Position numbers and translations under genes: made by a program. 64,000 bases of DNA from an uncultured Candidatus Binatia bacterium (GTDB taxonomy: Bacteria > Desulfobacterota > Binatia > Bin18), in assembly GCA_965200965.1 (NCBI GenBank), contig OZ241744.1, positions 2,112,001 through 2,176,000 of the forward strand. The letters run 5' to 3'. The notes below the pieces were generated by a model, which worked only from the letters and a program-made list of their open reading frames with translations, was not told the DNA's origin and ran no database searches. Numbering within the stretch: position 1 is the first letter of the stretch; every line of letters starts with the position of its first letter. Positions 1 through 64,000 of the stretch are shown here, in pieces.

Positions 1-246
1 CTTGCCGCCGAACGGGGAATCAGACGGGTGTTGCTGGTCACCTCGGGGTGGCACATGCCGCGCTCCGTAGCCACCTTCAGGCGGGTAGGGCTGGACGTGA
101 TCCCGGCCACGACCGACTCCCCCCGTTTGCCCCCAAGGCCCTGGATTTTCGCAATCATTCCCAGCGTCTACTCCCTGTCAAACAGCTCCCAGGCCCTCAG
201 GGAACACCTGGGCCTCCTGGTGTACCGTCTGCGCGGCTGGGCCTGA
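1..246 (+). CDS. YdcF/ElyC (DUF218) family protein, 3' end (truncated by window edge)
   Basis: Frame open from base 1: LAAERGIRRVLLVTSGWHMPRS...REHLGLLVYRLRGW. LVTS-x-x-HM-x-R and the C-terminal RE-x-LG are DUF218 signatures. Confidence 0.8.
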   Translation, partial: LAAERGIRRVLLVTSGWHMPRSVATFRRVGLDVIPATTDSPRLPPRPWIFAIIPSVYSLSNSSQALREHLGLLVYRLRGWA

Positions 247-275
247 GCGTGGCACTCCATGACACCGCCGCCCGC

Positions 276-623
276 TTATGACGGGTTCTCGTAGAAGACA
301 TACGAGGTCGAATAATCGCTGAACTCGAAGTAGACTTTCGCCTCACCCGCGTCACGCACACCGTTCAGATTCACGTCAAGCACGCCATAGCCAAAGCGGT
401 ACGGTCGGGGCCGGCTGTCGTCGGTCCCGGTTGCGGTTGAGATCTTGTCAATTTCAAGAAAGCGCTTGACCAGCTTCTCACCGGCATAAATCTCCAGCAC
501 GCCGTCGGTCCCGGTCCAGTTCTGGACCGCCCGGCCGAACTTGTTCTGGGCCTCCTGGGTACACGACGCGCCGAACAGGGCGAGGCCGGCAAACGCGATA
601 AGGTTCAGCAGTGCATGTCTCAT
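276..623 (-). CDS. Hypothetical lipoprotein
   Basis: Signal peptide ending in lipobox-like FGAS-C; host-like codon usage. Confidence 0.65.
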   Translation of the reverse strand: MRHALLNLIAFAGLALFGASCTQEAQNKFGRAVQNWTGTDGVLEIYAGEKLVKRFLEIDKISTATGTDDSRPRPYRFGYGVLDVNLNGVRDAGEAKVYFEFSDYSTSYVFYENPS

Positions 624-752
624 GGGTCTTCCTCTGGCGGTTCGCCACCAAGTCTAGCCCAAGCCGGCTCGGAAACCAAGACCGCGCGCCCGGAAAATGC
701 CGCTTGCCCTTGACCCGTCTGAGGCGACAGGGCATATGTCTTTCACCTGGGA

Positions 753-1649
753 TTGTCAGACACCGTGGACGAGCTGATTCAAAAAGCCGATACGCTGCTT
801 GAGGCGCTGCCGTATATGCAGCGCTTCTCCGGGAAGACCCTGGTCATCAAGTATGGCGGCCACGCCATGCAGGACGAAGACCTCAAGCGCCATTTTGCCC
901 AGGATATCGTGCTGCTCAAATTTGTCGGCATAAATCCGGTGGTCGTCCACGGCGGGGGTCCCCAGATTGAGCGCATGCTGAGCAGGCTGGACATCCGCTC
1001 AACGTTTGTGCGCGGGATGCGTGTCACCGACGCCGCCACCGTGGAAGTGGTGGAGATGGTCCTGGGCAAGCTCAACAAAGACATTGCGACCCAGATCAGT
1101 CGCCAGGGCGGCAGAGCGGTCGGTCTGAGCGGCAAAGACGGGGATATGATTGTGGCCCGCAAGATGTTCGTCACAACGGATGAAGACGGACAGCCGCCCC
1201 AGCGCCGCGATATCGGTCAGGTTGGAGCAGTCGTCGGCGTCAACCCCGAGCTGCTGCACTCCCTGACCACCGCGGATTTCATCCCTGTCATTGCCCCAAT
1301 CGGCAGTGGCCGAGACGGTACGACCTATAATATCAACGCCGATCTTGTCGCCGGAAAAGTCGCCCAGGCCCTCCAGGCCGAAAAGCTCATCCTGCTGACC
1401 GATGTCGAGGGGATTAAAGACCACAGGGGCGAGCTGATCTCCACCCTCGGCAGCGACCGGGCCACGGCCCTGATTGACCAGCGCACCATCAGCGCCGGCA
1501 TGATTCCCAAAGTCGAGTGCTGTCTTGAGGCGCTGCACGGCGGGGTGCGCAAGACCCATGTTATTGACGGCCGCGTCCGCCACGCCCTTCTGCTGGAGGT
1601 GTTTACCAGGGAGGGGGTCGGCACCGAGGTTGTCCGAAGCGGGGGATGA
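753..1649 (+). CDS. argB: Acetylglutamate kinase
   Basis: VIKYGGHAM, VVVHGGGPQI, GMRVTD, NINAD and GMIPKV motifs. Confidence 0.97.
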   Translation: MSDTVDELIQKADTLLEALPYMQRFSGKTLVIKYGGHAMQDEDLKRHFAQDIVLLKFVGINPVVVHGGGPQIERMLSRLDIRSTFVRGMRVTDAATVEVVEMVLGKLNKDIATQISRQGGRAVGLSGKDGDMIVARKMFVTTDEDGQPPQRRDIGQVGAVVGVNPELLHSLTTADFIPVIAPIGSGRDGTTYNINADLVAGKVAQALQAEKLILLTDVEGIKDHRGELISTLGSDRATALIDQRTISAGMIPKVECCLEALHGGVRKTHVIDGRVRHALLLEVFTREGVGTEVVRSGG

Positions 1650-2866
1650 TCACCTCGCCCGCTGTGCCGGAGGAACACATGACAAACCAGGACATCATCG
1701 ATCTGAACGCCCACTATCTGTGCCAGACCTACGCCCGTTTTCCGGTCGCCTTTGTCCGCGGTGAGGGCTGCCGGCTGTGGGACGCCAACGGCAAGGAGTA
1801 TCTGGACCTGTTTGCCAGCTTAGCCGTCATGAACCTCGGCCAGTGCCATCCGGCGGTGGTGCGGGCCGTTCAGGAGCAGGTCGCCAGCCTGACCCACATC
1901 TCCAACCTGCACCACACCCTCCCGCAGGCCCGGCTGGCCGAACTGCTGTGTCGCAACTCGTTTGGCGACAAGGTCTTTTTCTGCAACAGCGGGGCTGAAG
2001 CCAATGAGGCGTCGATCAAGCTGGCCCGCAAATACGGCGTGGAGAAACGCGACGGGCGCTACGAGATTCTGACCGTCTTCGGTTCGTTCCACGGGCGGAC
2101 GATGGCCACGATTGCCGCCACCGGTCAGGAAAAAGTCCGCCAGGGCTTCGGCCCGGTGCTGGACGGTTTTCGCTACGTCGCCTATGACGACCTCGAAGCG
2201 ATGGAAGCCGCGGTCTCGGACAAGACGGTCGCGATCCTGGTCGAACCCATTCTGGGTGAAGGCGGGGTCGTGGTCCCCCGACCGGGGTATCTGAAGGGCG
2301 TACGGGACATCTGCGACCGCCACGGCCTGCTGCTGATTGCCGATGAGGTGCAGGTCGGCATCGGTCGCACCGGTATCCTCTTCGCCCATGAGCGCGAGGC
2401 CACCCAGCCGGATATCATGCCCCTGGCCAAAGCCCTGGGCGGCGGCCTGCCTCTCGGCGCGATGGTCGCCCGGGCCGAGGTCGCCGAGCACCTGAACCTG
2501 GGCGCGCACGGCTCAACGTTCGGCGGCAACGCGGTGGCCTGCGCCGCCGGCGTGGCCGTACTGGATACCCTGCTGAACGCCGGCGTACTGGACAACTGCC
2601 GGCAGATGGGCGCGTACTTCCTGGACCAGCTCCACACCCTGCACGACACGTTTTCGTTCATCCGCGAGGTGCGCGGCCACGGGCTGATGCTGGGTGCCGA
2701 ACTGGACCGGGACGGCGCAGACATTGTCAAAGCCTGTCTTGACGAGGGGCTGCTGATTAACTGCGCCGCGGGAACAGTGCTGCGTTTTCTCCCCCCGCTC
2801 ATCATCAGCCGGGCCGAGATTGACGAGGGGCTGACGATTCTGAAGAGGGTGCTCGCCCGGCAATGA
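1646..2866 (+). CDS. argD: Acetylornithine aminotransferase (class III PLP)
   Basis: FFCNSGAEANE, SFHGRT, DEVQxGxGRTG, LAKALGGG, HGSTFGGN; arg operon context. Start may be the ATG at 1679. Confidence 0.95.
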   Translation: MITSPAVPEEHMTNQDIIDLNAHYLCQTYARFPVAFVRGEGCRLWDANGKEYLDLFASLAVMNLGQCHPAVVRAVQEQVASLTHISNLHHTLPQARLAELLCRNSFGDKVFFCNSGAEANEASIKLARKYGVEKRDGRYEILTVFGSFHGRTMATIAATGQEKVRQGFGPVLDGFRYVAYDDLEAMEAAVSDKTVAILVEPILGEGGVVVPRPGYLKGVRDICDRHGLLLIADEVQVGIGRTGILFAHEREATQPDIMPLAKALGGGLPLGAMVARAEVAEHLNLGAHGSTFGGNAVACAAGVAVLDTLLNAGVLDNCRQMGAYFLDQLHTLHDTFSFIREVRGHGLMLGAELDRDGADIVKACLDEGLLINCAAGTVLRFLPPLIISRAEIDEGLTILKRVLARQ

Positions 2867-3771
2867 AACGCGATCTGGTCAGCATCAGCGACCTTGAGCC
2901 GGCTGAGCTTGACACGATCTTCTCCCTGGCCCGGCGACTCAAGCGTGACCGCCAGGCCGGGCGGCCGCATCCGCTGCTGAGCGGGAAGACCCTGGCAATG
3001 ATCTTTGAGAAGCCCAGCCTGCGCACCCGGGTGACCTTTGAGGCCGGCATGGTGCAGCTCGGCGGCTATGCGGTGTATCTGGCCCGGTCAGACATCGGCC
3101 TTGGTACGCGCGAATCCCCGACCGACGTGGCCCGCAACCTGTCGCGCTGGGTCGATCTGATTATGGTCCGCACCTTCTCGCACGAGAGTGTGCTCGAACT
3201 CGCCCGCCAGGCGACGATCCCGGTTATCAATGGCCTGTCGGACCGTGTCCACCCGTGTCAGATTCTGGCCGACTGTCTGAGCCTGATCGAACAGCGCGGT
3301 CGGCTCGACGGGCTGCGCATCGCCTTTGTCGGCGACGGCCATAACATCGTCAACTCGTGGCTGAATGCAGCCGCCAAGCTGCCGATTGCCTTTCGGCTGG
3401 CCTGCCCGCCGGGCTATGAGCCGAACGCCGAGGTGCTGGCCGCGGCGCGGCAAGCCGGGGCCGACATCCAGATCAGCCACGCGCTGCACGACGCGGTGGC
3501 CGGGGCCGATGTCGTCTACACCGATGTGTGGACCAGCATGGGTCAGGAACAGGAGCGCGCGGCTCGCCAGCGGGCGTTCAGTCCCTACCAGGTCAACGCC
3601 GACACCCTGGCGCTGGCCAAGCCCGAGGCGCTGGTCATGCACTGCCTGCCGGCCCACCGAGGCCAGGAGATCAGCGCCGAGGTCCTGGACGGCCCGCAGT
3701 CCATCGTCCTTGAGCAGTCCGAAAACCGCCTGCACATCCAGAAAGCCATCATGGTCTGGCTGCTCCAGTAG
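2863..3771 (+). CDS. argF: Ornithine carbamoyltransferase
   Basis: FEKPSLRTR, HPCQ, DVWTSMGQE, HCLPAHRG, QSENRLH. Confidence 0.97.
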   Translation: MKRDLVSISDLEPAELDTIFSLARRLKRDRQAGRPHPLLSGKTLAMIFEKPSLRTRVTFEAGMVQLGGYAVYLARSDIGLGTRESPTDVARNLSRWVDLIMVRTFSHESVLELARQATIPVINGLSDRVHPCQILADCLSLIEQRGRLDGLRIAFVGDGHNIVNSWLNAAAKLPIAFRLACPPGYEPNAEVLAAARQAGADIQISHALHDAVAGADVVYTDVWTSMGQEQERAARQRAFSPYQVNADTLALAKPEALVMHCLPAHRGQEISAEVLDGPQSIVLEQSENRLHIQKAIMVWLLQ

Positions 3772-3782
3772 CCCCCGGTCCG
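3771..3782 (+). repeat. Left 12-bp direct repeat (att core or target duplication)
   Basis: GCCCCCGGTCCG starting at the last base of the argF TAG; identical copy at 8925-8936. Confidence 0.85.
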
Positions 3783-3852
3783 ACAGCACCCGGCACAAAA
3801 CAGCCCGTCTTGCACAGGAAAGCAGTATGCTGATAGATTGGCTTTAAGGATG

Positions 3853-3926
3853 AGGCCCCGGTGGGAATTGAACCCACAATAACCGCTTTGCAACAACGGA
3901 TGCCTTTACCAATGGGCGACGGGGCC
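3853..3926 (-). tRNA. Atypical tRNA(Cys)-like gene with ambiguous anticodon (GCA in a 9-nt loop or UGC in a 7-nt loop)
   Basis: Reverse complement: GGCCCCG TC GCC CATTGGTAAA GGC A TCCGTTGTTGCAAAGCGGT TATT GTGGG TTCAATT CCCAC CGGGGCC T. Perfect 7-bp acceptor stem, perfect T-arm, U8, D-loop GG, U73 discriminator; CCA not encoded. Confidence 0.85.
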
Positions 3927-3951
3927 AAAACGAAGTACGGCCTGCTGTGTG

Positions 3952-4587
3952 TCAGACAGCGGGCCGTACTGCTAGAAGTTCTCTCTTCTTCTTCGCATAA
4001 ACCCCCAATCGAACCCCTGCTGCCTTCCTTGACATCTCGAACGTTTTGGAAACGACAGTCGGCGATAGCCCCCCTCGCTCTTCAAGGATTGCGAGACCTT
4101 TAGCGGGAGCAAGCAAGGCGGAGGCAAAGGCATCTGCCTGCCATTCCGTATCCCGATACACGGGAAACTTTGGCCAACTGCCACGCATCAACGCCACCAT
4201 CTTCCTATGTGGAATTTCGGCGAGCTTGATGAGCAGGTCGGAGTGTAAAACGATGTGGCCGACCTCGTGCGCAAGAGTAAGACGCGCACGCGGGTTCTTG
4301 TGTTCCAGAGCCGAATATGTCTCCTCAGACAGTGTGACGATTATTTGCCGCTCACTTGGATCATACCGGGTCAGGGCTTCAACCCCGGCAGGTAACGGCT
4401 TGACCTGATAATCAAGCTGCACCCCACATCCAGCGGCGTAGGCATCGAGTTGCTCAAATAACGGTACGCCGGGGAGAGCTTCCGTTGGTTTGTTGACCGG
4501 CAGGAGAGCGGTCCTAGCCAGGGCCGCCGCTTCCTCGATATCCGCGTAACTGCGGGGAGAGGTTGGAAATCCAAGCTGTCTGCTCAC
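3952..4587 (-). CDS. ImmA/IrrE family Zn metallopeptidase
   Basis: RARLTLAHEVGHIVLH (HExxH), EWQADAFASALLAP, C-terminal HTH-like segment; start overlaps the XRE stop (GTGA). Confidence 0.9.
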   Translation of the reverse strand: MSRQLGFPTSPRSYADIEEAAALARTALLPVNKPTEALPGVPLFEQLDAYAAGCGVQLDYQVKPLPAGVEALTRYDPSERQIIVTLSEETYSALEHKNPRARLTLAHEVGHIVLHSDLLIKLAEIPHRKMVALMRGSWPKFPVYRDTEWQADAFASALLAPAKGLAILEERGGLSPTVVSKTFEMSRKAAGVRLGVYAKKKRELLAVRPAV

Positions 4588-4946
4588 TCTTCGATCCTCC
4601 TTTCTTCCCCCTTCAATACGCGCTCGATCTCTTCCAACTTCTCCGGTGACAGGTCTTCCCAGCTTCTCAGCAGCGAAGCTCCGACTTCTCGGTGTTTGGG
4701 CGTTGGTGTAGCTGAAAGCTCATATCTCCCTCTGCTCTGCTCTGCGGCGATGATGACATCAAACGGGTCTTGACCGAGGGCTTTCGCCGCTCTCTCCAAA
4801 ATCTCAACGCGGGGCGGCGGACGGTTGCCACGCTCAATGTCTGAGATGTACGGAATGCTGAGGTCGAGCTTGCGTGCAACATCTCCCATCGTCAGCCCCG
4901 CTTCCTTACGCCAGCGACGAAATTTGTGTCCGAATTCCTGGCTCAT
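4584..4946 (-). CDS. XRE-family helix-turn-helix repressor
   Basis: FGHKFRRWRKEAGLTMGDVARKLDLSIPYISDIERGNR; GGAGGAGG SD before the ATG at 4946. Confidence 0.92.
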   Translation of the reverse strand: MSQEFGHKFRRWRKEAGLTMGDVARKLDLSIPYISDIERGNRPPPRVEILERAAKALGQDPFDVIIAAEQSRGRYELSATPTPKHREVGASLLRSWEDLSPEKLEEIERVLKGEERRIEE

Positions 4947-4994
4947 AGCCTCCTCCCTCCTGTGGGTTATTCCAATCAACGTCTGTCTGAGCCC

Positions 4995-5022
4995 ATATTA
5001 CGCAATTCAGCGGAATTGTCAA
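4995..5022 (-). promoter_or_regulatory. Putative sigma70 promoter of xre-immA with a palindromic operator between the boxes
   Basis: Minus strand TTGACA-16 nt-TAATAT; inverted repeat CAATTC-AGCG-GAATTG at 5003-5018. Confidence 0.6.
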
Positions 5023-5139
5023 CATGGGTTGCCCCACATGATTTCTCGGTTTATGCTTCTGGGCCCCTCAGACAAGACAAGCTGGGGGAGACACCCGTGC
5101 TTTGGGCGGGAACAATTTCCTAGCCGTGTGAGGTTCAAA

Positions 5140-7677
5140 TTGCCTAAAAAGTCCAGAGGAACGACGAAGATTCAGAGCTACGCGGTTGATAAAGCGTCCG
5201 GCCAGCTCATCTCGGCTGGGGCAGAAGAGATCGACGCGACACAACCCCTGCTCGAAATACTCATCAACGAAGCCGGGTGGAAGCCGGCTCAGATTGTTTC
5301 TCGCCCGCGCCAATGGCGAGTGTCAGCTGCACCTTCTGGGAAGCGAATTTGGCCTGTTGACGTTGCCCTCTTCGATGCTCCGACATCCGCGCGTGATCCT
5401 GAACACCTCCGTATCATCTGCGAATGCAAACGGCCTGATGTTGATACAGGAATTGAGCAGCTGAAAATCTATCTTGATCGTGAACCCCACGCGCGGGCTG
5501 GCCTTTGGTTTAACGGTATTGAACACAAGATCGTTTACAAAACTGCTAATGGCTACGATCTCGCACCGGATGGCACACCGATCCCCACACCGACCGATCC
5601 ATTATCTTCTCTTGAGCACCGTGTCCTTACTTTTCCTGACCTGAAGCGTGCTCCTTCCCTAGTCCCTCTCTTTCGCCGTATCCGCGACCGGCTTGCGACC
5701 CTCGATAGAAATGTCAACAGAGACGAAGAGATTTTACCGGATATCTCGTTTCTTCTTCTTCTAAAAATCCGAGATGAGCAGGATCATCGTTTCACTCCAT
5801 CAAAGCCCTTGGCGTTCCAGATTGACGAGAATGTGTCTAGGACCGCGGAAAGAATAAAGGACTTGCTAGAAAATGAAATCAAAAAGAATGCTACGCTGTT
5901 TGGTGCAGAAGAAAGAGAAATTCGGTTTCAAATTGACGACGACAGTATCTATTACATTGTCGAGAATCTTCAAAACTTCCGGCTTCTTAGCAATGATAGC
6001 GACGCAGTAGCTCAGGCGTTCCAAGTTATCAGGGGAAAAGCATACAAGGGAGAAGAAGGGCAATATTTTACTCCCCCTTCTGTCGTTCGGATCGCTGTCG
6101 CAGCGGTATCTCCTGGACCCGAGGACCGCGTGATAGACCCAGCCTGTGGGAGCGGATCTTTTCTCGCAGCTTCTCTTAACAACGTTGTCGAGCGTTTGAA
6201 GGCCCATTATGGAACTGATGCTAGTTCCATCGCCCTTGCCCGGCGGGATTGGTCCACTACTCAACTTTTTGCCATAGACAAGGACGCTGTTTCAGTACGG
6301 CTGTCGAAAGCATACCTTTCAATGCTTGGGGACGGTAGCACTCATGTCTTTAAGGCTGACTCAATTCGCAAATCGGTATGGAGTTCCGCCCTTGATGCTA
6401 CCATTCAAGACGGAGCGTTTACTATCTGTGTCACTAATCCTCCTTTCGGGACAAGACTAAAAGTTCCGAGCCACATTTGTAGGCGGGAAGACTACGAACT
6501 TTCCCGTACTATGAAGCGAAATAAGATGACTGGTAAGTGGCGGCAAACCGGAGAGCACGAATCTCGGGATCTAGGGTTGCTTTTTCTTGAGCGGAGTATT
6601 CGTCTCCTTGCTGAGGGAGGGCAATTGGCCATTGTCCTCCCCGACACTTATCTTTTTTCAGATTCTTATGCGTGGCTTGTCCAATGGCTTGCTCAGTGGA
6701 AAATTACTCATTCTATCAATGTTCCAATTGAAACATTTGAACCACATTGTCGGGCAAAGACGAGCATCATCGTCCTTGAGAAGAACCCACCTCCAAAGAA
6801 TCACACCATTATCGGATCACTTTGCGAGACGTACGGAGAAGATAAGCATGGGAAGTCCCGATATAAAATTGTCAACGGGAGAGTGACCGAGGACATTGAT
6901 GACGAGATGCGGGAAGCCTCGGAGTTGATTCGTGATCCAACAGCACCCGTTTCAAAACTGAAATTCACTTTTTCTCAGAAGGAAGCCGTGGAACGTGGCG
7001 TCCTCGTGGCGTCGTTCTGGTGGAGAAAACCTTATCTTGAAGCCCTGAACGATTTCGCCAAGGCGAACGGTTGCGACCTAGTGCCACTGAGAGAAGCAAT
7101 TGACTGCGCGGACATCGAAATTCTGGAAGGACACGGAAGCCCCAGTTCCCATTACAAAGGAAAGGGAGAAGTTCCGTATGTCAAAGTGGTCGATATTAAG
7201 AATTGGCGTGTCAATGAGAATTCCAAGTATTTTATGCCTCGGCAGATTGCTGAAAGATACACCGCAAAACGTCCTCTCAAGCCCTATGATTTATTGACAC
7301 CCACAAGAGCAAGCAAGAATATCGGCCTTTTTGGCGTCGTTATGCCTTAGCAGACCGATATGATCCTAACACGGGAGATTTTTATCTGGCGATTAAAGGA
7401 TGAAGGAAAACTGCTGGACCGTTGGCTTTTCCTGGCACTTGCCTCATTGAAAGTTGTCCATGAGCAGTTCAAATACTTGGTACTGATGCAAATGAACAGA
7501 GAAGACCTTGGTAATCGGTACAGAGATCTCCTTCTACCCATTCCCAGAACCCCGAAAGCTCGGGAGAAATGGTCCGGGCCAATTCGGCGATATTTTGAAG
7601 CGCTCACACAAGCTCGGAAGACTTACGAGGAGATCGGAAAGGAACTCGACTCTTCAATGTTTGTAGATCGGCCATGA
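5140..7677 (+). pseudogene. Type IIG/type I-like fusion (PD-(D/E)xK nuclease + m6A MTase + TRD) interrupted by in-frame TAG at 7348-7350
   Basis: Likely TTG start at 5140 after GAGGT. VDVALFD...ECKRP, GQYFTP, DPACGSGSFL, NPPF. An HsdS-like TRD (GEVPYVKVVDI...IGLFGVVMP*QTD...LLLPIP) continues in the same frame to TGA 7677. Confidence 0.8.
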
Positions 7678-7750
7678 TAATCTGAATCAGAACTTTCTCT
7701 GTCGAAGAGAATGGCTGCCGTTGAGATACCAAACAGTTCAAGGACCTTGC

Positions 7751-8869
7751 TCATAACAGCGAAGCGCACCTTTCCTGCGCAAGTTCCAGGTATTCCCTGG
7801 AGATATCAATCCCGACCGACTTGCGGTTGAAATTTCTCGCTGCCAGCAGCGTCGTACCAGTCCCGCAGAAGGGATCAAGGACAACGCCAGTGGCGGGACA
7901 TGTCGCCAGGATGGGGATTTTGCACAGGTCTTCTGGATACGGAGCGAAGTGCAGACGCCGCTTTTGGGTGTCTTCCGGGATGATGTCCCACACATCCGCC
8001 GGCTTGCTGCCCCTGGGATGGTATCGCAGAAAGTAGAAACCCTTTTCCTTCAATTCCCTGGCTCTGCCGGACACCAGTTCGGAATCAGAGTGGGTTGTCC
8101 GCTGTTGGCCGCGAATGATCATACGAAAATCTGCCAGCTCTCCCTTCTCAATCGCGCGCAGCATCCCTTCAAGCTGGGTGAAAGCGGCCCGCCTTTCCTC
8201 TGCACTCAAGGCCGTTGAGAGCTCAATCTGACGCTTGTAGCGAACCCCGGAAACGCCCGTTGCAGACACCACCGCCCCTTTTCTGATCTTTGCCTTCTTT
8301 GGGTGAGAGCGGATGGCATCCACATCGTAGTAATAGCCCTTGGGGCTCTTCACAAAATGAAAAACGTTTTCATACACATTCCGCAGCTTGTCTGGGGCAG
8401 TGTCAGGGCCGCCTTTGACCTTGTTCCATATGACGCTGTTGCGGATAATCCAGCCCTGCTGATCTGACAGGGCAAAAGCCAGCCTCCAGGGAATCCCCAA
8501 CAAACCTTTTTTCTGATAGCTGTCTCCGATATTCAGCCAGAACGATCCGGCAGGCTTCAGTATCCGGCGCACTTCGCCGAAGACCTGGCACAGCCGGGCG
8601 ATGAACTCCTGAGGGCCTTGTTCGGCCCCGATCCCCCCATTCCGGTAGGCCCGTTGCCCCCAATACGGCGGGCTGGTCATACAGCAGTCAATCGTTTCGT
8701 CGGGAAGCTCCCTGAGCACTGCCACTGCGTCACCGAGCAGCAGCAGGGGGGAAGCGGTCCCGGTAGCGAGGTATGACAGGAGACGACTTCGGTATCCCGA
8801 CGAAATAAGGGGCAGGGATTCGCCCAACGGCAAGCCAGGACTGGATTGTTGCGCCCGAGATGTCGTCAC
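7751..8869 (-). CDS. Beta-class DNA methyltransferase (SPPY, probably m4C)
   Basis: TSPPYW precedes HFAPYPE and DPFCGTGTT. Likely GTG start at 8869 after GGAGGT; the ORF-track extension to 9178 overlaps argG and is spurious. Confidence 0.9.
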   Translation of the reverse strand: MTTSRAQQSSPGLPLGESLPLISSGYRSRLLSYLATGTASPLLLLGDAVAVLRELPDETIDCCMTSPPYWGQRAYRNGGIGAEQGPQEFIARLCQVFGEVRRILKPAGSFWLNIGDSYQKKGLLGIPWRLAFALSDQQGWIIRNSVIWNKVKGGPDTAPDKLRNVYENVFHFVKSPKGYYYDVDAIRSHPKKAKIRKGAVVSATGVSGVRYKRQIELSTALSAEERRAAFTQLEGMLRAIEKGELADFRMIIRGQQRTTHSDSELVSGRARELKEKGFYFLRYHPRGSKPADVWDIIPEDTQKRRLHFAPYPEDLCKIPILATCPATGVVLDPFCGTGTTLLAARNFNRKSVGIDISREYLELAQERCASLL

Positions 8870-8924
8870 AGCGGCCCTCACCTCCATATGTATAAGCACC
8901 ACCCCTGTTTGTACAGGAGGAGAT

Positions 8925-8936
8925 GCCCCCGGTCCG
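8925..8936 (+). repeat. Right 12-bp direct repeat
   Basis: GCCCCCGGTCCG identical to 3771-3782. Confidence 0.85.
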
Positions 8937-8965
8937 TTGTCTTGCCGGCCGCGGCGTGCTAGGCT
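8937..8965 (+). promoter_or_regulatory. Putative argG promoter directly outside the island
   Basis: TTGTCT-17 nt-TAGGCT with a TGn extended -10. Confidence 0.45.
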
Positions 8966-8995
8966 GCCGGTACTCCTGTGAGCGAGTGTTGTGCT

Positions 8996-10195
8996 GTGGC
9001 AGAGAGACAAAAAGTAGTGCTGGCCTACAGCGGCGGGCTGGATACCTCGGTCATCCTGCGCTGGCTGATTGAGACCTACCGGTGTGAGGTTATCGCCTTC
9101 TGCGCCGACCTGGGGCAGGGCGAAGAACTCGACCCGGTTGAGGACAAGGCCAGACAGGTCGGGGCGAGCGCGATCCATATCGACGACCTGCGCGAAGAGT
9201 TTGTGCGCGATTTTGTGTTCCCCATGTTTCGGGCCAACGCCTTTTATGAGGGCGGCTACCTGCTCGGCACCTCAATCGCCCGGCCGCTGATCGCCAAGCG
9301 TCAGATCGAAATCGCCCGCCAGGAAGGCGCGGGGGCGGTTGCCCACGGCGCGACCGGCAAGGGCAACGACCAGGTGCGTTTTGAGCTGAGCTACTACGCG
9401 CTCGAGCCCCATATTCGGGTGATTGCGCCGTGGCGGGAATGGGAGATGAAGTCGCGCACCGAGCTGATCGCCTATGCCGAAAAATACGCCATCCCCATCA
9501 CCGTCAGCGCGGACAAGCCGTACAGTACCGACCGCAACCTGCTGCACATCAGCTTTGAGGGCGGTATGCTCGAAGACCCGTGGCAGGAACCCGGCGAGGA
9601 CATGTTTGTCCTGTCGGTATCGCCCGAGCGGGCACCGGATAGACCGGAGTATGTGGAGATCGACTTCGAGGCCGGCAACCCGACCGCGGTCAACGGCCAC
9701 ACCCTGTCGCCGGCCCGGCTGCTGGCCCGGCTCAACGAACTCGCCGGCAAACACGGCATCGGCCGGGTTGACCTGGTTGAAAACCGCTATGTCGGCATGA
9801 AATCGCGGGGCGTGTACGAAACCCCGGGCGGGACAATTCTGCACATCGCCCACGGGGCGGTTGAATCGCTGACGCTCGACCGGGAAGCGCTCCACCTGCG
9901 CGACTCACTCGTTCCGCGCTACGCCGAGATGGTCTACTACGGCTACTGGTTCGCCCCGGAGCGCGAGATGTTGCAGGCGGCCATTGACGAGTCGCAGACC
10001 AACGTCACCGGCACGGTCCGCCTCAAGCTGTATAAGGGCAACGTCATTGTTGTCGGTCGGCGCTCGGCCAAGACCCTCTACAACCCGGAGGTGGCGACCT
10101 TCGAGGCCGGCGGAGACTACCGCCAGGCCGATGCCGAGGGGTTTATCCGGATCAACGCCCTGCGGTTGCGGCTGCGGGCGCTGGCCCAGCGCTGA
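8996..10195 (+). CDS. argG: Argininosuccinate synthase
   Basis: [39 protein letters not shown]. Start GTG 8996 or 8978. Confidence 0.97.
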
Positions 10196-10213
10196 CACCG
10201 CCACCGGCCGGAT

Positions 10214-11599
10214 ATGAAGCACAAAGCACGGACCGCCACAAAAGCCTGGGCCGGACGCTTTGCCGGGGCGGCCGACCCGCGGATGGAGGCCTTCACCTCT
10301 TCGCTGGCCTTTGATCGGCGTTTGGCCCACTACGACATCCAGGGCAGCCAGGCGCACTGCCGGATGCTGGTCAAACAGAAGCTCTTAACCCGGGCCGAAG
10401 GCGAAAAAATCCGCAAAGGGCTGGAGCTGGTCGCGCGTGAGCTTGAGCAGGGCCGGTTTCCCTTTCTGGCCTCGGACGAAGATATCCACATGGCGGTTGA
10501 GCGCCGGCTGACCGAAAAAATCGGCAGCCTCGGCGGCAAGCTGCACACCGCCCGCAGCCGCAACGACCAAGTCGTGTTAGACCTCCGCCTGTATCTGCGC
10601 GAGGAAACCGGGACTGTCTGCCAACTGCTGACGGCCCTGCAAAAGCGCCTGGCCCGGCTGGCCAAACAGCACCGGGACGTGGTGATGCCGGGCTATACGC
10701 ATTTGCAGCGCGCCCAGCCGGTGCTGCTCGCCCACCACCTGCTGGCCTATTATGATATGCTGGACCGTGACGCCGCACGCGTACAGGAATGCCAGCACCG
10801 GCTCAATGTGCTGCCGCTCGGGGCCGGTGCCCTGGCCGGCACCAGCCTGCCGATTGACCGCGCCTATGTGGCCCGTCTGCTCGGCTTTGCCCGGGTCAGC
10901 GCAAACAGCCTCGATACCGTCGCCGACCGGGATTTCCTGCTTGAGTTTCTGGCGGTCAGCGCGATCATCGCCATGCACCTGAGCCGGTTTGCCGAGGAGT
11001 TGGTCCTGTGGGCCAGCAGTGAGTTTCAGTTTGTCGAGCTGCCCGACGCCTTTGCCACCGGCAGCTCAATGATGCCCCAGAAGAAGAACCCCGATGTACC
11101 CGAAATCATCCGGGGCAAGACGGGCAGGGTCTACGGCAACCTGTTTGCCCTGCTGACCACCCTCAAGGGCCTGCCCCTGGCCTATAACCGTGACCTCCAG
11201 GAAGACAAAGAACCGCTCTTTGATACGGTCGATACGGTCAAGGCCATGCTCAGCGTACTGGAGGCCATGCTCGGCCAGCTCGTGTTTCGGCCCGACCGGA
11301 TGCAGGCCGCGGCCCTGGGCGGCTTTACCCTGGCCACCGATGTGGCCGACTATCTGGTTGAAAAAGGCCTGCCGTTCAGAAAAGCCCACGACATTGTGGC
11401 CGGGGTCGTTCGTCGCTGCCTGGCCGACAACATTGGTCTGGAGCGGCTGCCGCTTGAAGAATGGCAGACCTTCTCACCGGCCTTCGGGCCGGACCTGCTG
11501 CCCCGGCTGAGCCTGGAGTCGGCGGTAGACCGCCGTCGCTCGGCCGGCGGCACCGCGCCGGCGAATGTCCATAAACGCTTACAGGAGCTTGGGGTCTGA
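10214..11599 (+). CDS. argH: Argininosuccinate lyase
   Basis: HTARSRNDQ, MPGYTHLQRAQP, GSSMMPQKKNPD, YNRDLQEDKE. Confidence 0.97.
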   Translation: MKHKARTATKAWAGRFAGAADPRMEAFTSSLAFDRRLAHYDIQGSQAHCRMLVKQKLLTRAEGEKIRKGLELVARELEQGRFPFLASDEDIHMAVERRLTEKIGSLGGKLHTARSRNDQVVLDLRLYLREETGTVCQLLTALQKRLARLAKQHRDVVMPGYTHLQRAQPVLLAHHLLAYYDMLDRDAARVQECQHRLNVLPLGAGALAGTSLPIDRAYVARLLGFARVSANSLDTVADRDFLLEFLAVSAIIAMHLSRFAEELVLWASSEFQFVELPDAFATGSSMMPQKKNPDVPEIIRGKTGRVYGNLFALLTTLKGLPLAYNRDLQEDKEPLFDTVDTVKAMLSVLEAMLGQLVFRPDRMQAAALGGFTLATDVADYLVEKGLPFRKAHDIVAGVVRRCLADNIGLERLPLEEWQTFSPAFGPDLLPRLSLESAVDRRRSAGGTAPANVHKRLQELGV

Positions 11600-11602
11600 C
11601 AG

Positions 11603-12082
11603 GTGAAGACACGCCACACCCTGGCAGGCGACATTTTCGGCCGCGGCGTCTGGACGCTCAGCCTGTGCCTCGTCTCCCTGGCTCTGGCCTGCGGGAACAA
11701 GACAGCGATCTATCCGCCCGAGTTCGTCGTCCCCCAGGCCATTGAAGACCTGCGGCTGACGGTCAGCCAGAGCGGCATTGAACTGCGCTGGAGCCGGCCC
11801 CGGACCTATGCCGACGGCCGCACAATGGACGATCTGGGCGGCTTTGTGGTGCTGCGCGCCGCCCAGCCCACCGGCGGCAGCCCGGCCGGGTTCAGCCCGC
11901 TGGTCACGATTCCGATCGCAGACCGCGCCCGGTTTCGCCGGACCCGACGCTTCCATTTTACCGACGAGCAGCTCAGGCCGGGAACCCGCTATCAGTACCG
12001 CATCCAGTCGTTTACAGTAGACGGTGACTCCAGTATCCCCTCAAACACGGTCCAGCACCTCTGGCAAAGGGAATCGGGCTGA
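11603..12082 (+). CDS. Lipoprotein with FN3-like domain
   Basis: Lipobox LALA-C followed by GNKTAIYPP; IELRWSRP and YQYRIQS...S-x-PSN FN3-like pattern. Confidence 0.7.
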   Translation: MKTRHTLAGDIFGRGVWTLSLCLVSLALACGNKTAIYPPEFVVPQAIEDLRLTVSQSGIELRWSRPRTYADGRTMDDLGGFVVLRAAQPTGGSPAGFSPLVTIPIADRARFRRTRRFHFTDEQLRPGTRYQYRIQSFTVDGDSSIPSNTVQHLWQRESG

Positions 12083-12129
12083 CAGGAAGGGACCAGCGGA
12101 CAACACGCTTGCCTTTGGGGAGCTTGGCG

Positions 12130-12966
12130 ATGCGACTGCCGTTTACCAAGATGCACGGGATCAGCAACGATTATGTGTATGTGAATACCTTCTCGACCCC
12201 GGTGACCGACCCCGCCGGTCTGGCCCGGCGGCTGAGCGAGCGACGGACCGGCATTGGGGGCGACGGCCTGATCCTGATCTGTCCCTCAGCCACCGCCCAC
12301 GCCCGCATGGAGATGTACAACGCCGACGGCAGCCGGGGGGCGATGTGCGGCAACGGGATCCGGTGTGTGGGCAAATACGTCTACGAGCACGGCCTGTCCC
12401 ACGCCAACCCCCTGCGCATTGAGACCGACTCCGGCCTCAAAGTCCTCTTTCTGGAGCTTGACAACAGGGCTGTCGCCCGGGTGACGGTCGATATGGGCGA
12501 GCCGATCCTCGACGGTCGCCAGATTCCGCTGGCCCGCCCCGGCCGGATGATCGACCAGCCCCTGACGGTTGACGGGACCGCCTACCAGGTCACCTGCGTG
12601 TCCGTGGGCAACCCCCACTGTGTGACCTTTGTTGAGGATGTCGCGCCCCTGGCCCTGGAAACGCTCGGACCCCGGTTTGAGCATCACCCCCTCTTCCCCG
12701 ACCGGGTCAATACCGAGTTCATCCAGGTGCTCGGTCCCACCGAGTTGACCATGCGGGTCTGGGAGCGCGGGTCTGGAGAGACCTGGGCATGCGGTACCGG
12801 GGCCTGCGCGGCCGCGGTTGCCGCCACCCTCACCAGGCGGGCCGAGCGGCGGGTCACCGTCCATCTCCGGGGCGGAGACCTGGACATTGACTGGCGGGCA
12901 GACGACAGCCATGTCTATATGATCGGTGCTGCCGAAGAAGTGTTTGAGGGTACAATTGAGGTCTAG
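12130..12966 (+). CDS. dapF: Diaminopimelate epimerase
   Basis: FTKMHGISNDY, MCGNGIRC, GNPHCV, RVWERGSGETWACGTG. Confidence 0.96.
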   Translation: MRLPFTKMHGISNDYVYVNTFSTPVTDPAGLARRLSERRTGIGGDGLILICPSATAHARMEMYNADGSRGAMCGNGIRCVGKYVYEHGLSHANPLRIETDSGLKVLFLELDNRAVARVTVDMGEPILDGRQIPLARPGRMIDQPLTVDGTAYQVTCVSVGNPHCVTFVEDVAPLALETLGPRFEHHPLFPDRVNTEFIQVLGPTELTMRVWERGSGETWACGTGACAAAVAATLTRRAERRVTVHLRGGDLDIDWRADDSHVYMIGAAEEVFEGTIEV

Positions 12967-12987
12967 GACCACACATGTGGAGGCTTT

Positions 12988-13887
12988 ATGTTTGCAGGCT
13001 CATTTGTCGCACAGGTAACGCCCTTCAGGAACGGCCGGGTTGACGAGCCGGCGCTGGCCGAACTGATTGAATGGCAGCTCACGAGCGGGACGCACGGTAT
13101 TGTGCCGTGCGGCACAACCGGCGAATCGGCCACTCTGTCGCACGAAGAACATACCCGGGTGGTCAGACTGACGGTCGATGTCGTCAACGGGCGGGTGCCG
13201 GTTCTTGCCGGCACAGGCTCCAACTCCACCGCGGAAGCGATCCGCCTGACCGGCGAAGCCCGGGAGGCCGGGGCCGACGGGGCGCTGATGATCTCGCCCT
13301 ACTATAACCGACCCACCCAGGAAGGGATCTATCAGCACTACAGAGCCGTCGCCGAGGCCGTGCCCGGCTTTCCGATCGTGTTTTACAATATCCCGGGCCG
13401 TACCGGCTCAAACATCGAGCCGGCAACTATGGCCCGTCTGGCCGAATTCGACAATATCGTCGGGGTCAAAGAAGCCACCGGCTCTATCGACCAGATCATC
13501 AACATCCGCCTCGCGTGCGGGGACAGGCTCGCCGTGCTGTCCGGCGAAGACAGCCTGACCTTCTCCATGATGGCGCTGGGCGGCACGGGCGTCATCAGCA
13601 CGGTTGCCAACATCGCGCCCGGGCAAATGGCCGCGCTCGTCAACGCCGGCCTGGCCAGGGACTGGGACACGGCCGCGGCCCTGCAACTCAAACTGGTGCC
13701 GCTCATCCGGGCGGTCTTTCTCGAAACCAACCCCATTCCAATCAAAACCGCCCTGGCTCTGATGGGCAAGTGCGAGCTGGAACTGCGCCTGCCCCTGGTG
13801 CCAATGGACGAGGACAAGCTGGCCAGGCTGAGCGCGGCCTTGAGAGACGCCGGCTGTCTGGCCCACGCGGGGAGGACACGCGCATGA
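12988..13887 (+). CDS. dapA: 4-hydroxy-tetrahydrodipicolinate synthase
   Basis: GTTGESATL, YNIPGRTG, GVKEATG, ETNPIPIK. Confidence 0.96.
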   Translation: MFAGSFVAQVTPFRNGRVDEPALAELIEWQLTSGTHGIVPCGTTGESATLSHEEHTRVVRLTVDVVNGRVPVLAGTGSNSTAEAIRLTGEAREAGADGALMISPYYNRPTQEGIYQHYRAVAEAVPGFPIVFYNIPGRTGSNIEPATMARLAEFDNIVGVKEATGSIDQIINIRLACGDRLAVLSGEDSLTFSMMALGGTGVISTVANIAPGQMAALVNAGLARDWDTAAALQLKLVPLIRAVFLETNPIPIKTALALMGKCELELRLPLVPMDEDKLARLSAALRDAGCLAHAGRTRA

Positions 13888-14687
13888 CGGCCAATGTCAT
13901 TGTCTGCGGCGCAGCCGGGCGCATGGGCCGGCTGCTGCTCGGCCTCATCCATGACCACCCCGGGCTGCGGCTGGTTGGCGCGGTTGAGGCCGCCGGCCAC
14001 CCCGCGGTCGGCAGCGACGCCGGCACGGTGGCCGGGCTGGGGCCGCTGGGGGTCAGCCTGGTTGACGATTACGCCGCGGTCGCCCGACCCGACACGGTGG
14101 CCCTGGACTTCACCGTTGCCGATGCGGCCCTGGCCCATTTGCGGACCGCGGCGGCGACCGGTGCGGCGATTGCGATTGGCACCACCGGCCTGTCGACCGA
14201 ACAGCGCGCCGAAGCCGAACAGCTCGCCCCCCGGACGCGGACGATTATCGCGCCCAATATGAGCGTGGGGGTCAATGTCCTGCTCAAGCTGGTCTCGGAC
14301 GCGGCACGCCTCCTGCAAGACGGCTTTGATGCCGAACTCATTGAACTCCACCACCGCTATAAAATTGACGCTCCAAGCGGCACAGCCCTGGCCTTAGGCC
14401 GGGCAATCGCCGGGGCGCAGGGCCAGGATTTTGACCGCCAGGGGCGTTTCAGCCGGCACGGCCTCACCGGCCAACGCGGCGATGAGGAGATCGGCGTGCA
14501 GACCCTGCGCGGGGGCGACGCGGTCGGCGACCATACCGTGCTGTTTGTCGGCTTTGGCGAGCGGCTGGAACTGACCCACCGCGCTCAGAGCCGGGAGTGT
14601 CTGGCGCGCGGTGCGCTGCGCGCCGCGGCTTGGCTGCCCGACCAGGCCCCGGGCCTGTACACCATGAAGGATGTACTCGGGCTGTAG
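13884..14687 (+). CDS. dapB: 4-hydroxy-tetrahydrodipicolinate reductase
   Basis: GAAGRMG, GTTG, ELHHRYKIDAPSGTA; ATG 13884 overlaps the dapA stop, with a GGAGG SD. Confidence 0.96.
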   Translation: MTANVIVCGAAGRMGRLLLGLIHDHPGLRLVGAVEAAGHPAVGSDAGTVAGLGPLGVSLVDDYAAVARPDTVALDFTVADAALAHLRTAAATGAAIAIGTTGLSTEQRAEAEQLAPRTRTIIAPNMSVGVNVLLKLVSDAARLLQDGFDAELIELHHRYKIDAPSGTALALGRAIAGAQGQDFDRQGRFSRHGLTGQRGDEEIGVQTLRGGDAVGDHTVLFVGFGERLELTHRAQSRECLARGALRAAAWLPDQAPGLYTMKDVLGL

Positions 14688-14693
14688 GCGGTG

Positions 14694-15482
14694 TCATCTG
14701 CCCTGGAACCGGGGCGGCCGTTTTTCCACAAAAGCCGCCACCGCCTCCTTATGGTCCCGGGTCTTGAACAGGGACGCAAGGCCAAGGGTCTCGGTCTGGA
14801 CCGCGGCGTCAAAGTCATTTTCAGCCCCCTGTTGCAAGGCCCGTTTGGAGACGGCCAGGGCCAGCGGCGGCAGAGACGCCATCTCCGCGGCCATCTCCCG
14901 CGCCGCGGCCATCAGGCCCGCAGCCGGCACAGTACGGTTGACCAGCCCCATGTCGAGCGCCTCCCGGGCCGGGACCATCCGTGCCGTGCAGACCAGTTCC
15001 AGGGCTCTGGACAGCCCGATCAGCCGGGGCAGCATGAAGGTTGAGCCCAGCTCGGGCATCAGCCCCATCCGGGTAAAAATCGCCCCCAGGCTGGCCTCCT
15101 GGGCCATGATGCGGATGTCCTGGATCAGGGTCAGGGTCAGCCCGATCCCGACCGCCACGCCGTTAATGACGGCCACGGTCGGCTTGGGGCAGTTGCGGAT
15201 CGCGTACTGGAGGCCGGTCCGGGGATGGGCAATCGCCCCGCCCTGCTCCCGCTCATCACCAGCCTGCTGAAACACCCCGCGGATATCCGCCCCGGCGCAG
15301 AAGCCGCGGCCCGCGCCGGTCATCAGAATCACCCGGACATCGCCACGTTTGCCCAGCGACTCGTAGGCGTGGGTCAGCTCATCGCCCATCAGGGTGGTGT
15401 AGGCGTTGAGTTTCCGGGGCCGGTTGAGCGTGACGGTGGCAATCGCGTCGTGGACCTCAAGGTGGATATCTTTGTATTCCAT
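14694..15482 (-). CDS. Enoyl-CoA hydratase/isomerase (crotonase) family
   Basis: TLNRPRKLNA, GRGFCAGAD, AVINGVAVGIG, AFVEKRPPRF. Confidence 0.92.
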   Translation of the reverse strand: MEYKDIHLEVHDAIATVTLNRPRKLNAYTTLMGDELTHAYESLGKRGDVRVILMTGAGRGFCAGADIRGVFQQAGDEREQGGAIAHPRTGLQYAIRNCPKPTVAVINGVAVGIGLTLTLIQDIRIMAQEASLGAIFTRMGLMPELGSTFMLPRLIGLSRALELVCTARMVPAREALDMGLVNRTVPAAGLMAAAREMAAEMASLPPLALAVSKRALQQGAENDFDAAVQTETLGLASLFKTRDHKEAVAAFVEKRPPRFQGR

Positions 15483-15629
15483 ACGCGCCTTTCAGCCTGA
15501 CAGATTGAGCCCACAGGCTAGCCCATTCCGCGCCACAGGCCAAGCGGGTTTTGTCTTGACACTCCATACTGAACCGGAATAGGACTGGCCGGACAGTGAA
15601 GCCGTATCTGACCGGACCGTGGAGGGGGC

Positions 15630-16724
15630 GTGCAACTGTTGCGCGAGGGATACAGTGAGTGTCTGTTTTTGCTGACCGATGAGCGCTGGGGCACGATCGT
15701 CCGCAAACAGACCAAGCCTGAGGGTGGCGGCAGCCTGCCGGCCGAGATCGCCTGGCTCGAAGACCTGCCGCCGGCCGTCCAGCGCTATTTCCCGCGGGTC
15801 CTGCGCAGCCGCAAACACGCCGGGAACGGCCATCCGGTCTTCTATGACATGCCGTATTTTGGCGAGGGCTGGGCGGTGTTGTCCGATCTCATCCTGAGCC
15901 AGCGGCTCGACCGTGGCCGGGAGCTGGCCTTGATCGGCCATGTCCTGCACATCATGTTCAGGGAGATTTTTTCAGTCACCTATCCCCAGGAAACCGCGAC
16001 CTACCCGGACAGGCTCGTCGGCCTGCTTGAGCGCTGCGCCTGGCGGCTGTCTGCCCTGCCGGCGTTTGCCCGGCTCATGGCCGCTCCGAGCATCACCCTG
16101 AACGGTACCCGCCTAGCCAATGTTTTTCCGCTTGTGGAGACCATCAAGGCCAGGGCCGCCCTGCGCCGGCAGCTCCGGCCGCCGATCGTCCGCAAGGTCC
16201 ACGGCGACCTGCACCCGGATAATATCCTGGTCTACGGTCCGAGCATCGGCCAGCCCTGCCCGCGGCTCGTGCTGCTCGACCCCCTGGCCCCGCTGGGGAT
16301 TGGCCGGGGCGATGTTGCGATGGATATTGCCAAGCTCGGCAGTTGGCTGTCGGCCGAACTGTCAGCCCTGCGGCTGGGCCTGTTCTCGCTTGTGCCGGAA
16401 CACGACGACCCGCACGCCACCCCGGCTTTTCGCTTCAGCCTCCACACCCACGCCCGCCAACTCCGGACCCTCGGCGACCGGGTCCTGCTGCGCCAGCTCG
16501 CGCGGCTGCTCAACACCGCCCCCTGGGCGCGCCCGGTCTGCGAACTGAACCGCAACTGGCAACAACGCGAGCGTTTTTACAAGGCGCTGTACGCCTTGAG
16601 CATGGCACCGATCGTGCCCGCGCCCCAGAACCTGGCCCGCCTGTTGACCGGCCTGCGGCATCTGCACGACTTTGTGTCGCTTACAGGCGGCCCAGAGCCG
16701 GGGGTGAGGGCCGCGGCCGGCTAG
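15630..16724 (+). CDS. APH/choline-kinase-like phosphotransferase
   Basis: VRK...EIAWL N-lobe, HGDLHPDNIL catalytic loop, LLDP, DIAKL. Confidence 0.7.
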   Translation: MQLLREGYSECLFLLTDERWGTIVRKQTKPEGGGSLPAEIAWLEDLPPAVQRYFPRVLRSRKHAGNGHPVFYDMPYFGEGWAVLSDLILSQRLDRGRELALIGHVLHIMFREIFSVTYPQETATYPDRLVGLLERCAWRLSALPAFARLMAAPSITLNGTRLANVFPLVETIKARAALRRQLRPPIVRKVHGDLHPDNILVYGPSIGQPCPRLVLLDPLAPLGIGRGDVAMDIAKLGSWLSAELSALRLGLFSLVPEHDDPHATPAFRFSLHTHARQLRTLGDRVLLRQLARLLNTAPWARPVCELNRNWQQRERFYKALYALSMAPIVPAPQNLARLLTGLRHLHDFVSLTGGPEPGVRAAAG

Positions 16725-17578
16725 CGCGGACCGGCAAACTCAGACGCCGGGTCGCCGGCTATTCGGGCGTGGTACATCACCCGCGCTTCGGTCATATCCC
16801 ACGCGCAGGAGCGGTGCAGCAGGCGGCGGTTGTCCCACACGACCGCGTCGCCTGCGGTCCAGCGGTGGTGATAGACGCGGGGCGGCTGGCAGGTGTGGTC
16901 TACCAGGGCCTGGAGGAGTGCTTCGGATGCGGCCGGGTCCATGCCAGGAATGCCGTAGGCGTGGCGGCCGATCAGCAGCGACTTCCGCCCGGTCTCGGGG
17001 TGCGTTTTGACCAGGGGTCTGAGCGGGGGGTCTGTGACATCCAGGCCATAGCCGTTGTAATCGCCGTCCGCGGTGGGCGTGAAGCCGGCCTTGCGCTGTG
17101 AATAGCGCAGGGAATGACGGGCCGACAGCGTGGCGATGTGCTCTTTCGTGGCGTTGTCAAGGGCCTCATAGCCGGCCCGCAGGTCAGCCCAGCCGGTTTC
17201 GCCACGCGACGACGGCACCACATGGGCGGTAAACACCGCCCCCTTGGCCTGCACGGGCATATAGGTGCTGTCGCAGTGCCAGCCCATGTTGCCCTTGAGC
17301 ACCTGAATGATGCTGTCCGAGTTGTCTTCGATCCGAACGCTGCCATCTTTTTTCACGTTGCTGATCGCCACAAGGTCAAACTCCAGCTCACCGAAGCGGG
17401 TAGCAAACTCGAGCTGCTGTTCATGCGACAGGTGCTGGCCCGGGAAAATGAGCAGCGCATATTCGAGCCAGGTGGCGTACAGCCGGCTGAAGGATGGCTC
17501 ATCAAGGTCGGCGAGCTTCAGCCCGGTCACGACCGCCCCAAAGCTGGCATCAAGAGGTTCAACATGAAAATCGCTCAT
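16721..17578 (-). CDS. TauD/TfdA Fe(II)/2-oxoglutarate dioxygenase
   Basis: WHCDSTY (HxD), PLVKTHPETGR, VWDNRRLLHR. Confidence 0.93.
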   Translation of the reverse strand: MSDFHVEPLDASFGAVVTGLKLADLDEPSFSRLYATWLEYALLIFPGQHLSHEQQLEFATRFGELEFDLVAISNVKKDGSVRIEDNSDSIIQVLKGNMGWHCDSTYMPVQAKGAVFTAHVVPSSRGETGWADLRAGYEALDNATKEHIATLSARHSLRYSQRKAGFTPTADGDYNGYGLDVTDPPLRPLVKTHPETGRKSLLIGRHAYGIPGMDPAASEALLQALVDHTCQPPRVYHHRWTAGDAVVWDNRRLLHRSCAWDMTEARVMYHARIAGDPASEFAGPR

Positions 17579-17769
17579 CGCTATGCTCCCCGTGTGCTGG
17601 TCAGGACTGCCCCAGCGTGACGGGCAAAAGGAGGGCTGTCAATCCGTCTGAGAAGCCACACAACCCACAGGTGGATTCTGCCCCCGGGGCCGGGTCAAGC
17701 CGTAGTCTTGACAGGCCGGACGCCCATCAGGTAGGCAGAAGCCTCTGAGGAAAGAGGAAGGACGCTGCT

Positions 17770-18228
17770 ATGGACGATGCTCCTGTGGACGCCCGCACAG
17801 TGGCAGAAGCGGTGTTATGGATTCGGCGTGACGTTCAGACCACGCCGATGCACATCATCAAGCTGGTCTATCTGAGTCACGGATGGATGTTGGGGCTGTA
17901 TGATACCCCGCTGTTATGGGAGCCGGTTGAGGCCTGGCAGTACGGGCCGGTCGTTCCGAGCGTGTATCATCTCTACAAGGGATGGGGGGGCGCACCCATC
18001 ACCGCTGTTCCTGTTGACCGCTCCGCGGACCTGAGCGAGCGACAACGTGAGGTCATTGAGGAGGTGGAACAGGCGTACCACGAGTACACGGCCTTGCAAC
18101 TCTCCAACATCACACACAAGCCGGGCAGCCCGTGGGACAGTGTGTGCAGGCAATCGGGGATTGGGGCTATTATTCCCAACGAAGTGTTACGCGAGTATTA
18201 CCGTCGCCTCGCCGAGCAGGCTGCATGA
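17770..18228 (+). CDS. Panacea (DUF4065/SocA-like) antitoxin 1
   Basis: IIKLVYLSHGW, EAWQYGPVVPSVY, LSNITHKPGSPW, IPNEVLREYY. Confidence 0.9.
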   Translation: MDDAPVDARTVAEAVLWIRRDVQTTPMHIIKLVYLSHGWMLGLYDTPLLWEPVEAWQYGPVVPSVYHLYKGWGGAPITAVPVDRSADLSERQREVIEEVEQAYHEYTALQLSNITHKPGSPWDSVCRQSGIGAIIPNEVLREYYRRLAEQAA

Positions 18229-18280
18229 GCCGCAAGCCGGCGATCCGCCCTGAACCGGCAAGTGGAGCCGCTGACCACAA

Positions 18281-18382
18281 GGAGGGCTGTCAATCCGTTG
18301 GCGGTATGCTACGCTCGCACCATGAAGGAATTGAAGCGCGCAGAGCGTCGTATGAAGGAGGACATGGCTAGAAAGAATCCGC
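18281..18382 (+). repeat. 102-bp direct repeat copy 1 (toxin C-terminus/XRE-antitoxin N-terminus junction)
   Basis: 6 mismatches by eye versus 19000-19101; encodes TMKELKRAERRMKEDMARKNP. Confidence 0.92.
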
Positions 18383-18507
18383 GCCTCGGATCAACGCTTG
18401 AAAGCCTGCTCCGGGAGGACGGCAGCTATGCAGACACGAAGAATCAGGCGATCAAGGCCGTCCTGGCTTACAAGCTGGCGGAAGCAAAGGATCACAGGCC
18501 GGAGTAG
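18322..18507 (+). pseudogene. Remnant of a Gp49/HigB-type toxin end plus truncated XRE antitoxin
   Basis: ELKRAERRMKE, then MARKNPRLGSTLESLLREDG...AIKAVLAYKLAEA, cut off by the convergent Panacea gene before the HTH. Confidence 0.6.
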
Positions 18508-18926
18508 TATTCTGCCATGTCGGCGTAGCGGATCACCGCGTTTCCCCGCTCGCCGGCAGCAAGGCGATGTCGTGTCCGCGTCTTGCGCCAGGGCTGTTCC
18601 ATGTGGCTCAGATCGCTTAACCACTGCGAAGATTTGTCACCGTAGTAGGCCAGGACCGCATCAACCGTGTCACGCTGTTCGCGGTTGAGCTTTCGAGAGA
18701 ACCCGCCGCCTATCCGCGACACGCGGTACCGGCCACTGTGCGCGTCGTAGAGCTTGCGGACGACAGGACCGTTGGCCCAGGCTTCAATCCGCTCGCTGAA
18801 CAAGGGTTTGTCGTCCCACACCAGCGACCACGCCTGCGCGTAGTACACGAGTTTCTGCAACTTCATCGCAGTCATGGGCCCAGACTTCAGCAGGATGTAG
18901 GCGGCCACATCCAATACACTGACCAC
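18492..18926 (-). CDS. Panacea (DUF4065/SocA-like) antitoxin 2
   Basis: MKLQKLVYYAQAW, EAWANGPVV, LSDLSHMEQPW, MAEYY; AGGAGG SD. Confidence 0.92.
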   Translation of the reverse strand: MVSVLDVAAYILLKSGPMTAMKLQKLVYYAQAWSLVWDDKPLFSERIEAWANGPVVRKLYDAHSGRYRVSRIGGGFSRKLNREQRDTVDAVLAYYGDKSSQWLSDLSHMEQPWRKTRTRHRLAAGERGNAVIRYADMAEYYSGL

Positions 18927-18999
18927 GGCTTCCTCCTTTGCTCAGCCCTCAACAATCATGGACGCGGGTCATGTGTCAACGCAGCGGGAATCAAGACAT

Positions 19000-19101
19000 G
19001 GAGGGCTGTCAATCCGTTCGCGGTATGCCACGCTCGTACCATGAAGGAATTGAAGCGCGCAGAGCGTCGTATGAAGGAGGACATGGCGAAGAAGAATCCG
19101 C
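19000..19101 (+). repeat. 102-bp direct repeat copy 2
   Basis: GGAGGGCTGTCAATCCGTT...ATGGCGAAGAAGAATCCGC; ends just before the dndB-like stop. Confidence 0.92.
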
Positions 19102-19118
19102 ACACGGGAGCTTTGAAA

Positions 19119-20534
19119 CTAGGCGGATACCGCGTCACGCATCGCTCTGATTTCCTTCCACATGGCAGCGTGATTATCGCCTTCAGGGAGCGTTCCTAAC
19201 CGCGCTCGCCAGCTCTCCTTCAGTAGACTCTCTTCTTGTTTGTTTGCTTGGCGAATGCCGGTTATCCACCGGAGCAACCGTTCAGTGGTATTCACAGCAT
19301 TCTTTCTGTCCTCGTTCCTCATTGACCATTTCTTCGTGTCAGAAGCAAACACAAGCAACAGGCCACGCCACGGAACATGATGGAGTCTCCAGTCGACCTT
19401 TGCCAACGGGCTCAAAGCCATACGCGCGTCTTCCGAATCAGGTTTCTCGGGGGAAGGCAAACGCGTATCCAACAACGCCCGAGCTATCTGTATCATCACT
19501 TCCTGCCCGATCGGCCAGAAAAGGGCGTTGTCCGCAACCTGTCTGTCTGACCCGTCGGCTTGATGGTTTCTGGCATCGGCGGGGCTCAAGGCCAAGTCGG
19601 GTACCGCAGCAATGAGGGCGTCCCAATAGAGCTTGAGTTCTTCAAACAGTTCATCCAGATATTCTTCTGGAGGTCGAAAGCGCGTGAACTGCTTCACGCT
19701 GCTCTCAAGCTCCGCCTCTGGACCGGGACCCCAGCCTCTAGCGGACCGGTCGGGGGTTGTGAGTAAGACTTGGTTCATGTCGTACAGTTGCTGGAGACTC
19801 GTGAAATGCGAAGTCCCTTCGTGAAGGGATCGTCCTTTGGTCTGCACTCTGACCGATTCCAGGTGTCGCCCCGGCGCTTTGAAAAAGTCGTGAGTGGCGA
19901 TGAGACGGCGGGTCAGGATTGCGAATATATCGTCCTCGTCCATGATGATGTTGGTGTCTCGGTCTGTCGGTTTGGTATACCTGTTGAGGCTGGAGAACAG
20001 ACGCCGGTAGGACACAAGCCACTCTTCTTCAGGTGACTCAGCAGGACGGATCACCATCAGGACCGAGATTTCTTCATTCTCGAAGTCGGGCGGGGGCTCG
20101 ACCCTCTCTGACTCGTCCTCGGGGAGCAAAAGGGTCTTGATTGCTTTTAACCGATGCTGACCATTTAGGGCATAGTAGTTTTGGTCTCCCGAGAACCGCA
20201 ACACACCGAACGACTGCTCGATATTCTCCTCATCGGCAAGGATGGCAAACTGGGGGTCATCGGCCACGCTTACGGGGTAGAATTTCGGCGATCCGCCAAC
20301 TGCGGCGACCACGAGAGACGCAAAGAAGCGATCCGCGCGGCCTTTCAAATAGGTGACGATTTCCTTCTTGACGCGGCTCTCTTTAATCGCCCGCTGAATA
20401 GCCTCGTCAAGCGTATAGTCGTTGTGAACCTGAGAACCGAATTTGACCTCCGCGGCGACCTCCCGCATCCGCATCTTGACGATGTAGTAGGTCCAGTCTC
20501 CCATGTGCGCCTTGATCGCAGGATAGAGTTGCAT
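19119..20534 (-). CDS. DndB-like DGQHR-domain protein (NGQHR variant)
   Basis: YPAIKAHMGDWTYY, AIQRAIKESR, RFFASLVVA, YALNGQHRLKAI, RRLFSSLNRYTKP; AAGGAGG SD. Confidence 0.85.
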   Translation of the reverse strand: MQLYPAIKAHMGDWTYYIVKMRMREVAAEVKFGSQVHNDYTLDEAIQRAIKESRVKKEIVTYLKGRADRFFASLVVAAVGGSPKFYPVSVADDPQFAILADEENIEQSFGVLRFSGDQNYYALNGQHRLKAIKTLLLPEDESERVEPPPDFENEEISVLMVIRPAESPEEEWLVSYRRLFSSLNRYTKPTDRDTNIIMDEDDIFAILTRRLIATHDFFKAPGRHLESVRVQTKGRSLHEGTSHFTSLQQLYDMNQVLLTTPDRSARGWGPGPEAELESSVKQFTRFRPPEEYLDELFEELKLYWDALIAAVPDLALSPADARNHQADGSDRQVADNALFWPIGQEVMIQIARALLDTRLPSPEKPDSEDARMALSPLAKVDWRLHHVPWRGLLLVFASDTKKWSMRNEDRKNAVNTTERLLRWITGIRQANKQEESLLKESWRARLGTLPEGDNHAAMWKEIRAMRDAVSA

Positions 20535-20576
20535 GGAAACCTCCTTATGTGAGAGAGCGTATGTATCTGCGTTGCC

Positions 20577-21530
20577 CTAAGTCGGCTGGTGCGGCGAGTC
20601 GCGCGGGGGTCCGCGAAAGACCTCGCGTGAGTGCCATTTGACGAACTCGGCTTTTGGTTTGAATTCACGACTGCGGGGAGGGCGGAGCGGTGCGCCGTGA
20701 CAATCCCAGAACCAGCGGGTCGCCTCGCTCTCATCGTGGACTTTGGCCGAAATGAGGACCATGAAGCCCCTGGCTGCCGGTATCAGGCCAATCGCGCCCC
20801 GATCAAGCGCCTTGTGATGAATGCTGCATAAGGCTAAGCCGTTCGGAATCTTGTTCGGACCGCCGGCTGAATGCCACTTGATATGCGCGGCCTCCAATCC
20901 GAGCGGTTCGTCTTCCAGGCGAAGATCAAATCCACACACAGAACAGCGACCCTCATAGGCGTTGAGGACATCATGGCGAAAGGTCCGGTCACGCCTGCGG
21001 GCCGGAGGGCGGGGTGTCACGGGGCCATAAAGGCCGGGAGAGTCCCGCACCAGAAACTCGGCGGGGAAGCCGACCGCGGTGCGGATATCATCGTGCAATG
21101 AGTAGGGAAAGTGTTCGTACAGGAGTGCTTGGGCGGCCTGTTGCACGAGTCCCGGATTAGAAATCAATAGATCGTAGATCGGTTCGGGGAAACCGCCTCT
21201 TGCGGCGTTTTTGATGAGCCCGCTTTTGAGCAAGTCGCCTGACGACGTGTCGGGCAATGATTCTCCTCCAGGGACCTCCCAGAGATCGTCATTCCGCAGA
21301 CGCCAGAACGGATGTTCTGGATGGGCGGTTTTGCGGGGCGGCCCGAAGCGCTCCAGCAGAGCGGTCAAGGGGCGTTCAATGTCCTGCTCGTAGTGGGCTA
21401 GGCGCTCCTTTCCCAGAGCGATCCGGCCAAGCGCGAGTAAAACCAGCAGCGGCTTGTGTGGCGCACGCTGCCCACGCCTCCGCCAAAATTTGACTTGGCC
21501 GAGTTTCTGGAGAAATTCGTTGTGTTCCAC
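20577..21530 (-). CDS. Phosphorothioate-DNA-dependent restriction endonuclease (SBD + HNH)
   Basis: N-terminal RAPHKPLLVL and HPFWRLRNDDLWEV (sulfur-binding-domain pattern); C-terminal CSVCG, EAAHIKWH, NGLALCSIHHKALDRG. Confidence 0.88.
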   Translation of the reverse strand: MEHNEFLQKLGQVKFWRRRGQRAPHKPLLVLLALGRIALGKERLAHYEQDIERPLTALLERFGPPRKTAHPEHPFWRLRNDDLWEVPGGESLPDTSSGDLLKSGLIKNAARGGFPEPIYDLLISNPGLVQQAAQALLYEHFPYSLHDDIRTAVGFPAEFLVRDSPGLYGPVTPRPPARRRDRTFRHDVLNAYEGRCSVCGFDLRLEDEPLGLEAAHIKWHSAGGPNKIPNGLALCSIHHKALDRGAIGLIPAARGFMVLISAKVHDESEATRWFWDCHGAPLRPPRSREFKPKAEFVKWHSREVFRGPPRDSPHQPT

Positions 21531-21635
21531 GATGGCGGCTCTGAGGCCGAATTACTTTGCCCCTGGAAAGGGCCGGTCAGATGGGTAAGTGCATTTCCTC
21601 GGAAAAGGTGACACATGGCGATTGCCCAACGCAGG

Positions 21636-21941
21636 TCAGTATCTGCCAAAGGTATAGGATTCCAAGGCGTCAAGCGTGATGCCGAACTCGCTGCGGGGGA
21701 TGCGCAACTCATCGCATAAGCGTCGGATGTTGCTTGGAGCGAGGGGGGTTTGGGGATCGATGTCTTGCAAGGGGGCCATGAGTGTCTGACCATTGAGATC
21801 ACGACAGAGATAGTCCACCTGTGTTGTCCCCCGTGGACCAGAGAGAGACGTTTTCGACGTCCCTCTGGTGACGTGGTACATTCGTGCTACCCGGTCTACG
21901 AACTGGGCAAGCGTTGGCATCGCGTCAAATGGATGAGGCAT
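21636..21941 (-). CDS. Hypothetical protein, HicA-like C-terminus
   Basis: Translationally coupled (TAATG) to the upstream gene; ends LAPSNIRRLCDELRIPRSEF. Confidence 0.5.
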   Translation of the reverse strand: MPHPFDAMPTLAQFVDRVARMYHVTRGTSKTSLSGPRGTTQVDYLCRDLNGQTLMAPLQDIDPQTPLAPSNIRRLCDELRIPRSEFGITLDALESYTFGRY

Positions 21942-22273
21942 TACGCAGCAATCTCATACACCCGGGTCCCGTTCACCTGCACAGGAATACGATCTCCCGC
22001 GGTCATGTGGGGGGGGGTCTTTTCTACCGGGTTGGCCTGTTCAAATTGTCGCCAATACAATGCTGGCGCACGGGGGACGGCCGTCTCAAATGGGGGGAGG
22101 TCCAGTTCCTGTCGAATCACGATCTGCCCAAGCAACACCCGTTGCATTTCGTACAAGGCGTCGTCAATGGTCTTGCCTTGCGCACCGACATCGTACTCGA
22201 GTCCTTGCGCTACCCAGTGCTCTCCTTCCTGGAAGAGGAGCACACGCAGTTCAGTGGCCTCTCCTTTCTCCAT
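21941..22273 (-). CDS. HicB-like antitoxin-fold protein
   Basis: LRVLLFQEGEHWVAQGLEYDVGAQGKTIDDALYEM matches the HicB N-terminal pattern; GAGGAGG SD before ATG 22273. Confidence 0.65.
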   Translation of the reverse strand: MEKGEATELRVLLFQEGEHWVAQGLEYDVGAQGKTIDDALYEMQRVLLGQIVIRQELDLPPFETAVPRAPALYWRQFEQANPVEKTPPHMTAGDRIPVQVNGTRVYEIAA

Positions 22274-22372
22274 ACCATACCTCCTCATGTGAAACAAATG
22301 TGAAAATTGTAGTCCGCTTGCTCCGAGTGTTTCACTACACTGCATTCGCTCTGGCTTGTCAATACGCTGGAA

Positions 22373-22672
22373 GGGGCTGAGGAGCGGCGGCATCCGGGCA
22401 ACGCCAACCTGCGGTTTGAGGGGTTTCAAGCGCAGGATGTTCTGGGCGCACTGCAACCCCGGCTGGCGGCCTCGAGTGGTGCGGCGTGCAGTTCGGGCAT
22501 GCCGGAGCCGTCCCATGTGCTGCGGGCCCTGGGGCTGAGCGCGGCTGAGGCGGAAGCGTCGGTGCGTTTCAGTTTTGGGCGGTTTACCACGGATGAGGAG
22601 CTTGAGCGGGCCGGCGGCCTGGTGGGCAAGGCACTTGATGCGCTGGCCACGGAGGGGGGGAGGAGAAGATAG
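22373..22672 (+). pseudogene. 3' remnant of a cysteine desulfurase (IscS/DndA family)
   Basis: Not in the ORF track. Reads ERRHPGNANLRFEGFQAQDVLGALQPRLAASSGAACSSGMPEPSHVLRALGL...SVRFSFGRFTT...TAG. In-frame stop at 22310-22312, no ATG/GTG/TTG before the homologous part. Confidence 0.88.
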
Positions 22673-22712
22673 CCCGGCTTATGCAAAAGGCGGAGAATTG
22701 GCAGATCGTCTG

Positions 22713-23738
22713 TCACAGTGCGGCAAGCCCGCAGGCCCGGGCAAGCAGTTCATAGGACCGCAGGCGGTCGGCAAAGGCATAGCAGATGGTCACCACACTC
22801 AGGTCGGGGGTCTGGTACTGCTCGGCCAGCCGCTCGAGCCTGGCTTTGACCTGCTCGGGGTCGCCGTCAATAGTGACCCGGCTCTGTTGCTCCAGATAGG
22901 CCCGCTCCTGAGGGCTGTAGGGATAGGCCGCGGCTTCTTCAACCGGCGGCACCCCGGTCCCCCGGCCGCGGATGATGTTGAGGCGGACGAGGTTGCGGCT
23001 CAGGGCCAGGCGGCGGGCGGTTTCTTCGGTCTCGGCACACAAGACCTGGGCGGCGACATTCGCGCGTGGTTCGGCCAAGTGCTCAGAAGGGCGGAACTGA
23101 CGCCGGTAGTGCTCCACAATGGCCGGGCCGTGCTCAACGCCAACGCCGAAGAAATGGGCGTAGCTGAACGGCAGCCCGCGTTCCGCGGCCAGCAGGGCCG
23201 AGTCAATGCCCGAGCCGAGCAGCCACACCTCGGGCAGGCTGGTGGCCGGGCTTGGCCCGGCTTTGACCGCGGCAAAGGGGTGGCCGGGGTCCATTGTGTC
23301 GCCGAGGTAGGAGATGAGATGATCGACCTGTTCGGGAAAATGCTGGATGTCGCGCATCGGCCCGGGATAGGCCAGGGCCGCGGCCGTGCGTTGATCGCTG
23401 CCCGGCGCGCGGCCAATGCCAAGGTCAATCCGACCCGGATACAGGGACTCCAGCAGCCGAAAGGTTTCGGCTACTTTGAGCGCGCTGTAGTGGGACAGCA
23501 TGACCCCACCGCTGCCGACCCGCAGCCGGCTGGTGCGGGCCGCAATCTGGCCGACCATGAGCTCGGGACAGGTGCCGGCAAAGCCGGGCAGGCTGTGGTG
23601 TTCGGCTACCCAGTAACGGCGGTAGCCCAGCGCCTCAACCGCCTGGGCCAGGGCGATGGTTTCGCGCAGCGCGTCTGCCGCGGTTCCGCCTTGGCGGACC
23701 GGCGACTGATCGACAACGCTCAGGCTGAGAGGAGGCAT
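22713..23738 (-). CDS. LLM class flavin-dependent oxidoreductase (luciferase-like)
   Basis: RYWVAEHH, RVGSGGVML, RIDLGIGRAPG, VWLLGSG. Confidence 0.93.
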   Translation of the reverse strand: MPPLSLSVVDQSPVRQGGTAADALRETIALAQAVEALGYRRYWVAEHHSLPGFAGTCPELMVGQIAARTSRLRVGSGGVMLSHYSALKVAETFRLLESLYPGRIDLGIGRAPGSDQRTAAALAYPGPMRDIQHFPEQVDHLISYLGDTMDPGHPFAAVKAGPSPATSLPEVWLLGSGIDSALLAAERGLPFSYAHFFGVGVEHGPAIVEHYRRQFRPSEHLAEPRANVAAQVLCAETEETARRLALSRNLVRLNIIRGRGTGVPPVEEAAAYPYSPQERAYLEQQSRVTIDGDPEQVKARLERLAEQYQTPDLSVVTICYAFADRLRSYELLARACGLAAL

Positions 23739-23766
23739 GGAGGCTCGGGCGCGGCCGGCGGGTGCC

Positions 23767-24144
23767 TCAGGCTCTGGCCCGGGTGCCTTGCCTAGCCGCC
23801 ATCTTTTTCATAAAGCCGAGCTTCAGGCGCAGCTGGCGGCCCAGCCACAGGGCGTTGGCCGAATGGTCGGCCACATCATCGCCCGTCCGGGGATGAATCA
23901 GCACACTCAAGTCCGCGTGGTTCAGCATCAGCCAGGGCACGAGTTGGCCGAACTGGTCGGGGGTGAATGTCACCTGATACATCCACCGCGGATGCGGTCC
24001 GACCGCCTTGCAGTGAAGGCGGCCCAGCTGGACATCAAAGCGCTCGGCGAGGCCGTCGCGTACATGCTCCGCGGCCGGCTGGGTGTCACGGTCAAAATAG
24101 ACATGGACGTGATAGTTTGTGATGGTGGACGACTCTGTTGGCAT
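23767..24144 (-). CDS. DOPA 4,5-dioxygenase family protein
   Basis: YHVHVYFD, VGPHP, WLMLNH, SVLIHPRTG, DH..ALWLG; likely ATG at 24144. Confidence 0.9.
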   Translation of the reverse strand: MPTESSTITNYHVHVYFDRDTQPAAEHVRDGLAERFDVQLGRLHCKAVGPHPRWMYQVTFTPDQFGQLVPWLMLNHADLSVLIHPRTGDDVADHSANALWLGRQLRLKLGFMKKMAARQGTRARA

Positions 24145-24160
24145 TGCGCAGCCCCGCGTG

Positions 24161-24430
24161 TCACTCAACCCAGCCGTGCTGGAGGGTATGCACCGTGCCC
24201 GGTGGATACCACCATTCTCCACGCCTGCACAGCGGACACCGCCTCGGCATCCCGCCGCCGGTGTATTCCGGCACGCCGACCAGGGATTTGACCGACCCGG
24301 AAAAGCGTCCGCCCCGTTGGACTTTTCTGGTCAGCATATACAGACCCATCCCGCACTCCGGGCAGGACAGAATCGTCCCCGAATGCAGGGCGGATACGAA
24401 GGTAATCTCGTCAGGTGCAGGGCGAGGCAT
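24161..24430 (-). CDS. Small putative Zn-binding protein
   Basis: CPEC and CPLC pairs; GGGGGAG SD-like sequence upstream. Confidence 0.55.
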   Translation of the reverse strand: MPRPAPDEITFVSALHSGTILSCPECGMGLYMLTRKVQRGGRFSGSVKSLVGVPEYTGGGMPRRCPLCRRGEWWYPPGTVHTLQHGWVE

Positions 24431-24520
24431 GGTCTCCCCCCTTTGCGGCCCGGTCCCTGAAAGCGGTCTCCCCGGGGATAGCAGACATCAGCGCTGCCCC
24501 GCAAGATGTCAGCGCGGATG

Positions 24521-25753
24521 TCAGCGCCGCTGCTGCTGTCGCGCGGCCTGCATCCGCGCGGCGAACTCGGCCGGTTTCATAATCAGCGAGCCGGGTGCGC
24601 TGTCCCGCTCGTGCTGGTGCTGTTCGTGGTAGTGGACGGCGATGCTCTGACGGACAAGCTCCTCACAGAAGGGGATACCCTTGCCGCGGTCCTGTTTGAG
24701 GGCCAGCGAGACGGCCAGGGCGCGTTTGGCGCTGTCCAGCTGGGAGCGGGCGGCCAGGTGAAAGGCGGTCTCTTCCAGGCGTCGGGCATAGGCGCGGGCG
24801 CTCTCCCCGCTGAACAGCTCGGCGACAACGGTGTCAACAATGCCCTGGGCCCGGTCCTGCTGCTGATACTTGTTGAGGACAAGGAGGCTGTCCTGGGCCT
24901 GGGTCAGTTGCTCAACATAGGGCCGGGCCTGGTCCTGGTCGAGCAGCCAGCGTTGGAGTTCGTGCTCCTCGAACAGCTGGCTTGAGGTGGTGAGCCAGCT
25001 GTCATCCGCGGCAATCGCCGCGGGGTCAAGGCTGTCGGGCAGGGGCACCGGGCAGGGCGCGGCAGGGCCGGAGAGCAGGTGTGAACGCAGGGCCGGATAG
25101 GTCTCAATGGACTGGTGTCCGGTCTGGCCGCCGGCCGCGGGTGTGGCCAGGGTCCGCTCATAGCCCTCGGACATGAGAAAGTCACAGTAGCGCCAGGGGG
25201 CATCAACCAACGCAATCTGATAGCGCTGGGCGAGGTCCTGACGGGCCAGCCTGATGCCCTGGCGGTTGACTTCGGTAGCCTCAATCCGGCGCATCCCCTC
25301 GGGCTCGTTGATCAGGGCTGACAGGTAGTGCAGGCCGCCGCCAAGACGCGGCTTGACCAGCCATACCAGGCGGTCTCCCCGGCCGTCTATGGACGACAGA
25401 TAGCCCTCCGGCTCAATCGGGGTCAGGACGGATTTGCCCGGCCCCCGGTCGGGCCGCTCAACCGGGACGCCTTTTTGCGAGAGTTTATACAGCGAGCGGT
25501 GGATGGCCCGCCGCAGGGCCTTGTCCGGCTTATCGGCCCTGGCCTCCCAGTCGAGCAGCAGCCGGGCGGCCTCGGGGACGGCATGATCCCCGAGCAGCGT
25601 GACCAGGGCCAGATCAGCCCCAGGGTCCCGCCCCAGGCGGGCTTGCAGCTCGTCGAGCGACACGCTCTTGTCCCGGAGCCGGGCCAGACTGATCCCCCAT
25701 GTGTCTATCATCTGCTTGCCCGCGGCCAAGCGTGGGTCGGCTTTTTTTGCCAT
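24521..25753 (-). CDS. Hypothetical protein
   Basis: 410-aa ORF with GGAGG SD and host-like codon usage; no motif recognised. Confidence 0.75.
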   Translation of the reverse strand: MAKKADPRLAAGKQMIDTWGISLARLRDKSVSLDELQARLGRDPGADLALVTLLGDHAVPEAARLLLDWEARADKPDKALRRAIHRSLYKLSQKGVPVERPDRGPGKSVLTPIEPEGYLSSIDGRGDRLVWLVKPRLGGGLHYLSALINEPEGMRRIEATEVNRQGIRLARQDLAQRYQIALVDAPWRYCDFLMSEGYERTLATPAAGGQTGHQSIETYPALRSHLLSGPAAPCPVPLPDSLDPAAIAADDSWLTTSSQLFEEHELQRWLLDQDQARPYVEQLTQAQDSLLVLNKYQQQDRAQGIVDTVVAELFSGESARAYARRLEETAFHLAARSQLDSAKRALAVSLALKQDRGKGIPFCEELVRQSIAVHYHEQHQHERDSAPGSLIMKPAEFAARMQAARQQQRR

Positions 25754-25897
25754 ACGTCCCTCCAGAGGACAACGGGAGCACCTTAGCCAGCCGCCTTTGC
25801 GTGTGTCAATGGCCGGACCTGGCCGCGGCCGGCCATTCCTGATAACGGGGACCTGTCTTGAAGATCACGCCGCCCAACTGCTAAAGAGAAGTCAGCC

Positions 25898-27046
25898 ATG
25901 CGTTTCTGTCCCCAATGTGGCGTCCAGACCGTGCCCCAGGCGCGTTTTTGTACCGAGTGTGGCGTGGCGCTGTCGGACGGCAAACAGGCACCGGGTGCAA
26001 GGGGTGCCGCGCCGGCCCCGCCGCCAGTGCCCCGCCAGTCCCTGCGTGCCGGGCTGGTCGTACTGTCGCTCTATCTCGCCGTCGGCATTGGCCTGTGGGT
26101 CTTTGTGCTGCGCTCGCAGCCCTTCCCGGTGGTGGCTGTTGCCGACGGCCCGGCCAGCTCGGGCGGCTCGCCGGCCCTGCCCCAGGATCACCCGCCCATC
26201 AGCATTCCCGAGGATGTGAAACAGCGCATTGTCACCCTTGTCAATGAGGCCAACGCCACGCCCGATTCTGCCGAGACCTGGCGTCGCCTGGCCGAAGTCC
26301 AGTTTCGGGCTTCCCAGCTTGAGGCCAGCTATCGGAGCGCGGCCCTGTCCTCGTATCAACACCTGCTTGCGCTGGTCCCCGATGACCCGGACGCGCTGCG
26401 CGGCATCGGCAATGTGTATTACGACTTTGAGGAGCATAGCAAGGCCATTGACTACTATGAGCGCTATCTGGCGCTGCGACCGGATGACAAAAACGTCCGC
26501 ACCGACCTGGGGACGATGTACCTGTACACACACCAGGCAGACCGGGCCGTTGCCGAATACCGGGCGGTGCTTGCCAAAAACCCGGACTTCTTTCAGGCCC
26601 ATTTCAACCTCGGCATTGCCTACCGGGAAAAGGCCGATTTTGCGCGGGCACGCACCAGCCTTGAGCGGGCCAGAGCCCTGACCGATGACGAGCGTATCCG
26701 GGCACGGGTGGACCGTGTGTTGGCCCAACTCCGCGGGGGCCGGCCGCAGACCCGGCCGCGCACGGCGTTTCAACGCGCGGTTGAACAGATCTTTCACTCG
26801 CACGACATCATGGGCTCAAAGGTTGCCCGGATTGAGTGGCCGGCCCCGGCCGGGGCCAAGGTCTATCTGCAAAACTTTCCGATCCAGGGGATGCCCCCGG
26901 ATGTGCGCGAGCGTTTTCTGGCCAAGCTGCGGATCCAGATCGGGCTGGCCGGAAAGAGCAATAATATCGACGCCAGCGTCAGGGTTGAGCTGATTGACGC
27001 TGATACCCGCAGTGTCATGGAAACACTGCACACGGAAACATCATGA
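25898..27046 (+). CDS. Zinc-ribbon, membrane-anchored TPR protein
   Basis: FCPQCG...FCTECG, one TM helix, LPQDHPP, several TPR repeats. Confidence 0.85.
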
Positions 27047-27852
27047 CCAACGGACAGGCTCCCTTCTATCTGCCTATTGGCGATGAGGTTGAGATCTTTC
27101 GGGCGGCCTATGCGTGTCGTCTCCCGGTCCTGCTCAAAGGGCCGACCGGCTGCGGCAAGACGCGCTTTGTCGAGTATATGGCCCACCTGTTGATGCGGGA
27201 AGAAAAAGAAGAGGTGCCGGGCAATCTCATCACCGTGGCCTGCCACGAAGACCTGACCGGCAGCGACCTCGTCGGACGCTATCTTATTCAGGGTGACGAA
27301 ACCGTCTGGATTGACGGGCCGCTGACCCAGGCCGTGCGGCTCGGCACGGTGTGTTATCTGGACGAAATTGTCGAAGCCCGCAAAGATACGATTGTGCTGA
27401 TCCACCCGCTGACCGATCACCGTCGAATCCTGCCGATTGATAAAAAGGGGGAAATTCAAGCGGCACACCCTGATTTTCTGCTGGTCATCTCGTATAATCC
27501 GGGCTATCAGAGCATCCTCAAGGACCTCAAGCACTCCACCCGTCAGCGCTTTGTCACCGTCGAGTTCAGCTACCCGCCGCGCGATAAAGAGGCCGAGGTG
27601 ATTGCCCATGAGAGCGCTCTGGCGCTGGAAACCGCCCTCGATTTAGCCCGCCTTGGCGAGAAGGTGCGTTCCCTCAAGGCCAGCGGTCTGGAAGAGGGGG
27701 TCAGCACCCGCCTGCTCATCTATGCCGGACACCTGATGCGCCAGGGGGTCCCGGCCCGGCGGGCGTGTTCGGTGGCGGTGTCGCGCTCGCTGACCGATGA
27801 CCTGGACTCGCAGCGGGCCATTGATGAAGTCATCAAGGCCATTTTTCCTTGA
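27043..27852 (+). CDS. CbbQ/NirQ/NorQ/GpvN family AAA+ ATPase
   Basis: [41 protein letters not shown]. Confidence 0.93.
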
Positions 27853-28555
27853 GATGCGCGACCTGACTGCGCGTGTGCCGGCCAAGGAGGTGGCGCGCCT
27901 GCTGAAAGATGGCCTCAAACATGGGCCTGGTCAGCCGTCCGGTGAAGGTGTTCTGCTGGCTGGGGTGATACGAGCCGATCAAGGTTATCCCGTCCAGTTC
28001 ATAGCTCAGGCCGTGGCCAAAGCGTGGCTTGGGAGAGGGTACAGACAGGGCCAGTTCACGGCGGGCAGTCAGGTAGGCGTGAAACGCGATGTGGCCGAGG
28101 GCAAGGACCACCCGGACTCTTTTCAGCAGCTGGAGTTCCCGGACCAGATATGGCCGGCAGGCCACATACTCTTCGCGCAGGGGTTTGTTGTCCGGGGGGG
28201 CACAGTGGACGGCCGAGGTGATGCAACAGCCGTGGAGGGCGAGACCGTCGCCCCGGTGGCTTGAGGTCGGCTGGTTGGCAAATCCGGCCGCATACAGGGC
28301 CGCGTACAGCCAGTCCCCGCTGCGGTCGCCGGTAAACGCCCGCCCGGTTCGATTCCCACCGTGGGCGGCAGGGGCCAGACCGACAATCAGGAGCCGGGCC
28401 TTGGGGTCGCCAAAGCTGGGGACCGGCTGTCCCCAGTAGGTCCAGTCCCGATAGCGTTTGACCTTGTGCCGAGAGACGCGCTCACGATAGCCCACCAGCC
28501 GGGGACAGCGTGTGCAGCCGATGATGTCGCGCTGGAGCTGGGCAAAGCCCGGCAT
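27833..28555 (-). CDS. Uracil-DNA glycosylase, family 5 (UdgB-like, Fe-S)
   Basis: Cxx[39 protein letters not shown]. Confidence 0.92.
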
Positions 28556-28558
28556 CGC

Positions 28559-30034
28559 CTAGAGACTCATCACATAGCGCACCAGGGTCCGGACTCCAAA
28601 GCCGGTTCCTCCCCGTGGGCTGTAGGGCAGCTCGCGGTTGGCAAAAGCCGGGCCGGCAATGTCAAGGTGCGCCCAGGGCGTATGGCCGACAAACTCTTCG
28701 AGAAATAAGGCACCGGCAATCGCTCCGCCAGAGCCGCCGCCGATGTTCCTGATATCGGCCACCGCGCTCTTGATGTCGTCTTTATAGTCTGTAACCAGCG
28801 GCAGCGGCCAGAAGGCCTCGCCGGACTGTTTGCCACACTCCATCAGGGCGTCGGACAACTCCCGGTTATTGCAGAACAGGCCGGCCACCTGCGAGCCAAG
28901 GGCCACTACGCAGGCCCCGGTCAGGGTCGCCAGATCAATGATGACATCGGCCTTGTCTTCAACCGCCCGGATCAGGGCGTCGGCCAGAATCAGGCGTCCT
29001 TCGGCGTCGGTGTTGAGGACTTCGACCGTTGTGCCGTTTTTATAGGTGATGATATCGCCCGGTTTCTGGGCTGTGCCGCTCGGCATGTTTTCGGTTGAGG
29101 GCACATAGGCCGTGACCTTGACGGCTGGCTTGAGCTGGGCAATGACCTGCATGACACCCAGCACAGTCGCCCCACCGGACATATCCAGCTTCATCGTCTC
29201 CATTGATTTTGGCGGTTTGAGCGATAAGCCGCCCGAATCAAAGGTCAGCCCTTTGCCGACCAGGGCAATTTTTTTCCTGGGTCTGCCCTTGGGGGTGTAG
29301 CGCAGCGTAATAAAGCGCGGCTCTTCAACACTGCCCTTGGCCACCGCCAGGACGCCGGCCATTTTGGCCGTTTTCATTTTGGGAAGCCCGAGGATTTCGG
29401 CCTTCAGGCCGCCGCGGCGAGCGATGTGGGTTGCCTGTGCGGCCAGATAGGACGGGGTGGAAACAGAGGCCGGCTCGTTGATGAGGTCACGCGCCAGGCA
29501 GACCCCGGGTGCGGTTTTCCGGGCCGCCTCAAGTGCCCGGCTGAGCGCGGCCGTGTTGCGCAGCCGAGGCCCGCTCAAACTGAGGGTGTCCACACCCGGC
29601 CGGGTATCGGCCCGGTCTGATTTATATTTGTCAAAGGCGTAGGCCGACAGCAGGCTGCCTTCAACCACCGCGGCCAACTCGGCCTCGGACCGGGTGTCGG
29701 TAAAAAACCAGGCCAGGTGCCTGGTCCGCTGGCCCTTGGCCGCTTTGTGGGCGTTAGCCGCACTCCGCCGCCAGGTTTCCGTGTCTGCCCCGGCCTTGCC
29801 CAGACCGAGCAACAGCAGGGTCCGGCTGGGGAGGCGCTGCTGGGTTGGGAAGATCACGGTCTGACCGGCCTTGCCGGTGAAGCCGGTGTGGGTGAGGTGG
29901 GCGGTGAGGGTGCCGCCGAGGGCGTCGTCAAGTGCTTGCACGGTCCCGTTGGTGTGCTGCCCCTCGGCAAGCGGGACAACGAGCATGTCGCTCTTCAGCC
30001 TGGTAATTGCCTGTGACTGCACGCGGATATTCAT
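28559..30034 (-). CDS. pepA: Leucyl aminopeptidase (M17)
   Basis: GKGLTFDSGG, MKLDMSG, NTDAEGRL, ATLTGA, HLDIAG. Confidence 0.95.
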   Translation of the reverse strand: MNIRVQSQAITRLKSDMLVVPLAEGQHTNGTVQALDDALGGTLTAHLTHTGFTGKAGQTVIFPTQQRLPSRTLLLLGLGKAGADTETWRRSAANAHKAAKGQRTRHLAWFFTDTRSEAELAAVVEGSLLSAYAFDKYKSDRADTRPGVDTLSLSGPRLRNTAALSRALEAARKTAPGVCLARDLINEPASVSTPSYLAAQATHIARRGGLKAEILGLPKMKTAKMAGVLAVAKGSVEEPRFITLRYTPKGRPRKKIALVGKGLTFDSGGLSLKPPKSMETMKLDMSGGATVLGVMQVIAQLKPAVKVTAYVPSTENMPSGTAQKPGDIITYKNGTTVEVLNTDAEGRLILADALIRAVEDKADVIIDLATLTGACVVALGSQVAGLFCNNRELSDALMECGKQSGEAFWPLPLVTDYKDDIKSAVADIRNIGGGSGGAIAGALFLEEFVGHTPWAHLDIAGPAFANRELPYSPRGGTGFGVRTLVRYVMSL

Positions 30035-30068
30035 GCCTCGTCCTTATGCGCTGCGCCGGCGGCCCCGC

Positions 30069-30446
30069 CTATTCGGCTGCCGCTTGTGCTGTGGCCTCTG
30101 CGCCGGCTTCCTGTGGGGTCCCAAGCGGCTGCGTTCTGGCCGCCTTGGCAAAGGCCCGCAGCCGGCGCTTCAGGGTCCGAATCCCGCGTCGGACAGCGTG
30201 CAGTTCGTCGTAGGCTTTGCGCTCAATCGCCTGGTCACGCCGGCGCTTCAGGGCGGCGAGGTGCTGCTTGATGTCTGCTCTCTCAGCGCTCGGCGTTTTT
30301 GTTTCCAGGGGTATGCCGTGCTCCTGGGCCAACAGCCTGATCAGCGCCTCTTTTTTCATGGCCGTGACGCCGACGATATCGGGGATTTTGAGCGCTTCTT
30401 CGCGTAACCTGGGGGTATTCATGCGGAGCAGTTCTTTGGCGGTCAT
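30069..30446 (-). CDS. Hypothetical protein with Rho-N-like N-terminus
   Basis: LREEALKIPDIVGVTAMKKEALIRLL followed by a basic coiled coil. Confidence 0.65.
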   Translation of the reverse strand: MTAKELLRMNTPRLREEALKIPDIVGVTAMKKEALIRLLAQEHGIPLETKTPSAERADIKQHLAALKRRRDQAIERKAYDELHAVRRGIRTLKRRLRAFAKAARTQPLGTPQEAGAEATAQAAAE

Positions 30447-30449
30447 GGG

Positions 30450-30749
30450 CTAGTCCTTGGGCGGGCGGTTGGGGGTAAACGTTTTTCTGGCGGCATAGAA
30501 CAGCGCACCGCCGACTATGGCATACACGGCCAGCCCCTCCAACAGGCCAATCCCTCCCGACAGCAGAAACACCGCGAGCACCAGCCCGGTGCCGATCAGG
30601 GCAAGGATTTTTTCAAGGCGTTCTTCGCGTTTGCGGACCGCTTCGATATGGGCGCTGACCGGCGCTCCGCACGCGGTGCAGCGCCCGGCGCGTTTGCGGT
30701 ACAGGCGGTGTCCGCACTGGGGACAGACGATGCGCAGCGGAACAGGCAT
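30450..30749 (-). CDS. Small Zn-ribbon membrane protein
   Basis: CPQC...CTAC plus two hydrophobic helices. Confidence 0.65.
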   Translation of the reverse strand: MPVPLRIVCPQCGHRLYRKRAGRCTACGAPVSAHIEAVRKREERLEKILALIGTGLVLAVFLLSGGIGLLEGLAVYAIVGGALFYAARKTFTPNRPPKD

Positions 30750-30777
30750 CTGCTCACGGGCTGAGGGGGGGCGGGGT

Positions 30778-31791
30778 TCAGTCTACCGTCCAGACATCAC
30801 CCCGGTTCAGCAGCGCGTCAACGTCTCCCCGGCCCTGCCTGGCGACTGCGTCTTCGAGCTGCTTGGCCATGAGGGCCTCAATGGTCGGCCGCGCGGTTGA
30901 ATACAGGACGCCGATCGGGGTCGGAAAATTGGGCGGTGTCATCCGGCTGAGCAGAAAGGCCAGGGTCTGATCGTGCTCATCATGCACGAGCAGATCATCG
31001 CTGCTCACCCCGTTGCCCAACTCGACAACCTCGGGAATCAGGCCCTTGAGCCGAATCCCCCGGTCTTTGTTTTTGCCAAACATCATGGGCTGACCGTGTT
31101 CAAGCAGCAGTTGGCTATCCGCTTTGCTGCCCTTATCGGTCAGAGCATCCCAGGCACCGTCGTTATAGACGTTGCAGTTCTGGAGAATCTCGATAAAAGC
31201 CCCGCCGTTGTGGGCCGCGGCTCGGGTGAGCGTGTTCTGCTGGTGTCTGGCCTCAACGTCGATGGAGCGGGCGACAAAGGTCGCTTCGGCCCCGAGGGCC
31301 AGACTCATCGGGTTGATGGGATAGTCGGCTGAGCCCATTGGTGTTGATTTGGCGACCTTGCCCAGCTCTGAGGTTGGCGAGTACTGGCCCTTGGTCAGCC
31401 CATAGATGCGGTTGTTGAACAGCATGATTTTCAACGCCACATTGCGCCGCAGGGCGTGGATGAGATGGTTGCCGCCGATGCTCAGCCCATCCCCGTCTCC
31501 GGTGACCAGCCAGATGTGGAGGTCCGGCCGCGAGATCCTGAGACCGGTGGCAATGGCCGGAGCGCGGCCGTGGATGGTGTGAAAGCCATAGGTGTTCATG
31601 TAGTAGGGAAAACGGCTGGAGCAGCCAATCCCGGATATGAACACCGCCTTGTCCTTGGGAATACCCAGATCGGGAAAGATTTTCTGGACTTGGGCCAGAA
31701 TGGCGTAGTCGCCGCAGCCCGGGCACCAGCGGACATCCTGGTCAGAAACAAAGTCTTTACGCGTCAGTTTTGTCATCGCTTCTGCGCTCAT
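30778..31791 (-). CDS. korB: 2-oxoacid:ferredoxin oxidoreductase beta subunit
   Basis: WCPGCGD, SGIGCS, GDGDGLSIGGNH, YGLTKGQ. Confidence 0.93.
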   Translation of the reverse strand: MSAEAMTKLTRKDFVSDQDVRWCPGCGDYAILAQVQKIFPDLGIPKDKAVFISGIGCSSRFPYYMNTYGFHTIHGRAPAIATGLRISRPDLHIWLVTGDGDGLSIGGNHLIHALRRNVALKIMLFNNRIYGLTKGQYSPTSELGKVAKSTPMGSADYPINPMSLALGAEATFVARSIDVEARHQQNTLTRAAAHNGGAFIEILQNCNVYNDGAWDALTDKGSKADSQLLLEHGQPMMFGKNKDRGIRLKGLIPEVVELGNGVSSDDLLVHDEHDQTLAFLLSRMTPPNFPTPIGVLYSTARPTIEALMAKQLEDAVARQGRGDVDALLNRGDVWTVD

Positions 31792-31803
31792 GAACTGTAC
31801 TCC

Positions 31804-33663
31804 TCAGCTTTCCAGCATACGGTCAATGCGGGTAGAGATTTCGGAGACCTTGAACGGCCGGCCCTGAAGTTTGTTCAGACCGGCCGCGTCGAGCAGGTAT
31901 TCCGCCCGCAGCAAACGCACCAACTGGCCGAGATTCATTTCCGGGACGAGGACCTTTTCAAACCGGCCCAGAATATCACCGAGGTCGGCCGGCAGCGGAT
32001 TCAGGTGACGCAGGTGGACATGCGAGACACGCTGCCCTTTGGTCTGGGCCTTTTTGACTGCCTCGGCAATGGAGCCATAGGTGCTGCCCCAGCCAACGAC
32101 CACCAGCCGGCCGCTGTCCGCTCCCTCAATCCTGGTCGGGGGCATATCCCGGGTCATCAGGTTCAGCTTGCGGACCCGGACTCGCGCCATCTGTTCGTGA
32201 TTGGCCGGGGCGTAGCTGATGTTGCCGGTCAGGTAGTCTTTCTCAAGACCGCCGATGCGGTGCTCAAGTCCCGGCGTCCCCGGCCGTACCCAGGGCCGCG
32301 CCAGGGTTTCCTCGTCGCGGAGGTAGGGAAAGAAGCCGTGGGGGTCGGTGCGGAACGCAACCGTGATGTCGGGCAAATCGGCAAAGCGGGGCAGCAGCCA
32401 CGGTTCTGCGGCGTTGGCCAGAAAGCCGTCGGTCAACAGAATCACCGGGGTCATGTATTTCACCGCCAGGCGGACCGCCTCATAGGCCGTCTCAAAGCAG
32501 TCGGCCGGGGTCGCCGCGGCAAGCACCGGAACCGGCGACTCGCCGTGACGGCCATACACAGACTGTAAGAGGTCGGCCTGCTCCGGCTTGGTCGGCATAC
32601 CCGTGCTCGGACCGGCACGCTGAATATCGGTAATAATCAGCGGGAGCTCGACCGAGGCCGCCAGGGCCACGGTTTCGGCCTTCAGGTTCATCCCCGGACC
32701 AGCCGTGGTGGTCACTGCCACCGCGCCACCAAAGGCGGCCCCGAGGGCGGAGCCGACCCCGGCGATCTCGTCTTCGGCCTGGAAAGTATAGACATTGTAG
32801 TTTTTGAGTTCGGCCAACTCATGCAGCACGTCACTGGCCGGGGTAATGGGATAGCTGCCCAGAAAGAGCGGCAGGCCGGCTTTATTGGCCGCGGCCACAA
32901 AGCCAATCGCGGTAGCGGTGTTGCCGGTGATACTCCGATAGGTCCCGGGATTGATCTGGGCCGGCCTGATTTCGTACGAGGAGGCAAACAACTCGGTATG
33001 CTCGGCCAGATTATAGCCGCCCTTGAGCGCCAGCGTATTGGCCTCAACGATGTCGGGTGTTCTCTTGAACCGGTTCTGAATCCACTCCAGGGTGGGCTCG
33101 ATGGGACGGGTGAACAGCCAGGAGACCACGCCCAGCGCAAAGAAGTTGCGGCAGCGCATGACCGTGCGGTTCGGCAGGTTCAGGCTTTTGAGGGCCTCGG
33201 TTGTCATCCTGGTGACATCGACCCGGTACACTTGGTACTTGTCAAGCGAGCTGTCCTCCAGCGGGCTGGCCTCATACTGGGCTTTTCTGAGATTGGCCGG
33301 ACTGAACTCGGCCGCGTTGACGATAAGGATACCGTTTGGCTTGAGATCGCCGAGATTGGTCTTGAGGGCGGCCGGATTCATGGCCACCAAGGCGTCAAGA
33401 TCGTCACCCGGGGTGTAGACGGTGTCCTTGCTGAAGTTGACCTGAAAGGCACTCACACCGTACAGCGTTCCAGTCGGTGCCCGAATCTCGGCCGGGAAGT
33501 CTGGCAGGGTGCCAATATCGTTGCCGGCAAAAACGGACTCTGTTGTGAACTGGTTGCCGGTGAGCTGCATACCATCGCCAGAGTCTCCGGCAAAGCGGAT
33601 AACCACCTGGTCCAATTCCTGAACCGGTTTTTCCAGCGGAGCCCCGGCAGGGTTCGTTGCCAT
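31804..33663 (-). CDS. korA: 2-oxoacid:ferredoxin oxidoreductase alpha subunit
   Basis: AGDSGDGMQLTG, YPITPAS, QAEDEIA, QRAGPSTGMPTK, EMNLGQL. Confidence 0.93.
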   Translation of the reverse strand: MATNPAGAPLEKPVQELDQVVIRFAGDSGDGMQLTGNQFTTESVFAGNDIGTLPDFPAEIRAPTGTLYGVSAFQVNFSKDTVYTPGDDLDALVAMNPAALKTNLGDLKPNGILIVNAAEFSPANLRKAQYEASPLEDSSLDKYQVYRVDVTRMTTEALKSLNLPNRTVMRCRNFFALGVVSWLFTRPIEPTLEWIQNRFKRTPDIVEANTLALKGGYNLAEHTELFASSYEIRPAQINPGTYRSITGNTATAIGFVAAANKAGLPLFLGSYPITPASDVLHELAELKNYNVYTFQAEDEIAGVGSALGAAFGGAVAVTTTAGPGMNLKAETVALAASVELPLIITDIQRAGPSTGMPTKPEQADLLQSVYGRHGESPVPVLAAATPADCFETAYEAVRLAVKYMTPVILLTDGFLANAAEPWLLPRFADLPDITVAFRTDPHGFFPYLRDEETLARPWVRPGTPGLEHRIGGLEKDYLTGNISYAPANHEQMARVRVRKLNLMTRDMPPTRIEGADSGRLVVVGWGSTYGSIAEAVKKAQTKGQRVSHVHLRHLNPLPADLGDILGRFEKVLVPEMNLGQLVRLLRAEYLLDAAGLNKLQGRPFKVSEISTRIDRMLES

Positions 33664-33955
33664 GCGTTTGCCCTCCTCACTTGTATAACGATTGTTTGCG
33701 ACAGAGCGGATTCAACCCAGGGCATTTTCCCCAGGGGCCAACGAGGAGACGGTGCCAGGGTATCTGAGACACCCCACCCTGACAAGTTGACCCCCCGGTG
33801 TCAGATCGTCTTTCGCACAATCCTGCGCCTTAGGTTACAAAAAACGGAATGACGAGCGGAGGGGCGGCCTGTATCTGCCCACGGCCACGGCAGTCAGTGA
33901 CGGTATGCGCACAATCTCAGGAGAAAAACCGCCAGACCTGTCCCCAGGCCGCGCT

Positions 33956-34339
33956 TCAGGCCGACACACTCAGCTCGGGCCAGTCGTGCAGCCCGGCTCG
34001 TTCGGCCAGCTGACGGGTTTTCCAGGCCAGCAGGCCCCGGCGGAAGAAGACGGGGTTAATTTCAAACGCCTCGCAGATATTGACGAAAGAGAACAGCCAG
34101 CCCGGCTCGTCGGCCAGGAACCATACCTCGGCTTCGTCGTGGAGTTGGCGGTGTCTGCGGTCCGTCGCCCACAGGTGTTTCTGGAAGCACTCGATCGCGT
34201 CTTCCAGAATCGCCAGCATGAGCCGCCGTTCACCCTCGGCCGGGGCTTTCTGGCGGAGGTCGGCAAAAAACTGCACGGGCAAAAGAATGCTCGGTTCAAA
34301 GAATGGTACAGGATCATCGGCACGGTGTGTGTGTTGCAT
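33956..34339 (-). CDS. Hypothetical protein
   Basis: RRLMLAILEDAIECF...EAEVWF...FSFVNICEAF; GGGAG SD-like sequence. Confidence 0.7.
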   Translation of the reverse strand: MQHTHRADDPVPFFEPSILLPVQFFADLRQKAPAEGERRLMLAILEDAIECFQKHLWATDRRHRQLHDEAEVWFLADEPGWLFSFVNICEAFEINPVFFRRGLLAWKTRQLAERAGLHDWPELSVSA

Positions 34340-34447
34340 GGAGCAACTCCCTTGTTGAAGGATTCCTCCTCATCCTCAATCCACCACATCCCCACGTCCC
34401 TCTCCAAATGTGCCGCTCTGTAGAGAGCCCCGGCGGGAGACGACAGG

Positions 34448-34663
34448 TCAGTCTTCATTCTCTTCTTCATATAGTCCGAACCACGCCATTTGTATAGCCT
34501 CCAGCTTGCCTTCGCTCGCATCTTTCGGGTCATCAACGAAGCCGTTGAGTTGCGTCACCCATGTGAGCAGATCGGTAAACCGTATACTCAGCGGCTCGGT
34601 ATCGGGGTAGGTGTCCAGTAATGCCTCGGCAATCTCTTCAACGCTGTCCCAATACAAGGCCAT
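34448..34663 (-). CDS. iscX: Fe-S assembly protein IscX
   Basis: W....IAEAL..YP...P..IRFTDL...F.DDP....EGKLEAIQMAW. Confidence 0.92.
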   Translation of the reverse strand: MALYWDSVEEIAEALLDTYPDTEPLSIRFTDLLTWVTQLNGFVDDPKDASEGKLEAIQMAWFGLYEEENED

Positions 34664-34666
34664 TGT

Positions 34667-36493
34667 TTACACCTCGGATACGCGCTTATCGGCAAGGGCG
34701 GCCTGGATCGAGGTATCCATAATCCGCCGGGCGAACGGCTCGGTCGCCTCACTCAGGGCCTCGCTCAGTTCACGAATCCGATCAGAGTCCCGGCCCACGG
34801 TGGCCTCCTGGAGCGCCTTCACCGCGGCATCGATACGGTCGGCTTCGCCCTCCTGGAGGGCCGCGGCATTGTCACGGAGCGTCTTTTCGGTGGCGTTGAG
34901 GATGGTGTCGGCCTCAACCCGGGCCTCAATCAGCAACCGCCGGTTGAAATCCTCCTCGGCGTAATCGATCGATTCTTCGAGCAGTTGCTCAATCTCCTCG
35001 TCATTCAGACCGTAGGACGGCTTGACATCCACAGACCGCTCCCGGCCGGTCCGCAGATCAATTGCCGAAACATTCAGAATGCCGTTGGCGTCGATCATAA
35101 ACGCGACCTCAACCCGGGGGACGCCCGCCGGCTGAGGCTCAATGGGAATGGTAAATCGGGCCAGACTGCGACAGTCCCGGGCCAACTCGCGTTCTCCCTG
35201 GAGGACGTGGACCTCGACCGCGGTTTGGTCGTCCACCGCGGTGGTGAACATTTCTTTGACCATGGCCGGAATGGTGGTGTTACGCTCCAGGAGTTGGCTC
35301 ATCACCCCGCCCATGGTCTCAATACCGAGCGACAGCGGCACGACATCGAGCAGCAGCATGTCTTTGCGCCGCCCGGACAGGGTGTCGGCCTGAATGGCCG
35401 CGCCAAGGGCGACAACTTCGTCTGGATCGAGGTCGGTCAGCGGGGGACGCCCAAAGAACTCTGCCACCCGCTGTCGCACGAGAGGCATCCGGGTGGAGCC
35501 GCCAACCAGGACAACGGCATCAATATCAGCCGCTGCCACCCCGGCATCCCTGAGGGCTTGGCGACACGGCAGCAGGGTGCGGGCAATAATGTCATCCACC
35601 GCGGCCTCCAACTCCCGGCGACTGAGGGACCGCTCAAACTCCCCCCTGTCAGGAAGGCTGAGCGACAGGCTGGCCTGGCGATGGGTCGACAGGGTCTGTT
35701 TGGCCGCTCTGGCCGTGGCCTGCGCCCGGCTCAAGACCCGTGGGTCGGCCCACAGTTCTTCCGCCAATTCATCCAGCACAAAGCGCTGGGCAATGCGCTG
35801 GTCAATATCGTCCCCGCCCAGCCGGGTATCGCCGTTGGTTGCCACGACCTCAAAAATACCCGTGCGGAGGCGCAGAAGAGAGATATCAAAGGTCCCGCCA
35901 CCGAAATCATACACGGCAATGAGCCCTTCCTCTCGCTTATCCAGACCATAGGCGAGCGAGGCCGCGGTCGGCTCGTTGACCAAGCGAATGACCTCGAGGC
36001 CGGCCAGCCGACCGGCGTCTTTGGTGGCCTGACGCTGCGAGTCGTTAAAGTAGGCTGGAACCGTAATCACGACCTTGTTGATCGGTTCGTGCAGGGCTGC
36101 CTCAGCCCGTTCGCGGAGCGTGCGCAGAAGAGCGGCAGAAATCTCGGGCGGGGTATAGGAGCGGTCGTGTACGGCAAAGCGGACGAGGGCCTGCTTGTTT
36201 TCCTCCCCGGCGTCTCGGGCAAAAGCGTAGCGGCGACGGTCTTCGTCACTGACATGCTCCATCCCCAGGCCCATGAAACGCTTGACCGAGCGCAGCGTGG
36301 TCAGGGGATGGGCGGCTTCGCGCTCAACGGCCGGCTGGCCGACCAGGGCGCTTCCATCCGGGAGAAAGCTGACCACCGACGGGAGCAGGCTGCTGCCGGT
36401 GTGGGCGTCGGCCAGCACACGGGGGGTGTCTTCATGCGTATAGGCAATCAGACTATTGGTGGTGCCGAGATCAATACCGACTATGCGTTCCAC
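34667..36493 (-). CDS. hscA: Fe-S assembly Hsp70 chaperone HscA
   Basis: [32 protein letters not shown]; isc context. Confidence 0.92.
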
Positions 36494-37206
36494 GATATCC
36501 CGGTTTCCTTTTCCACATCTCGTAAGAGGGTCCGCAAATAGGCCAACTCGGACAGGACGCTTTTCAGTTCGGCCAGCAGAACAGACGACTCGCCTTTCAA
36601 AGACGAATCATCCTGACCGTTTCCAGGGGGAAGAGAGGATGATTCGCCTTTCTGGTTCTGCCAGTCAGAAAAGTGCCGAACCAGGGCGGCTTGTACGCCA
36701 GCCAGTCGCTCTTTGAGCTGGGTCTGTAGCCCGGTCAGGGCGCTGTCAACTTCGGCCTCTCTGCCCGCCCGGCGGGCGTCTCGGAGTTCTTCGAGCTGTT
36801 CCTGAACCGAAAAGACCACGCTCGCCAGCTGGGGCGGTACCCGGTTATTGTTCGTGCCGAGTTTCTCGCCGTGGAGTTCCAGCCAATACACCCCCCGCTG
36901 GACAGGATCGCGCAAGGTGCGGTAGGCACGGTTTACAAGCGCGCTATTGGTCAGGCTGGCCTCTTGTTCCTGGGCGCTGGCGGTCTGGTAGAGATCGGGA
37001 TGGAGACGCCGGCTCAACGCATAATAGCGGCTGGACAGGGCGGCTTCATCAAGCCTCAGATTCCGCTCCAGCCCCAAGACCCGGAAATAGTCAAGGTGGG
37101 CCGGGAGCGGCTGGATCGCCTCGCAGCGTGGACAAAAGGCCGTCACCAAGCCCTCGCTGTGGCAGTGCCAGCACAGCATCGTCTCAGGAGCAGCCATGAA
37201 CGACAC
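36481..37206 (-). CDS. hscB: Co-chaperone HscB with N-terminal Cys motif
   Basis: CWHC...CPRC, J-domain [13 protein letters not shown]. Confidence 0.92.
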
Positions 37207-37221
37207 ACAGGCCAGGAGCAG

Positions 37222-37563
37222 CTACACGGAGAAAGAACTGCCGCAGCCGCACGAGCGTTTGACGTTGGGATTATTGAGCTTGAAGCCGGAGTCCATCAGA
37301 CTTTCGGAGTAGTCGAGCTCGGTGCCCCGGAGATATAAAAAGCTTTTGCGGTCAACCAGAACTCTGGCATTGTCCCGCTCAAACACCCGGTCCCCCTTGC
37401 GTTCGGCGTCAAGGTTCATTTTGTACGACAGCCCCGAACACCCGCCGCCGACGACCTTCACCCGCAGGCCCTGTCCCTCCACATCCTGTTGACTGACCAG
37501 GGCCTGGATCTTCTGAACCGCATTGTCGCTGATGTCGATTTTCAGTTTTGCCGGCTGTGCCAT
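37222..37563 (-). CDS. iscA: A-type Fe-S carrier (HesB/IscA)
   Basis: GGGCSGLSY, NPNVKRSCGCGSSF. Confidence 0.92.
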   Translation of the reverse strand: MAQPAKLKIDISDNAVQKIQALVSQQDVEGQGLRVKVVGGGCSGLSYKMNLDAERKGDRVFERDNARVLVDRKSFLYLRGTELDYSESLMDSGFKLNNPNVKRSCGCGSSFSV

Positions 37564-37577
37564 AGCGTTGTCCTTGC

Positions 37578-38798
37578 TCAGGCTGTTTTCCACTGCACAG
37601 ATTTGAGGTCAATACCCTCTCTGGCCATCTCATACAGGGGCGACAGTTCGCGCAGCCGCTGCACCACCTCAACGATGCGTCTGGCCACGCTATCGACTTC
37701 CTCCCCGGTATTGAAGCGGCCCAGTCCGAAGCGGATTGAGGTATGGGCCAACTCTTCCCCCACACCGAGCGCTTTCAACACATAGGAAGGCTCCAAGGTC
37801 GCTGAGGTACAGGCCGACCCGGAGGACAGGGCCACATCCTTGTTGATGCCCATCAGCAGCGATTCGCCCTCCACATACGAAAAGCTCAGGTTCAGGTTGC
37901 CGGGCAGGCGTTGGGTCGGATGTCCGTTCAGGTAGACTTCTTCCAGCTCCCGGGTAATGCCGTCGTGCAGGCGGGTGCGCAAACCGATGAGTGTGGCCGC
38001 TTCGGTCTCCAACTCCCGGCCGGCCAGCTGGCACGCCTTACCAAAGCCGACAATACCGGGCACATTCAGCGTACCGGACCGCATGCCACGCTCGTGCCCC
38101 CCCCCGTCGATGAGCGGGGTGAGCCGCACCCGCGGCCCTTTGGCCCGCACATAGAGGGCACCGCAGCCCTTGGGACCGTAGAGCTTGTGGGCCGTCATGG
38201 ACAACAGGTCAATGCCGTCCTGTTCAACATCCATCGGGATTTTGCCCACCCCCTGGGTGGCGTCGCAGTGAAAGAGCACCCCCCGGTCTTTGGCAATCCT
38301 GCCAATCTCACGAACCGGATGCAGGGTGCCGATTTCGTTGTTGGCGGCCATGATGGTAATGAGCACCGTTTTATCGGTGATGGCGTTTTCGACGTCGTCC
38401 GGGCTGACCATGCCGTATTGGTCAACCGGCAGATAGCTCACCTCGGCCTTGCCAGTCCGTTCCAAAGCCTTGCAGGGGTCAAGCACCGCCTTGTGTTCGG
38501 TCACACAGGTGATGATGTGATTGCCCTTCTCTCTATAGAACTCAGCCACGCCTTTGATGGCCAGATTGTCGGACTCTGTCGCCCCGCTGGTAAAGATGAT
38601 TTCCTTGGGCTTGGCCCCGATGGTCCGGGCAATCTGGCTGCGGGCAGTATCAACCGCCTCTTCAGCCGCCCAGCCAAAGGGATGGTTACGGCTGGCAGCA
38701 TTGCCAAAGTGCTCGCTGAAGTACGGCAGCATTGCCTCTAACACCCGTGGGTCCATTGGGGTAGTAGCCTGATTATCCATATAAATCGGCTGATGCAT
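37578..38798 (-). CDS. iscS: Cysteine desulfurase IscS
   Basis: [34 protein letters not shown]. Confidence 0.96.
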
Positions 38799-38837
38799 GA
38801 CGATGCTCCTCACATGTTCGCAGGGGAGTCAGGTAAA

Positions 38838-38879
38838 GTAGACCTTACAGGTCAAAGATACGTCAGATCCGTGTGGCTG

Positions 38880-38883
<4 letters not shown>
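38838..38883 (-). promoter_or_regulatory. isc operon promoter with putative Rrf2/IscR-like operator
   Basis: TTGACA (38883-38878, overlapping the uvrA stop)-17 nt-TATCTT, followed by the palindrome GACC-TGTAA-GGTC. Confidence 0.6.
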
Positions 38884-41393
<2,510 letters not shown>

Positions 41394-41402
41394 CGGCTCA
41401 GG

Positions 41403-42968
41403 CTAGCAAATTTTTGTCGCCGGGACAGGTGACTCGGGCTGGCGTCGCCAAGCTAACACCGGATGCCGGGCCGCCCGGGTTTCATCCAGGCGACCCACCG
41501 GCGTTGCGGTCGGCGCGGCTGTGAGCCGCTGCGGCTCGTCCCTGGCCTCCCGGGCAATGGCCAAGAGCGCGTCGGCAAAGGCATCAAGCGTCTCTTTGGT
41601 CTCGGTTTCGGTCGGCTCCATCATCAACGCCCCGCTCACAACCAGCGGAAAATAGATCGTCGGAGCGTAAAAACCGTAATCGAGCAGGCGCTTGGCGATA
41701 TCCAGGGTCTTGACCCCAGTGTGCTGAAAAGAACGGTCGGAAAACACACACTCGTGCAGACACGGGGAGGGCGAGGCCGACTGATAGGCAGATTCCAGGC
41801 GTTTCCGCAAGTAGTTGGCGTTCAGGACGGCCATCCGGGTGGCCCGGCTGAGCCCGTTGCCTCCCATCGCCAGGATGTAGGCGTAGGCGCGGACCAGGAT
41901 GCCGAAATTCCCAAAAAAGGACCGCACACGGCCAATTGAGCGCGGAAAATCCTCACTCCAGCGGTAGGTCAGACCGTCAGCGACCACGCGCGGGAGCGGC
42001 AGATAGGGTTCGAGGAGCTTTTTGACCCCGACCGGACCCGCGCCCGGCCCGCCCCCGCCGTGCGGAGTTGAAAACGTCTTGTGCAGATTGAACTGGATGA
42101 CATCCGCTCCCATGTGACCCGGTTTTGCCACGCCCATCAGCGCATTAAGATTTGCCCCGTCCAGATAGACCAGGGCACCCTGGGCGTGTACAATCCCGGC
42201 AATCTCGGTAATCTCCCGCTCAAACAGCCCCAGGGTATTGGGATTGGTGACCATCAGGGCAGCAACGTCGCTATCCACATAGTGGCTGACGGTGGCCGCT
42301 TCGAGCGTGCCGTCTGGTCCGGCCGGGACCTCAGCCACCGCGTAGCCGCACAGCGCGGCAGAGGCCGGGTTGGTGCCGTGGGCGCTGCCCGGAATGAGCA
42401 CTGTTGTGCGGGGCCGGCCCTGCTCGACATGGTAGGCCCGAATGAGCTTCATGCCGGTCAGCTCGCCCTGAGCCCCGGCTGCGGGTTGCAGGCTGATCGC
42501 ATCCATGCCGCTGATTTCGGCCAGGCTGTGCTCGAGACGGGCGACGAGTTCCAGCGCGCCCTGGGCATATTCGACCGGCATGAGCGGATGGAGTTGGGCA
42601 AAGCCGGCCAGGCGGGCCACCACCTCGTTGACGAGCGGGTTATACTTCATGGTGCAGGAGCCGAGCGGATACAGGGTGGTCGCCGCACTGAAATTCCACT
42701 GCGAGAGCCGGGTAAAATGGCGGACCACCTCCCCCTCGCTGACCTCAGGAAAATCCTCAAGCTCCGCCCGACACAGCTCGGGCGGCAAATCCTGAACGCT
42801 GTCGCGGACCGGAATATCGTCCAGGGGCAGAGAATAGCCGATGCGTCCGGGCGAGCCACGCTCGACAATCAACGGTTCGCTCAGAACAGACCGCTTGGGC
42901 GGCCCAGAGGCGGGCGGGCTTGGAACCTGCCGGCTTCGGCCACGCGGCAACTTGGAGCGTTTTTCCAT
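41403..42968 (-). CDS. gcvPB: Glycine dehydrogenase subunit 2
   Basis: [41 protein letters not shown]. Confidence 0.95.
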
Positions 42969-42991
42969 AGCGGCCCCGTCTGTCGCAAGAC

Positions 42992-44341
42992 CTAAGCGCC
43001 AGCCCCAAGTCCGTGGGCCAGCCGCTCAATATCCGCCCTGGGGTGTGTTTCGGTCACACACACCAGTACACAGTCGGACAGCTCTGGATACCACTCGGCC
43101 AGCGGCAGACCAGCGACCAGACCCTCGGCCTTGAGACGCTGCCAGACGGCTTCGGCATGGGGCACGCGCAGGACAAACTCGTTAAAGAACGGTGCCGAAA
43201 AACGCGCCTGACACGGGCTGTGGTGGGTCAGCACCTCTTGGGCGTAATGGCTCCTGGTGACATTCTGCCGGGCCAACTGGCGCAGCCCCCGGCGGCCCAG
43301 CAGGCACAGAAAGACCGTCACGGCCAGGGCACACAAGCCCTGGTTGGTGCAGATATTTGACGTTGCCCGCTCGCGGCGGATATGTTGTTCACGCGTCGCC
43401 AGGGTCAGGACAAAGCCGCGGCGTCCGTCCCGGTCGAGCGTCTCGCCAACCAGCCGACCGGGCATAGCGCGCAGGTATTGCTGGCGGCAGGCAAACAGAC
43501 CGATCCCCGGCCCGCCATAACTCATCGGAATCCCCAGGCTCTGTCCCTCGGCCACCGCAATATCCACTCCGAGTTCCCCCGGTGACTTGAGCAGCCCCAG
43601 CGCCAGCGATTCGGCTGTCGCGCTGATGACCAGGCCACCGCACTGATGGACCGCCCGGCTGACAGCCCCGACATCCTCAACAATGCCAAACACGTTCGGA
43701 TAGCCGATGACCGCAGCGACCAGCGTGTCATCCAAGTGGTCTCGCAGGACTGCGGCGTCCACCCGCCCGTCTTCGGCCCACGGCAACTCAGCGAGCTGAA
43801 CGCCGGGGAAACCGTCCACATAGGTCTGCATGACCTGTCGGTACTGGGGATGGAGGGCTCTGGAGACCAGCACTTTTGAACGCTTGGGCAGGATGCGTTT
43901 GGCCATCAAGACCGCCTCGGCGGTGGCCGAAGCCCCATCATACATACTGGCATTGGCGACATCTACACCGAACAGGCCCGCAATCAGGGACTGGAACTCG
44001 AACATCGCTTGCAGCGTCCCCTGGCTGACCTCGGGCTGATACGGGGTATAGGCGGTCGCAAACTCTCCCCGCTGTATGATCTGGTCAACAACGGCCGGGA
44101 CGCCGTGGGGGTAGGCACCGGCACCCAGAAAAACTACGGCCGCGGGGTCGCCGAGGTTCTGGCCGGCCAACTCGGTCAAACGGCCCCTCAGGTCGGCCTC
44201 AGACAGTCCCGGCGGGAGATCGATATGCGCCTTGGCTCGCAGAGCGTCCGGCAGGTGGGCAAACAGCGCATCAACAGACCGGAGCCCGAGGGCCGCCAGC
44301 ATGGACTCAATATCGTGCTCAGTGTGAGGGATGTAGCGCAT
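42992..44341 (-). CDS. gcvPA: Glycine dehydrogenase subunit 1
   Basis: MRYIPHT, YTPYQPEVSQG, NASMYDG, TREQHIRRERATSNICTNQ. Confidence 0.95.
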   Translation of the reverse strand: MRYIPHTEHDIESMLAALGLRSVDALFAHLPDALRAKAHIDLPPGLSEADLRGRLTELAGQNLGDPAAVVFLGAGAYPHGVPAVVDQIIQRGEFATAYTPYQPEVSQGTLQAMFEFQSLIAGLFGVDVANASMYDGASATAEAVLMAKRILPKRSKVLVSRALHPQYRQVMQTYVDGFPGVQLAELPWAEDGRVDAAVLRDHLDDTLVAAVIGYPNVFGIVEDVGAVSRAVHQCGGLVISATAESLALGLLKSPGELGVDIAVAEGQSLGIPMSYGGPGIGLFACRQQYLRAMPGRLVGETLDRDGRRGFVLTLATREQHIRRERATSNICTNQGLCALAVTVFLCLLGRRGLRQLARQNVTRSHYAQEVLTHHSPCQARFSAPFFNEFVLRVPHAEAVWQRLKAEGLVAGLPLAEWYPELSDCVLVCVTETHPRADIERLAHGLGAGA

Positions 44342-44354
44342 GCCGGCGGCTTCC

Positions 44355-44756
44355 CTAGTCTTCCTGGTCAGACTGATCCTGTTCGACAAACGCGGTGTAT
44401 TCTTCGGCGTCCATCAGGTCTTCGAGCTCATCCGGCTCACTGATTTGAATCCCGATCATCCAGGCATCACCGTAGGGATCATCGTTAACCATTTCTGGAC
44501 TGCTGGGCAGGTCGACATTGACCTCAACCACCGTTCCACTCACCGGCGAAAATATGTCAGAGACCGCTTTGACCGACTCGATCACCCCAAACGGCTCTTC
44601 CTTCTGCACGGCTGTCCCCACCTCGGGCAGCTCAACATACACGACATCGCCGAGTTGGTCCTGGGCATAGTCGGTGATACCCACCCGCGCAATACCCTCC
44701 TCAACAGCGACCCATTCGTGTTCGCTTGAATAGCGCAGCTCTTTTGGAACGTCCAT
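44355..44756 (-). CDS. gcvH: Glycine cleavage H protein
   Basis: HEWV, GITDYAQDQLGDVV, ESVKAVSD (lipoyl Lys); start 44756 after AGGAGG. Confidence 0.95.
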   Translation of the reverse strand: MDVPKELRYSSEHEWVAVEEGIARVGITDYAQDQLGDVVYVELPEVGTAVQKEEPFGVIESVKAVSDIFSPVSGTVVEVNVDLPSSPEMVNDDPYGDAWMIGIQISEPDELEDLMDAEEYTAFVEQDQSDQED

Positions 44757-44773
44757 CGAAACCTCCTGACCCC

Positions 44774-45862
44774 CTACTCCTTTCTCCTCCGGTAGAACGG
44801 CCGGCTCACGACCCGGGCCCGGACCTGACGACCACGGATTTCCACCCACAACTCCATGCCTGGGACCGCCTCCGCCGGGCCGTATCCCAGGCCGATACCG
44901 ACCCCTAAGCTCGGAGACCGGGTTCCGCTCGTGATACGGCCGACCGTCCGCCCGTGTACCACCAGCGGATAGCCAGACCGCGGAATACCCCGCTCTTCCA
45001 TCTGTAGTCCAAGCAGCTTTTTCGTCACCCCACGCTCTTTGTGCCGCAACAGGGCCGGGCGGCCGATAAATGCTCCGCTCTCAAAGCGCACGAGGCGCGA
45101 CAGCCCGGCTTCAAAGGGTGAGATGTGGCTGTCCATGTCCTGTCCGTACAACATATAGCCGGCTTCGAGCCGGAGGGTATCGCGCGCGCCAAGACCAACC
45201 GGCACGAGACCGTCGGCCCGGCCCGCCTCCAGACACGCCGCCCACACGCGCTCGGCACGCTCGGCAGGCACAAACAGCTCAAAGCCATCTTCTCCTGTAT
45301 AGCCAGTCCGGGCCACAAGTCCAGCCACCCCGGCCAGCTCGCCCGCGGCGCACCAGTAGTACCGCAAGGCGGACAGGTCTACAGGCGTGAGGCGGTGCAG
45401 GATCGCCGCGGCGCGCGGCCCCTGGAGGGCAAGCAGGGCTGTCTCGGCAGTCCGGTTGAGCAACTCGGCACGACCCCGGTTGTGCTGGCCAAACCAGTCG
45501 AAATCAACCCCAATCCGGGTCGCGTTGACACACACAGCATACCGCTCCGGGGCGAGCCGATAGACGAGCACATCGTCAATAATCCCCCCGTCGGCGTTGC
45601 ACAAGAGGCTGTACTGGGCCTGACCGGTGGCCAGCCGGGCCACATCGCTCACCAGGAGTTCCTGGCACACTTCCAGGGCGCGAGGACCACGGAGTTCGAT
45701 CTCGCCCATATGGCTGAGGTCAAACAGCCCGGCCCGGGTCCGCACCGCCCGGTGTTCGGCCACAATACCTGAGTACTGGACGGGCATGTCCCAGCCTCCA
45801 AAGACGGTAAAGCGCGCCCCCAAAGCGCGGTGGGTGTCGTACAGGGGGGTCCGTGCTGGCAT
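44774..45862 (-). CDS. gcvT: Glycine cleavage aminomethyltransferase
   Basis: FGGWDMPVQY, FDLSHMG, RTGYTGEDGFE, GLGARDTLRLEAG. Confidence 0.96.
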   Translation of the reverse strand: MPARTPLYDTHRALGARFTVFGGWDMPVQYSGIVAEHRAVRTRAGLFDLSHMGEIELRGPRALEVCQELLVSDVARLATGQAQYSLLCNADGGIIDDVLVYRLAPERYAVCVNATRIGVDFDWFGQHNRGRAELLNRTAETALLALQGPRAAAILHRLTPVDLSALRYYWCAAGELAGVAGLVARTGYTGEDGFELFVPAERAERVWAACLEAGRADGLVPVGLGARDTLRLEAGYMLYGQDMDSHISPFEAGLSRLVRFESGAFIGRPALLRHKERGVTKKLLGLQMEERGIPRSGYPLVVHGRTVGRITSGTRSPSLGVGIGLGYGPAEAVPGMELWVEIRGRQVRARVVSRPFYRRRKE

Positions 45863-45865
45863 CGC

Positions 45866-46732
45866 TCAGCTGGTGTGGGTGAGCTGTCGGTGGGCGGCTT
45901 TGAGCGTATTACAGAGCAGCATTGCCACCGTCATTGGGCCGACTCCGCCCGGCACCGGGGTGATAAAAGCGGCCCGTTCTCTGGCCGTCGTAAAATCGAC
46001 ATCACCCCCCAGCGAGCCGTCCGCCAGCCGGGAAATTCCGACATCAATGACAATCGCCCCGTCTTTGATCCACTCGCCGCGAATCGCACCCGGCTGCCCG
46101 ATAGCGGGAATCACAATATCGGCCTGGCGGACTTCTCGGGCCAGAGCAGTCGTCCGGGAGTGACAACAGGTGACGGTCACATGCTGCTCTAACAAGAGAA
46201 GGATCAGGGGCCGACCGACGAGGTGGCTGCGCCCGATGACAACCGCTTTCCGGCCGGCCAGGGGCAGCCCGGTCCGCTCAAGCAGACACATCACCCCCAG
46301 CGGGGTACAGGGGCGGAAACCGTCTTCGCCCCGCAGCAGCTTGCCCTGATTGAGGAGGTGCAGGCCGTCGACATCCTTGTCCGGGTCAAGGGCCTCAATG
46401 AAGCGCTCTTGGGCCAGGTGGGCCGGGAGCGGCAACTGAACCAGGACGCCGTTCACATCCGTCCGGGCGTTCAGCTCAGCGACAAGGGTCAGGACCTCAG
46501 ACGCCGGGGTGGTCGCCGGCAGCCGATAGCCAAACGACTGGATGCCGACATTCTGACAGGCTCGCTCCTTGGTCCCGACATACACGCGGGAGGCGGCATT
46601 GTCACCGACCAGGACGGTGGCCAGTCCCGGCCGGCTGCCATACCTGGCACAAAATCCGTCTACCTCCTCCTGTACGGCCTGACGGATTGAGCGGGCAATG
46701 GCTCTGCCGTCAAGAACTGTACCCCTGGCCAT
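45866..46732 (-). CDS. folD: Methylene-THF dehydrogenase/cyclohydrolase
   Basis: VQLPLP, KDVDG, PCTPLG, TPVPGGVGPMT. Confidence 0.96.
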   Translation of the reverse strand: MARGTVLDGRAIARSIRQAVQEEVDGFCARYGSRPGLATVLVGDNAASRVYVGTKERACQNVGIQSFGYRLPATTPASEVLTLVAELNARTDVNGVLVQLPLPAHLAQERFIEALDPDKDVDGLHLLNQGKLLRGEDGFRPCTPLGVMCLLERTGLPLAGRKAVVIGRSHLVGRPLILLLLEQHVTVTCCHSRTTALAREVRQADIVIPAIGQPGAIRGEWIKDGAIVIDVGISRLADGSLGGDVDFTTARERAAFITPVPGGVGPMTVAMLLCNTLKAAHRQLTHTS

Positions 46733-46795
46733 GCGGCTCAGGATACGCCAATCACCCTGCCGATGCAAAACGGCAGGGCGGGAAGAATGGACGGG

Positions 46796-49492
46796 CTAGA
46801 ACTCGAACCCGGCGCGCAAATAGTAGAAGCCACCGTTGAAGCCGTAGGGCGAGTATTCGGGGTATTTGGCCCCCAGGGCGCGGGCGTAGGGATTTCTGCG
46901 CGGGTAGGTATCAAACACGTTCTCTGCACCCAGCGCCAGCGTCACCGCCCGCATACAGGGGATGTTCAGAAAGGTGTAGGAGGCTTCCAGGTCCATCAGC
47001 CAGCGCTCGCCGGCGTTGATGGGCAAGTTCCTGTCTTCCACATGGTATTCGTGGAAATCGTCGTAGAAGTGCAGTCGGGCCAGGAGCCGCCACGGGCCCC
47101 AACTGTGGTCGGCCGTCAGCGAGAAGCGGAACTCCGGCAGGTTTTCTTCAAGCTGGTTGACACGCTTGTTGTCGATAACGCCGGGATCACGGCTGTCCAC
47201 CTCCGTCTTGTTCCAGTTGCCTACAAAGGTAAACCGGGTGTGGCCGGCCAGCGTCGTCAGCGGATAGCTGGCTACCAGGTCAGCCCCCTGGGTGGTGGTG
47301 TCAAAGTCGTTGGTGTAGTAGCGCACTGCGGCGAGGGAACTGGCCTCGGGCACCAGGGCGTTGAAGCGTGCCAGGGCGGCGCGGGACAGCTCCGATTTGT
47401 CAAAATTGCGGCTGAAGGCAATGCGGTCCTGGACCTTGATACGGTAATAGTCGAGGGTCAGTTCCAGTTCGCCCAGGGTGAACACCAGGCCGGCAGAGTA
47501 GTTGACCGATTTTTCCGGGGTCAGCGGCTTTGCGCCAAAAAAGGCCGCGGCCGGGTGGTAGGCCGGCAGGGTACCCTGGTCCTGTAACTGTCCGTTGCTG
47601 ATGGCCGTGGTGGTGTTGCGCAGGTTGATCTGGCCTGGGGTGGGGGCGCGGAAGCCTGAGCTGACTGAGCCGCGCAAGGCCAGGGCGCTCAGCGCTCGCC
47701 ACTGGACCGCGGCCTTGCCGTTGACCGTCTCGCCGATGTCGCCGTCAAAGTTCTCGTACCGACCGGCAAGCCCGAACAGGACGGATTCCACCATCTCGGC
47801 CTCCAGGTCCATATACAGCGCATAGTTGTGCCGCTGCCACTCGCCAGCAATGGCCGGGCTGTAGCCCGGAAAGCCGTTGGAGCCGATGCCGAAGCCCTGA
47901 GCCGCCAGGCCGTATTGATCGTCGATATACCAGGAGTTCTGCCCCCCGGCCTCTTTCTCAAAGGCTTCCACATGGTACTCAAAGCCGAAGGCAGCGTTCA
48001 GCGGTGAGGAGAAAAGACCCAGGTCCACCAGCCGCGACAGGTCAAGGTTGAATGTCCTCTCAAACTGCGTATCGGTCCCGGGCCGGTAGGAGGTCGGAAT
48101 GGTGGTCCGCAGGCCGGCCAGCTGCGGGTTGATGGTATGGTGCATGAAAAAGTCCACGCTGTTACGACCAAAGTAGGCGCTGGCGTCATACGACCAGCCG
48201 CTGAGCAGGGTGTACTTGCTCTCGACTGCTCCGCGCAGCCCGAAGGCAATGCTCCAGTCCTTCACAGAGCCGCCGAAGCGGGGCGTGAATCCGCCCGGAA
48301 AACGCTCGTTGAAGATAAAGCAGTGCGGATAGCCGTCCAGCGCGCCCTGGTAATTGGCCGCGGGGTTGGTGCGGATGATGGGGCAGCCGGTGCCGGTCCC
48401 CGACAGATCGGCGACCGGGATCGTATCGCTCAAGCCGGTGGTATCAATTCCGTCCTGCCTGGCCGCGGCGAGGGAAGCGTATGGATTGCCGGTGCGGTCC
48501 ACAACCCGGTTGCCGGCTCGGTCCACAACCGGCCCGTCAAACACCAGCGGGCGTTCGCTGGGGTGGCGGAAATAGAACCCGCCTTCAACCTTGCGTTCGG
48601 CATAATTGCCAAAGGCGTACAGCCGGGCGTTCAGGTCCTCGAGGTCCAGGCCAAGGTTGCCGAAGAACTTGTAGTCATAGTGCACCTCGGGCGCGCCCCA
48701 GACCTGGCTCGCCGGGCGGCGCACATGCGTGTTGCCGGCGGCAATCAGGTCCAGCGCGTCCCCACGCTGAACGCTGCGGCTGGTCTCGTCGGCGTTCAGA
48801 AACTCAAAGCTGAGGTTGGCAAAGCCGGCCTCGGTCAGCGGCAGGCCCAGGTTGGCCGCCACCTGTATCTTGTCGCCGTCGCCGTGGTAGTGCTGGCCCA
48901 GGCTGGTCTGCACCTCCAGCCCCTCGCGGTCTTCCCGCAGCCGGAAGTTCAGCACGCCGGCGATGGCGTCCGAGCCATACTGAGCCGCCGCGCCGTCGCG
49001 CAACACCTCAACCCGCTCCAAGGCGATGGCCGGGATGACCGACAGGTCGGCACCCTGCGCGCCGTCCGACGAGCCGTTGCTCAGCAGGCTGATGACCGCG
49101 GCGCGGTGGCGGCGTTTGCCGTTGACCAGCACCAGGCTGGAGTCCGGCGGCAGCCCGCGCAGATTGGCCGGCCGCACGAAGGTGGCAGCGTCGTTAATGG
49201 GCTGCTGGTTGACATTGTAGGACGGCACGGTGGCCCGCAGCAGCGCGTCCATGTCACGGATGCCGTAGGTCTGGAGTTCGTCGCCCTGAATGATATCCAC
49301 CGGCACCGGCGAGTCCTGGGCCGAGCGGCCCAGGACCCGGGAGCCGACCACCCGGTACTCCTCAAGCCCCAGGACTTCCTCCTGTGGCTCGGCGTTCTGC
49401 GCGCCGACCGCGCCCGCGCCCATCCAGATGAACAGGCCGGCCAACACATACCGCCGCCATCCTGCCTTGCTCACGCGCTTTTTCCTGTTCAA
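46796..49492 (-). CDS. TonB-dependent receptor (paralog 2)
   Basis: Signal peptide, LRGL...LVLVNGKR plug, EVLRDGAAAQYGSDAIAGV, C-terminal Phe. Confidence 0.93.
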   Translation of the reverse strand: MNRKKRVSKAGWRRYVLAGLFIWMGAGAVGAQNAEPQEEVLGLEEYRVVGSRVLGRSAQDSPVPVDIIQGDELQTYGIRDMDALLRATVPSYNVNQQPINDAATFVRPANLRGLPPDSSLVLVNGKRRHRAAVISLLSNGSSDGAQGADLSVIPAIALERVEVLRDGAAAQYGSDAIAGVLNFRLREDREGLEVQTSLGQHYHGDGDKIQVAANLGLPLTEAGFANLSFEFLNADETSRSVQRGDALDLIAAGNTHVRRPASQVWGAPEVHYDYKFFGNLGLDLEDLNARLYAFGNYAERKVEGGFYFRHPSERPLVFDGPVVDRAGNRVVDRTGNPYASLAAARQDGIDTTGLSDTIPVADLSGTGTGCPIIRTNPAANYQGALDGYPHCFIFNERFPGGFTPRFGGSVKDWSIAFGLRGAVESKYTLLSGWSYDASAYFGRNSVDFFMHHTINPQLAGLRTTIPTSYRPGTDTQFERTFNLDLSRLVDLGLFSSPLNAAFGFEYHVEAFEKEAGGQNSWYIDDQYGLAAQGFGIGSNGFPGYSPAIAGEWQRHNYALYMDLEAEMVESVLFGLAGRYENFDGDIGETVNGKAAVQWRALSALALRGSVSSGFRAPTPGQINLRNTTTAISNGQLQDQGTLPAYHPAAAFFGAKPLTPEKSVNYSAGLVFTLGELELTLDYYRIKVQDRIAFSRNFDKSELSRAALARFNALVPEASSLAAVRYYTNDFDTTTQGADLVASYPLTTLAGHTRFTFVGNWNKTEVDSRDPGVIDNKRVNQLEENLPEFRFSLTADHSWGPWRLLARLHFYDDFHEYHVEDRNLPINAGERWLMDLEASYTFLNIPCMRAVTLALGAENVFDTYPRRNPYARALGAKYPEYSPYGFNGGFYYLRAGFEF

Positions 49493-49538
49493 CTCCTGTG
49501 GTCTTTTGCGGGACCGGGGGCGTTTGGGGGGGAAGGAA

Positions 49539-49562
49539 ACGGGGGACAGTCCTGTCCCCCGT
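49539..49562 (-). terminator. Strong intergenic hairpin between the TonB receptor genes
   Basis: ACGGGGGACAG-TC-CTGTCCCCCGT; only a weak U-tract (TTCCTT) on the minus strand. Confidence 0.5.
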
Positions 49563-49622
49563 TCCGAAAAAGAGAGGGTCGGGGAGGCCGGATGGAGCCC
49601 CCGGCGACGGGAGATGGTCCGG

Positions 49623-52253
49623 CTAGAACTCGAACCCGGCGCGCAGGTAGTAGAACCCGCCGTTGAAGCCGAACGGCGAGGCTTCGGGGTACTTCATGCC
49701 AACCCCAGACCCGGCACCGTTCTTATACGGCACCCGGCGTGGGTACTGGTCGAACACGTTTTCCGCGCCCGCGGCCAGCGTTACCGTCTGCATGAACGGA
49801 ATGTTCCTGAAAGTGTAGGAGGCTTCGATGTCCATCAGCCAGCGCTCACCCGAGCGGAACCCCCAGGCTTGAACATCCGCCGGATAGGAGCGGAAGTTGT
49901 CGAAGAAATGCAACCTGGTCAACAGCCGCCACGGCCCATAGCTATGGTCGGCCGTTAGCGTGAACCGGAATTGCGGCAGCTTTTCTTCGATCTGTGTGAC
50001 CCGCCTGTCGCTGATGATGACAGGATTGCGGCTGTCGACCTCCGTCCTGTTCCAGTTCCCGACAAACGTGAACTCGGTGTTGCCGGCCACGGTTGTTACT
50101 GGATAGGTCGCCACCAGGTCGACCCCCTGCGTAGTGGTGTCAAAGTCGTTGGTGTAGTAGAGCACATCTCTGAGAGAACTCGCCTCGGGCACCAGCATGT
50201 TGAACTGCGCCAGTTGGCCGGGGGTCAAGTCCGAAACCCTGAATCTTTCGCTCAGTGCGATGCGGTCCTGCACTTTGATGCGGTAATAGTCGAGGGTCAG
50301 TTCCAGGGCACCCAGGTTGAAGACGGCACCCACCGAGTAGTTGACGGACTTTTCCGGGGTCAGCGGTTTTGCGCCGAAGAAGGATGCCGCGGGGTGGTGC
50401 GCCGGCAGGGTCCCCTGGTCTACCAGCCCGTCAGCACCGAAAGCCGTGGTGGTGTTCCGCAGGTTGATCTGTCCCGGCGTCGGGGCGCGGAAGCCCGAAC
50501 TGACCGCGCCGCGCAGGGCCAATGCCTCAATGACCTGCCAGCGAGCGGAGACTTTGCCGTTCACGGTCTCGCCGATGTCGCCGTCGAAGTTCTCGTAGCG
50601 TCCGGCGGCCCCGAGGGTAACCGCTCGAATCACCTCGGCTTCCAGGTCCATGTACAGCGCGTAGTTGTGGCGATCCCACTCGCCGGCGACATCGGGCCGG
50701 TAGCCGCCAAACCCGTTCGAGCCGATGCCGAACCCTTGGGCGGCAAGGCTATCGTCAATGTACCAGGAATTCTCTCCGCCGATCTTCTTCTCGAATTCCT
50801 CAATGCGGTATTCAAACCCGAACGCGGCGTTCAACGGGGAGTAGAACAACCCCACGTCAAACGGCCGCGAGATGTCGAAGTTGAATGTTCGTTCGAACTG
50901 CGTGTCCCTGCCCGGTCGGTACGATGTCGGGATATTCGTCCGCATGGCGGCCAGCTGCGGGTTGATGGTGTTGAACATGAAGAGGTCAACGCTGTTCTGG
51001 CCAAAATTGGCACTGACATCATAGAACCAGCCGTTCAGCAGGCTGAACGCACTCTCGACCTCACCGTTCATGCCGAAGACGATGCTCCAGTCCTTCACAT
51101 AACCGCCGAAGCGCGGCGTGAACCCGCCCGGAAAGCGCTCGTTGAACGCAAAGCAATGATCGGGCAGCCCGGCCAGGGCAGCCGTGTAGTCAGCCGCGGC
51201 GTTAGTCGGCACGGCGGGACAGCCTGCACCAGTCCCCGACAGGTCAGCCACTCGTATTGTGGGCGTACCGTCCGCAGGGGTGCCCTCGAACACGCCGCGC
51301 CGGGTATTGGGGTTGCGGTAAAAGAAGCCGCCCTCTACCCTGCGCTCGGCGTAGTTGCCAAAGGCGTACAAGCGGGCGTTGATGTCTTCCAGGTCAAGGC
51401 CCAAGTTGCCGAAGAACTTGTATTCGTACTGGACTTCGGGTGAGCCCCAGATCTGGGCCGCGGGCCGGCGCACATCCGTGTTGCCCGCCTCGATCAGCCC
51501 TCGCGCGTCGCCGCGTTGCACGCTGCGGCTGGTCTCATCGGCATTCATGAACTCAAAGCTGAAGTTGGCAAACCCCGCATCGGTCAGCGGCAGCCCCAGA
51601 TTAGCCGCGACTTTCACCTTGTCGCCGTCGCCATGATAGTTCTGGCCGTAGCTGGTCTGTACCTCCAGCCCCTCGCGGTCTTCCCGCAGCCGGAAGTTCA
51701 ACACCCCGGCGATAGCGTCCGAGCCATACTGGGCTGCGGCTCCGTCGCGCAGCACTTCAACCCGTTGCAACGCAATGGCCGGGATGGCGGACAAATCAAC
51801 GCCCTGCGAGCCATCTGCTAAACCGCCACCCAGGATGCTGATGACCGAACCGCGGTGGCGACGTTTTCCGTTGACCAGCACCAGGGTGTGATCCGGCGGC
51901 AGCCCGCGCAGGTTGGCCGGACGGATGAGCGTGGCGGCGTCGCTGATGGGTTGATCGTTGACGTTGTAGGACGGGACGGACGCGCGCAGCAAGGAGTCCA
52001 GGTCACGGATGCCGTAGGTCTGGAGGTCTTCGCCCCGGATGATGTCTACCGGCACGGCCGAATCCTGGGCCGAGCGTCCGGCCACGCGCGAGCCGACCAC
52101 CCGGTAGGCTTCCAGCCCGACAACATCCTCCTCCGGCTCCGTAACCTGCGGCTCGGTGGCCTGCTGTTGTGTATCCTGTGCGCCGACTGTTGCCGCGCCC
52201 GTCAGGGCGAATATGCCCGCCAATAGACCGTAGCGCCAATTTCTCTTTTGCAT
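49623..52253 (-). CDS. TonB-dependent receptor (paralog 1)
   Basis: Same architecture as the downstream paralog, with identical C-terminus GFNGGFYYLRAGFEF. Confidence 0.93.
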   Translation of the reverse strand: MQKRNWRYGLLAGIFALTGAATVGAQDTQQQATEPQVTEPEEDVVGLEAYRVVGSRVAGRSAQDSAVPVDIIRGEDLQTYGIRDLDSLLRASVPSYNVNDQPISDAATLIRPANLRGLPPDHTLVLVNGKRRHRGSVISILGGGLADGSQGVDLSAIPAIALQRVEVLRDGAAAQYGSDAIAGVLNFRLREDREGLEVQTSYGQNYHGDGDKVKVAANLGLPLTDAGFANFSFEFMNADETSRSVQRGDARGLIEAGNTDVRRPAAQIWGSPEVQYEYKFFGNLGLDLEDINARLYAFGNYAERRVEGGFFYRNPNTRRGVFEGTPADGTPTIRVADLSGTGAGCPAVPTNAAADYTAALAGLPDHCFAFNERFPGGFTPRFGGYVKDWSIVFGMNGEVESAFSLLNGWFYDVSANFGQNSVDLFMFNTINPQLAAMRTNIPTSYRPGRDTQFERTFNFDISRPFDVGLFYSPLNAAFGFEYRIEEFEKKIGGENSWYIDDSLAAQGFGIGSNGFGGYRPDVAGEWDRHNYALYMDLEAEVIRAVTLGAAGRYENFDGDIGETVNGKVSARWQVIEALALRGAVSSGFRAPTPGQINLRNTTTAFGADGLVDQGTLPAHHPAASFFGAKPLTPEKSVNYSVGAVFNLGALELTLDYYRIKVQDRIALSERFRVSDLTPGQLAQFNMLVPEASSLRDVLYYTNDFDTTTQGVDLVATYPVTTVAGNTEFTFVGNWNRTEVDSRNPVIISDRRVTQIEEKLPQFRFTLTADHSYGPWRLLTRLHFFDNFRSYPADVQAWGFRSGERWLMDIEASYTFRNIPFMQTVTLAAGAENVFDQYPRRVPYKNGAGSGVGMKYPEASPFGFNGGFYYLRAGFEF

Positions 52254-52339
52254 CGCTCCTCATCTCCCTCCCGGTGTTTGCTTCGTTGCGTTCCCAGAAC
52301 CCCACCATCATAACGAGGGGCGGGGGGTAACGCAAGCAT

Positions 52340-53221
52340 TCATACCCCGTGTGCCCGCTCAACCGTGGGCAGAACCCGGTCAATCCAGGCCATTGCCCCG
52401 CCGTCCGCAATCTCCGTACCCATCTGCTGGGAGAAGGTCACAACGCCCCGCGCCCCGGCGTCCCGGTAGCGTTTGAGCTCGTCCCGAGACGGGCCGTCTT
52501 GTCCAGGATCAACAATAACCGTGATGTTCAGGCTGTCCGGGTCACGGCCGGCCTCTCTGGTCAACTGTCTCAGGCTGCGTATCTGCCTGTCACAAGCGTC
52601 CGGGCTGTGGACCAGCGGAAACCAGCCGTCATAGCTGCGCGCCACCCGTTCCAGGGCTTTTGGGCCGTGCGCGCCGAGCAGAACCGGCGGTCCGCCGGGC
52701 TGGACCGGCTTGGGTTCACAGCGGACAGGCGGGAAGCGGACCAGGTCGCCCTCATAGCCGGCTTCACCCTGGGTCCACAGGACTTTCATCGCCTCAACCG
52801 TCTCCCGCATCCGCTTCCAGCGCAGCCGGAACTCGGTTCCCAGCACCTCGGTTTCTTCCCGCAGCCAGCCCGCTCCCGCTCCGATTATCACCCGGCCCCC
52901 GGCATACAGGTCAAGACTGGCTATGGTCTTGGCCGTGACCAGCGGCTCCCGCTCGGGCAGCAGACAGATGCCGGTCCCCAGCTTGATCCTGTTGGTGACG
53001 GTCGCCGCTACGGTCAGGGCGATAAACGGGTCGGCCCAGCGGTTGTAGTGCTCCGGCAGCTGCCCGTCCGCGGCCGCGGGAAAAGGGGTCTGATGCCCCA
53101 CCGGGATAACCGGATGCTCAGGTATCCACAACGAATCAAACCCCTCGGCTTCAACCCGTCGGGCGACTTCGGCCAGATCGCCGCTCTGGGCGGTGGCGGT
53201 CACTAAAACGCCGACTTCCAT
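52340..53221 (-). CDS. LLM class F420-dependent-type oxidoreductase
   Basis: GFDSLWIPEH, DPFIAL, IKLGTGI, GAGAGWLREE, PKPVQ; start 53221 after AGGAGG. Confidence 0.9.
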   Translation of the reverse strand: MEVGVLVTATAQSGDLAEVARRVEAEGFDSLWIPEHPVIPVGHQTPFPAAADGQLPEHYNRWADPFIALTVAATVTNRIKLGTGICLLPEREPLVTAKTIASLDLYAGGRVIIGAGAGWLREETEVLGTEFRLRWKRMRETVEAMKVLWTQGEAGYEGDLVRFPPVRCEPKPVQPGGPPVLLGAHGPKALERVARSYDGWFPLVHSPDACDRQIRSLRQLTREAGRDPDSLNITVIVDPGQDGPSRDELKRYRDAGARGVVTFSQQMGTEIADGGAMAWIDRVLPTVERAHGV

Positions 53222-53297
53222 ACTCGTGCCCTCCTGCTGCACAGCGCTGCCGTCTTCCATACCAGGGGCGATGCTGACGGCCAAGCAGCCCTTTTTA

Positions 53298-53326
53298 TTG
53301 ACAGCCCCGGCCCCGGCGCATAGGTT
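53298..53326 (+). promoter_or_regulatory. Putative sigma70 promoter of the MFS gene (possibly leaderless)
   Basis: TTGACA-17 nt-TAGGTT ending just upstream of the predicted start at about 53333. Confidence 0.55.
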
Positions 53327-53332
53327 CAGCGG

Positions 53333-54598
53333 GTGTTATCCAAGCCGTCCCCCCTGGCCCCCAAAGCACTCCAGGGCCCCGACCGGCAACTGCCCTACAG
53401 CCTGCGCGCCCTCCAACACCGCAACTTCCGGCTGTTCTTCGTCGGTCAGTTTGTCTCCCGGACCGGCTTCTGGATGCAGAACATGGCCCAGGGCTGGCTG
53501 GTCTATCAACTGACCCAGTCGTCCTTCATGCTCGGCCTCGTCGCCTTTGCCGGTCAATTCCCCACCCTGCTGCTCGGCCTGCTGGCCGGCGTGGTGGCCG
53601 ACCGCTTCAACCGCTACTCCGTCATCCTGCTGATGCTGGTGCTGGCCATGCTCCAGGCCGCGGCGCTGAGCGTCTTGACGCTGGGCGGCTGGATTACCGC
53701 CTGGCAGGTGTTTTTTCTGGCCCTGTTCGCCGGCACGGTCCAGACCTTTGAGATGCCGGCCCGGCAGAGTTTTCTGATGGAAATCGTGGGCCGGGAGGAC
53801 CTGCCGAGCGCGATCGCCCTCAACTCGGCCCTGGTCAACGGGGCACGGATTACCGGCCCGGCCCTGGCCGGACTGATTGTCGCCGAGGCCGGTGAAGGAG
53901 CGTGTTTTCTGGTCAACACGCTGTCCTACCTGGCCATTATCGGCGGATTTCTGGCCATGCGTCCGCCGGCCTGGACCCGGCCGGCCTCTCCCCACCGCTC
54001 GGTATGGGCGTTTATCCGTGAGGGGCTGGTCTACGCCGTCCGCACGCCGGCCGTCCGCCTGCTCCTTATTGTCATCGGCCTCGTCAGCCTGTTCAGCGCA
54101 CCCTACACCGTCCTCATGCCGGTGTTTGCCGAGGATATCCTGCACGGCGGCCCGAGCGGGATGGGCGTGCTGATGGGTGCCGCCGGGCTTGGTGCCGTCG
54201 TCGGGGTCAGTTTTCTGGCCAGGCATCGGGGAACGGACACCCTCGGCCGGGCGGTCGTCTTTGCCCTGCTCCAGCTCGGCCTTGGGCTTCTTCTCTTTGC
54301 TCTGTCCCGCAAACTGTGGCTGTCGGTGCTGATCCTGCCCCTGGTCGGCTCGGGCTTCATGGTCCCGCTGGCCGCGGTCAACACCCTGCTGCAAACGATC
54401 GCGCCCGATCACCTGCGGGGCCGGATCATGAGCCTGTTCTTCATCATGTTCATGGGCGCTTCGCCGGTCGGCAGCCTGCTGTCAGGCAGCTTGGCCCCGT
54501 ATATCGGCGCTCCGCTGACGGTCGGGCTGACCGGGCTGAGCTGCCTCGGTGCCGCGGTGTGGCTGAGCCTGAACCTGCACCTTCTCCAGAGCAAGTGA
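53333..54598 (+). CDS. MFS transporter (MFS_3/DHA3-like)
   Basis: ALQHRNFRLFF, GVVADRFNR, MPARQS, LRGRIMSL; many TM helices. Confidence 0.92.
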   Translation: MLSKPSPLAPKALQGPDRQLPYSLRALQHRNFRLFFVGQFVSRTGFWMQNMAQGWLVYQLTQSSFMLGLVAFAGQFPTLLLGLLAGVVADRFNRYSVILLMLVLAMLQAAALSVLTLGGWITAWQVFFLALFAGTVQTFEMPARQSFLMEIVGREDLPSAIALNSALVNGARITGPALAGLIVAEAGEGACFLVNTLSYLAIIGGFLAMRPPAWTRPASPHRSVWAFIREGLVYAVRTPAVRLLLIVIGLVSLFSAPYTVLMPVFAEDILHGGPSGMGVLMGAAGLGAVVGVSFLARHRGTDTLGRAVVFALLQLGLGLLLFALSRKLWLSVLILPLVGSGFMVPLAAVNTLLQTIAPDHLRGRIMSLFFIMFMGASPVGSLLSGSLAPYIGAPLTVGLTGLSCLGAAVWLSLNLHLLQSK

Positions 54599-54811
54599 AG
54601 AGCAAGCGCAGTACTGCTGCTCGCCCCATGACGGCGTATCCGCACTCCACTTCCCGACTGAACGCCTGCTCATTGCGTCCATTGCAAAAGCTGCGGCCCT
54701 TGTGCTAGGGGTCAGGCATGTCTGGCCAGAAAATGGCACCCGGCGTAGAGATGTCGCGTCATTTTCTGGTTTCACCACCAGCCTGCTCACCTGAGCAAAA
54801 AGGAGGATCGC

Positions 54812-56554
54812 ATGGCTGATTATGACCTGCTTATCAAAAACGGCACAATCATCGACGGCTTGCGGATGCCCGCCTACCGTGGGGACATCGGTATCCGGAC
54901 CGGGAAAATTGCCACTATGGGCAATATCCAGGGCAGCGCCCAGCGCGTTATTGATGCCACCGGCTTGATTGTGGCCCCGGGGTTTATGGACATTCACACC
55001 CACTACGACGCGGCGCTTACCGGCTGGGACCCCTACGCCACGCTGTCAGGCTGGCACGGTGTGACAACGGTCGCCATCGGCAACTGCGGCTTCGGCTTTG
55101 CGCCGGTCCATCCAGAGGACCGCGAGCGGGCCATGCTGCGCATGGAACGGACAGAGACGATCCCCCTGTCCATTATGCAGGCGTCAATGCGCTGGGACTG
55201 GGAGACCTTTCCCGAATTCCTGGACAGCATTGAGCGCCACGGCACAGGGGTGAATGCGGCCTCGCTCATTCCCTACTCTCCGCTGCGCGCCTGGGTAATG
55301 GGCACAGACGCAGCACGGGACCCCAACTACACCGCCACCCAGGAGCAGGTCAACCAGATGAAGCACCTGGTACGAGAAGGCATGGAGGCCGGCGGCTTTG
55401 GCTTCTCGGCCAGCTTCAGCATGGCCAACCGCGACTACGACGGCGGCTATCTGCCGACCCATGTGGCCCCGCGCGAAGAATTTCTGGAAATGGCCAAGGT
55501 CATGCGCGAGTTCAACCGGGGATCAATCGAGTGGACCATGGGCCACGCCCTGCAAGGTTTGGGGCGGGATTTCCTGGTTGAACTGGCCAGGACCAGCGGC
55601 CGGCCGGTGAACTGGAACGCCATTATCTATGATCCGACCAACCCGAGTGCCTGGCGCAACCAACTGGAATGGACAGAAGAAGTGTTTCGTGAGGCCGTGG
55701 TGCTGCCGGTCAATATCTGCCTGCCGATCGAATTTGAGTTCAAATTTGAGACCGTAGGGCTTTTTGACCAGTTGCCAGCCTGGAACGAAGCCACGGTCGG
55801 CAGCCACGAAGAGCGCAAAGCCAAGCTGTCTGACCCGGCCCGGCGGGCGGCCCTCAGGCAGGATATGGAACAGACCCCAACGGTCATGGAGAAGAGGCAC
55901 CACGACGGTGAGGCGGCCCAGATCTCTCTCTTCAATTGGGACAAGACAACAATTGCTGAGGTGTGTCTGGACAAGAACAAACACCTGGAGGGTCGAACTA
56001 TCGCCGAGCTCGCCAAAGAGCAGGGCAAACATCCGGTTGACACCATGCTGGACCTGGCAGTCGAGGAGAACCTGGGAACCGAATTTGCCCTGCAAGACTT
56101 TATCAATGGCGATGAGGACGCGGTCAGCGAGATTGTCAAGCACCCGCTCACCCTGATCGGCGCTTCGGATGGCGGCGCTCACACCAAGTTCCTGACCACC
56201 GGCCGCTATCCGACCCACTTCCTGGGCCACTGGGTGCGCGACAGGCAGCTCATGTCACTCGAAGAGGCGCACTGGCGGCTGTCCACCATGCTGGGCTGGG
56301 CCATCGGCATCCGCGACCGTGGCTGGCTGCGTGAGGGAATGCCGGCAGACATCGTCGTCTACGATCTGGACAAGCTGCGCGTATTGCCAATGGAGACCGT
56401 AACCGACCTGCCGAACAAGGACTGGCGGCGGGTCCAGAAGGCCGAGGGCTACCACTATACGATCGTGAACGGAGCCGTCACCTTTGAGGGTCAGCAATGC
56501 ACCGGGGCGCTGCCGGGCAAGATGCTGCGCAGCTACGATATGGCAGCCGAATAA
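54812..56554 (+). CDS. N-acyl-D-amino-acid deacylase-like amidohydrolase
   Basis: APGFMDIHTHYD, HGVTTVAIGNCG, SDGGAH, ADIVVYD. Confidence 0.9.
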   Translation: MADYDLLIKNGTIIDGLRMPAYRGDIGIRTGKIATMGNIQGSAQRVIDATGLIVAPGFMDIHTHYDAALTGWDPYATLSGWHGVTTVAIGNCGFGFAPVHPEDRERAMLRMERTETIPLSIMQASMRWDWETFPEFLDSIERHGTGVNAASLIPYSPLRAWVMGTDAARDPNYTATQEQVNQMKHLVREGMEAGGFGFSASFSMANRDYDGGYLPTHVAPREEFLEMAKVMREFNRGSIEWTMGHALQGLGRDFLVELARTSGRPVNWNAIIYDPTNPSAWRNQLEWTEEVFREAVVLPVNICLPIEFEFKFETVGLFDQLPAWNEATVGSHEERKAKLSDPARRAALRQDMEQTPTVMEKRHHDGEAAQISLFNWDKTTIAEVCLDKNKHLEGRTIAELAKEQGKHPVDTMLDLAVEENLGTEFALQDFINGDEDAVSEIVKHPLTLIGASDGGAHTKFLTTGRYPTHFLGHWVRDRQLMSLEEAHWRLSTMLGWAIGIRDRGWLREGMPADIVVYDLDKLRVLPMETVTDLPNKDWRRVQKAEGYHYTIVNGAVTFEGQQCTGALPGKMLRSYDMAAE

Positions 56555-56742
56555 GCCGGGCAGGGGTTGTCCTGCTGTAACCGTCCATGCCAGCGCCGGG
56601 TTCTCACCCGGCGTTTTGCTCTCTCGACAGAGCGGTATCCGGTCCAGCGCTTCCACGGTCTCACCGCATATTGATTTCGCACAAGAAAAGCTGCTACAAG
56701 CATCGGCGTCCGAACGCTCACTCGAACCAGGAGGACAACACG

Positions 56743-57213
56743 ATGCCGGTAGAAGAAGGAAAGGCCGCCCCGGCCTTTCACCTCACAGACACGGCCGGGA
56801 ACACGGTCTCCCTCAAGGATTTCACAGGCCAGGACCTTATTGTCTACTTCTATCCCAAGGACGACACCCCCGGCTGCACCAAAGAAGCCTGCGGTTTTCG
56901 GGATGTGTGGCAAGCCATCCAGCAGTGCGGCGCAACGGTGCTCGGCATTTCGCCCGATGATGCAGCCTCACACCAGAAATTCGTCTCCAAACACCAACTG
57001 CCATTTCCCCTGTTGTGCGACCCCGACAAAAAAGTCATGACCAGGTACGGGGCTTACGGCGAAAAAATGATGTACGGCAAAAAGACGCTTGGCGTCATTC
57101 GTTCAACGGTCTGGGTGGGGCCAGACGGGAAAGTAAAAAAGCACTGGAAAAGAGTTGCCAAAGCCGCAGATCATCCCCGGAAAGTTTTAGACGCCCTGAC
57201 CCAGGCCGACTGA
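56743..57213 (+). CDS. bcp: Peroxiredoxin BCP/PrxQ
   Basis: YFYPKDDTPGCTKEACGFRD; AGGAGG SD before ATG 56743. Confidence 0.93.
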   Translation: MPVEEGKAAPAFHLTDTAGNTVSLKDFTGQDLIVYFYPKDDTPGCTKEACGFRDVWQAIQQCGATVLGISPDDAASHQKFVSKHQLPFPLLCDPDKKVMTRYGAYGEKMMYGKKTLGVIRSTVWVGPDGKVKKHWKRVAKAADHPRKVLDALTQAD

Positions 57214-57267
57214 CATCCCGGGAGCCGTTCGGGCAGACGGCGACCCACAACAACAGTGGAGGCGAGC

Positions 57268-58671
57268 ATGAACACAGACGGATGCAGACCGGGCAGAGCC
57301 GGTTGGCTGCTGGCGGTGGTGGTGTTGCTGCTGCCGGGCAACGCCTGGGCGGCCGTAGGCGAGGAGACGCAGTTTATCCTCAACACCTTCTCGTTTTTGC
57401 TCTGGGGGGCCCTGGTGATGTGGATGTGTGCCGGCTTCACCATGCTGGAGTCCGGCTCGGTGCGCACCAAGAACGCCTCAGTGATCTGTCTCAAGAACAT
57501 CGGCCTGTACTCCATTGCCGGGCTGGCCTACTACATCATTGGCTACAACCTCATGTATGTTGATGTCGGGGCCTGGATCGGCTCTGTGACCTTGCTCTAC
57601 GGACCGTCGCCCGATGAGCTGGCCCTGCTGTCCGGCTCGGCAGAGGCCGAGGCCGCAGTTGTCGGCAACAACTACTCCACCATGTCCGACTGGTTCTTTC
57701 AGATGGTCTTTGTGGCCACCGCCGCCTCCATTGTGTCCGGCACCCTGGCCGAGCGGGTCAAGCTGTACTCCTTCCTGCTCTTCACCGCCGTGCTCACAGC
57801 CCTCATCTATCCTGTTGTCGGGGCCTGGACCTGGGGTGGGGGCTGGCTCAATCAGCTCGGTTTTCAGGATTTCGCCGGCTCCACCATCGTCCATTCAACC
57901 GGCGGCTGGGCCGCCCTGGCCGGGGCTATACTCGTCGGGCCGAGGGTCGGCAAGTTCCGGGCCGACGGCAGTATCAAACCCACGCCGCCCTCAAATGTCC
58001 CGTTTGTCACCTTGGGCGTGCTCATCCTGTGGTTTGGCTGGCTGGGGTTCAACGGCGGCTCACAACTCGCCCTTGGCGGTGTGAGCGACGCGGTGGCGAT
58101 GAGCAATGTGCTGGCCAATACCAACCTGGCCGCGTCCGCGGGGGTCGTGACCGCCCTGTTTGCCTCACGGCCCATACTCGGACGGATCGACCTGCTGGCC
58201 ATCCTCAACAGCGCCATTGCCGGCCTGGTCGCCATCACCGCCGGCCCGGACATTGTACAACAGCACTGGGCGGTCATCATCGGGGCGATTGGCGGGCTGG
58301 TGAGTCTGGGCAGCACAAAGCTGCTGGAGACGGTCAGGCTGGACGATGTGGTCGGCGCAATACCGGCCCATCTGGGCGCTGGTATCTGGGGCACACTGGC
58401 GGTGTGTATAGCCGCTGGCGGCAACCTTGGCGTCCAACTCCTGGGGGTGCTGGCGGTGGGGGTGTTCTCCTTCGGCACTTCATGGCTGATGTGGGCGGCC
58501 CTGGACAAGAGCTTGGGCGTCCGCGTCTCGCGTTCTGTCGAAGAGGTCGGCCAGGATTCAATGGAACTCGGTATTGAAGCCTACCCCGAGTTTGTGATTA
58601 TGCCCGACCCGGACGATGTTGATGAATTGCGTACCGGCCAGGCCGAGGCGTCCGAGGAGCCGAAGAGTTGA
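57268..58671 (+). CDS. amt: Ammonium transporter
   Basis: AGFTMLESG, FFQMVF, DFAGSTIVH, GWLGFNGGS, DDVVGAIPAH. Confidence 0.95.
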   Translation: MNTDGCRPGRAGWLLAVVVLLLPGNAWAAVGEETQFILNTFSFLLWGALVMWMCAGFTMLESGSVRTKNASVICLKNIGLYSIAGLAYYIIGYNLMYVDVGAWIGSVTLLYGPSPDELALLSGSAEAEAAVVGNNYSTMSDWFFQMVFVATAASIVSGTLAERVKLYSFLLFTAVLTALIYPVVGAWTWGGGWLNQLGFQDFAGSTIVHSTGGWAALAGAILVGPRVGKFRADGSIKPTPPSNVPFVTLGVLILWFGWLGFNGGSQLALGGVSDAVAMSNVLANTNLAASAGVVTALFASRPILGRIDLLAILNSAIAGLVAITAGPDIVQQHWAVIIGAIGGLVSLGSTKLLETVRLDDVVGAIPAHLGAGIWGTLAVCIAAGGNLGVQLLGVLAVGVFSFGTSWLMWAALDKSLGVRVSRSVEEVGQDSMELGIEAYPEFVIMPDPDDVDELRTGQAEASEEPKS

Positions 58672-58701
58672 AGCGCCGGCCTGCGAGAAAGGAAGAGTTT
58701 C

Positions 58702-59463
58702 ATGGCAGGAGTTATTGACGGCAAAGTCGCGCTGATAACGGGTGGCAGCGGTGGCATTGGCCGGGCGAGCTCGCTGGAGTTTGCCCGGCAGGGGGCCAAG
58801 GTCGTGGTGGCGGACCTGCTCGTTGAGGCCGGCCAGGAGACGGTTCAGCTCATCAGAGCTGCCGGTGGCGAAGCCACATTTGTCAAAACCGATGTGACCG
58901 AGGCGGCTCAGGTCAAAGCCCTGGTAGGGCAAACGCTTGAGACCTGCGGCCGTCTTGACTGCGCGTTTAATAACGCCGGCATTGAAGGCGGCATGGCCAA
59001 GACCGGCGACTACGCCGAAGACCGCTGGGACCAAGTCATCGCCATTAACCTCAAGGGCGTGTGGCTGTGCATGAAGTACGAAATCCAGCACATGCTCGGC
59101 CACGGCGGCGGGGCAATTGTCAACACCGCTTCGGTCGCCGGCCTCGTCGGCTTTCGCTACGGCCCGGCCTATGTGGCCAGCAAACACGGGGTGAACGGCC
59201 TGACCAGGACCGCGGCCCTGGAATATGCCAAGGCCGGCATCCGGGTCAACGCCGTGTGCCCTGGGGTCATCAGAACGCCGATGTTTGAGCGCGGTGTGCA
59301 GAAAAACCCCGGCCTTGAAGAGCGCTTTGCCGCGGTCCATCCCATTGGACGGATTGGCCAGCCAGAGGAAATCGCCCGGGCCGTGGTCTGGTTGTGTTCC
59401 GCCGCGGCCTCGTTTGTGACCGGAACCCAGCTGCCGGTCGATGGCGGGTTTGTGGCCCAGTAA
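58702..59463 (+). CDS. Short-chain dehydrogenase/reductase
   Basis: TGGSGGIG, NNAG, YVASKHG, VDGG. Confidence 0.94.
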   Translation: MAGVIDGKVALITGGSGGIGRASSLEFARQGAKVVVADLLVEAGQETVQLIRAAGGEATFVKTDVTEAAQVKALVGQTLETCGRLDCAFNNAGIEGGMAKTGDYAEDRWDQVIAINLKGVWLCMKYEIQHMLGHGGGAIVNTASVAGLVGFRYGPAYVASKHGVNGLTRTAALEYAKAGIRVNAVCPGVIRTPMFERGVQKNPGLEERFAAVHPIGRIGQPEEIARAVVWLCSAAASFVTGTQLPVDGGFVAQ

Positions 59464-59477
59464 GAGAACCGCATAGA

Positions 59478-61877
59478 CTAATACAACACCCGCCGCTCTC
59501 TCAACTGAGCGATGCGCTCATCAGCATAGCCCAGGACATCCCGCATGACCTGCTCGGTATGCTGGCCGAGCAGCGGTGCCGGGGCCTGCACCCCGTTTGG
59601 CGATTCGGTCAGCAACCAGGGAATGCCGGTATGCTTGCGGACGCCGACCTCGGCGTGCGGCAGCTCAACAAAGAAACCCCGCTGCTTGAGATGCGGGTCG
59701 TCGGCCAGGTCTTTGCTGTTCATGGACGGAAAGGCGGCCACTCCCGCTGCCTGCAAGGTCTGTGTCAGCTGCCACTTGTCGCGCTTTTCGGTCCAGGCGG
59801 TGACGATGTTTTCCAGCGCGTCCTCGTTGGCCTTGCGGTCTTGAACGGTGCGGAAACGGGCGTCTGTGCCCAGCCCGGCCTGATCCATAGCCCGGCACAA
59901 CGCCCTCCACTCGGCGTCGTTGCCGCAGGCAATTGACACCCATTCGTCCTCGCCGGCGCACCGAAAACAGGTATGAGGGGCCATCAGCGGGTCGAGGTTC
60001 CCACGGCGGGCAGGTTCAAGGCCGTTCATGGCGTAGTCCATCCAGCCCTCGGGCACCAGCGCAGCCACCGACTCCCACAGGGAAACGTCAATGTACTGGC
60101 CTTTGCCGGTCCGTTTTCGGGCGGCCAGAGAAGCGGTCACGGCCACCGCGGCATGGATGCCGCTGTTGGGGTCGCCGTAGGAAATGCCGACCTCCTGGGG
60201 CGGACCGCCGGCATAGCCGGTCATGGCCGACAGCCCGGTCAGCGGCGCAATGGCCGGGCCGTAGCCCATATAGTTCTTGAGCGGGCCGCTATGCCCATAG
60301 CCGGAAATCGAGGCCATGATGATGTCGGGTTTGATCTTCACCAGGTCGTCATAGCCCAGGCCGAGGCGCTCCATCACCCCGGTCGCAAAATTATCGACCA
60401 CCACATCACTGTTTTGAATCAACTCCTTGACCACGGCCAGGCCCTCGGGGGTGGAGAAGTTGATCAGCACACTCTTTTTGCCCAGGCTCCACTGGTTGAA
60501 CAGCCCTGAGCGGTTCACCCCTGCTTCCATGCCCGTGGGATAGAGCGGCAGGCGACGGGTGACATCAATGCGGGTGTTGGACTCGATCTTGATGACCTCG
60601 GCTCCCAGGTGGCTGAGATACATAGTCCCGTAGGGTCCGGCCCATACCCAGGTGAAGTCGGCCACGCGAACGCCCTCAAGGGGACGGCGCATTGCGGGGC
60701 TGGGGGCCGGGGGCCGGGGAGCGGGGGCTGGAGGCAGCGCGCGCAGGACCTCGTCGGTGTGCTCGCCCAAGAGCGGGGCTGGACGGCGGACCTGCCACCA
60801 CGGCTCGCGCAGCTGGTAGGGCGGGCCAAGCTGGGTGACGGTCCCGGCGTGTGGCTGGCTCACATCAACAAAGAAGTGTCTGGACCGCAGCTGTTCCTGT
60901 TTGCTGAGCTGTTCCATGCCGAACACCGGCGCAAAACAGATCCGCCGTGACTGGGCCTCGTGCCACAACTCTTCAACCGTCCAGTCCTTGACCCATTCGT
61001 CCAGGTACATTTTCATCACGTCCTGGTTTTTAGAACGCTGGGTGGCGTCGGCAAAAATCTCCCAGCCGGCCCACTCAGGATTGCCCATCAACTCGACAAT
61101 CCGCTCCCACTGGTCTTCTTCAACCGCCAGAATGAAAATCAGCCCGTCTTTGCACTCAAAGATGCCCCACGGGTACAGCAGCCGTTTTCCTAAACGCGAG
61201 GCGATCCGGTCGCTGTACGAGTAGTAGACAAAGTTCTGCTCCAGAAAGGCGGCGATGAAGGCCTGGGTGGACAGGTCGATATGCTCCCCACAGCCGGTGT
61301 CCAAGGCCCGCTGATAGGCCGCCAGGGCCGCCATAGCGCCGGACACGCCGCCCTGGAAGTCGCACTGGTGGCCGGCGACTTTCAAGGGCGGGAGGTCTGG
61401 AAAGTCCGACGCGCCGGGACTCAGCCAGCCCCAGCCGCCGGCGTGGGACACATTCAGCTCATAGGCCCTGTAGTCTTTGTACGGCCCGCTCAGACCAAAA
61501 GGGGTGATCGAACACATGACCAGCCGGGGGTTGAGCTGCCGGAAGGCACCATAGTCAATGCCCCGCTCGGCCATCTGGGCGGCCGGGTAGTTGTGGACCA
61601 CGATATCGGCCCAGGCGACGAGCTGGGCCAGCCGGTCCTGGTGGCGGGTCAGATCAAGCGTGATGCCCCGCTTATTGGTATTCAGGGCCAGGAACAGGCC
61701 GCTCTTTTCCGGGTCGGCCAGCCCGCGGGGGAAAGGCCCACGCTGCCGGGCCGGGTCTCCGCCCGGTTCTTCGACCTTGACCACATCGGCCCCGAGGTCG
61801 GCCATGATTTTGCCGGCGTATGCGGCCGAGACCAGTTCTCCCAATTCTACCACCTTGACACCTTCGAGTCCTTGCAT
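59478..61877 (-). CDS. Two-domain CaiB/BaiF class III CoA transferase
   Basis: Two LEGVxV...LGAxVxKxE units, each ending in APLLGxHT. Confidence 0.93.
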   Translation of the reverse strand: MQGLEGVKVVELGELVSAAYAGKIMADLGADVVKVEEPGGDPARQRGPFPRGLADPEKSGLFLALNTNKRGITLDLTRHQDRLAQLVAWADIVVHNYPAAQMAERGIDYGAFRQLNPRLVMCSITPFGLSGPYKDYRAYELNVSHAGGWGWLSPGASDFPDLPPLKVAGHQCDFQGGVSGAMAALAAYQRALDTGCGEHIDLSTQAFIAAFLEQNFVYYSYSDRIASRLGKRLLYPWGIFECKDGLIFILAVEEDQWERIVELMGNPEWAGWEIFADATQRSKNQDVMKMYLDEWVKDWTVEELWHEAQSRRICFAPVFGMEQLSKQEQLRSRHFFVDVSQPHAGTVTQLGPPYQLREPWWQVRRPAPLLGEHTDEVLRALPPAPAPRPPAPSPAMRRPLEGVRVADFTWVWAGPYGTMYLSHLGAEVIKIESNTRIDVTRRLPLYPTGMEAGVNRSGLFNQWSLGKKSVLINFSTPEGLAVVKELIQNSDVVVDNFATGVMERLGLGYDDLVKIKPDIIMASISGYGHSGPLKNYMGYGPAIAPLTGLSAMTGYAGGPPQEVGISYGDPNSGIHAAVAVTASLAARKRTGKGQYIDVSLWESVAALVPEGWMDYAMNGLEPARRGNLDPLMAPHTCFRCAGEDEWVSIACGNDAEWRALCRAMDQAGLGTDARFRTVQDRKANEDALENIVTAWTEKRDKWQLTQTLQAAGVAAFPSMNSKDLADDPHLKQRGFFVELPHAEVGVRKHTGIPWLLTESPNGVQAPAPLLGQHTEQVMRDVLGYADERIAQLRERRVLY

Positions 61878-61979
61878 GCCGTCCCCTCCCTCGCATCTCG
61901 CACGAATTCTCAGCCGGCCATGATAACCGGCTGCCGTGGCTTTTCAACACACCGCCGGCTTTTGTACCCTGCGGCCAGG

Positions 61980-62090
61980 GTGTTAGGCAGACACCCCGCA
62001 AGGAACGAGAACCCACCGTAAACTTAGAGTTTGAATCACGCTCAGGGGTGAATGTGTTAGGCAGACACCCCGCAAGGAACGAGAACCCAC
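61980..62090. CRISPR. Orphan mini-CRISPR-like unit: 37-bp repeat, 37-bp spacer, 37-bp repeat
   Basis: GTGTTAGGCAGACACCCCGCAAGGAACGAGAACCCAC identical at 61980-62016 and 62054-62090; spacer CGTAAACTTAGAGTTTGAATCACGCTCAGGGGTGAAT. No third repeat and no cas genes in the window. Confidence 0.5.
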
Positions 62091-62138
62091 GGGGCGGAGC
62101 AAGGTTTTCCCTGATTCCCGACGAAGCCCCCCGGAGGG

Positions 62139-64000
62139 CTACTCCACGCCGGAAATCACAAAGTTCTGGAGGCTCTGCTCCCACTCCAGCACGGTCGTGG
62201 CTCCTGGAGCGGGGAAATCGGGGGCCCGGCACTCGCCGGCCAAGCCCCGGACAAAGGGATCGTCGGTCAGGTGGACGACCTCAAAGGCGTTGGTCTGACC
62301 GATCTGCTGGGCCACCTGCCCGGTGCCGGCCCAGGCTTCGGCCGTGTACGTCCCCTCGGGCAACTCGTTGAAGTTCCAGGTCAGCCCAAACCCGGTCAGG
62401 CCAGGATCGTCCTCTTCACGGATGAGGCACTGCCCGCGCGTATCGGGGCGGCTTGAGCCATAGGGCGTGTCCAGGGTGGCGACACGGCGGCCAGCCTCGT
62501 CAAAGAGGCGGACTTCGACGCTGGGGGCCGAACAGACCCAGCCCCGGATCAGGCCAATGCCGCCCCTGATCCCGTTGGGGGGGGGGTCCTCGATAACGCC
62601 CTTTGCGTTGATGGAAGGGCGGTAGGGGGCGGGGCAGGCAGGGGCCGGCGGGCAGGAGGGACAGGTCCGGGCTGGTGCGAGGCTGGCGAGTATGCGGTCA
62701 TCCCCGGGGGTGCCCTGCTGCACTCCGGCGAGGCGGGCAACAATGTGGTAGGCCCCGCTGGTCTGTGGTGTCTTCCCCTGCACCGTCACCCAATAGAACC
62801 CCGGCCGTTGGACATGGTAAAAAATCCGGCAATTGCTTCCCTCACCACTGGTATCGTTGGCCGCCAGCTGCTGGCCCCCCGGCCCATAGAGAGAGCAGAC
62901 CGTATCGACGGTGCCGAGCGTCTGGACTTCAAGGAGGCCGGGTGTAGCGACATCAATCCGGTAGTTCTGCACCTGCGGCGGGGTCCTGGCCACCAAGGTA
63001 GCAGGGGTGGCGACCCCCATTGACGGGGCAGTAATGGGGAAGGATTGCAGGCGGATGATGTATTGCCCGGTGGTTGAGGGACGCTCCCCCTCCACTTTCA
63101 AGATGGAGAGGCCTCCTGGCAGAATCACGGCTCTGAGTAAAAAATTGGAATCAACTCCACTATCAGAGTCCGTCCTGGACAGGCCACTCGAGCCGGGCAC
63201 AGGTCGCCTCAGAACGTCAAGCACACTCGGCGAGTATAAGGTCCCTTTGACATCCGTCCCCGATCCCGAGGTGATGCTCAGATGCCTCCTGGATTCTATG
63301 GTCGTGAGCAGAGGCGTACTGCCGAAATAGAGAACAGCGATGTATTGTGCCTCTCCTCTTCGCGGAATATTGCCGACGTTCCACGTCACTGGTCCGGAGG
63401 AAACAGCGGGGACCACTACAGTGCTCCCACTGAGCTTGTAGTCCACCCTTAGAATGTAATTCCCGCGCGCAGTGCTGCTCCGTGCCCCCACAGACACGGT
63501 AAAGGTGACCCCAAGCTCAATTGGCAGGACGATCCGAAAATTGTTCCCTACGCCGCTATTATCGTCCGCCGCAATCGCCCTCACGGTTGATGTCGCCGTG
63601 CCGATGGTGTCTACGCTCCCGGTCGTCTCTACGGTCAGGAGGCCGTCGCCGGAGGCGATGAAAGTGTAGGCGTCGCGCTGATTGTCGCGCATAAAGACGC
63701 CCCCGCCTGAGGTTCCGTCGGTCGTGGGAATAAGGCCATCAAAATGGCTGTAGAAGACATATGTTCCTCTGGCTCCGCCCTTCCCTGCTACCACTACAAA
63801 ATACTCTCCTGAGCTGACCGGATGTTCTATCCTGAAATGTCCAGTGTCGGGATCTTGCGTCGCAAGCTGGGTGCGTCCCTGACACAGAGACGCGGCCGAG
63901 GCAGTGAGGGTCCCTCTGGGAATGGCCGTTACTATCAGCTTCCCCGAGATAAGTGGGGGAACCCTGATCCTGAAGTAATTGACTGGGCTTGACGTCGCAA
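62139..64000 (-). CDS. Large putative surface/secreted protein with PPC-like repeats and a C-terminal Ig-like domain (5' end beyond window)
   Basis: Frame stays open to the window edge (ATSSPVNYFRIRVP...). Repeated T-x-G-x-x-D-T...D-x-SG-x-x-x-N-F/C-x-I units, Pro/Cys linker, GIGLIRGWVC...GFGLTWNFNEL...LEWEQSLQNFVI. Confidence 0.8.
   Translation of the reverse strand, partial: ATSSPVNYFRIRVPPLISGKLIVTAIPRGTLTASAASLCQGRTQLATQDPDTGHFRIEHPVSSGEYFVVVAGKGGARGTYVFYSHFDGLIPTTDGTSGGGVFMRDNQRDAYTFIASGDGLLTVETTGSVDTIGTATSTVRAIAADDNSGVGNNFRIVLPIELGVTFTVSVGARSSTARGNYILRVDYKLSGSTVVVPAVSSGPVTWNVGNIPRRGEAQYIAVLYFGSTPLLTTIESRRHLSITSGSGTDVKGTLYSPSVLDVLRRPVPGSSGLSRTDSDSGVDSNFLLRAVILPGGLSILKVEGERPSTTGQYIIRLQSFPITAPSMGVATPATLVARTPPQVQNYRIDVATPGLLEVQTLGTVDTVCSLYGPGGQQLAANDTSGEGSNCRIFYHVQRPGFYWVTVQGKTPQTSGAYHIVARLAGVQQGTPGDDRILASLAPARTCPSCPPAPACPAPYRPSINAKGVIEDPPPNGIRGGIGLIRGWVCSAPSVEVRLFDEAGRRVATLDTPYGSSRPDTRGQCLIREEDDPGLTGFGLTWNFNELPEGTYTAEAWAGTGQVAQQIGQTNAFEVVHLTDDPFVRGLAGECRAPDFPAPGATTVLEWEQSLQNFVISGVE

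Follow-up and report, generated by a model that had tools for sequence, protein, structure and literature searches.

A tRNA gene of mixed cysteine and alanine identity behind a repressor–peptidase pair in a restriction-gene cassette of an uncultured Candidatus Binatia bacterium

Results

Genes and boundaries of the argF–argG cassette

The window, the whole stretch of 64,000 nucleotides analysed here, belongs to the single-contig genome (3.62 Mb) of an uncultured Candidatus Binatia bacterium. Between argF and argG it carries, in this order, a tRNA gene, an M78 peptidase gene and an XRE repressor gene, all on the minus strand, a nuclease–methylase fusion gene on the plus strand and an N6/N4 methylase gene again on the minus strand. 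The segment lies between two exact copies of a 12-bp direct repeat on the plus strand, of which the left (3771–3782) overlaps the stop codon of argF, ending at 3771, and the right (8925–8936) is the native copy. The latter is followed by a promoter-like sequence before argG (TTGTCT-17-TAGGCT, 8937–8965, plus strand), which was recognized by eye and not in a strict scan; a comparable sequence stands upstream of argG in 7/7 congeners. The GC content is 44–57% over most of the interior compared with 59–69% in the flanks. By chance, a 12-mer was shared in 148 of 20,000 random pairs of windows (100 × 100 nt) placed 5.1 kb apart. One of the seven congeners, G003, has an empty site with a single copy of the 12-mer (one mismatch), followed by the promoter-like sequence and argG. 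Thus the perfect terminal repeat, the AT-richer interior and the restoration of argF, promoter and argG upon removal, which a sequence-only reading of this DNA had proposed, were all confirmed. No recombinase family matched any of the five island proteins scanned, which agrees with the description as an integrase-less foreign cassette. A search of the island proteins for integrase and excision genes, as expected of an ICE or prophage under ImmR/ImmA control, was likewise negative.

The remaining six congeners hold different inserts of about 0.5–9 kb at this position, including another methylase-specificity fusion, an IS1595 transposase, an HTH/Gp49 pair and unrelated genes, and argF–argG is therefore a hotspot of cargo and gene exchange. 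The right part of the window insert, with the methylase gene, is common to two of these genomes, G001 (84% nucleotide identity over 7719–8816) and G007 (92% over 8441–9100). G007 retains a 5′ remnant of the methylase gene at argF–argG, with a right junction identical to that of the window. In G001, the methylase gene is followed by a partner gene on the same strand, with the same start and a longer open frame than in the window, where codons 1–12 (7719–7754, minus strand) are all that is left before the sequence changes at an internal junction at about position 7719. The module of XRE, peptidase, tRNA and restriction–modification (R/M) genes thus replaced the partner gene at codon 12. The idea of one precisely bounded island, inserted once with a target-site duplication, is ruled out by the methylase layer in G001 and G007 together with the internal junction. 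By its sequence relationships the insert is a two-layered cargo, in which the methylase layer is the older one and the XRE–peptidase–tRNA–R/M module the mobile core. The same module (80% identity over 3845–7683) is present without the second methylase at a different site in G047, a genome of another genus, where the module ends showed no terminal repeat longer than 7 nt. The 12-mer occurs six times in the window genome compared with about 2.4 expected occurrences. Neither this number nor the short repeats in G047 point to mobilization in trans via the 12-mer, as had been suggested. The lack of an integrase might instead be explained by cargo exchange through recombination in the flanking core genes.

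The second methylase (372 aa, PF01555; 7751–8869, minus strand) belongs to the older layer and is orphaned in the window. It had been counted as part of the system. As it is absent from 8/8 loci with homologues of the R/M gene and belongs to the older insert seen in G001 and G007, its membership in the system is not supported, and a role as partner of the type IIG-like gene was rejected. Its former partner may resemble NotI-family nucleases, a likeness for which neither Pfam nor the atlas gave support.

A CapH/CapP-like repressor–peptidase pair

The peptidase (211 aa; 3952–4587, minus strand) is an ImmA/IrrE-type M78 zinc peptidase (PF06114) with an HExxH motif and a distal Glu; H107, E108, H111 and E148 are invariant in 16/16 aligned sequences. 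Its PADLOC match to capP covers only positions 23–154 of the 242 of the profile, and a Pfam scan of the 211 residues gave no match to a GAF domain. The adjacent gene (120 aa; 4584–4946, minus strand) encodes a CapH-like XRE-family HTH repressor (Pfam HTH_31/HTH_3; PADLOC capH, E 6e-12). It is preceded by a sigma70-like promoter (4995–5022, minus strand; 10 of 12 promoter positions matching) with a 6-4-6 palindrome between the hexamers (5003–5018). This palindrome is kept in the related locus of G047 (also recovered as L013) with one mismatch and is likely the operator, a putative assignment. As in L013 and in the metagenome contig L023, the two genes stand upstream of a defence operon that is read in the opposite direction. 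The gene map, Pfam and the PADLOC matches to capH and capP thus bear out the earlier proposal of an HTH and IrrE/ImmA-type pair divergent from a restriction gene.

For the peptidase family, 80 of 151 confirmed metagenome loci and 79 of 83 viral loci were kept. A Pfam scan of 51 hand-picked neighbours placed SMODS in the downstream same-strand slot of five loci, ThiF with or without DUF6791 in three, and ThsB and TIR in one each; AbiE (in two loci), SmaI and DUF4365 were found in the divergent slot. CBASS, Thoeris or TIR genes thus often fill the slot behind the peptidase in other family members. Given these downstream or divergent defence genes, we regard the family as a switch tied to defence, comparable to CapH/CapP and often with an effector in the slot behind the peptidase. 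The window pair resembles CapH/CapP in combining an HTH repressor with a zinc peptidase of the HExxH type, both divergent from a defence gene. It differs in that the peptidase has no GAF domain and that its family often has co-oriented downstream cargo, whereas all CapH/CapP-associated operons lie on the opposite strand according to the available part of Lau et al. (bioRxiv 10.1101/2022.04.27.489752), the main text of which does not contain the word tRNA. With ImmR/ImmA of ICEBs1 and phi105, as far as described in the available part of the same preprint, the pair shares a co-oriented repressor and short peptidase; unlike these elements, the window has no integrase or transfer genes and a tRNA behind the peptidase.

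The divergent restriction–modification gene

The divergent gene (5140–7677, plus strand) encodes a type IIG-like single-chain protein with nuclease, N6 methylase and specificity parts. The N-terminus is PD-(D/E)xK-like, with D73 and E95-x-K97 invariant, and the protein matches N6_Mtase in Pfam; a homologue (L016) matches HSDR_N_2, and the C-terminal piece had no Pfam match. The nearest profile is RM.BsaXI (E 6e-25), and the top Foldseek match of the model of the L013 homologue is BpuSI (E 5e-10), the model being weak (pLDDT 54, TM 0.25). Like type IIG BpuSI and type IIB RM.BsaXI, the protein joins a PD-(D/E)xK-like N-terminus and N6 methylase motifs to a C-terminal region in a single chain; the likeness is by profile and weak model, and the window gene, in contrast to these enzymes, is interrupted.

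The interruption is an in-frame TAG at 7348–7350, so that no intact C-terminal target-recognition region is encoded in this strain. The codon falls on a Trp that is invariant in 7/7 aligned homologues. Among four sequencing runs from two studies, TGG was found at this position in three (X3, X4 and X5), all carrying the cassette at argF–argG, and the fourth run, identical to the window, has TAG. The sequences thus identify the TAG as a strain-specific nonsense codon, by which this copy is broken. Recoding was ruled out, as other strains have TGG and ARAGORN, with 52 calls in the genome, reported neither a pyrrolysine nor an amber tRNA. The sequence-only reading had missed this codon. In G047 the R/M gene is intact and the peptidase gene has a 1-bp deletion and a stop.

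The proposed linkage between the switch and the R/M gene is partly upheld: the XRE/peptidase pair is divergent from a restriction gene here, but it accompanies only 1/8 R/M homologue loci. Together with the second methylase at none of these loci, this indicates that the R/M gene is usually not under an XRE/peptidase switch and is probably exchangeable cargo.

A tRNA with cysteine-type acceptor and alanine anticodon

The tRNA gene (75 nt; 3852–3926, minus strand) was detected by ARAGORN, which labels it Ala(UGC), and by Rfam (47.1 bits). It combines a Cys-type acceptor stem with an anticodon loop in which U33 is followed by UGC and A, that is, an Ala anticodon, with GCA at positions 35–37. One extra base precedes the anticodon stem, and CCA is not encoded. 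Separate Ala(UGC) and Cys(GCA) tRNA genes are present in the host genome. The predicted minimum-energy fold is a cloverleaf (z −2.1). In three copies, from which the structure was itself derived, 7/20 stem pairs change on both sides and 96.7% of the cells pair.

Four copies of this type of tRNA are known from the loci described below. All four have G1-C72, G2-C71, C3-G70 and U73, matching the host tRNA-Cys; U73, G1-C72 and GCA are Cys identity elements, GCA with U73 being the main CysRS element in the available part of Mukai et al. (PMC5389517). With C3-G70 and U73 they lack the G3:U70 and A73 of a canonical tRNA-Ala. A canonical tRNA-Cys has GCA at positions 34–36 of a 7-nt loop, and in all four copies GCA is displaced by one or two bases. 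The 8/4 or 9/3 branch and long variable arm of allo-tRNAs and selC* tRNA-Cys are also missing, the branch being 7/5 and the variable loop short. A model built on three copies (R1) ranked tRNA-Cys first among the host tRNAs (62.5 bits) and tRNA-Ala(UGC) second (50.8 bits). In a crude body-only alignment with self excluded, tRNA-Cys came first for L023 and L081 only; it was fifth for the window and outside the top five for L013.

The loop reads U-N-G-C-A in all copies, with G35, C36 and A37 fixed and N being U, C (run X5) or G (L081), so that the anticodon after U33 is always one for Ala. In the Cys register, L013 would have a C at position 37. The fixed A37 and the free position 38 favour the Ala register. 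The same pattern would arise automatically if one base were inserted into a Cys loop, and the pattern alone is thus no proof of design. Between window and G047 the tRNA is 95% identical, on a par with the R/M 5′ end (93% between window and L013), and the peptidase 72%. Tertiary positions are irregular as in decaying genes, exemplified by U15 in the window and an altered T-loop in L081.

Recurrence behind related peptidases

The sequence-only reading had proposed a scan downstream of peptidase homologues. Four loci were found to carry a tRNA of the same hybrid type on the strand of the peptidase gene and 7–137 nt past it: the window, L013/G047 (+26 nt) and the metagenome contigs L023 (+137 nt; peptidase 52% identical) and L081 (+7 nt; peptidase 49% identical and truncated). 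L023 also has a divergent SmaI-family nuclease gene and a convergent methylase gene and carries, in tandem with the first, another irregular tRNA whose position 33 is C. A restriction gene is divergent in 3/4 of these loci, and a component is broken in 3/4 (R/M gene in the window, peptidase gene in L013 and L081). The linkage therefore recurs, though it is rare, with 2/73 metagenome and 0/69 viral loci among those with at least 120 nt downstream. In related genomes the tRNA was found in 2/55 by DNA search, in 2/301 genomes of the class by pattern and in 2/151 by model.

In a quick tree, window, L013 and L023 fall on one branch (SH-aLRT 86) together with five further sequences that come without DNA context (P0002–P0005 and P0009), and L081 is loosely placed. 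The tRNA label did not cluster significantly on this tree (four changes; 500/500 shuffles as low). No match was obtained with the exact tRNA pattern in metagenome contigs, nor with tRNA or peptidase in plasmid searches. Viral pattern scans gave 0, 3 and 0 matches, the three being ordinary Cys tRNAs in a phage array, and the phage search with tRNA and peptidase gave only a 28-nt T-arm match. Relaxed ARAGORN pseudo-calls behind other peptidases were discarded as noise; similar calls occurred in 9/104 control windows, and R1 did not recover them (97 sources, viral loci L106–L181 left out).

Sequence elements around the tRNA gene

Directly before the tRNA lies a putative terminator-like hairpin (3927–3970, minus strand); the stop codon of the peptidase gene falls into its loop, and its U-rich tail reaches to tRNA position 1. 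It is kept in L013/G047 with compensating changes, and L023 has a like hairpin and U tract before its tRNA, with a 27-codon frame that stops in the hairpin loop (by eye). Because of this hairpin and its U-rich tail, it is doubtful that the regulator transcript simply yields the tRNA, as had been assumed.

On the opposite strand, a candidate promoter-like site (TTGCAC-18-TAGATT; 3810–3839, plus strand), seen by eye and not in the strict scan, points back and antisense into the tRNA. Its −35 and −10 elements are kept in L013, though the flank is only 54% identical. Across 55 deduplicated peptidase loci, antisense promoter scores averaged 6.6 compared with 4.4 for sense and 4.8 for shuffled sequences, with starts mostly 75–135 nt behind the peptidase stop; the p-values (about 1e-5) overstate this difference, since the frequencies in the matrix are approximate and related loci do not count as independent observations. 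The antisense segments of the family fold into two hairpins before small basic open frames, and those of 20 loci matched no Rfam family.

Discussion

The gene order, the tRNA cloverleaf, the mixed identity elements, the recurrence of the peptidase–tRNA pairing and the layered history of the insert were observed directly. The regulator is of a known kind; what calls for explanation is the hybrid tRNA that recurs in the effector slot. We prefer, with a little less than even confidence, the reading that a normally silenced, Cys-charged and Ala-reading missense tRNA would be released by the CapH/CapP-like switch as a backup to restriction. By analogy with CapH/CapP and ImmR/ImmA, the repressor would bind the palindrome in the shared promoter region until DNA damage or stress activates the peptidase and the repressor is cut, whereupon both nuclease and tRNA would be expressed. 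Judged from the anatomy of the locus, the tRNA might be kept off by the repressor, the terminator-like hairpin and the back-pointing promoter. Read-through must pass the hairpin, which a trailing ribosome could open because the peptidase stop codon lies in its loop. According to identity rules, CysRS would charge the tRNA through U73, G1-C72 and GCA at 35–37, and the ribosome would read NGC and insert cysteine at alanine codons. Such mistranslation might slow or kill the stressed or infected cell and back up restriction, the nuclease arm of which is broken in this strain by the nonsense codon. The recurrence of the same peptidase–tRNA pairing in distant loci makes the tRNA a likely candidate for a stress-released defence agent. 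More doubtful is the detailed proposal of a regulated defence effector that is silenced by repressor, translation-sensitive terminator and antisense transcript together and released by a damage-sensing peptidase. The frequent breakage of a component fits a costly system, but plain decay too.

Somewhat unlikely, in our view, is a functional but non-decoding tRNA mimic, charged or not, that would divert an anticodon nuclease, CysRS or EF-Tu as a decoy, trigger the stringent response or provide a processing signal where the regulator mRNA ends. The available part of PMC5389517 describes shifted-triplet tRNAs that are charged and unused in translation. In our copies the stems are kept and the tertiary residues vary, and the second tRNA of L023 has C in place of U33. 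On the other hand, U33 and A37 are fixed in the hybrid copies and position 34 varies only among Ala anticodons, which suggests a constraint from decoding, and Pfam and PADLOC identified no anticodon nuclease in the island. The tRNA may also be a neutral passenger, either a tRNA-Cys gene that was captured and is decaying or an attachment site of older date left at the module end. Its place at the edge of a module with no integrase left, the broken components and its rarity among peptidase homologues would all agree with this. We nevertheless consider it improbable, as the tRNA is of full length and faces outwards, the same odd register occurs in four loci with stems compensated between divergent copies, and strain differences spare the stems: among the 40 of 188 differences listed, run X5 has at least five in the tRNA, and none of these five breaks a stem pair.

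Still less probable is that the true product comes from the opposite strand, as a small antisense RNA of the family (an anti-tRNA sequence) that regulates the operon or pairs with a host tRNA. The family-wide excess of antisense promoter scores, the two-hairpin segments and the presence of such a site in the window speak for it. However, the tRNA loci themselves score modestly (window 6.7 compared with 5.8 shuffled, L023 4.7 compared with 4.8), all copies have G-U pairs on the tRNA strand, and in the tRNA loci it is on the sense strand that the U-rich tail comes after the hairpin. Least probable of all is a role in frameshifting, in which a cysteine tRNA with a larger loop would decode UGCN as a four-base codon and shift the frame by +1. 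The 8-nt loop of L081 fits this reading better, and the other copies align to the host tRNA-Cys with two extra loop bases, but the tRNAs of window and L013 are able to form a loop of the normal 7 nt, and L013 has C at the would-be position 37. Moreover, a need of island genes for the hybrid tRNA, through a frameshift or an Ala-to-Cys change, found no support, as Cys codons stand at all five Cys positions that are invariant in the R/M family.

The preferred reading, a Cys-charged missense tRNA, can be compared with known odd tRNAs, which according to the available parts of the reports (PMC5389517; PMC10404621/PMC11415595) include natural hybrid-identity tRNAs loosely tied to toxin–antitoxin genes or stress tolerance. 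Mukai et al. (PMC5389517), in the part available, describe irregular tRNAs near toxin–antitoxin genes that are charged via a synthetase triplet at 35–37, G-1 tRNA1 species that are charged and yet do not decode in E. coli, and missense allo-tRNAs that are lethal to E. coli. The window tRNA resembles G-1 tRNA1 and allo-tRNAs, as described there, in joining one acceptor identity to another anticodon, in the triplet at 35–37, in tandem occurrence and in its vicinity to conflict genes. Those tRNAs are His- or Ser-bodied, often 8/4 or 9/3, and lie near toxin–antitoxin genes, whereas ours is Cys-bodied and 7/5 and stands behind a peptidase switch opposite a restriction gene. With the tRNA-ProX/ProRSx pair (PMC10404621, PMC11415595; available parts) it shares a dual identity and an Ala anticodon, and tRNA-ProX mistranslates and slows growth. 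However, tRNA-ProX has a proline body and a dedicated synthetase gene, whereas the window has no synthetase gene and another context. In open-licence PMC and bioRxiv texts we found no description of a Cys-bodied tRNA with an Ala anticodon behind an ImmA/IrrE peptidase; the supplements of PMC5389517 could hold such loci.

What the finding shows is a hybrid tRNA at the place where this known class of stress switches has its effector, beside restriction genes and in loci with peptidase identities of only about 50%. If the tRNA mistranslates on induction, it would be a weapon of defence rather than its target or antidote. If this reading is true, CysRS would tolerate a shifted triplet, and annotators would mislabel such genes as ordinary tRNA-Ala.

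Cargo between argF and argG and a second copy of the module

The argF–argG intervals of six congeners of the window genome (G001, G002 and G004–G007; loci L198–L204) carry different cargo at one common site. Among these inserts are a fused N6 methylase-specificity protein of 892 aa, accompanied by IS1595, an HTH/Gp49 pair, and genes for a penicillin amidase and an AAA regulator. The partner gene of the N6/N4 methylase is unannotated in G001 and split across two contigs (L204:3-293, minus strand, and L203:99-467, plus strand). It may be NotI-like; searches of Pfam and the atlas returned no match for it. Genome G047 shows the opposite state to the window: its peptidase is a pseudogene with a 1-bp deletion and a stop (L013:6823-7448, minus strand), and its R/M gene is uninterrupted.

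Irregular tRNAs at a metagenomic locus

On metagenome contig L023, XRE repressor and peptidase are fused in a single 329-aa frame (3280-4269, plus strand). Reading by eye placed a 27-codon frame within 4270-4405, with its stop in the loop of the hairpin preceding the tRNA. A second irregular tRNA follows in tandem (4490-4564, plus strand), having anticodon GCC, A73, C at 33 and A at 8; among host tRNAs, its nearest likeness is tRNA-Lys(UUU). Phage contigs L185–L187 have 16–17 tRNA calls densely packed within 2.4 kb.

Surroundings of the peptidase family

CBASS, Thoeris, E1/E2-like and TIR genes lie downstream of the XRE–peptidase pair and co-oriented with it, and AbiE pairs are divergent (L040, L042, L056, L061, L066, L067, L070, L074, L025, L059). 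The CapH/CapP report (bioRxiv 10.1101/2022.04.27.489752) places associated operons on the opposite strand, a rule from which the window peptidase family differs by its co-oriented CBASS, Thoeris, E1/E2-like and TIR genes.

In many family members (L024–L092, L183), the stretch 20–140 nt past the stop codon of the peptidase holds a sigma70-like promoter pointing back, a segment with two hairpins and, after it, a small basic open frame. An Rfam search of the segment gave no matches in 20 loci. This arrangement resembles an antisense RNA cassette of a kind not yet described.

Follow-up and report, generated by a model that had tools for sequence, protein, structure and literature searches.

Few purposeful natural mistranslating tRNAs are known, and the best-studied bacterial ones bring their own synthetase. 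These are the tRNA-ProX species (ProA, ProN and ProT) of Streptomyces and Kitasatospora, which are found with ProRSx and are described as mistranslating in E. coli (PMC10404621, PMC11415595). Allo-tRNAs with Leu anticodons are reported to insert Ser and arrest growth, and in the same report HisRS charges a tRNA that carries GUG at positions 35–37 (PMC5389517). The supplement of that study (Mukai et al. 2017, PMC5389517) lists, in at least 24 rows, a group labelled 'tRNA0 (7/5, U73)' that was found in soil metatranscriptomes and whose members combine a Cys-type body with the anticodon CGC, UGC or GGA; in the accessible part of the paper, tRNA0 is named once in the main text and the assays in the legend of Fig. 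S7 concern HisRS, GlyRS and ThrRS only. Among regulatory systems, CapH and CapP are described as a pair in which ssDNA-activated cleavage derepresses a defence operon (bioRxiv 10.1101/2022.04.27.489752).

Here we describe a tRNA gene at positions 3853–3926 (−) of the window, the 64,000-nucleotide stretch of Candidatus Binatia DNA that was analysed. The gene, which an earlier note on this DNA had read as a Cys-type tRNA with a register-ambiguous anticodon arm, is a real, conserved and rare accessory tRNA that combines a Cys acceptor identity with an Ala anticodon.

The tRNA gene and its island

The gene is the sole tRNA of the window. ARAGORN, proposed by the earlier note for the isotype check, calls it tRNA-Ala(UGC) at 3852–3926 (−), and Rfam RF00005 matches 3853–3926 with a score of 47.1 bits (gathering score 29; E = 1.9e-8). 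Annotation pipelines give such genes the label tRNA-Ala, which hides the family. The MFE fold is a cloverleaf with a 7/7 acceptor stem, a 3-bp D-stem, a 5/5 T-stem and a 5-nt variable loop; its z-score is −2.27, and 3 of 200 shuffles were as stable. The acceptor and T-arm pairing, U73, C3:G70 and G32 are all as had been claimed. About 2 extra nucleotides had also been counted, which holds in comparison with a Cys tRNA whose variable loop has 4 nt, whereas only 1 nt is in excess of the host tRNA-Cys, with its 5-nt loop; the extra nucleotide lies between the D-stem and the anticodon stem. U15·U48, taken from the fold, is not a standard Levitt pair.

The anticodon arm (3883–3899, −) consists of the stem CCGUU/AGCGG and the loop GUUGCAA, in the register that is kept in the two relatives L051 and L076 described below. 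The anticodon UGC lies at 3892–3890 and a GCA triplet at 3891–3889, that is, at positions 35–37. Two alternative folds had been proposed, one with a 9-nt loop containing GCA and one with a 7-nt loop containing UGC. These are one helix that differs only in the closure of the innermost U-A pair, and in the isolated arm of the window copy this pair is closed with a probability of about 0.95, such that the 7-nt loop dominates. In this loop the features of tRNA-Ala are present (an NGC anticodon, U33, A37 and a length of 7 nt), and the acceptor lacks those of tRNA-Ala, G3·U70 and A73. Conversely, the acceptor and D-arm are of Cys type, with G1-C72, G2-C71, C3-G70 and U73 as in tRNA-Cys, and the loop departs from tRNA-Cys in that its GCA occupies positions 35–37, not 34–36 of a 7-nt loop.

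The host has its own set of one normal tRNA-Cys and three tRNA-Ala genes. All three of the latter carry U70 and A73, and the combination G70-C71-C72-U73 is found in only 2 of the 48 scored host tRNA genes, namely the tRNA-Cys and the island tRNA, which bears out the Cys-type acceptor of the earlier note. Raw similarity with the anticodon arm omitted places the window copy nearest to Ala(CGC), at 37.0 versus 35.5 for Cys, and Cys comes first by raw body similarity in only 3 of 9 members of the family. The major determinants of Cys identity are described as U73 and GCA, and the determinant read by AlaRS as G3·U70 (PMC9976931). Among the host enzymes, only CysRS would appear from these elements to fit the acceptor of the island tRNA.

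The tRNA gene is carried by a 5.2-kb island that lies between argF and argG, with argB-argD-argF to its left and argG-argH to its right among the window ORFs. The island is flanked by a 12-bp direct repeat, with the left copy at 3771–3782 (+), at the argF stop, and the right copy at 8925–8936 (+), before argG. In G003, a genome of the same genus, the site is empty and holds a single repeat copy without insert: the matches of locus L003 to 2801–3782 and 8925–10300 overlap by 12 nt. An att-site remnant was rejected, as there is no duplicated tRNA fragment, the 12-bp repeat bounds the island and the empty site has no tRNA-sized gap. The claims that the 3' end of the tRNA is not duplicated and that the gene is cargo rather than the att site both hold: other BLAST matches in the genome are at most 18 nt, a self-match of the upstream hairpin aside, and the island has its own repeat. 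In this genus, the interval between argF and argG is a hotspot for insertions (window 3771–8936 and loci L002, L005 and L006): it is empty in G003, holds the second methyltransferase alone in G007 and has other inserts in G005 and G006.

Upstream of the tRNA on the same strand is a gene for an IrrE/ImmA (M78) metallopeptidase with an intact HEVGH motif (3952–4587, −; Pfam PF06114), the stop of which is separated from the tRNA by 25 nt (3927–3951), as had been noted. The protein is CapP-like (PADLOC capP, E = 7.6e-14, in a match that spans only profile positions 23–154 of 242). It is preceded by a gene for an XRE-type HTH repressor that is CapH-like (4584–4946, −; Pfam HTH_31/HTH_3; PADLOC capH, E = 5.9e-12), whose start, the ATG at 4946, was picked by eye in an ORF open to 4979. 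A sigma-70-like promoter, TTGACA-16-TAATAT, points toward the HTH-peptidase-tRNA genes from 4995–5022 (−) and is weak evidence, with 1 found versus 0.6 expected. Divergent from these genes is a restriction-modification-like (RM-like) N6-methyltransferase gene (5128–7677, +; start approximate), in which an in-frame TAG at 7348–7350 marks either a pseudogene or a sequencing error; the copy in G500 is uninterrupted and encodes 837 aa. An N6/N4 DNA methyltransferase gene (7751–8887, −; start approximate), found after argF in G007 as well, completes the set, and no integrase is present among the island ORFs scanned. Elsewhere in the window, a second low-GC patch at 17770–20534 carries a gene with a SocA/Panacea antitoxin domain along with one of the DndB family and is probably another defence or toxin-antitoxin (TA) insertion.

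Hairpins lie on both sides of the tRNA. The one downstream, terminator-like and 35 nt from the tRNA (3804–3818, −), is a consensus match only, with 3 found versus 1.2 expected in the region. Upstream, a strong 37-nt leader hairpin (3934–3970, −; z −4.7), absent from the earlier reading, fills the spacer, ends 7 nt before the tRNA and overlaps the last codons and the stop of the peptidase gene. It is followed by a U-rich tract, a possible terminator, and is 33/37 identical in L051/L203, with changes that keep the pairs. The C-terminal residues AVRPAV of the peptidase (3952–3972) are encoded within this hairpin; the proteins P0001 and P0002 have the same end and P0003–P0005 do not. The arrangement suggests that a hairpin-tRNA module may have been appended to the peptidase gene, and that the P0002 locus may have the module too.

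Relatives of the island tRNA

Homologues were sought through the neighbouring peptidase, with no tRNA pattern imposed, by using an alignment built from 12 of 18 matches. The search yielded 80 genome loci, and 5 of 301 genomes in the class. The same kind of tRNA is present at 2 of 83 peptidase loci, L051 and L076, both of which are training sequences of the search model, and with so few loci a strict peptidase-tRNA system is unsupported. The tRNA of the G500 loci is identical to that of L051 (Candidatus Binatia) and was counted once.

Over a shared 3.8 kb, L051 and the island are 80% identical. The tRNAs of the two agree at 70/74 positions, and each of the four differences falls at an unpaired position (P = 0.04), while third-codon-position identity is 59% for the peptidase, 75% for the HTH and 63% for the RM gene. 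The probability of 70/74 identity is 1e-5 at a background divergence of 25% and 0.13 at 10%. Taken together, these comparisons argue for purifying selection on the tRNA. The L051 loop, UUUGCAC, keeps U33-UGC-A37, and G32, which had been called unusual, is replaced there by U32, although it recurs in the metagenome member L134. Protein decay has struck different genes in the two islands: in the window it is the RM gene, whereas in G500 that gene is whole and the peptidase gene carries a frameshift, a stop and a damaged HExxH. The tRNA has persisted in both. G500 also has normal tRNA-Cys and Ala(UGC) genes.

The second locus, L076, is from an Isosphaeraceae MAG whose peptidase is 32% identical. 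A diverged copy of the tRNA, with a perfect 6-bp anticodon stem, the loop CUUGCAU and its own leader hairpin, is located upstream of the HTH-peptidase pair. Homologues with a canonical 7-nt GCA loop would, by the earlier note, have refuted its reading; none turned up, as L051 and L076, found through the peptidase, both have U33-UGC-A37. A strong sigma-70-like promoter (11/12) runs antisense across the L076 tRNA (L076:2420–2447, −), and antisense control is possible. A peptidase relative without the tRNA, L046 (G033), has an Arg/Pro-rich ORF of ~40 codons downstream with hairpin-like flanks.

Metagenomes were searched with a pattern that fixed the AGGCA D-stem, the GCCU end, the extra nucleotide, U33 and R37 and left the anticodon free. 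This gave 18 matches, 9 with GCA, 8 with NGC and 1 with CUC. The acceptor is 7/7 paired in 12 of the 18 (6 NGC, 5 GCA and 1 CUC), such that 6 of the 7 intact non-GCA matches read NGC, with U, A or C at position 34; these six are L134 and L135 (AGC), L136, L142 and L145 (UGC) and L144 (CGC). Two further matches, L132 and L137, read UGC and have broken acceptors. Since L132 is a broken Cys remnant, the spacing of the pattern alone can give NGC. L138 and L143 repeat the broken L131 sequence. Beyond L051, eight diverged intact copies carry UGC, AGC or CGC. All members have C3:G70 and U73, which the pattern fixed for the metagenome matches and which were free for the window copy, L051 and L076. A viral scan added L201:2498–2572, a standard-length Cys-type tRNA with CGC and an encoded CCA, located in a prophage between a PDC-M04A-like gene, with which it is convergent, and an integrase gene, which it lies upstream of and diverges from.

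Ten sequences were aligned (the window copy, L051, L076, the six NGC matches and the ambiguous L146), leaving out the other 11 metagenome matches and L201. When the anticodon stem is taken as 6 bp, 92.3% of cells are paired and 12 of 21 pairs show two-sided changes; no shuffle of 500 matches the percentage paired and slid controls reach at most 60%, a result that the relatedness of the sequences inflates. The anticodon helix alone is 73% paired versus 100% in the other three helices, and a −1 slide, which gives an 8-nt loop, reaches 65%. The outer anticodon-stem pair is C-G or G-C in 6/10, and the innermost position often has a weak pair or a mismatch. A 7-nt loop is preferred in the window copy, L051, L076 and L134 (closing pair P 0.79–0.95), an 8-nt loop in L136 and a 9-nt loop in L135, L142, L144 and L145. 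Thus, the register ambiguity seen by the earlier note is a property of the family. A leader hairpin (z-score −2.2 or lower) was found ahead of 8 of 11 family-set genes and of 1 of 8 comparison genes. Among the neighbours, drawn from 59 ORFs of the related loci, are a transposase of the IS1 type, a fusion of a methylase with Mrr and a TA-like pair.

These results weigh on the possibility that the gene is a tRNA-Cys copy that is decaying or evolving neutrally, a leftover att site or a product of misassembly, which we regard as highly improbable. It would account for the U15·U48 combination, the rarity of the tRNA, the decay of other island genes and the absence of an encoded CCA, although CCA is encoded in just 7 of the 48 scored host tRNA genes. 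Against it stand the conservation and covariation of the family, as a result of which the earlier argument against simple decay is upheld, and the island's own 12-bp repeat. Moreover, the same extra nucleotide in the independent genome of L051 rules out a private mutation or assembly slip, the raw reads of the window apart.

Several other irregular tRNA genes came to light. At L136:627–729, just after the family member, is a second one with a Ser-type body (G73 and a long variable arm) and UAU, followed by a Gp49/HI1420-like TA pair. L147:2980–3053 and L148 are Cys-type tRNAs with 1 extra anticodon-arm nucleotide, either a variant or a sequencing error; they have a hairpin upstream and lie beside AhpC, in what looks like core sequence. 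The phage tRNA-like genes L176:2483–2552 and L169:2490–2559 have UGC loops, 2 nt between the D and anticodon stems and A73, and differ from the island family in acceptor type.

The family is rare in the genomes searched. DNA searches returned short T-arm matches only from phage (56 records, none covering 80%), no relatives of the island tRNA from plasmids and, from 401 same-phylum genomes, only the window's own genome and a weak tRNA-Leu match. The first versions of the viral pattern scans gave 0 matches; a version with 22 matches included none of the family, one with 45 included none that joined an intact Cys-type acceptor to NGC, as judged by eye, and the scan for the standard-length form gave 3 matches, of which 1 (L201) is real. 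Pattern surveys found 0/401 in the class of G693, 1/301 in the phylum of G692, which is the seed itself, and 4/301 in the window's class, where 2 are real (G000 and G500) and the others are a chance match and a tRNA-Thr. A wider pattern found 0/231 in the phylum of G694.

Candidate functions

Among the mechanisms that had been put forward, all of them putative, we rank Ala-to-Cys mistranslation highest, next a decoy or uncharged signal and then frameshifting. The explanation that we tentatively favour, at somewhat short of an even chance, is that host CysRS weakly charges the tRNA, leading to insertion of Cys at Ala codons, and that the gene is probably co-transcribed with the CapH/CapP-like pair. 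It is favoured because only CysRS seems to fit the acceptor and because opening of the inner pair could present GCA. The kept UGC register, the purifying selection, the NGC anticodons of the family, its covariation and the single host CysRS also speak for it, and tRNA-ProX and the allo-tRNAs are precedents. In such a scheme, the tRNA and the HTH-peptidase pair would share a transcript, from which RNase P and the CCA-adding enzyme would produce the mature tRNA. CysRS would then charge it at reduced efficiency through U73 and the first three base pairs, aided by GCA at 35–37; the weak innermost pair would open and present GCA to CysRS, while the closed form would offer NGC to the ribosome, which would read GCN with the 7-nt loop (U33, N34-G35-C36, A37). 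The resulting Ala-to-Cys errors may serve as a brake linked to stress or defence, and cleavage of the CapH-like repressor by the CapP-like peptidase in response to DNA damage is a possible trigger for its release.

The GCA at 35–37 of the island tRNA lies 14 nt before the T-stem, and in a tRNA-Cys with a 4-nt variable loop G34 also lies 14 nt before the T-stem. The host CysRS is single-copy and aligns with E. coli CysRS through the C-terminal anticodon-binding helix, and changes in the anticodon loop are described as lowering CysRS efficiency dramatically (PMC4536326). A dedicated synthetase was found neither among the 24 window ORFs nor among the 59 ORFs of related loci, and as for an editing partner the host has no PF04073 match. 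A PF04073 gene does occur near L146, past a normal tRNA-Gly.

Several points count against Ala-to-Cys mistranslation. Any Ala anticodon that precedes A37 yields GCA at 35–37, and the pattern itself imposed both U33 and R37, along with the AGGCA D-stem and the GCCU end, on the metagenome members. Unlike tRNA-ProX, no member scanned has a synthetase beside it, and the nearest precedent for register-shifted recognition, the tRNA that HisRS charges through GUG at 35–37, is reported not to have translated in E. coli (PMC5389517). The sensitivity of CysRS to anticodon-loop changes, the raw body similarity, U15·U48, the −1 slide and the 9-nt loops of four members count against it as well. The least secure step of the mechanism is control through the peptidase: in L076 the tRNA flanks the opposite end of the operon, and the G500 peptidase is a pseudogene. 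In addition, the leader hairpin and its U-tract could terminate transcription before the tRNA.

Some of the same evidence bears on a tRNA-shaped RNA that delivers no amino acid, a serious if lesser possibility. Such an RNA would be a decoy or sponge for CysRS, cysteine, an anticodon nuclease or a toxin, or an uncharged reader of Ala codons that stalls ribosomes and so triggers the stringent response. The register-shifted tRNA1 of Mukai et al. is reported to be charged and yet to have inserted nothing, and most allo-tRNA(UAU) near TA genes are reported as translation-inactive (PMC5389517). The anticodon stem is the weakest helix of the family by the pairing figures above, the neighbours are TA-like, IS and methylase genes, and there is no adjacent cognate synthetase. 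On the other hand, G35-C36-A37 is kept, U33 is kept too in the copies found without a pattern, and N34 varies like a wobble base. A decoy, moreover, would sit in an island in which domain and PADLOC scans revealed no nuclease or toxin gene, and a purely uncharged signal would have no obvious need for a Cys-type acceptor across lineages.

The lengthened arm also invites a frameshifting role, in which a Cys-charged tRNA would use its enlarged anticodon arm for +1 slippage at GCN or UGCN codons. The 1 extra arm nucleotide, the 8-nt loop of L136 and a −1 slide that nearly equals the 7-nt register are in keeping with this. The 7-nt loop nevertheless dominates in the window copy, L051, L076 and L134, and the frameshift in the G500 peptidase gene, accompanied as it is by a stop and a damaged HExxH, reflects decay and not a programmed site. 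We therefore consider frameshifting improbable.

A nuclease-resistant spare had been proposed too, which would be a tRNA-Cys that decodes UGY through a 9-nt loop and resists anticodon nucleases. Its GCA is at the canonical T-stem distance, four members have 9-nt loops and, in the fragmented genome G692, the pattern found an Ala gene and no canonical Cys gene. In the GCA register, however, L051 would have C and L076 would have U at position 37, and G follows an A or a C in L134, L135, L144 and L201. Both the host and G500, moreover, possess a normal tRNA-Cys. We regard this as the least probable of the readings considered.

Returning to Ala-to-Cys mistranslation, the reading can be extended to the family as a whole. 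Its members would be mobile and scattered, each a single-gene Ala-to-Cys mistranslator that needs no synthetase of its own; CysRS would read the GCA register and the ribosome NGC, and the hairpin-tRNA module would be an RNA effector in defence/TA loci, here downstream of a DNA-damage-sensing repressor-peptidase switch. This extension is possible but rather unlikely.

Comparison with known systems

If the favoured reading is true, the island tRNA would represent a new substitution, a means to learn whether synthetase and ribosome can read one loop in two registers, and a mistranslation system tied to defence islands. Its neighbours resemble CapH/CapP in that an HTH protein and a PF06114 peptidase, with PADLOC capH and capP matches, are divergent from a defence-type gene. 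The divergent gene is, however, RM-like and not CBASS, and a tRNA trails the pair, a feature without mention in the accessible part of 10.1101/2022.04.27.489752.

With tRNA-ProX, the functional precedent, the island family shares a dual identity, including an Ala (AGC) anticodon, the A34 of which recurs in L134 and L135. In contrast, tRNA-ProX has a Pro body and usually an adjacent dedicated synthetase, and the island tRNA has a Cys-type body and no adjacent synthetase. Allo-tRNAs and selC* tRNAs are likewise accessory, of mismatched identity and near TA or mobile genes (PMC5389517, PMC7609411), and the selC* tRNA-Cys has U73, Cys identity and, in some species, a UCA anticodon (PMC7609411). 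These tRNAs are described with an 8/4 or 9/3 branch and a long variable arm, and selC* with selB*/cysS*, whereas the island tRNA has a 7/5 branch and a short variable loop.

The closest likeness is to tRNA0. A literature search that reached subscription journals only to a small extent found no description of Cys-bodied tRNAs with Ala anticodons beyond the supplement rows of Mukai et al. Compared by eye, the tRNA0 sequences in the supplement resemble the island tRNA in the GGCC acceptor start, the GCC...GGCA D-arm, the GCCU end, the 7/5 branch, U73 and the Ala anticodon, and like the relatives of the island tRNA they were found near TA systems. One UGC tRNA0 has the anticodon stem-loop of L136 minus 1 nucleotide, and L136, like the tRNA0 polycistrons, precedes a second irregular tRNA and a TA-like pair. 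The two differ in that tRNA0 has a 5' anticodon arm of standard length and heads polycistrons with tRNA1/tRNA2, while the island tRNA has 1 extra nucleotide, stands alone and has a leader hairpin in an HTH-peptidase-RM island. Thus, as far as seen in the accessible sources, the tRNA0 group was listed in 2017 and apparently neither interpreted nor tested with CysRS, and the island tRNA is new in its extended arm, its leader hairpin and its CapH/CapP-like and RM context; it offers the 2017 group a testable identity, now with whole-genome context.
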